Shown in pieces: positions 1 through 34,558 of a stretch of 34,558 nucleotides of DNA (its first letter is position 1; each line of letters begins with the position of its first letter). The DNA lies in the NCBI RefSeq assembly GCF_001194135.2, contig NC_068990.1:90023296-90057853 (forward strand). Direction: 5' to 3'. The notes beneath the pieces were generated by a model. It saw only the letters and a list, made by a program, of their open reading frames with translations. It was not told the DNA's origin and made no database searches. The position numbers and the translations under genes were made by a program. This stretch comes from Octopus bimaculoides (taxonomy: Eukaryota).

Positions 1-365
1 CGATATACATTAAGCGCCGACTACATAAACAAACGATTCTGAAACAATTAACCCTAACCCTAACCCTAACCTTAGGGTTAGGGTTAGGGTTAAAGCAAAT
101 TTAAAATGAAAAAAGCAAATAAAACGAAGAATCGTTTGTTTATGTAGTCGGCACTTAATGTATATCGGCTGAATGGACGTCAGTGATTGGTTGAAATTAT
201 CGAAATAAGACAATTTTTTACATGAAATAAATTCGAATACAAAAATATTTTTCTGTTCTATAACACAAAATAGATAAGTATACGAAGTTTGAAAGTCTTT
301 CGGTACCAAAAACACTACGTAAAACATTAATGAAAAATGTGGCCCCCGTTTTAAAAAAAGATCCA
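1..365. mobile_element. Probable non-autonomous interspersed repeat (Helitron-like?) carrying a telomere-repeat hairpin; runs off the left window edge
   Basis: Short CCCTAA/TTAGGG hairpin at 48-93, then a unique AT-rich body ending abruptly at an (ATAG)n tract. Resemblance to an octopus repeat is from memory only and the class is not established from the sequence. Confidence 0.3.
48..93. repeat. Inverted telomeric hexamer array (TAACCC)3 / (TTAGGG)3
   Basis: Arms 48-69 TTAACCCTAACCCTAACCCTAA and 72-93 TTAGGGTTAGGGTTAGGGTTAA are exact reverse complements with a CC loop. Confidence 0.95.
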
Positions 366-426
366 TAGATAGATATAGAGAGATATAGAGAGATAGATAG
401 ATATAAAGAGATAGAGACAGAGAGAC
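365..426. repeat. (AGAT)n/(AG)n compound microsatellite
   Basis: Direct reading. Confidence 0.9.
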
Positions 427-836
427 AGAGGACTTATTTAAAGACGGTACTCCAGGTGAAAGGAAGACGTAGGAGTGTACTTCAAGATAAAAAGAGAAAG
501 AAATGAGAGATGTTACTTGAAGGGATGGGAGGTAAATAATTGCTATAAATAAACTTCCTATTTTGTCATCCATCATTTAATTTTCATTAGGAAACACCTC
601 CGCAACAACCAACGCAAACAGAATCTTCATCACACACACACACACATCAAGCGTGCCTCTCTTTCTACAAAATTGTGGACGCACGTGCATTCACACACAC
701 ACACACACATGCGCGTGCGCAAGCATAGCTGTAACTATAAGGAGCAAAATTTCAACATTTATAGCTGCAGGTCATGTTTATAATATTTCTGTATTTACAT
801 AGATCGTCTTAAAATATGTGTAATATATACTAGATT

Positions 837-841
<5 letters not shown>

Positions 842-908
<67 letters not shown>
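842..908. repeat. (AC)n microsatellite running into gap 909-1428
   Basis: Direct reading. Confidence 0.95.
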
Positions 909-1428
909 NNNNNNNNNNNNNNNNNNNNNNNNNNNNNNNNNNNNNNNNNNNNNNNNNNNNNNNNNNNNNNNNNNNNNNNNNNNNNNNNNNNNNNNNNNNN
1001 NNNNNNNNNNNNNNNNNNNNNNNNNNNNNNNNNNNNNNNNNNNNNNNNNNNNNNNNNNNNNNNNNNNNNNNNNNNNNNNNNNNNNNNNNNNNNNNNNNNN
1101 NNNNNNNNNNNNNNNNNNNNNNNNNNNNNNNNNNNNNNNNNNNNNNNNNNNNNNNNNNNNNNNNNNNNNNNNNNNNNNNNNNNNNNNNNNNNNNNNNNNN
1201 NNNNNNNNNNNNNNNNNNNNNNNNNNNNNNNNNNNNNNNNNNNNNNNNNNNNNNNNNNNNNNNNNNNNNNNNNNNNNNNNNNNNNNNNNNNNNNNNNNNN
1301 NNNNNNNNNNNNNNNNNNNNNNNNNNNNNNNNNNNNNNNNNNNNNNNNNNNNNNNNNNNNNNNNNNNNNNNNNNNNNNNNNNNNNNNNNNNNNNNNNNNN
1401 NNNNNNNNNNNNNNNNNNNNNNNNNNNN

Positions 1429-1572
1429 AGGAAGGGCATTCACCTGTAGAAACATTGCCAGATCGGACTGGAACCTGGTGCAGCCTTCTGGCTTGCCAGT
1501 CCTTAGTCAAACCGTCCAACCCATGCCAGCATGGAAAGCGGACGTTAAACAATGACGATGATGATGATGATA
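1429..1572 (+). mobile_element. 3' part of a SINE (family B) with (GAT)n tail
   Basis: Reverse-complement match to 29222-29375 (AAACCGTCCAACCCATGCCAGCATGGAAAGCGGA core) and to 26975-27020; ends in a GAT tandem tail typical of RTE-mobilised SINEs. Confidence 0.8.
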
Positions 1573-1799
1573 CACATGCACATATACATACACACAGGGA
1601 GGTGAACAAACGAAAGACAATAGGACTCACTACATGTGGTCGGGTTGCTTATTGCGAGCGAATCTGACTTGGTAGCATGGACCATGCTTTTAATTGTTTT
1701 AGGTGCTTACGTAGTCGTGAATAAATGGCATCCACTCTTGACCCAAAAGAACATTAAAGATGGAACCAGAAGAGACAGAGAGAGAGAGAGGATTGCACC

Positions 1800-1950
1800 A
1801 GCAGCCGGTTAGTGCTCATTCTCATCTGAGTTAACTAGAACATTATGAAATGATGTTCCTTGCTCAAGGATACAACGCACCAACTGATCCAGAAATTGAA
1901 CTAACGACTTCATGATCGTGAGCCCAAACTCCGTAACTGTAAGGCCATGC
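1800..1950 (-). mobile_element. tRNA-derived CORE-like SINE fragment
   Basis: TTGCTCAAGGATACAACGCA is the reverse of the CORE-like block seen at 12700-12740; degenerate tRNA head at the right end. Confidence 0.65.
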
Positions 1951-2559
1951 GCCTTCATACTGCTACATTTGTGAGTGTTTAATAAGAAAGTGACTTGGTT
2001 CTACATGATACAACGTTTTGTTTGTAAGAAGGTGAACATCTGCACTTAGGAAACTTTGAGTAATGTAGAGGTGATACAACTTGTAGATCAGCTCCTGGTG
2101 GGCATTTCGCGTGGATTGCGCATTGAATAACGAAAACAAAAGAAGAACATATTAAAAACTAGACAACATATATTCTTGATTTATTGAAATTATTTCCACT
2201 TCCCAAGAAAGAAGAACAATCACTTGGTGGCAGTTGAGCCCAACTCCAAATTAGGAGCAGAGTTAATCTTACGAATCAAAGATTCTCAAAGAAAAAAAGG
2301 AAAAGAAAAGAAAAACCTATGTGCCATGTAAAATGAGTTTCCAGAGTTTTACCATTCTTTGAGAAAAAGAAGGGAAAGTTTTCCTCTTTCTGTCTCTAAA
2401 GAATATCCAAAACGTCGGAAATTCATCTTCCAAAACCAACTGAACTTGTAACTTAAACAATAAATACAAGTTTTGCCGGCGCAAACCCTCAAAAGTCACC
2501 TTGGATTTTGGTTTTTAATCACAACTTGGGTGACCTGGAAAATGTCTTCGTATTTTTCT

Positions 2560-3020
2560 AAAATCTGTTGAGAACAACTTTCGTTTAAAGACTTTAAAAG
2601 TGGCAGAAAAGCTTAAAATTAATCCCCAAAAGACAGTAAACAATAACAATATTCTTGGTTACTATCGACGAAGAAGTAGAGGGTGGCCAGCCCTCTTTAA
2701 ACAATTAATATCAAAGAAAGAAGTGAGTGAATTAAAAAGGTGAACAACAAGCCTCGGGCTTTTGAACACAGCATAATTTTTCCTGACGAACCAAGTTTTT
2801 ATCAATTTTTAAATAGTAGATGTGGGTATATTGGTGTGGAGATTATCTCGCCGATAGTTTGATGTAAACAAACAACAATCAACAGTAAAACATGATGGTG
2901 TGTCTGTTATGGTTTGAGGAGCTGTCTGGAAAATTGGACAGATTAGATTTTATTTATTGTAGTGGTAACATTAATTAGTCCAGAAAAATATATTTCTCTT
3001 CTTGAAGACAAACTCAAATC
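2560..3020 (+). pseudogene. Highly degenerate Tc1-family transposase remnant
   Basis: Broken frames give VAEKLKINPQKTVNN (HTH-like), IIFPDEPSF (first catalytic D at 2785), TVKHDGVSVMV*GA (2882-2923; Tc1 TVKHGGGSVMVWG) and EKYISLLEDKL. Stops, frameshifts and a large internal deletion. Confidence 0.6.
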
Positions 3021-3446
3021 AATATTCTCGAGTAGTCAAATTGAAGACAAAAACAAACAAAACAAAGCAAAAAAAAAAAAAAAAATCAGTTGTTTGTTGA
3101 TAGACATTGCTCAACTTTACACAGCTAAAAAGACAAAACTAAACGAGAGGAACAAAAATAGTATTAAACAAATGATTTCTTTAGCCGAGTCAAGTTTCCT
3201 GACATGAACACCACAGAACACGTATGAATAACACTACATAAATACTTCATGTAAAAAGAAAAAAAAAAAAGGACAATACACAGCCACAGGACCAGACTTC
3301 TGAATAATTTATACTAAGCATTGTCAGAAATACCATAAAGGCGAATAAATTCTAAGCCCAGACGAGTTGCTAGTTTTAAAGTAAGCTAAAGGAACGTCAA
3401 CCAATACTGAAACCTTCATTACTCATTATATATTTCGAACACTAAA

Positions 3447-3658
3447 GGCGGAGAGTTTGCAGAAACGTGAGCACGCCGGGCGAAATGCTTGGCGGTATTT
3501 CGTCTGTCTTTACGTTCTGAGTTCAAATTCCACCGAGGTTGACTTTGCCTTTCATCCTTTCGGGATCGATAAATTAAATACAAGTTGCGTACTGGGATCG
3601 ATTTAATCGACTGGTTCCCTCCCCCAAAATTTCGGGCCTTGTGCCTAGAGTAGAAACG
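3447..3658 (+). mobile_element. Full-length tRNA-derived SINE (family A) with 20-bp target-site duplication
   Basis: A-box-like head, B-box GAGTTCAAATTCC, matches many copies in the window; flanked by identical TATATATTTCGAACACTAAA at 3427-3446 and 3659-3678. Confidence 0.92.
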
Positions 3659-3734
3659 TATATATTTCGAACACTAAATTTCCAAATATATTTATTACAG
3701 AAAAGTCTTGATATCTCTTTCTTACATATCACTG

Positions 3735-4041
3735 GGTGGAGGCGCAATGGCCCAGTGGTTAGGGCAGCGGACTCGCGGTTTCGATTCCCAGATCTGGCGT
3801 TGTGAGTGTTTGTTGAGCGAAAACGCCTAAAGCTTCACGAGGCTCCGGCAGGATGTGGTGGCGAACCCTGCTGTATTCTTTCACCACAACTTTCTCTCGC
3901 TGTTTCTGTTGTACCTGTGTCACGCTGAATCTCCCCGAGAACTACGTGGAGTGCTCAGCTACTTGCACGTTAATTTCACGAGCAGGCTGTTCCGTTGAGC
4001 GGATCCACTGGAACTCTCGTCGTCGTAACCGACGGAGTGCC
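3735..4041 (+). mobile_element. tRNA-derived SINE (family C), internally deleted copy
   Basis: A box TGGCCCAGTGGTTAG, B box GGTTTCGATTCCC; colinear with 14640-15006 apart from four short deletions. Confidence 0.9.
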
Positions 4042-4439
4042 TCGACGACATATCTAGATCTATATACACATACAAATGTGTTCCCCTTTTCCTTCATGTC
4101 TAACTATTTCGTCTACATCTAGCAAAGAAAGACAGCTGCTGTCCTGATAACGTCTCTAGAAGTAGAAACCTATGCCTACTGCTGTCATCTTTTCTCCAGG
4201 CAATCATTCTGTTTTCTCCTCAATGGAACGTCACTTATTGAGAAATTCTTGATTCTAGATATTATCTTCCTTTCTCCACCAGATGATTGTTTAACCCTTT
4301 CTAGAAGCAGAGATGTAATTTCAATAAATCAATGTCATGTTGTATGGTAATTAATGCATCTTTATTCGACTATGCTTTTCAAAGTCATGTCATTAACCAC
4401 TGAGCCATTTCTCTTGGTGCATTTTTATCTATATATAAG

Positions 4440-4680
4440 TGCAGGCATGGCCGTAGTAGAGTTTAACAAGTTCTTTCTTTCGGATTCAGTTCTTATTGCT
4501 CAAGACTTTGGACAAATGTCTTCTACTACAGTCCGGAATTTATCAATGACTTATTAGGAAATTTGATGCGACAGCTTGTCCTCTGTGTGTGTGTGTGTGT
4601 GTGTGTGAACCAGTGTTGCAGGAATCACGTCGCTGTGGTTGGGAAGCAAGCTACTTACCACACAGCCACTCCTGCGCCTA
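4440..4680. mobile_element. Two CORE-like SINE fragments: + at 4440-4560 and - head at 4620-4680, separated by (TG)n
   Basis: Similar to the copies at 16945-17095 and 29700-29785. Confidence 0.6.
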
Positions 4681-5852
4681 TGCATATATTATATATACAC
4701 ATGGTATTGCAAGCAAGCGCACACACAGAGAGTTTGTAATGGAAACAGTGTGAAGACAAACCAAATTTGGAAGCTATTCCCATCCCCACCTCCCCAAATC
4801 TCTCAACAAGACAAACACATGTTTTATTATTCACAACTGTTTGTCTATATTATTACTCATCTCTTTTCTCATCGTTTATAATTGCTTTTCCTCGTAGACA
4901 GATTTGATGTTTTTAAGGTCGAGGAAGGTGGGGGGGGGGAGTCTAAAACGAGGTGGTCGTGGTTTCCATTCATTACTGCGTTGGTTTTAATTTCGTCGTT
5001 TTCCGCTAATGCGATTACTATTCAAATGGTCAAATATTGAAATGATCTGGAGAAAGCGGAGGAGGGAGAATATCCCGTGCGCATACGCACGCACGCACGC
5101 ACGCGCGGACGGACGGAGCCGCGTACCAGTCCGTTCAAGATGTATTTATTTGTTCGTTCAAATACTGCTTGTCTTCATCCATCAGAGAAATGTAAAATAT
5201 AAGGAAATGCACTCGAGTGACTACAACAACAACAGCAACAAAATCTACTACTACTACTACTACTTCATTTACGCATTCTTCACCGTCACCCTCTCCATCA
5301 AAGTCGTCATCATCATCATCATCATCATCAACTATCCAATTTAGTATTCTTAAGAGACCTCTTAGCCATGTTTAGAAATCTCATTTCTCAAGTTTCTCCC
5401 TCGCCGCTGCCCTCTACTTACACTACGCCACAGCAAAGCACAGNNNNNNNNNNNNNNNNNNNNNNNNNNNNNNNNNNNNNNNNNNNNNNNNNNNNNNNNN
5501 NNNNNNNNNNNNNNNNNNNNNNNNNNNNNNNNNNNNNNNNNNNNNNNNNNNNNNNNNNNNNNNNNNNNNNNNNNNNNNNNNNNNNNNNNNNNNNNNNNNN
5601 NNNNNNNNNNNNNNNNNNNNNNNNNNNNNNNNNNNNNNNNNNNNNNNNNNNNNNNNNNNNNNNNNNNNNNNNNNNNNNNNNNNNNNNNNNNNNNNNNNNN
5701 NNNNNNNNNNNNNNNNNNNNNNNNNNNNNNNNNNNNNNNNNNNNNNNNNNNNNNNNNNNNNNNNNNNNNNNNNNNNNNNNNNNNNNNNNNNNNNNNNNNN
5801 NNNNNNNNNNNNNNNNNNNNNNNNNNNNNNNNNNNNNNNNNNNNNNNNNNNN

Positions 5853-5897
<45 letters not shown>

Positions 5898-5943
5898 TAT
5901 ATACACATATATATATACACATATATATATACACATATATATG

Positions 5944-5997
<54 letters not shown>

Positions 5998-6000
5998 CAT
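5853..6000. repeat. (AT)n/(AC)n compound microsatellite after gap 5444-5852
   Basis: Direct reading. Confidence 0.95.
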
Positions 6001-6086
6001 ATATTTTGCATATTTTGATCATGTCTTAATCTGTTTTAATGTCTTTTACATTATTCATATTGAGAATACAATACTCGTATTTGTTG

Positions 6087-6180
6087 ACTGTAGTAGTAGT
6101 AGTGTTAGTAGTAGCTGTAGTAGTAGTAGTAGTAGCAGCAGTAGTAGCAGCAGCAGTAGTAGTAGTAGTAGTAGTTGTTG
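6087..6180. repeat. (GTA)/(GCA) trinucleotide microsatellite
   Basis: Direct reading. Confidence 0.9.
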
Positions 6181-6299
6181 TTTCATTCATTCATTCATTC
6201 CTTGAAGCTACCAGTCTTGTCTTGTCGATGTTGGTATTTCAAATAATCGCCCTTTTTATAAATAGTGACATTTTTTAAAAAACAAGTCACACCGTCAGA

Positions 6300-6540
6300 C
6301 ATTGTTGCTGTTCTGTCGTTGTTTAACCCCAGGTCATTCCTATATGGGACTATGATCAATAGAAGCCTTTAATCCGTAACCATCCTGCTTTATTTTTCTT
6401 TCAGTAATTGTCATTCTTAATTTGCATTATCCATTGTGGCTTCCTAATTCAAGATGGTAGGGTGCAGTTTAAAAGAGATTTAGCTATTTGACTACTATTT
6501 CTAGAAGTTTAAACAGCCACGTTGAGGTTGGTGTGGCTAA
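6300..6540 (-). mobile_element. SINE-like repeat (family D), diverged
   Basis: Shares CTATTTCTAG and AACCCCAGGTCA blocks (reverse) with 21235-21450 and 24700-25240; (AAC)n-like tail. Confidence 0.55.
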
Positions 6541-6589
6541 ACTTTACTGTTGAGGATTACAGCTTTGGGATTGACTTAGGGATAAATAA

Positions 6590-6805
6590 TGGTTTCTATT
6601 ACAGGCACAAGGTCAATAATTTTGAGGAGTGGGGATTGATTGAGCCCATCAATCCTAGTACTTGATTGGTATTTTATTTTGTCGACTCCGGTAGGATAAA
6701 TGGCAGAGTTAACCTTAGCAGGATTTGAACTCAAAATGTTAAGAACCAGGACAAATGCTGCCAAGTGTTCTTTCCGAGCTTAGCGATTCCGCCAGTTCGC
6801 CTCTT
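6590..6805 (-). mobile_element. SINE family A, diverged
   Basis: GGATTTGAACTC (reverse B box), GGCACAAGG 3' motif, head at 6780-6805. Confidence 0.8.
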
Positions 6806-6814
6806 TCCGTGGGT

Positions 6815-7700
6815 TAAATAATTTATTCTTTTAATTAGCCACAAAGGATTACATAAAATAACAACAGGACAATACAAAAGGGTTTTTAAATCGTGTAAAC
6901 AAAAAAAAACAAAAACAAAAAAAACAATGAAAATCAAACGAACTCTCAAAAAGGGGAAGCGATTTAAAGGTTGCTCATGAAAAAAAAAAACCCCCACAAA
7001 ACCACTTGTGGCCTGACCAACAGGGCAAGAGTCCTCTCCTTGTTTTCTTTTTCACTGGTGCATGCTCAAGACAGGTCCTATCACACTAACCATTTTCCCA
7101 ACATTCACCCACCTTTCAACAAGTTTGCTAGAATATAACGCTTCTCTCACCACACTCACTTTCCTTTTCAAGTGAAACTTGAAAAAGTTGAGGAGGGTTT
7201 GGCCAAAGAGAAAAGTGTCTGTCGTCAGCCCTTTCAAGCGTGTCCACCACACAACTTCTTTTGCTACAACCATCAGACAAATGAAAATTGCCTGGTCCTC
7301 CTGACCGAAGGAGGGCGGCGGGGAAATCCTCACTATGGATTGAGTCGATAGCCGGATCCGTCCTACACGTGACAGCTAGTGTTCGACATAAACCCACAGG
7401 TCAGCAATGTTCGATCACTGGACGAATGCGTGCAGGACGGATTTGTCGCTCTGCGCGGAACCCCGGGCAGGCTCGGCTGACGGCGTTTCCGTGCCTGTAA
7501 AGTTTATCGCGAACAGATGTCGTCCTCCGGTAGCACTGACAGGCCAGGGATTTCTGGAGGTTATTCATAGGCCCCGGCCCGAAAGTCCTTCGGATCAGAC
7601 TAGTAAACTGATCATCGTCGACGCCCAGAGTTTCCTCGAGAACGTGGGGTTTTGGTCCACAAGTCAGCTCCCCAGAAGAGCAGCTGGCTTGCAAAACAAA
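6815..7700 (-). pseudogene. 5'-truncated L1/Tx1-clade LINE: ORF2 C-terminus (CCHC zinc knuckle) plus T-rich 3' UTR
   Basis: Minus frames read LQKSLACQCYRRTTSVRDKLYRHGNAVSRACP(fs)AQSDKSVLHAFVQ*SNIADLW...VAKEVVWWTRLKG...VERW. This is a CX2CX8HX4C-type knuckle with frameshift and stops; AATAAA near 6822; homologous to 18255-19130. Confidence 0.85.
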
Positions 7701-8099
7701 TCAAATAACAAAAATGAGGTATAAAAACTTTTAAGCGAGTGAAATTCTCACAAACTTACGGAGCTACGAAACATGCATCAACCTATGGCGACCTCCGTGG
7801 GTTACATTATAAAAACGACAATATTATTGGAAAAGAAACGCAACCCGGATGTGAAGAGCACAGGCCTTGTTCTAGCTGAACCAGTTTTCAAACTTATTCA
7901 CAAACGACCAGTTCGTACGCCATAAATTTGACATACTTTTTATATAACAAAAGACAACAATATCACTTAAAGATTTTGATTTTTACTCAAATACAGTAAG
8001 TTTACAAAGAGACAGGGAGGTAAAATGAATGCGGAGAGCTTAACTCGGTGTTTAAATATAAGTTATATAACTTTCATAATTATACATACGTACGTACGA

Positions 8100-8141
8100 A
8101 CACACACACACGCACACGCACACGCACACGCACACGCACAC

Positions 8142-8182
<41 letters not shown>
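8100..8182. repeat. (AC)/(ACGC)/(AG)n compound microsatellite
   Basis: Direct reading. Confidence 0.9.
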
Positions 8183-8185
<3 letters not shown>

Positions 8186-8770
8186 TGTAGTGAATAAATT
8201 GTCTAAATTACGCAAAAATGAAAATAGCACTGACATCTCATTTTCACAGACATATTTACCAAAATTGCATAAAAATATCTTGAAGTACTAAACAGTAAAT
8301 TTATTGAATACAACGCCATTGGCTTCAACCAGGGCCTCTAGACTAATTCGGAATCTCCTGCAACTCTTCTGCACAGTCTCCTTGTTTAAGTTGGTGAATG
8401 CTGCCATAATCCTTGCCTTCTGTTCATCTTTGGTGTTGCAAGGAGTTTTGTTGGGGTCTCATTCAACTGCGCCCCACACATAATAATCAAGGGGGTTGCA
8501 GTCTGGGATGTTAGGTGGCCAGATGTTAGGGGTGGTGTGGTCGCAGAAATTGTCTGACAGCCATGACTGGGTTCTCCTACTTGTGTGACATGGTGCAGAG
8601 TCCTGTAGTTCCAGCAGTCACCCTCTTGACCCAGGGCAGCACTACCTCCTTCAGGCACTTGATGTAGGCCCCCGTGTTGAGTCTGAGGCCGTGTGGGAAG
8701 ATGAATGGAGGCATAACATCGCCATCACTAGTGATCACTCCAAACACCATGATGTTGACTGGATGTTCGG
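8183..8770 (-). pseudogene. DD37D (maT/Bmmar1-like) Tc1/mariner transposase C-terminal half with probable eroded 3' TIR
   Basis: IMVFGVITSDGDVMPPFIF...YIKCLKEVVLPWV, then after a frameshift QDSAPCH...WPPNIPDCNPLDYYVW. I count 37 residues between the second and third catalytic D. In-frame TGA after AVE; truncated at 8770 by a SINE. Confidence 0.92.
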
Positions 8771-8774
8771 TTGG

Positions 8775-8915
8775 AGTTCTGAGTTCAAATCTCACCGAGG
8801 TGAACTTCGATTTTCTTCCTTTCGAGGTCGATAGAACAAAGTATCAGTCAAGTATTGAGACCCATGTTATCGACTTACCACTTTTCCCAATATTTTAGGC
8901 TTTGTGCTTAGGGTA
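8775..8915 (+). mobile_element. SINE family A 3' fragment
   Basis: GTTCTGAGTTCAAATCTCACCGAGG through GGCTTTGTGC. Confidence 0.8.
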
Positions 8916-9133
8916 GCGGAGTGGCAGGGAAGGTCGTGGACAACCAGAATCCTTGGAGTCTGAAAAAATGTTTTGCACGTTTTCGTCTTTGCTTTCTCAG
9001 CTCTTTGCATTTATCCATGCGACCCTCCATCTTCTTAGTCCATTATTCCTGCGAGGGTCATGAGGTTAGAGTCCTCAGGCACCTCTCCCATAGATTCCTG
9101 TCAGAAACAACTATCATTACACTGTCCTCTTTG

Positions 9134-9280
9134 CATTCTGGGTTCAAATACCGCTAAGGTTAATCTTGCCCTTTTATCTTTACGGAGTTGATAAAATAAC
9201 CTGACGGTTAAGTACGGGGTCAATGTAATTGACTAACCCCGCTGAGAAAAACCGCTGGCTTTGTGCCTAAATTAGAAAAC
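9134..9280 (+). mobile_element. SINE family A 3' fragment
   Basis: TTCTGGGTTCAAATACCGC through GGCTTTGTGCCTAAATTAGAAA. Confidence 0.75.
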
Positions 9281-9544
9281 AGAAATATTATTTTTGTGAA
9301 TTGGTCAAGCATGTTAAATTCCTTTCCCTCCTCCTGTTAACTTAAAAGTTGTTTTGATGGTGTTACTTACTGAACAACTTTAGAGCAAGATCACACAAGA
9401 ACCTCTTGTAAAGTAATAAAAAAACATTTAAATGACTGAAATTCTTAGCATATTTCTCTCCTCCTCCTCCCCCGTCACTGTTCCTCGAAGGTGACAATTA
9501 GACAAGATCTCAACTGAAGGCTGCTTCTGTTGTCTATGATTAGT

Positions 9545-9980
9545 TTTGCATTTGTTGGTAATAGTTGTAGTAGTGGTGGTGGCAATGGTGGTGGTGGTAG
9601 TAGTGGTAGTATCAACGATAGTGGTTGTAGTTGTGGCAGTGGTGGGGATAGTGGTGGTGATGATGTAGGTGCTGATGTTAGTGTAGTGGTAGTGACCAAA
9701 ATGCAGTAGTAACAGTGGTAGTTGTGGTGGTGGTGGTGGTGGTGGTGGTTGTCGTGACGGTCATCGTTGTAGTTTGACGGTGGTGGCGATGGCGGTAGCA
9801 ACGGTGGTGACAGCAGCGACAAGAATAGTAGTAGTAGTAGTGGTGATCGTGGTGTCGGTTGTGGTGATAGGAGTGGTAGTGGTGATTGTAGTGATGGTTG
9901 TAGTGGCTATAGTAACGTCGGTAATTGTCGGTGGTTGTGGCGGTAGTAGTGCTGGTTGTGGTGGTAGTAGGTGTTGAGTT
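9545..9980. repeat. Degenerate (GGT/GTA/GTG)n trinucleotide low-complexity tract
   Basis: Direct reading; explains the poly-V/P/H ORFs. Confidence 0.85.
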
Positions 9981-10109
9981 AGATGTAGTATAACAGCGAT
10001 GGTAATATAAACAAGACTAATAATATTTTATTTTTGTGTTGTCGGGCTAAAGCTGTAACGACAAAATTAAAGATGTGAAAATCAGTGTTTCATTATGACA
10101 TATTATTAT

Positions 10110-10164
<55 letters not shown>

Positions 10165-10387
10165 NNNNNNNNNNNNNNNNNNNNNNNNNNNNNNNNNNNN
10201 NNNNNNNNNNNNNNNNNNNNNNNNNNNNNNNNNNNNNNNNNNNNNNNNNNNNNNNNNNNNNNNNNNNNNNNNNNNNNNNNNNNNNNNNNNNNNNNNNNNN
10301 NNNNNNNNNNNNNNNNNNNNNNNNNNNNNNNNNNNNNNNNNNNNNNNNNNNNNNNNNNNNNNNNNNNNNNNNNNNNNNNNNNNNNNN

Positions 10388-10462
<75 letters not shown>

Positions 10463-12314
10463 ATGTATATATAGTCGTATATATATATGAAACTGCGTTT
10501 GTTTGTTAATGTTTATGTGCTTTATTATAGCTCACAAATATACACGCATTCACGTACCTGTGTATACATAAAACTGTTTGATTGTAACACACAGACACAG
10601 TTATGCTTAAATATGTTTGTAGGAAAGCTTGGAAAACTCACGGAACTGTATCTTCGCTTCTGATTACCTTCTGAATGGTGCGCGCGCGCGCGCGATAAAT
10701 CAAGATAGAACATGGAAATGATTAACAGAAAAAAGATAAATGATAGATAAACCTTAGAAATCCTCTCATCAGCCATGGAAACCAGAGTATCAGTGCAGTT
10801 TCGGCACGTTTAAAGTCCAAAGGCCTTGCATCTCGATTTTAGATTTTATGAGACTGTTTATACACATGTATATTGATGATCTTCCTATCAATATATTTGG
10901 TTAAACCCAGTTGGCATCAGGATTGTTTTTTCACAATTCCTTACGTGGATATTGCTTCCTCNNNNNNNNNNNNNNNNNNNNNNNNNNNNNNNNNNNNNNN
11001 NNNNNNNNNNNNNNNNNNNNNNNNNNNNNNNNNNNNNNNNNNNNNNNNNNNNNNNNNNNNNNNNNNNNNNNNNNNNNNNNNNNNNNNNNNNNNNNNNNNN
11101 NNNNNNNNNNNNNNNNNNNNNNNNNNNNNNNNNNNNNNNNNNNNNNNNNNNNNNNNNNNNNNNNNNNNNNNNNNNNNNNNNNNNNNNNNNNNNNNNNNNN
11201 NNNNNNNNNNNNNNNNNNNNNNNNNNNNNNNNNNNNNNNNNNNNNNNNNNNNNNNNNNNNNNNNNNNNNNNNNNNNNNNNNNNNNNNNNNNNNNNNNNNN
11301 NNNNNNNNTATTAAAGTTGCAAAAACATCAAAACTTTATTATTGAAGTTGCAAAAACATCAAAATCTCAATCAAATCTGTCCGACGAACGGGAACGTGAA
11401 ACTCTGAGTAGCAGTTTTTTTTTGGTGATTTTTTTTTTTGGTGATTTTTTTTTTTGGTGATATTTTTGCAGCTTTAATAATAAAGTATTTATCTATCTTT
11501 TCTTTTCTCAAAGAAAATATTTCTCCAGCGTTCGCTATTTTACCCTCGTTCTGGTCTAACGACCCTCCATGTTTGTTTTCGTTCGGTTTCCTTGTATGTC
11601 TCCACTGTCCTGTTTTTGTTCCCGACGTTGACCCTCCATAAATCCCAAATTCTATTTTGGTGTTTGTGGGAGCAACTGCCTTCGAAGAGTCATATAGTCG
11701 TTCAATGCTCTAAATGAGGAGCAGATAAACAGCCGACAACTGATGAATTATTTATATTATTATTTCATTGGACGTCATGCATCCATTTCCAAGTATATAT
11801 ATGTATATATATATATATGTATATAGTGTGTGTGTAAATATATAGAAACAGGTATATTTCGGAGTCAAACTTGATTGAAAACGCAAGATCCACCTGGTAT
11901 TCCCGTCCTCCACATGTCAACAATGTCACAATGTGACTGCATAGATAAAATATTCAATTTCTGGCCCGTAGACTGTCTTCTAATACTACTACTCTGATCT
12001 CTGTTCGTCACGAGCTGGCTGCTCTCTTGCCGCTCCCCACCAGGTTCTTCCCACACATTTGTTTCTTTTCTCTTTTGTCAGCCATATTATGCCCACTCCT
12101 TATAGGCTCCGCAGTAACAAATCTAGGCCACTACTTACCCTACAACTAAATTTACTAAAATGGAATACATTTCTTCCTCCTTTGTTAATTTTTCTTTCTG
12201 TTTTTTTTTTTGCGGTTACATTAATTTTTATTTATTCAAAGAAATTATTAACTGCGTCTCAATCCCTCCGACTTTTTCCGAACAAACTAATAGCAGAAAC
12301 AATGTCTATGTATA

Positions 12315-12540
12315 TCGAGCTGGCAGAAACGTTAGCACGCCGGGTGAATTGCTTCGCGGTATTTCGTCTGCTATTACATTCTGAGTTCAAATTCCGCTGA
12401 GGTCGACTTTGCCTTTCATCCTTTCGGGGTCGAGGTTACGCACTGGGATCGAAGTAATCGACTTAATCCATTTGTCTGTCCTTGTTTGTCCCCTCTGTGT
12501 GTAGCCCCTTGTGGGCAATAAAGAAATAAGAAACTGTTTT
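12315..12540 (+). mobile_element. SINE family A variant with an alternative 3' end
   Basis: Head GAGCTGGCAGAAACGTTAGCACGCCGGG, B box GAGTTCAAATTCC; 3' part differs from 3447-3658. Confidence 0.85.
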
Positions 12541-12639
12541 TGTGGTGGTTCGCCAAATCTTTAGCTGCCATTTTGACTTATTACATTTAATTATAATGGT
12601 TTCCGATTTAGGCTTCAAAGCCAGCAATTTTGACGGGGA

Positions 12640-12907
12640 GGGAGCATAGTGGTTAGAGTGTTACTCTCATGATCGTGGTTTCGATTCCTGGATCAAGCGA
12701 TGCGTTGTGTTCCCGCGTAAAAAACTTCATTTCCTATTGCTCAACTCACTCATCTGTAAATGAAGTGACTGTGTGAAAGACTGGCGTCTCGTACCGGGGT
12801 AATGTTGTGATGTTGGTCACCTACACGCCATGAAAGCGGGTAACCGGCCCTGAGTCATAGGACTCGAGGCAGTAACGATCATGATGATGATGATGATGAT
12901 GATGATG
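12640..12907 (+). mobile_element. Full-length tRNA-headed CORE-like SINE with (ATG)n tail
   Basis: A box TAGTGGTTAG 12647-12656, B box GGTTTCGATTCC 12677-12688, CORE-like block, ATG tandem tail 12881-12907. Confidence 0.8.
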
Positions 12908-12929
12908 GTTAACTGATACTATCGCCCTC

Positions 12930-13590
12930 AGAACTTAATTCGTATATTACTTTGTCGACCATGCTGAGCTAAAAGGCAAAGTTGGCTTTGACAGGATTTG
13001 AAACCTCTTAATTGTTTCTAATTCAGACACGAGACCAGAAGGTTCGAGTGGCAGAGATAAGTCGATACAACTGAGCTCAAAACTTGACGGGTACTTTATT
13101 TTATTCACCCTGAAAGAATGAAATCTTCGGTGGGATTTGAACGTAAAAAAATCGAAACGAATACCAGAAAGCAATTTTCCCGATGGCACAAGGCCAGCAA
13201 TTTGGGGGTAAGGGCATAGTCGATTAAATCGATCTCATTACTTGACTCTTACTTGATTTCATAGTTCCCGAAAAAATAAAGGGTTACGTTTGCTTGAAAG
13301 ATATTTGAACTTAGAACATAAAGAGCCGGAATAAATAAGGTATTTTTGTCAATGCTCCAACGATTCCGTTAATCCATCACTTGACTACAATTAGTAAATG
13401 GTATCTAACTTTACTACACGACGTGTCTAAGCGATGGTGTTGCTTGTATAGGCTGGTCCCTACTTTATCGGGTCTGGAACTATTATAAAGGTAAAATGAA
13501 TTTCCAGCGGAAATTGAACTAAAACATAAATGGGACGTTAACTAGATAACACAGGGCATTTAATCTGTCGCTCCACCAGTTATATCCGCC
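12930..13590 (-). mobile_element. Cluster of about four diverged family A SINE fragments, all minus strand
   Basis: Reverse B-box motifs (GGATTTGAA, ATTTGAAC, AATTGAAC) at about 12995, 13135, 13305 and 13515. Confidence 0.6.
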
Positions 13591-13633
13591 GTATAATGAG
13601 GATCATGATAACAATCCTCACTCTCAATCTCTC

Positions 13634-13653
13634 CCTCTTTCTCTCTCTCTCAA

Positions 13654-13738
<85 letters not shown>

Positions 13739-13742
13739 TTAC

Positions 13743-13778
<36 letters not shown>

Positions 13779-13885
13779 GTATATATATGTGTGTGTGTGT
13801 GTGTATTTGCGTTTATGTGTGTGCGTGTATTTCTATCCATGTACGTGTGTGTATTTATATGTACGTGTATGTGTATGTATGCATG

Positions 13886-13930
<45 letters not shown>

Positions 13931-13979
13931 TTGAAAACATGATTCTTCAGATAGAAATGGAATTTCCACCCCCTCTCTT

Positions 13980-14011
<32 letters not shown>

Positions 14012-14035
14012 ACACACACACGCACACGCACACAT
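13634..14035. repeat. Compound (CT)/(TG)/(CA)/(AT) microsatellite block
   Basis: Direct reading. Confidence 0.9.
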
Positions 14036-14639
14036 TACCATTATATTTGTAGTGAAGTGACTTATGTAGCGGTGGTATAACAACAGCTGTCACAACTTAT
14101 CATCTCACCGACTTTATTCTTGTAACTATTCTGATTTTTCCTTAACAGGAAAAAAAAAAAAAGCAACAAAAACACATAAGNNNNNNNNNNNNNNNNNNNN
14201 NNNNNNNNNNNNNNNNNNNNNNNNNNNNNNNNNNNNNNNNNNNNNNNNNNNNNNNNNNNNNNNNNNNNNNNNNNNNNNNNNNNNNNNNNNNNNNNNNNNN
14301 NNNNNNNNNNNNNNNNNNNNNNNNNNNNNNNNNNNNNNNNNNNNNNNNNNNNNNNNNNNNNNNNNNNNNNNNNNNNNNNNNNNNNNNNNNNNNNNNTAAT
14401 CTTAACTATTTGCCATATATTTGACAAATGTTGCTAAGAGTACGCCAATGCTACCACGGTTCTTTGGTCGTATTCTTTTGATGGAATGGACTGGCGAAGG
14501 AAATTATGTTCAAATGATATCTTTTAGTAAATAATGTGGAGATATCATACGTACACGCGCACACGTAGAGTCTGTCCCATAGAATGTATCGTAATTAGGC
14601 TCTCAGTCAACATATATTGTCTGGTATATCTACTATGTG

Positions 14640-15006
14640 GCAGCGCAATGGTCCAATGGTTGTGGCAGCGGGCTCGCGGTCGTAGGATCGCGGTTTCGAT
14701 TCCCAGACCGAGCGTTGTGAGTGTTTATTGAGCGAATACACTTAAAAGCTCCACGAGGCTCCGGTAGGGGGTAGTGGCGAACCCTGCTGTACTCTCTCAC
14801 CACAATTTTCTTTCACTCTTTCTTCCTGTTTCTGTTGTACCTGTATTTCAAAGGGACAGCCTTGTCATGCTGAATCTCCCTGAGAACTACGTTAAAGGTA
14901 CACGTATCTGTGGTGTGCTCAGCGACTTGAACGTTAATTTCACGAGCAGGCTGTTCCGTTGATCGGATCAGCTGGAACCCTCGTCGTCGTAACCGACGGA
15001 GTACCA
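14640..15006 (+). mobile_element. tRNA-derived SINE (family C), full length
   Basis: A/B boxes; colinear with 3735-4041; flanked by ATATCTACTAT (14626-14636) and ATATCTTCTAT (15009-15019), a likely TSD with one mismatch. Confidence 0.9.
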
Positions 15007-15405
15007 CGATATCTTCTATAGTATAACAGTGAGACTGAACTGTTAGCAGTGTACTAGTAATTTGCTGTTCAAACGTGCGCATTGTTGTATCTTGGGAGGG
15101 TCATTATGCCAATAATAGACACACACATTGGTTCTGATTCACTCTTATTATTACTAGTCAATTGGTTAACCATTTAACCAACTAACTGATCGATTGTTTT
15201 GTTGATTGATCAGACGATCAATCAGTCGGCTAAATTTATCAAAATCCTTTCGTCGATTTCGCAGCCTCATCAGTGACATGCCCCCCCCCGGGTGATTTCC
15301 TTGAGAAGCATTGTGTACGTGGGAAAACATAAAAATGATTATTTAATGCTTTCTTCCGTTCCTTTTTTTTTCACGGGACATTAAGTTATCATCTATAATC
15401 AATTT

Positions 15406-15436
<31 letters not shown>

Positions 15437-15479
15437 GAGAGAGAGAAAGATAGAAAAAGAGAGGATGATGAAGAGTAAG

Positions 15480-15640
15480 AGGGGCAAGAAAGAAGAATCG
15501 ACCCTGTTATTTGTCGATTACGAAAGGATGAAAAGCTATGTCGACCTTGGCAGTATCTCGGCTGTATTTGAACTCGGAGCGCAGAGAGCCGAAGCAAATA
15601 TTGTAAAGCCATTCTATTCGATGCTCTTACGACTCCTTTT
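15480..15640 (-). mobile_element. SINE family A fragment, diverged
   Basis: GAAAGGATGAAAAG...GTCGACCTTGGC...ATTTGAACTC. Confidence 0.7.
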
Positions 15641-16639
15641 GGTGGGGTCTTGGACTAAGTTGTCAATGTGTCCCTTTCTTGTTAAATATTTTAAGGTATC
15701 ATATGAAGGAAGTTTGGCTGTTGGAACCTGCTGTTTCCAACAGGTTAAGCAACTCCCTCGATGGTTGTCGAATATCTCGTTAACTTGGTGACCTTACGCA
15801 CATTTTTACGGGACAAAGACAGAGGTGGAGGAGAGGGGAAGCAGTCCTGTGATCGTTTGTAAACCTACTCGGCAGATTGGTGAGACTGATGCAGTTGATA
15901 TTCATATTGGACAACTGTAGATTCATGTTTACAGACTAAATAAATAAAGTCTGGGTACAAAAAACAAAAAAAACTGTCTTAAGATAATGTGTGTTTTTCG
16001 ACATCTGTTCTTTTGTTCATTGTCTTTCAGACTTTCTCTCATCTCCCTTCATTCAATGTTTGTAAATGTATCCAGATTTGTAGATACAGTTGTCTGGGTC
16101 TGTCTGCTTCTCTTTCTCTTTCGCTTCTCTCGTCATATTAGTGAAAATATTTGGAACTTTTGATACTCTGTTTGAACTGTTTTCTTGTACATTATAATAA
16201 ACACTTTCATTTTCTTCATTAGCATTTTAAAAAATTCCTTGTGGAAATTAAAAACAAAAAATATATAATCCTACTTGTAAAGGTGTCGAAATCCATTTAG
16301 CACCGGGCACCATCATCCTTAGGGAAGGCTCTGGCTTAGACCTGTGACATGGTCGGAAGGTTTGCAAGTGGACTCTGCCAAAAAGGCACGGAGTGGTCAA
16401 GTGATATTGGTGTGGCCACTGTGCCACAGTCGTCACAATCCCACAGATGTCAATGTTGGTAAGATCTGAGTCCTTGATTTTTAATTCGAAGGATTTCCGT
16501 CGTATCATACGGTGGGTATTTAAACCTGGCGAAACCCATCCCTCTCGAGGTCCGAACAAAGCCGATTTCTTTCAAAGGGAAGAAGTAAAGAAAAGAAAGT
16601 TAGAGAAAGAGAGGGAAAAATGACTTCAGTATTTTAATT

Positions 16640-16770
16640 TTCGACCATTAGAAGATAAAAGGCAAGATTGGCCTCGGCGGCATTTGAATTAAAAGTGCAG
16701 AAAGAGAGGCAAAATTAATACCGTGAAATAAATCTATCCGATGCGTTAATTACTTTGCTATATCGCCTTT
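16640..16770 (-). mobile_element. SINE family A fragment, diverged
   Basis: AAAAGGCAAG...CCTCGGCGGCATTTGAA. Confidence 0.65.
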
Positions 16771-16944
16771 TTATAGGCGTTAGCACTACTCCGAGGTGTT
16801 GATGGGAACTTACCATGGAATTAAATGGTTTTGATTTACTGTTAGGTGAGTTTTGGCCAACCCTGTGTGTAATTGTACCGAACGCGAGGGAATGCAACTC
16901 TCGAAGCGAGCCTTTTAAAAACAGATTCAGCTGCATATCATATG

Positions 16945-17095
16945 ATTTCATAATATATACGACGGGCTTCTTTCATTTTCCGTCTACCAAATCCACTCAC
17001 AAGGCTTTGGTCGACTATGAGGCTGTAGCAGAAGTCACTTTCCCAAGGTGCCACGCAGCTGGACTGAACCCGGAACTATGTGGTTGAGAAGCAAA
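16945..17095 (-). mobile_element. CORE-like SINE
   Basis: CCGTCTACCAAATCCACTCACAAGGCTTTGG...CCCAAGGTGCCACGCAG...ACTGAACCCGGAAC; homologous to 27170-27335. Confidence 0.8.
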
Positions 17096-17153
17096 TAATA
17101 TATATTGCGTGTGTGTGTGTCTGACCTCTACTACATTGCTTCCAAATACAAAT

Positions 17154-17184
<31 letters not shown>

Positions 17185-17939
17185 NNNNNNNNNNNNNNNN
17201 NNNNNNNNNNNNNNNNNNNNNNNNNNNNNNNNNNNNNNNNNNNNNNNNNNNNNNNNNNNNNNNNNNNNNNNNNNNNNNNNNNNNNNNNNNNNNNNNNNNN
17301 NNNNNNNNNNNNNNNNNNNNNNNNNNNNNNNNNNNNNNNNNNNNNNNNNNNNNNNNNNNNNNNNNNNNNNNNNNNNNNNNNNNNNNNNNNNNNNNNNNNN
17401 NNNNNNNNNNNNNNNNNNNNNNNNNNNNNNNNNNNNNNNNNNNNNNNNNNNNNNNNNNNNNNNNNNNNNNNNNNNNNNNNNNNNNNNNNNNNNNNNNNNN
17501 NNNAAAAAAAAAAAAAAAAAAAAAAAATGAAAAGAAAACAACAGAAGACACAGGATAAACAAAATGATGAGGAAACGTTCCAATTAGAGAATAGCCACCA
17601 GACGCCAGTCAGAGAATCCTGCAGAGCTGGTTTAGTCTTACAGTCAACAGTAAGTTCCCCACCTCTCAGTTTATGGTCCCCAGCTGTAGTTCCCCGTTTA
17701 TTCGGACCGTACCCGCCACTCTCATCCACCTTTTCGCTGGGAGACAATACAACCCCTCTCCCCCACTCTTCTCTCTTCTCTTCTTAAATTAGGAACAGAA
17801 GTTGGTGACAGCTTGGTCGGAGAGTAAATTGTCCTCATTTCTTTCAAACTTGTCCAGTATATAGTCCTTTTCTATTTTTCTGCAGCACTGGGATCTTCAC
17901 GATAGAATCGGTTGACAAATGAATGTAGGTGTTCGACGT

Positions 17940-18240
17940 AAGTTCGGTTTCTGATTGCGTTGAGTTCATATGTCACCGAGGTCACTTTGTTTTGGCTACT
18001 TCCGGAATCAATAAAATACCTAAGTACTGAGATCGATAAAATCGATTATTTGCTTTCCTCGATTTCCAGGCTTTGTACCCGTATTAGAAACTAACAGCAT
18101 CTCTTCCAGTGCGTTAAGTTCTGAGCTCAATTTTACCTTTCATATTCTCGGGGTCAGTAAAATAAAGTACCAGTTAAGTTCTGGGGTCCATGTATCGACA
18201 AACCCCTCCACCCAAATAACTAATTTTTACCTAAATTTGA
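17940..18240 (+). mobile_element. Two tandem family A SINE 3' fragments
   Basis: GAGTTCATATGTCACCGAGG at about 17960 and GTTCTGAGCTCAA at about 18118, each ending in a TAGAAAC/TTGAAAC-like end. Confidence 0.65.
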
Positions 18241-18254
18241 AACATTATTTATTG

Positions 18255-19130
18255 CTATCTCTGGAAGGTCAGGTAGTGGTGACGAACGCCTTCATGATCT
18301 TCATCATCTGTTATCGTCTGACGTCTTGCTTTGTCTCAGTTCACGTCCGACTGATCTGGAACGTCAGCTCTTTCGCTTTTTGTAGAGGGAGCGCGCTTTA
18401 CTGGTCAAGCGTTCCATTTGCTATTAACATCTGCTGCATAGAGGACTGGACATGCTGTGGCTGATGATGCTTTACCATTCGCTGAGGTTATGACCTCTCC
18501 GGCGATTCCTTCGACGGTCAGCAAATGTGGCCAGCATTTGTCAGACATGTTTTTCCACAGCTAGTCATTTGACAGATTTGCAGTTCAGGGCCCAACAAAG
18601 ACCTCACAGCTCTCTACCACTTGGGCAGTGAGGCAGGTGAAAGTTCCACGTTGGTGTCCTGTAGAGGATTAGTGGTGGACAATAGTGACGACGTTCTCGG
18701 GGAAACCCTGGTTTTCAATGAAGATCAACTGATTTATTCCGGAGGACTTTCAAACAGGGACCCATGGGTAATATTTCCAGAAATCCCTGACCTGACATTA
18801 CTATAGGAGTGTACAGTTGGTTTAAAATGAACCCTGCAAACAAGGAAATGTTGTCAGTCAGGCCCGTCCGAAGTGTGCGCAGGGCAAGGAAACAGTTTTG
18901 CACGCCCTCGTCTAGTGCCCGAGCAATGCTAGCTGCTCTTACGTGCTATCAGCTGAGTCCATTGCGGAAATCATCCCACCGCCTTTTTATCTATCAGGTG
19001 GCCTTGCTAAAAGAGGTTGGGTGGCTAATGAAATTGAATAGGCCGAAAATAGATAACTTCTTTGTTTTGGTCGAGTCCTCATCAATGTTTTTCTAGTTTC
19101 ATTTCAAAATGTGTTATTTTACTGGGTAGA
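18255..19130 (+). pseudogene. L1/Tx1-clade LINE ORF2 remnant (post-RT region to C-terminus)
   Basis: Broken frames: LSLEGQVVVTNAF..ICYRL, ERQLFRFL*R..LVKRSIC..RGLDM, DDVLGETL, FQKSL, RPKCAQGKETVLHALV*CPS (CCHC knuckle 18865-18920), LKEVGW. Same family as 6815-7700. Confidence 0.85.
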
Positions 19131-19764
19131 ATATGTGTTGCCCGTGTTATGCTGTGTTATTTGAGGGAGATTTGGTTGATATTTCTAGCAGCTCGAGACT
19201 ATGTTGGTGCTCTTTGTTGTTGTTGCAATATAACATATGGAGGTAATTTAGATTTATGTTCAGTAAGTACATTCTCTGTTGAAACGTGTTTCACAGTCGG
19301 TTTATTAGTTCGTGATTACTTCCCTTTACAGAGCCAGTGTTTAGGTTTACAACTTCATACAGATACAACACACTACATCACATGCTGCATCGCTTAGGCT
19401 TTCATCTCCCCTGTGATATAAGTCCAGTTGTTTTTCTGGCCTCCACTAAACATATGGCACAACAGGTTTGTTTTAACAGCATGTAAGAAATTCATAAAAA
19501 CAAACAGTTTAACCAACATGCGGTGTGATGAGGCGTAGAAAGAGCTTGTACGTGGTGCCTCGTTCGGGTAGAAATCGCTGTCAGTTCTTACTCACGTCGC
19601 AGTGTGTTGTCTTAGGAACTGATAACCTTTATATCTAAACTACAATTGGCAATGTTTTTACCCACTGAAACAGTAATTTTGCTTGAAATGAGTGCTATGA
19701 AGTCTGGAAAAGGGGCAGAAAGGATTGTTATATTTACTAATATTAAGATGGGTTTAGACAGCGA

Positions 19765-19925
19765 GCCGGCAGAATCCTGAGCACGCCGGGCAAAATGCTT
19801 AGCGACATTGCGTCTGTCGCTACGTCCTGAGTTCCAATTCTGCCGAGGTGGCCTTTGCATCCTTTCGGAGTCGATAAATTAAGTACCAGTGAAACACTGA
19901 GGTCGGTGTAATTGACTAGAATTGT
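19765..19925 (+). mobile_element. SINE family A
   Basis: GCGAGCCGGCAGAATCCTGAGCACGCCGGGC...TCGATAAATTAAGTACCAGT. Confidence 0.85.
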
Positions 19926-20799
19926 TTTGAGCTGAGTGGGGGTGCTAGATTCCCTTGTTCGAAAATATANNNNNNNNNNACACACACACACACACATCTT
20001 TGCTACATATAAATTTATTTCTTGTATTTTTTTCATCCGTTCTGACAGCCTAGAGAAAGTGTCTCATTTCTCCGCATTTCATTCGTCAAAAAAACTCTTT
20101 TAAAATATCAGCAGAGATGCATAACAGGTTAGTTTGAAGTAACACTTTGATGGTGTTGTGGTTGTTATTGGTTGAGTTTCGGTCGGTTGATTTTCATTTA
20201 AAAGAAAAAGAAAAGTGTCGTCATGTCTAATGTAAACGGGTTCATTTAGTAAACTCCGTCTTATTTAATCAAATTGTTCAGTGGATTTCGAGGTAATTTT
20301 CAATACCAGTTTTGGTCTTATTTCTTTATAGTTTATTTTCCTTTTCACACCAACTCTGAACTAAGTGGGAACAGAACAGTCAGTACAAGTCGGAAATAGT
20401 GTTTTATGTAACAAAATTTAACTACAAAGTAAGGCTTTTTTGTGTTCGCGGATAACTTTGTTGTCTTTTATATTTTTTAGTTTTTCTTTCTTTTCATATT
20501 CCATTCATATTTTCCTTTCGTTTTCTCCATTCTTTATCTTTCCATCTTCATTCTTTCTTGCCGTCTTTCTTTTTCTTTCTTCTTCCCCCCCCCACCCATC
20601 CTTCATGTTCTATTTACCAGAATTTTACGTGTTACCAGGACAAGGTCTCGGGTTACTGGCGTCACAGTATTTCGTTATAGTAACCATACAAAGATATTTT
20701 TATAATTTTCGCCAGTGACAAAAACCTACAAATGCGAGAATTAAATATTTATTGCAATTTATTAAATACAGGAATAGGATCTTTGTCATCTTGTCTCCT

Positions 20800-20990
20800 T
20801 TTTATTTCGAAGATCCGCAACTCCTGAACGGACACCCCAAAGCATATGGCGTCCCGGGTAACTGCCCGAATTGTCGGTATTTTCAACTAGCCTTACTCCG
20901 AAGACTTATGAGATCCCTGACGTCTCTACCCTTGTTGTCCACTATTCTATCCCGTCGGCCGCCCATGTCTCGCGCTTCTTCTATTGACCT
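20800..20990 (-). pseudogene. Possible RTE-clade LINE ORF C-terminal remnant
   Basis: One minus frame gives KKRETWA...WTTRVE...PGRHMLW, loosely like the RTE WAGH..RWT..GRP..W tail; heavily decayed. Confidence 0.3.
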
Positions 20991-21234
20991 TCATGAGTAA
21001 CAGCTAAATGTTTCGCCTTCAAACGTTTACTCACAATTCTAAAAATCTTTTCTACTTCCTGTTCTTAGTTAAAATCAAGCCAACGGATCGACTATTTTAA
21101 TATTTCTTCTAGCGGTAGTTTGAAATATATAATGAAAATATTAGGGGCCATTATGGTATGTATATCCACCTTCCTCACATTTGTGGTCATGTTTCAATGT
21201 AAGGTTTTCTGAAACTTCTACAAGATGGTAAGCC

Positions 21235-21450
21235 AGCGAAGGAGCCTCTTCGTGGTCGTCCAACTTGCTAAAAATAAGTCATCTCCCTAAAATCTCTGTA
21301 GTGTTTCAGAAAAGAAATACACTTTGAATATTGTGACCCTGAGTTCACTGTTTTGGGAAGGACAGGATAGTCACGGCTGGAATATATTTAATCGTGGATC
21401 TGCTTGATTATTCTTCACCTGGAGTTATTTAACAGCAAGAACAACAACAG
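21235..21450 (+). mobile_element. SINE-like repeat family D
   Basis: Shares motifs with 6300-6540 and 24700-25240; ends in AACAACAAC. Confidence 0.55.
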
Positions 21451-21929
21451 CGTCAATTTAACAACGAGACGCAAATTCTCAAGTGGAAGCGACAGCACGG
21501 TTTCGATTTCTGGTTGAAGTAATTACATTTTACTTCACTTCCGTTGTTCAGGTTTTTGAGAAAAGTATGAGTATCACAACCTCACATTTCCGTCCCTGCA
21601 ACAAGAAAGAATTCAGTGACTGCCTTAGAAAAGAAGCTAAATTCTCACTCCACCCACCTAGCAAGGTAGAAAAGGAAATGAACAGGAAGAAAGTCACAGG
21701 GAAGAAGAATAACTTACAATTCTGATGGGGGAAAAAATTTCTCAAGAAAGCTTGTCGCATTGCATTTAAGTACCGGAAATAGTGAAGTTATTCAACAAAC
21801 GATATTTTAAGTCTTTATTAACTGGCAATACATCACTTGTACACAATGGCAACACGATTCAATTAATGTCATTGAATGTATGAAAAACAAAAATTACGTT
21901 ATTCTCTGTGAGAATAATTATGTTGATGC

Positions 21930-22150
21930 TTTGACAGAATCGTTAACACGCCGGGCGAAATGCTTAGCGATATTTCGTCTGTCCTTACGTTCTGAGTTCA
22001 AATTCCGCCGAGGTCGACTTTACCTTTTATCCTTTCGGGGTCGATAAATTAAGTGCCAGTTGCATACTGGGGTCGACCTAATCNNNNNNNNNNNNNNNNN
22101 NNNNNNNNNNNNNNNNNNNAATTTCGGGCTTTGTGCCTATAGTAGAAAAT
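21930..22150 (+). mobile_element. SINE family A (young copy spanning the 36-N gap)
   Basis: Close match to 3447-3658. Confidence 0.9.
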
Positions 22151-22189
22151 ATTTATGTGGCCGAATAAACACCTTTCTAGCAACATCTC

Positions 22190-22395
22190 TCGCCATGTTG
22201 GACCGCTGAACTCTACACAGTTTTTCTCTCTCCATTTATTTTCTCTCCATTTTTACCTCCTATTCCTTTCTGTCGAAGAGCGTTGGCTGAAAACGTAAAT
22301 GACTTTTCCATTTTTCCCTGGCGTTAAACTAATACACCTGCATGTTGTTCCTAAACCTGTCTTCGACCTTTGGTTTTTTCTTCTAAATTTGAATT
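22190..22395 (+). mobile_element. Probable Penelope-like element 3' repeat with a degenerate hammerhead scaffold at 22266-22302
   Basis: CTTT-CTGTCGA-A-GAGC-GTTG-GCTG-AAAACGTA-AATG in a pyrimidine-rich context. Confidence 0.5.
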
Positions 22396-22423
22396 ATATA
22401 TATATGTATATATATATATATAC

Positions 22424-22458
<35 letters not shown>

Positions 22459-23249
22459 CATGTANNNNNNNNNNNNNNNNNNNNNNNNNNNNNNNNNNNN
22501 NNNNNNNNNNNNNNNNNNNNNNNNNNNNNNNNNNNNNNNNNNNNNNNNNNNNNNNNNNNNNNNNNNNNNNNNNNNNNNNNNNNNNNNNNNNNNNNNNNNN
22601 NNNNNNNNNNNNNNNNNNNNNNNNNNNNNNNNNNNNNNNNNNNNNNNNNNNNNNNNNNNNNNNNNNNNNNNNNNNNNNNNNNNNNNNNNNNNNNNNNNNN
22701 NNNNNNNNNNNNNNNNNNNNNNNNNNNNNNNNNNNNNNNNNNNNNNNNNNNNNNNNNNNNNNNNNNNNNNNNNNNNNNNNNNNNNNNNNNNNNNNNNNNN
22801 NNNNNNNNNNNNNNNNNNNNNNNNNNNNNNNNNNNNNNNNNNNNNNNNNNNNNNNNNNNNNNNNNNNNNNNNNNNNNNNNNNNNNNNNNNNNNNNNNNNN
22901 NNNNNNNNNNNNNNNNNNNNNNNNNNNNNNNNNNNNNNNNNNNNNNNNNNNNNNNNNNNNNNNNNNNNNNNNNNNNNNNNNNNNNNNNNNNNNNNNNNNN
23001 NNNNNNNNNNNNNNNNNNNNNNNNNNNNNNNNNNNNNNNNNNNNNNNNNNNNNNNNNNNNNNNNNTATATATATATATATATATATATATGTACATATAA
23101 AAAAAGAATGAATGAGACCTCGATATTATGTAAGTAGAGGAATTTATCTGTAATATAATGACAATTATTATAGCAACCGAATAATTGTCACATATTATAT
23201 TACAAATATATATACATGTATGTATGTATGTATTTGCCCTGCCCACGCA

Positions 23250-23700
23250 CACACACATACTCAACTCCTCTTCACACTCACGTTTGGTCCTACTTCATCA
23301 CAACCACGCTTTCTTCACACACAACTTTCACCCGGATACAATACCCCACACCCCACTAATCAACGTCACCATACTTACGTACTTCCACTCTCCTACACAC
23401 ATAACTCCGCACATCATTTCCCCCAAATGCTCGCTTCCAGACTACGATGTATTCCTACACTTGCACAACACGCCTTACCTTTCCCCTTTTTTAACCATCG
23501 TAGAACCGCATTACCTCTTGGTTTCTAACTCTTCGCCTGTTTGCTGTTTTCTTCTCTCTGACTATCCCTCTTCTCGCTCCTGTTATGTTTTTCTCTTTCT
23601 TTTGGTGAAGTCCTGACGTCCGAAACGTTAAGACGTTTCGTTTTTTCATTAAAGCTTTGTCCTTCCTGTGTTGTCTTTTTATTGTTCATTGTACTTACCG
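23250..23700 (+). mobile_element. Probable Penelope-like element 3' end with hammerhead relic at 23598-23633
   Basis: QLLFTLTFGPTSSQPRF weakly resembles a PLE GIY-YIG C-terminus; pyrimidine-rich tract; TCTT-TTGGTGA-A-...-GAAACGTT-AAGA. Confidence 0.45.
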
Positions 23701-23786
23701 TCTCTTATACACTCACACACACACGTACAACGAGGCAACGTACAACGAGGGTATTTTGCTGACTATTTCTAGCTGATCGTGCGACT

Positions 23787-23812
23787 CTTTTACCATATCG
23801 ATATGGTAAAAG
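23787..23812. repeat. Perfect 26-bp palindrome
   Basis: CTTTTACCATATC|GATATGGTAAAAG. Confidence 0.97.
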
Positions 23813-24090
23813 GATTTAACTTGAGACAAAAAAAAACCCCTTGACTAATCATAAAAACTACTGTTCTAATTAAATATAAAGATCCCTTATTTGGTATATG
23901 CATAAAAATCCCGAGTTCCGATAAAGCATAAAGAGCCCTTTATTTTTATTGGGCACATCGCGGCCTTCTGCGTGATCACTCGGCTTGAGACAGAGATCAA
24001 ATCTCCATCAACTCACTTCCTAAAGTCCTAAATAAGAACACACCAGGTGATGTTCTACATACGTCCAGGTAGTGGGCCCTTACCATTGGT

Positions 24091-24386
24091 CAGTTGGATC
24101 AGGATCGATTTGGAGCTAAGCAACAGTAACTAAACATTAAGGCTCTACGTTTAAGTAAGCAGAAAGACCCGATATTTAAGTTGACATACATACCAGCAAC
24201 GTTTACGGGTTCAAACCAGAAAGGAAAAAAAATCTGTGAACGCACAACCTTGAATTACTAAAGGACACAATGGAAAATATAGCAAGGTAGCTTTGCCAAC
24301 TTAAATATAGGGTCTTCTTGCCTACTTAAATGTAGGGGCTTAATGTCTAGTTACTGTTTACCGCCATATCAAATCTGATCCAACTG
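24091..24386. mobile_element. MITE-like foldback: ~105-bp arms, ~84-bp spacer
   Basis: 24091-24197 aligns with the reverse complement of 24282-24386 at roughly 80% by hand; termini CAGTTGGATC / GATCCAACTG; GGT on both flanks. Confidence 0.65.
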
Positions 24387-25093
24387 GGTCCGATCTTACT
24401 GCATTCTACTTTGAGCTAATGTCTTATTTCCTATAGTTTCGTGTCGTCCCGGGATCTGTGAGGGGAAATGGATAGGTGAAAACTGGGAAGAGGCTCACTA
24501 GATGGGCTATACCTGTAATTCAGCCAACCTTAACACACGGAGACCCTCGATTCGGTCTACTCAACCATTAATATGAAAATTTAATAAGTGCATAGTTCAC
24601 TTGATCAAACAGTTGAATGGTCATCATCGAAGTCAATAAGGGTTCACGATTTCAAGTTAAATCCTTTCACCATATCGATCATATGATTATATCGAACTAA
24701 CAAGGGAATCGCTATAGAGTCGCTCGATCAGCTAGAAATAGCTAGCAAAATACCCTCGTTATGTCTTAGCATCTTCGAAAAAGGAAGGCCTCGTTGGATA
24801 ATAGAGAAAAATACATTTGATACTGTAGATGGATCTCTGTCGACTTCGACGATGACCATTCAGCTGTTTGATCAAGTGAACTATGCACTTATTAAATTTT
24901 CATATTAATGGTTGAGTAGACCGAATCGAGGGTCCCCGTGTGTTAAGGTTGGCTGAATTACAGGTATAGTCCATCCAGTGAGCCTCTTCTTAGTTTTCAC
25001 CTATCCATTTCCCTTCACAGAACCCGGGATGACACGAAACTATAGGAAATAAGACATTAAGCTCAAAGTAGAATGCAGTAAGATCGAACCCAG
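24384..25093. repeat. Long inverted repeat: arms 24384-24634 and 24842-25093, 207-bp spacer
   Basis: Hand alignment: 11 substitutions and one 1-bp indel over about 251 bp (~95%). Confidence 0.97.
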
Positions 25094-25240
25094 GACCGCG
25101 TGATAGCAAAGTGAACTAAACCATTCAGTCATGTGGTATTAAACACATAATGCTGGAAAATACAAAATGTGATAGCAAAAGCTAGAACATCTTTGATCAG
25201 GTCTACTCAGTCAGTGTTGACCTGTGGTTAAACAACAGAA
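24700..25240 (+). mobile_element. Family D SINE interrupted by an old minus-strand CORE-like SINE (24842-25135)
   Basis: Family D 5' motifs at 24716-24800 and its 3' end TGACCTGTGGTTAAACAAC at about 25218-25236. Reverse tRNA head GATCGAACCCAGGACCGCGTG at 25082-25102. Confidence 0.55.
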
Positions 25241-25303
25241 GCAGCGTCTTGTAGTAAAAGGTAGCAAAGCGTTGAACGAAATATCTTAAGGCAATTTACT
25301 TAA

Positions 25304-25520
25304 CCCATTAAGTCCCACTGTCCTATAAATAGGACACTAAATGGGAATATTAAATAAGCTATATCACATTGTCTCAATGTCCAAGGACACCGAGTATTTC
25401 CATTTCTACTTGAAGTAAAGGAATTTTAATAATGATTTTTTTCTTCATTTTAACGTATTTTCAATCATTTGTAAAAATTTAAAAGTAATATTCAGAAATT
25501 TAAGTACTCCGGGACTTGGG
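25304..25520. mobile_element. piggyBac-like MITE
   Basis: TTAA at 25300-25303 and 25521-25524; termini CCCATTAAGTCCC / GGGACTTGGG (3-bp deletion in the right TIR); subterminal hairpin TGTCCTAT-AA-ATAGGACA. Confidence 0.6.
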
Positions 25521-26815
25521 TTAAGTGCTTTTCCCTTCTGAGGTTCGATTCCACAGATGCCAGCTTTTTCCATCCAACTGTGGTCGATGAAATGAAGCGT
25601 CCAACAAGTATTTGCGTCGACCCCGTTTTTACTTCACCCTCATTTCAAATATATGAAGCTTTGTACAAAACCTAGACATCAATAACTATGATTGAAGTGT
25701 GTTGGTCTGATTGTCAGAAGTGCGTATTTACTTTCGCTATAGCACACAAATGAATTGTACTTTAAAAATGCATTAGTGTTATTCCCCAAGGCAATACCTG
25801 TACACGTAGAGCTTTATTGAGCAAACATATTGGATCGAATTCAAAACAGTTTTACTACTGAGAAATAAATATATTCATGAGGTAGTCATCACAAAAAAAA
25901 AAAAAAAAAAAGTTATAAATTGCCGAATTGAAGTTAACGGGAGAGCACTTTGTAATAAAGTTGTTCCCCTTGAAAAAGTACAGCCGTTTGTCGTCGTCAT
26001 CGTCATCGTCATCGTTCACAATTGTTTGCATTCATTCACGTTTTCTTTCTTCCTTTCTTTTCTTTTATCTCCCCCCCTCCTCTCTTTCTCACAAACGAAA
26101 TTTTTTTTACTTAAATTGAATCTGTGAACTTCTTTAGACATGTCCCAAACTGCCGTTCCACCGCCTTTTCACTTTCACAATCACCATACGATAATGTTGG
26201 CGGCGCACTTTATTTATGCTTCGATCGGTTTTTAGAAGGCGACACAGTTTACCCCTGATACGATGTTTATAAATCCGGGATTTGTACCAGCTTCGGTTTT
26301 CATTATTATAATGATATAATTATAAATGTNNNNNNNNNNNNNNNNNNNNNNNNNNNNNNNNNNNNNNNNNNNNNNNNNNNNNNNNNNNNNNNNNNNNNNN
26401 NNNNNNNNNNNNNNNNNNNNNNNNNNNNNNNNNNNNNNNNNNNNNNNNNNNNNNNNNNNNNNNNNNNNNNNNNNNNNNNNNNNNNNNNNNNNNNNNNNNN
26501 NNNNNNNNNNNNNNNNNNNNNNNNNNNNNNNNNNNNNNNNNNNNNNNNNNNNNNNNNNNNNNNNNNNNNNNNNNNNNNNNNNNNNNNNNNNNNNNNNNNN
26601 NNNNNNNNNNNNNNNNNNNNNNNNNNNNNNNNNNNNNNNNNNNNNNNNNNNNNNNNNNNNNNNNNNNNNNNNNNNNNNNNNNNNNNNNNNNNNNNNNNNN
26701 NNNNNNNNNNNNNNNNNNNNNNNNNNNNNNNNNNNNNNNNNNNNNNNNNNNNNNNNNNNNNNNNNNNNNNNNNNNNNNNNNNNNNNNNNNNNNNNNNNNN
26801 NNNNNNNNNNNNNNN

Positions 26816-26852
<37 letters not shown>

Positions 26853-27169
26853 CGCGTGCGCTTGCTTTGCTTTGCTTTGCTTGTTTCAGTCCAGACGAGC
26901 TGACAACAGATTCCACTCCCAACTTGATTTGTTAATCTCAGCAGGATTTGAATTCAGGTTATAATAATGCATTTATCATCATGCGTTTTAACGTCCACTT
27001 TTCCATGCTTGCATGGGTCAGAAGGAATTTGGGGGTGAAACAAAGGATAGCACTCGTCCGAAAGTGACACTCGTTTACATCTAAATCATGAGGCAAAGTG
27101 AGCAAGGAGATTACAACTCGCACACACACACACACAACACACACATGCTTGCACGCACACACACACACA

Positions 27170-27335
27170 CACACACGACGGACTTCCACACAGTTTCTAT
27201 CTACAAAAACCCACTCACAATGCATCGGTTGGCCCGGGTCTATTGTTGATGACACTTGCCCAATGTGCCATGCAGTGGGATCGAACCTGAAACCACAGAT
27301 TTGCAAAGTGAGCTCCTTAACCACCCAGTCATGCT
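27170..27335 (-). mobile_element. CORE-like SINE
   Basis: Homologous to 16945-17095; reverse B box GGATCGAACC. Confidence 0.8.
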
Positions 27336-27877
27336 TTCAAACAGTCCGTGCTGTTCACTGCATCAATCTCCATCGATGCTCTCTGCTTTCTTAGGGTGGT
27401 GGTATTTGAAGCATCCTAGATGAGGTTGCCATCCCCTCATCCTGCCCTCCTGTGTTTCTTGGAAGCAGAGGCTATTATGGGGAGTATGAAAGCCCAAAAT
27501 ATATATACATGGTACACTGAATAAAACAGAAGAGAGAACAGGGAACAGTAAAAGGGCCATAAAGAGCAAAGGAATGAAATATAAAACTAGTTAATAATGC
27601 TTCTAATGTTATTCTACGAAGAGTTAGTAGTACTGGGCTGTTGGGGGTGGGTGGGGGTGAAACGAACACAGGGAAATCAGCTTTCGTTATTGGTTCGTTG
27701 TGAATGCATCTGCGTGTGTATGTTTTCCCGTGTAGAAACCTATATGAATATGCATGTGTGTATGTATATGCATATATGTGTGTGTATATAGAGGCCTAAA
27801 TGAATGTACGTGTGTGTGTGTGTGTACTGTTTTCCTGTGTAGAGGCCTATGTGAATATCCGCGCGCGTGTGTGTGTG

Positions 27878-27918
<41 letters not shown>

Positions 27919-28299
27919 AAGAGTGGAATTGTGCATGTGTAAATACCTCTCACTTCTCTCTCTCTCTCACCTTCCCTTCATCTCTCTCCTCCTCCTCCTC
28001 TGTAATCGCTACTCTGTTGTGTGTGTGACTCTGTGTGTGTATGTGTGTGTGTGTGTGTGTGTGTATACGTAATGGTATGCAAATGCCTGTGTGTGTATAT
28101 GCCTCAATATATGTGTGCCTGTTTCAGTGTGTAAGTGTATGCATATGTATTTACATACATACACACACACACACATATGTGTGTGTATAAGGGGATGTAA
28201 CTGTGCATATGTAAATATTTCGGTGTGTTTGTGTGGAAGTGTATATGCATGTATGTAAATGTATTGTGTAAGGGGATGCAACTATGTATGTGTACGTAC

Positions 28300-28338
<39 letters not shown>

Positions 28339-28652
28339 TCTATTCTAAAAACTAAAAATAATAAAAAAAATGCAATCCTGCACCAGATTGATTAGGGAAC
28401 TCTAAAAATAAAATGTAAAATGAAAATCAGAAAATAACAAAGTGGTGGTGGTGGTGGTGGTTTTTGGGGGCAGTTTGTACCCTTTTTTCTTTTATGTTAG
28501 AAACAAAAAAAAAAAAAAAGAAAAAAATAGGGGTTATTGAATCATGCTAAAGCTTATAGTTTTCTTTCTGTGATTTTGAAAGGTTCCCTTAATGTAAATA
28601 TATTTTTTTAAACATATCTTGCATAGTGTATCATAATAATATCTCTTTCACT

Positions 28653-28720
<68 letters not shown>

Positions 28721-28791
28721 TTATTTAATAGTTTAGCATGCATCTAATTATGGGTGTATGCAATGGTAATGCGTGTATATATGTGTGTGTG

Positions 28792-28828
<37 letters not shown>

Positions 28829-29081
28829 ATGTGTGTATATATATGTGTATGTGTGTGTATATATGTGTGTGTGTGTGTGTGTGTAAATGTATATCTGTAT
28901 ATACATATGTAAATGCATATATGTATATATACACACACACACACATACTAAACAAACATTATATATACATACACAAACACACCCTCATTGTACACACGCA
29001 TTCATATGCTCATATACATATCACCATTGATATTATATACATTCATAAAATGGCGCATACACACTAAACTAACATTACATT

Positions 29082-29125
<44 letters not shown>

Positions 29126-29190
29126 CACACACACTGTCATTATACACACTACAAATTACTATCATGCAAACACACGTGCATTAGAATATC

Positions 29191-29221
<31 letters not shown>

Positions 29222-29512
29222 CATCATCATCATCATCATCATCATTGTTTAACATCCGCTTTCCATGCTGGCATGGGTTGGACGGTTTGACTGATGACTA
29301 GCAATCCGGGAGGCTGTACCATGCGCCAATCTGATCTGGCTGAGTTTCTACAGCTGGATGCCCTTCCTAACGCCAACCACTCCAAGAGTATAGTGGGTAC
29401 TGTTTAAATGCTGAAGGCATGGGAGCCAGTCAGGCGGCACTGACATCGACCATGCTCGAATGGTGCTTCTTATGTGCCACCAGCACGGGTGCCAGTCAGG
29501 CGACACCGGCAC
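29222..29512 (-). mobile_element. SINE family B with (CAT)n tail and an internal tandem duplication
   Basis: Matches 1429-1572; GCCAGTCAGGCG(G/A)CAC unit occurs twice, at about 29427 and 29491. Confidence 0.8.
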
Positions 29513-29589
29513 TTAAGTATACATGTATACTCACTCATTAACATACACAGATCAGTATGAGAGAAGGTATGCAAAGTTCTTTCGTTAGA

Positions 29590-29785
29590 CTGTGGCCATG
29601 CTGGGGCACCACTTTGAAGAACTTTAGTCGAACGAATCAACGCCAGTGACTACTTTTTTTTTTAAGTCTGGTACTTATTCTATCAGTCTCCTTTGCCAAA
29701 CTGCTAAGATGCCACATAGTGGGACTGAACCTTGAACCATGCGCTTGGGAAGTAAACTTCTTACCACACAGCCTAGCCTGCACCT
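29590..29785 (-). mobile_element. tRNA-headed SINE 5' portion
   Basis: GGGACTGAACC...TTGGGAAGTAAACTTCTTACCACACAGCC matches the head at 4620-4680. Confidence 0.7.
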
Positions 29786-30298
29786 ATTTGTTTGTGTGTG
29801 TATGAGTATATATATGCATGTATTTCTAATGTATGTATGTATGTATGTATAGTGTATGTATGTGTGTGTATGTATGTGTGTGTATGTATGTGTATATGTA
29901 TGCATGTATGTGTGTGTATATGTATGTACGTATGCAAATGTGTGTGTGTGTGTGTGTGGAATATATTGTAATATATGAGAATGTGTATATATGTGTAATA
30001 CTTTTTAAGGCACGAATGTGTATGTGTATGTTTGTGTATGATATATTCTAATGTAATAGAATGTGCATGTGTGTAGAATATCTCAATGTGTGTGTGTGCT
30101 TGTGAGTGTACGTGTGTGTGTGTGCGTGTGTGTGCGTAGTGCATTTTAATGTTTGGGAATACCAACTGTAGACTATGTTAGTGTGTATGTATGGTTGGGT
30201 GGTGTATTTTAAAGTATGAGGATGTGTGTAGAATATTGCAATGTGTGTGTATGTGAGTCTAATAAGTGTTTCATGTTTGCTTGAAGAACGATATGGAA

Positions 30299-30336
<38 letters not shown>

Positions 30337-30450
30337 CGTGTGTGTATTGAATCTTCAGTTATCTGACATATGCAGTCAAAGATATAATCAAAGGCTGATC
30401 AATCTTTGATCATTTTAGTATTTTGATTTTTTTTTTTTCCAATTTCATAG

Positions 30451-30460
30451 ATGTACCAAA
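30451..30460 (+). CDS. Candidate 10-nt microexon (ATGTACCAAA)
   Basis: T-rich tract plus TTTCATAG acceptor directly followed by a GTATGT donor; phase 2 to 0 would fit the exon at 32211. Confidence 0.3.
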
Positions 30461-30771
30461 GTATGTTAATCATGCACATACGCATGCACACACACACACG
30501 CACGCACGCACACACACACGCACGCACTCTCTCTCACACAAACACATTCATGCATTCACTTTTTTACATACATACTCCAGACACGCATGTATACTTACAT
30601 ATATACACACTCAAGCCATACATGCACTTAACATATACTACACACACATGTTGCTTACATGCACATACACACATCTATATATACATACATACATACATAC
30701 ATACATATATGTATATATCTATATCTAATTGAAATAGTCAGTGGGATGGCCAAATGTGGAATTCTTCTTAC

Positions 30772-30861
30772 CATACATAATGTTTTGAAATGTAGTAATT
30801 TTACCATTATGTATTCCATCCTTAGAATCTGTCAGAATTGACATGTTTTCTTCATATTCTG
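30772..30861 (-). CDS. Candidate 90-nt (or 87-nt) symmetric phase 1-1 exon, EYEENMSILTDSKDGIHNGKITTFQNIMY
   Basis: Long T-rich tract, TAG/CAG tandem acceptor, ATG|GTAAGA donor, exactly one open frame. Confidence 0.4.
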
Positions 30862-31439
30862 CTAAAAAAAAAGAAAAAATAAACTAGAAAAAAAATGAAA
30901 AACAATACAAAAAACAACAGACACGAAAAAGACTAAAAAACAAAAGTTTCCATTTTTCAATGCCAGCATGGGTTAGATGCAGACCCCTGCAATATTTTGT
31001 TTTAGGCCCCATTCTTTCAATCAAAATTCATAATCTACGCACCTTTTATTCATATCTACATTTTACTTTATTCTATCTGAAGTTCAATATTTCACGTTAC
31101 CCCAAAGAACATCTTCAAAAGTACAACAAGTTAAATTCATTTAGGTCTGTTTACTAATTTTAATAAGTAAATCTTCCAGATATGAATAAAAGAGCATTTT
31201 TACAATCCAGCCAACTTTCAACGACAAACCTTGATCAATTCAGAATAATCAAGCTAAGAGCTAAGTTCATGTTCAGTTCATAGCACAGACAATCCACAAT
31301 GTATGGTGCACATTCATAGTACAATGTAATGTTTTTACAGCCAGCTCAAAGGTTGGGGTGGGCTGCACCTGCCTACATCGTTTGCTATGGCATTGAGGTA
31401 GATCTAGCCACCCCCATTAATGGGGACAAAAGCCGGATT

Positions 31440-31735
31440 TAAAACACTGGATGATGAGTGAAAGAGCAGTGCATGCCATCAAAATGACATTGGGGTACAA
31501 ATATACAAAGCCTAGTATACCCATCATGATTACCCGTCTGGTAAGGGTAGACCAGGCACATGCATCACAACCATATGTGTGTGGCATGGTGATTTCATCA
31601 ACATAAACAGCACATGGACTTAAAGGTGGGACTCAGTTAAAATTTTCTTCAGGTTGAGTGGCCCATCCTACTGAAAAGGTCCCCGAATAAGGGTTGCTTA
31701 AGGATGATGAACATGTTTCCAAGGGTGAATGGCTC
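31440..31735. mobile_element. Unclassified interspersed repeat
   Basis: GC-elevated block resembling a remembered octopus repeat; single copy in the window, so unverified. Confidence 0.3.
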
Positions 31736-32210
31736 AATCAGAGAATTCCTCCTATAGTTGCTTCATAAGCGAAGCCAGATCACTAGATTAGACTAGTTTT
31801 GCCTGAAAAATTACAAGCTTGTCAGTAGTGACTACTCCATCACCATATGGTTTGTCTAAATCCAGACTGACAGTAGATATATATTTACCTTATCAATTTA
31901 TTGCAGATTTAGCGAAATGTTAATGTGAAGATTATAAAATAATGAAGGCAGATATAAACAAAATAAAACCAAAAAGGAAAAATTCATTTGTCACTAATTG
32001 TGACTGAGGATGCTGGGTAGAACCTGTATTGCTAGAAATAAGAGCTAAAAGCTGCAAGAAAGCACAGTTTCATATACCGACAGGGGAGATAACCACACAC
32101 TCACACACACACAAACGTACATACATGTATATATGTGTTTTGTTTTGTTGCTCTAAGTTTTGTTTTTTGTTTATATGTTGTTAATTTTAATGTTTGTTTC
32201 TCTTTGCTAG

Positions 32211-32342
32211 AAATTGGTTGAAATGGGAAATGTCGAAGATGGTTCCGAGAAATGTCGGTTAATGCAAAGCCGAATTGATGCCACATGGACAGGTTTAATG
32301 AAGGGCTCCAGAATATACCGGAAAAATTCTCTTCAAAAGCAT
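32211..32342 (+). CDS. Internal coding exon of an unidentified host gene, KLVEMGNVEDGSEKCRLMQSRIDATWTGLMKGSRIYRKNSLQKH
   Basis: ~70-nt T-rich tract ending TTTGCTAG, 132 nt, phase 0-0, only one open frame, CAT|GTAAGT donor, GC higher than the upstream T-rich intron flank. Confidence 0.7.
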
Positions 32343-32389
32343 GTAAGTAACAAATAACCACTGCAGAGATACAAGAACAACAACAATAA

Positions 32390-32588
32390 TATTCCTTTCT
32401 ATTGAAGGCACAAGGCCTGAAATTTTGGGTGGATAAGATAAGTCAATTGCATTGACCCCTGTGTTTTACCGGTACTTAATTTAGCGACCCCCAAAAGGAT
32501 GAAAGGCAGAGTTGACTTTGGCGGAGTTTGAACTCAGAACATAAAGACTGATGATATGCCGCTAAGCGTTTTGCCTGGTATGCTAACA
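32390..32588 (-). mobile_element. SINE family A, 5'-truncated
   Basis: GGCACAAGGCCTGAAATTTT...GAGTTTGAACTCAGAAC...TATGCTAAC. Confidence 0.88.
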
Positions 32589-32589
32589 A

Positions 32590-32635
32590 GACACCTGATG
32601 AAGGCTGGAGGGTACATCAGCCGAAATGTTGTGTT
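32590..32635 (+). ncRNA. Minimal type I hammerhead ribozyme motif (Penelope-type)
   Basis: Stem I ACAC(32591-94)/GTGT(32631-34); core CTGATGA 32595-32601; extra A; stem II GGCTG/CAGCC with 10-nt loop; GAAA 32623-26; stem III ATGT (ACGT expected); predicted cleavage after GTT at 32630. Confidence 0.75.
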
Positions 32636-32715
32636 AACAACAAACAAGATGAGGACAAATATCCGCCAAATGTAAATAATGTAAATAATTCCTCATCTCT
32701 TAAATATAGAACTGT
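32590..32715 (+). mobile_element. Penelope-like element terminal repeat fragment
   Basis: Carries the hammerhead; downstream 9-bp stem AGATGAGGA/TCCTCATCT. Confidence 0.55.
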
Positions 32716-32974
32716 GCTGTAAATGTGTCATATACATGTATATAAGATTCTTATACACACTTGTATAGATATCTACACATACCAGCATAGATACTTGTAT
32801 ATCGAATACATACATACATACATATCTGCATAGAATCCTCGCTCTCTCTCTTCGTTGATTTACACATGCTTTCATAAATGTATTGTCTACGTTTGAAAAC
32901 ACATGTATATATACACATGCGTATGTTCACATAAACATCTGCAGATGTACAGTCTCATGTATATACTCACATGC

Positions 32975-32981
32975 AGCCACC

Positions 32982-33025
<44 letters not shown>

Positions 33026-33184
33026 GGTACTCATACAGATGCATGTATATACTCACACACACATAAACTAGTGTACATTTACTCACCCATATACTCTGGC
33101 ATGTACACTCACATACACACACACACACACACACATGTAACATTTGTATTTGTAAAACAAAACAGAGTATACAACCTGAGGGAC

Positions 33185-33248
<64 letters not shown>

Positions 33249-33621
33249 TATACACATTAACACATGCTTAAGCACGCATCTGTGTGCATACACACATACA
33301 CAAACACACGCATACACACATACACATTAACACATGCTTATGCACACATATATTCATACACACACACACACACACACACATTATCACATGCTTATGCACA
33401 CGTGCACACACACACAGAGACATACACATTATAACATGCTTATGCACACATATATATGTGTGCACACACACAGACATACATAATCATGGACATTCTCACA
33501 CAAGCTTGCATACAAAGAAAAAAGTCATTTTGTACACACATATGTGTATACACATGCACACGTATATGTACACACATGTACACAACATAATTATACAGAC
33601 ACCAAAATAAACAATGTGCTT

Positions 33622-33719
<98 letters not shown>

Positions 33720-34160
33720 TTGCACAAACACATACTGCACAAATACACATATTCACATTATCTTCTTAGAGACACACAGACATATAAAAACATACACGTA
33801 CATACATGCAGGTATTCAAAAACCCAAACATAATTACACAATAAAATATACACACACACACACACATTTATACACAAAACCCCCCCAATTCACAAACACA
33901 CATACACACACTCATATGAATAGCTTCATACATAAACACCCATTTGCACCAATATTCATTCATATAAAATACGCACACTTATCCAAACACACAAACATAG
34001 AAATGTGTACAGCATATAGTCTTCACATATGCAAACGCATACATAAGCATACAACGTCTTAGATACGCATACATGCTACACATACGTGGACACACATACG
34101 AACCATCACATTCATAAACACACACATATAAGTACACACACGTGCATATGTTCTCACATG
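32975..34160. repeat. (CA)n-rich compound and cryptic microsatellite region
   Basis: Direct reading. Confidence 0.9.
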
Positions 34161-34487
34161 ACAGCAACAACGACGGCAACCCCTTCTCGCCCCCCCTCTC
34201 TTTCTCTCTCTCTCTCTCTCTCTGAATCCAAATACAGTCGGCAGCCATATTTGTCGAAGCAACAGTCACTACACTGACATAGTACTGCTCTTTCTCCCCC
34301 CCTCCCCCATCTTACCTGTCATCTCACCTGTCCTAACTATTAAATACATACCTGTATAGCTGTATATAATTAAAGTGAGAGCTAGTTACCATGACAACAA
34401 AGTGGCAGCAAGGATAGTGTTCTTTGTTCTATGGTGAACTAGGAGTCAAATTGAAATTATCATATATAACAAGCTGTGTGTGTTGTG

Positions 34488-34489
34488 TA

Positions 34490-34558
<69 letters not shown>
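34488..34558. repeat. (AT)n microsatellite to the window end
   Basis: Direct reading. Confidence 0.95.

What the first reader, a model, noticed from the sequence alone, without database searches (positions are those of the whole stretch)
24384..25093. 250-bp, ~95% identical foldback made by local inverted duplication of an old SINE
Seen: the arms differ at 11 substitutions plus 1 indel, and 10 of the 11 are transitions, so a + transcript would fold with 6 G-U wobbles, 4 A-C mismatches and 1 A-A mismatch. The arms are far closer to each other than to other CORE-like copies (16945, 27170), so these are not two independent insertions. The right arm keeps the tRNA head and sits inside a family D SINE, so it is the parent. 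Established: long imperfect duplexes with A-C mismatches are ADAR and Dicer substrates, and coleoids edit heavily. Inference: a hyper-editing or hairpin-siRNA locus.
Basis: partly seen in the sequence, partly recalled or inferred. Interest (0 to 1): 0.7.

Follow-up and report, generated by a model that had tools for sequence, protein, structure and literature searches.

The report
Inverted partial SINE copy forming a hairpin
A 252-base internal piece of an old SINE was copied in reverse about 200 bases from its source, so a transcript through it would fold into a long RNA hairpin; the structure is real but of a common kind, and whether it is transcribed or edited could not be tested here.

Summary
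Arms 24384-24634 and 24842-25093 are inverted copies with 11 substitutions (10 transitions) and 1 indel, separated by a 207-nt spacer. The predicted hairpin is about -490 kcal/mol on either strand (z about -44).

The right arm belongs to a tRNA-type SINE on the minus strand. That SINE keeps its head (25094 to about 25148) and runs 12-22 nt past the arm's inner end. It is nested in an older repeat. The left arm lacks both ends of this SINE and abuts an older 296-nt palindrome. This fits a DNA-level local inverted duplication better than a second retroposition, a mobile foldback element or an assembly artefact. It is not proven, because no other copy of the family could be obtained from any collection.

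The functional reading is untested: the tool that finds sequencing runs was closed. The SINE's own Pol III transcript would stop at a TTTTT between the arms, so a hairpin needs Pol II read-through. If the locus is transcribed, ADAR hyper-editing is the expected fate. The siRNA route is disfavoured, because molluscs are reported to lack DICER2 and siAGO.

Near-perfect local inverted repeats are reported as unusually frequent in octopus. This is an ordinary member of a known class, of low interest.

The parts
24384..24634 (+). Left arm: partial inverted copy of the SINE body (SINE sense on + strand). It starts 3 nt before the B-box-like site (GGTCCGATCTT, 24387-24397). It has no head, no 3' end and no tail.
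24635..24841 (.). 207-nt spacer (hairpin loop). It holds 17 nt of unassigned sequence (24635-24651), the 3' part of the older host repeat (24652 to about 24819) and the last 12-22 nt of the parent SINE (about 24820/24830-24841).
24842..25093 (-). Right arm: the body of the parent SINE (SINE sense on the minus strand), source of the duplication.
25094..25148 (-). Head of the parent SINE, outside the repeat. It carries an A-box-like TGACTGAATGG at 25131-25121 (2 mismatches). It is homologous to the head of the SINE at 27165-27375. The 5' limit is uncertain by about 15 nt.
   Evidence: no tRNA call by ARAGORN or Rfam
24820..24841 (-). 3' end of the parent SINE insert that is absent from the left arm (12-22 nt). 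It does not align to the host-repeat copy at 6307-6504.
24807..24811 (-). TTTTT run on the SINE-sense (minus) strand, between the right and left arms. It looks like a Pol III terminator, so a transcript from the SINE's own promoter would not reach the left arm.
   Evidence: Pol III termination at T runs is established knowledge
24652..24819 (-). 3' part of the older host repeat into which the parent SINE is nested. 24652-24760 is an inverted copy of 23744-23824.
25146..25245 (-). 5' part of the older host repeat. Joined to 24819 downwards, it aligns across the junction to 6307-6504 (62% identity, E 2.5e-4). The outer limit is approximate.
24091..24386 (.). Older 296-nt palindrome (arms about 69% alike; DNA hairpin -63.7 kcal/mol, z -11). 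Its right end overlaps the first 3 nt (CTG) of the left arm: the outer junction of the duplication.
23744..23824 (+). Second, 5'-truncated copy of the host repeat's 3' part. It is followed by an A9 run. It pairs with 24652-24760 in the spacer.

Best explanation
A tRNA-type SINE, distantly related to the CORE-type SINEs elsewhere in the window, inserted on the minus strand at about 24820/24830-25148 inside an older repeat. Later, an internal 252-bp block of it (25093 down to 24842) was copied in reverse orientation and placed 207 bp away, directly against a pre-existing 296-bp palindrome.

The copy has neither the SINE's 5' head nor its 3' end, neither tail nor target-site duplication, and it has sharp junctions. 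It was therefore made at the DNA level. The most likely route is a replication template switch or fold-back repair event (inferred), possibly triggered by fork stalling at the adjoining palindrome (speculative).

Since then both arms have drifted neutrally to 4.6% divergence (K2P). The element has no demonstrated function.

If the locus lies inside a Pol II transcript of either strand, the RNA would fold into a duplex of about 250 bp with a 207-nt loop. In an animal with active ADARs such a duplex would be promiscuously A-to-I edited, preferentially at the A-C mismatches. It would be one of very many such substrates in the genome.
For: Shown:
- Repeat geometry and differences.
- Fold.
- The right arm continues into a head with A- and B-box-like sites 41 nt apart, homologous to another SINE head; the left flank does not.
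- Removing about 24820-25145 restores a sequence that aligns across the junction to 6307-6504 (E 2.5e-4). Including the 22 nt next to the arm lowers that score from 46.5-47 to 39.5.
- No significant direct repeat flanks the parent SINE, and I saw none flanking the left arm.
- The pair is far more alike (95.2%) than any other SINE pair in the window (72-88%), and no third copy of this family is in the 34.5 kb.
- Derived changes lie on both arms when polarised with the two distant SINEs: left 24390 and 24500; right at the partners of 24462 and 24485.
- G-U versus A-C mismatches split 6:4 on the + strand and 4:6 on the - strand, so neither strand is favoured.
- Substitutions are not clustered (P 0.08).
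- A TTTTT run lies between the arms on the SINE-sense strand.

Literature:
- Hyper-editing in animals mostly hits dsRNA from neighbouring inverted repeats. Octopus bimaculoides ranks at the top, with 4.4e-3 of random 50-mers having a >95% inverted partner within 2 kb (PMC5625713).
Against: - No other genomic copy of this SINE family could be obtained, so I cannot show that the arms share private mutations, or that the family's 3' end lies beyond 24842.
- Assigning the 12-22 nt to the SINE rests on one 62%-identical relative of the host repeat.
- Junction microhomology is only 3 nt (CTG) at the outer junction and 0 nt at the inner one.
- There is no empty-site allele or orthologue.
- There is no read-level confirmation of the assembly, which is a gapped short-read scaffold with 10 N runs in the window.
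- There is no expression data, and the window has no recognisable exon, so transcription is unknown.
- The taxon was not verified by any tool.
Confidence: 0.6

Rival explanations
1. Two independent retropositions of one young SINE subfamily landed tail to tail, with the left copy 5'-truncated. They are 95% alike because both are close to the same master copy, or because gene conversion homogenised them.
For: 5' truncation is common in LINE-mediated insertion. Both arms end at the same SINE position on the inner side, as a shared 3' end would. A short A-rich AATAA follows the left arm. The family's true 3' end is not independently known.
Against: - The parent insert seems to run 12-22 nt past the arm end, and the left arm lacks that piece.
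- Neither arm has a simple-repeat or poly(A) tail, and the left arm has no target-site duplication.
- The parent's flanking repeat is not significant (P 0.06).
- No third copy lies in 34.5 kb, although a subfamily dense enough to place two insertions within 460 bp by chance would be expected to leave more.
- All other SINE pairs in the window are 12-28% diverged, so local SINE activity looks old.
Confidence: 0.2
2. Assembly artefact: a short-read assembler joined two SINE copies from different loci, or traversed one copy twice, creating a false foldback.
For: The window is a gapped short-read scaffold with 10 N runs. The arms share exact stretches of up to 71 nt, long enough to merge in a de Bruijn graph.
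Against: - The arms differ at 12 positions, so this is not a chimeric fold-back read or a perfect palindrome artefact.
- The block 23066-26329 has no gap.
- Both ends of the 207-nt spacer are unique sequence that must each abut a SINE copy in opposite orientation.
- The right arm is in a coherent nested-repeat context.
Confidence: 0.08
3. The 710-bp unit is a mobile foldback or MITE-like DNA transposon with 250-bp terminal inverted repeats, present in many copies.
For: It has a long terminal inverted repeat architecture. Another palindromic element lies next to it (24091-24386), and one with 40-nt inverted ends lies at 1-167.
Against: - SINE homology continues 52+ nt beyond the right arm, so the repeat boundary is not an element boundary.
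- No target-site duplication is present.
- No second copy is in the window.
- Public collections gave no hit, though they probably hold no cephalopod DNA.
Confidence: 0.03
4. The locus is a selected hairpin-RNA gene that yields endogenous siRNAs through Dicer, as the Drosophila hpRNA loci do.
For: The long, nearly perfect hairpin has the right geometry.
Against: - Mollusca are reported to lack DICER2 and siRNA-class Argonautes, and no 21-nt duplex signature was found in oyster small RNAs (PMC11114477).
- The substitutions show no sign of selection for pairing on either strand: G-U to A-C is 6:4 versus 4:6.
- No promoter or transcript evidence exists.
Confidence: 0.04

Closest known systems
Inverted SINE pairs as ADAR substrates (human inverted Alu pairs; 'neighbouring inverted repetitive elements' across Metazoa, PMC5625713)
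   Same: Two copies of one SINE lie in opposite orientation within a few hundred bases. The predicted long, nearly perfect intramolecular dsRNA has scattered G-U and A-C positions.
   Different: Here the second copy looks like a local DNA-level partial duplication of the first, rather than an independent insertion. Editing and transcription are not shown.
Palindromic Harbinger repeats of Xenopus tropicalis (PMC5625713)
   Same: A single compact locus folds on itself without needing a distant partner.
   Different: Those are multi-copy DNA transposons whose palindrome is part of the element. This is a single locus, and its right arm is part of a larger SINE.
Template-switch or fold-back inverted duplications (FoSTeS/MMBIR-type events; short template-switch mutations)
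   Same: The inverted copy lies next to its source, has sharp junctions and little microhomology, and respects no element boundaries. A small event of the same type is visible 600 nt upstream (23787-23812).
   Different: The mechanism is inferred from the product only. No ancestral (empty) allele is available.
Drosophila hpRNA loci and mouse oocyte hairpin endo-siRNA loci
   Same: They have long inverted-repeat hairpin geometry.
   Different: The host lineage reportedly lacks the dedicated siRNA machinery (PMC11114477). There is no small-RNA evidence.
CORE-SINE superfamily (MIR, OR1 of octopus; PMC4824008)
   Same: It has a tRNA-type head with a B box followed by a body that aligns at 54-58% to two in-window SINEs.
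   Different: The arms themselves do not match the MIR core significantly (z 1.2). They carry about 150 nt of extra 3' sequence that the abundant family lacks.

Membership tests
ADAR hyper-editing substrate (inverted-repeat dsRNA) | Long (over 100 bp), nearly perfect intramolecular duplex | tested here: met
   251/252-nt arms, 95.2% complementary, MFE about -490 kcal/mol, z -44. It meets the >95%/40-bp/2-kb criterion of PMC5625713.
ADAR hyper-editing substrate (inverted-repeat dsRNA) | Both arms present on one RNA molecule (the locus is transcribed through) | not testable with these tools
The SINE's own Pol III unit would end at TTTTT 24811-24807 before the left arm, so Pol II read-through is required.
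ADAR hyper-editing substrate (inverted-repeat dsRNA) | Clusters of A-to-G differences in RNA versus DNA | not testable with these tools
   No read data were available.
hpRNA / endo-siRNA locus | 21-22-nt small RNAs from both arms with a Dicer duplex signature | not testable with these tools
   No small-RNA data. The literature reports no such signature in a mollusc (PMC11114477).
hpRNA / endo-siRNA locus | Host has siRNA-class Dicer and Argonaute | not tested
   Published survey: DICER2 lost in Trochozoa and siAGO lost in Mollusca (PMC11114477). The taxon of this window was not verified here.
tRNA-derived SINE | 5' head with Pol III A and B boxes at tRNA-like spacing | tested here: inconclusive
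   A-box-like site at 25131-25121 and B-box-like site at 25090-25080, each with 2 mismatches, 41 nt apart. The head aligns to the head of the SINE at 27165-27375. ARAGORN and Rfam tRNA models give no hit.
CORE-SINE superfamily | About 60-bp CORE domain after the head | tested here: inconclusive
The in-window relative at 16930-17125 gives z 6.5, and the one at 27165-27375 carries ACATTGGGCAAGT. Arm versus that relative: 60.7% over 145 nt, E 4.7e-5.
Foldback / MITE-type DNA transposon | The inverted repeats are the element's termini and are flanked by a target-site duplication | tested here: not met
   SINE homology runs 52+ nt beyond the right arm. Flanks ...GATCCAA and GACCGCG... share no duplication.
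Foldback / MITE-type DNA transposon | Multiple copies of the whole unit | tested here: inconclusive
   There are none in the window. External collections gave nothing but probably hold no DNA of this organism.
Retroposed (LINE-mediated) SINE copy, for the left arm | Complete 3' end with tail, flanked by a target-site duplication | tested here: not met
   The left arm stops 12-22 nt short of the parent insert's 3' end. It has no tail and no flanking duplication. Caveat: the family's 3' end is inferred from one locus.
Template-switch / fold-back inverted duplication | The inverted copy lies next to its source, and its breakpoints ignore element boundaries | tested here: met
   207-nt spacer. Both ends of the copy fall inside the SINE.
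Template-switch / fold-back inverted duplication | Microhomology at the junctions | tested here: inconclusive
   3 nt (CTG) at the outer junction with the palindrome's end; none at the inner junction.
Template-switch / fold-back inverted duplication | An ancestral allele or orthologue without the copy | not testable with these tools
   No genome of this or a related species is reachable.

The most novel reading that the evidence does not exclude
Local inverted duplication, seeded where replication stalls at existing palindromes, could be a systematic source of this genome's unusually large stock of near-perfect dsRNA-forming loci. It would not depend on transposon insertion. On that view many ADAR substrates are made in place rather than by chance pairs of SINE insertions.

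The hint is that 1.4 kb here holds three such products of different ages:
- a perfect 26-nt palindrome in which 8 nt copied from the opposite strand replace 36 nt (23787-23812);
- a 69%-identical 296-nt palindrome (24091-24386);
- the 95% foldback, whose outer junction sits exactly at that palindrome's end.

Local inverted repeats in the window are about 12 times more frequent than in dinucleotide shuffles (11 versus 0.9).
Probability: 0.1. Interest if true: 0.5.

Novelty: new member of a known kind. Interest (0 to 1): 0.15.

Why it matters
Very little hangs on this single locus. Inverted repeat pairs are the standard source of long endogenous dsRNA and the main ADAR targets in animals, and they are reported to be especially frequent in octopus. 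The one mildly useful point is about origin. This pair seems to have arisen by local DNA-level inverted duplication of part of a SINE, not by two insertions. If that were common, it would bear on why some genomes carry so much self-dsRNA.

Tried and rejected
No RNA-seq, small-RNA, DNA-read or long-read test was possible, and read laying was not attempted because it needs run ids from that tool.

2. Fishing for other copies of the SINE:
- A six-frame, X-joined translation of 24640-25160 against the 5.8-billion-protein collection gave 0 hits.
- Exact 20/21-mers from the arms against metagenome contigs (two scans) and genome contigs gave 0 hits.
- Exact look-ups of ORFs 24728-24859(-), 23185-23616(+) and 23224-23616(+) gave nothing.
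- These collections evidently hold no DNA of this organism, so the negatives say nothing about copy number.

3. Rfam (gathering threshold on the whole window; E<=1 on 23600-25700) and ARAGORN found no tRNA or other family. The only hits were far-below-threshold plant miRNA hairpin models on the older palindrome.

4. Does the repeat extend across the older palindrome, i.e. was the left arm's head cut off by a MITE insertion? No similarity lies left of 24091.

5. Does the 23744-23824 / 24652-24760 repeat extend into the arms? No: score 11 against a shuffle mean of 10.

6. Target-site duplication of the parent SINE. ATAAT...AAAATACA at 24798-24815 and 25147-25164 matches 14 of 18 positions, but P is 0.06, and the relative at 6307-6504 argues that both halves belong to the host repeat.

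7. 'Edited retrocopy' idea: that the five positions where the left arm has G and the parent has A (SINE sense, 24446-24506) record ADAR editing of an RNA intermediate. Rejected. At 24462 and 24485 the two outgroup SINEs also have G, so the parent arm is the derived one.

8. Excess of transitions (10 of 11). P is 0.03-0.08 for realistic transition fractions, and two of the ten are at CpG sites. Nothing unusual.

9. Gene-conversion tracts. The longest identical run is 71 nt (P 0.28) and clustering gives P 0.08. No signal.

10. Pfam on ten of the longer ORFs of the window gave no domain, so the gene context stays unknown.

Full report
OBSERVATION

The repeat finder gives arms 24417-24634/24842-25059 (218 nt, 95%) and 24384-24417/25060-25093 (34 nt, 97%). 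These are one repeat split by a single-base indel.

A global alignment of 24384-24634 with the reverse complement of 24842-25093 shows the following:
- 11 substitutions, of which 10 are transitions;
- one extra T at 25060;

The spacer is 207 nt (24635-24841). Folded as RNA, the 710 nt give -493.6 kcal/mol on the + strand and -490.9 on the - strand. Shuffles give about -173, so z is about -44. Within the window the match has E = 1e-112. It is the most similar repeat pair of any kind: all other SINE pairs are 72-88% identical. The sequence on the outer and inner sides of both arms is at chance similarity, so the boundaries are sharp.

ANATOMY

On the minus strand the right arm continues for about 52 nt into a SINE head.
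- An A-box-like TGACTGAATGG lies at 25131-25121 and a B-box-like GGTTCGATCTT at 25090-25080. Each has 2 mismatches to the consensus, and they are 41 nt apart.
- The stretch aligns to the head of another SINE at 27165-27375.
- ARAGORN and Rfam do not call a tRNA there, so 'tRNA head' rests on SINE-to-SINE homology and the box motifs.

The first 115 nt or so of the arms align at 54-58% to the two SINEs near 16930-17125 and 27165-27375 (BLAST E 4.7e-5).
- The SINE at 27165-27375 carries ACATTGGGCAAGT, a CORE motif as I recall it.
- The arms themselves do not match that core (z 1.2).
- The octopus OR1 SINE is a published CORE-SINE (PMC4824008).
- 'CORE-like' is therefore only transitively supported.
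- The arms also carry about 150 nt of 3' sequence that those SINEs lack.

The parent SINE is nested in an older repeat.
- Joining the reverse complement of 25146-25330 to that of 24640-24819 gives a sequence that aligns across the junction to 6307-6504 (62% identity, E 2.5e-4).
- A scan of excision boundaries scores best when 24817-24829 and 25146-25164 are the host's edges. Keeping the 22 nt next to the arm lowers the score from 46.5-47 to 39.5.
- So the inserted SINE runs 12-22 nt beyond the arm's inner end.
- The 3' part of the host (24652-24760) has a second, inverted and truncated copy at 23744-23824, followed by an A9 run.

The left arm begins at 24384, 3 nt before the B-box-like site. 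There it overlaps, by CTG, the right end of an older 296-nt palindrome at 24091-24386. That palindrome has arms about 69% alike and a DNA hairpin of -63.7 kcal/mol, z -11.

ORIGIN

The left arm lacks the parent's 5' head and its last 12-22 nt. It has no A-rich or simple-repeat tail beyond AATAA, and no flanking direct repeat. A LINE-mediated copy must keep the 3' end, so a second retroposition fits poorly.

A mobile foldback element is excluded. SINE homology continues past the right arm, and there is no target-site duplication.

A fold-back read or palindrome artefact would be a perfect copy, not one with 12 differences. A mis-join in this gapped short-read scaffold (10 N runs) cannot be ruled out without reads.

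What remains is a DNA-level inverted duplication of an internal block. The known mechanism that yields such products is a template switch during replication or fold-back repair. This step is inferred from the product. Microhomology is only 3 nt at one junction and none at the other.

The copies near 16945 and 27170 belong to another family, so being closer to each other than to those proves nothing. The conclusion is nevertheless probably right.

I could not do the decisive test, which is a subfamily consensus plus an empty site. No collection available here holds this organism's DNA.

AFTER THE DUPLICATION

K2P distance is 0.046. Using the two distant SINEs as outgroups, derived changes fall on both arms: the left arm at 24390 and 24500, and the right arm at the partners of 24462 and 24485. 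That is what independent drift predicts. It also rejects my passing idea that the G-for-A differences record editing of an RNA intermediate.

Other features are unremarkable:
- Ten transitions out of eleven is not remarkable (P 0.03-0.08).
- Two of the ten are at CpG sites.
- Substitutions are not clustered (P 0.08).
- There is no unusually long identical tract (P 0.28).

G-U versus A-C outcomes split 6:4 for the + RNA and 4:6 for the - RNA. There is therefore no sign that pairing on either strand has been selected.

WHAT IT WOULD DO

On the SINE-sense strand a TTTTT run at 24811-24807 lies between the arms. A Pol III transcript from the SINE's own promoter would stop before the left arm and could not form the hairpin. 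A hairpin requires Pol II read-through from a host gene or a non-coding transcript. The window shows no recognisable exon or protein domain, so this is open.

If the locus is transcribed, a duplex of about 250 bp with a 207-nt loop is a textbook promiscuous ADAR substrate. It has roughly 53-55 adenosines per arm that lack a 5' G.

The literature frames this as ordinary.
- Hyper-editing across Metazoa mostly targets dsRNA from neighbouring inverted repeats.
- Octopus bimaculoides has one of the two strongest signals.
- There, 4.4e-3 of random 50-mers have a >95% inverted partner within 2 kb (PMC5625713).
- At that frequency, about 150 nt of such sequence is expected per window of this size.

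The siRNA alternative is disfavoured. DICER2 and siRNA-class Argonautes are reported lost in Mollusca, and no siRNA duplex signature was found in oyster (PMC11114477).

All of this assumes the window is from a cephalopod. The SINE types match what I recall of octopus SINEs, but no tool verified the taxon.

LIMITS

Transcription, editing, small RNAs and read-level support for the assembly are therefore all untested.

VERDICT

- The structural interpretation (local inverted duplication, right arm as parent, nested in an older repeat) is supported but not proven.
- The functional interpretation is a reasonable default expectation for any such repeat, not a finding.
- The locus is a new member of a well-known and, in this lineage, very common class. 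Interest is low.

Noticed in passing
window 1-167: A compact palindromic element cut by the window start. 40-nt inverted ends (1-40 / 128-167, 97.5%) enclose head-to-head telomere-type repeats, (AACCCT)3 joined to (TTAGGG)3 at 48-93. It could be a MITE-like element carrying an interstitial telomeric palindrome.
   Followed up: partly
window 23787-23812: A perfect 26-nt palindrome, CTTTTACCATATCGATATGGTAAAAG, in the repeat copy at 23744-23824. Eight nt (TTTACCAT, the reverse complement of ATGGTAAA at 23803-23810) stand where the sister copy (24680-24715) has 36 nt. This is the footprint of a small template-switch mutation.
   Followed up: yes
window 24091-24386: An older 296-nt palindrome (arms about 69% alike; DNA hairpin z -11) with ends CAGTTGGATC...GATCCAACTG and a possible 3-nt GGT flanking repeat. 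It may be a decayed MITE or an older inverted duplication. It gives weak, far-below-threshold hits to plant miRNA hairpin models in Rfam.
   Followed up: partly
window, whole: Local inverted repeats (BLAST at least 30 bits, partner within 1.5 kb) number 11, against 0.9 expected from dinucleotide shuffles. Six of them lie in 23.7-25.1 kb.
   Followed up: yes
window 909-1428, 5444-5852, 10165-10387, 10962-11308, 14181-14396, 17185-17503, 19970-19979, 22084-22119, 22465-23065, 26330-26815: Ten N runs, most of them next to (CA)n or (TA)n microsatellites, so the sequence is a gapped short-read scaffold. They also produce spurious long 'repeats' in repeat finders.
   Followed up: no
window 3460-3608, 12324-12472, 19770-19918, 21935-22083 (also 8776-8840, 25500-25640): Several copies of another SINE family (motif GTTCTGAGTTCAAATTCC...GTCGACTTTGCCTTTCATCCTTTCGGGGTCGATAAA), 63-88% alike. 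They show the general age of SINE insertions in this region.
   Followed up: no
window 3726-4045 / 14626-15009; 7403-7645 / 18691-18930; 1429-1571 / 29226-29368: Further dispersed repeat pairs (74% direct, 67% inverted and 87% inverted) of unidentified element types. ORFs in and near two of them gave no Pfam domain.
   Followed up: partly
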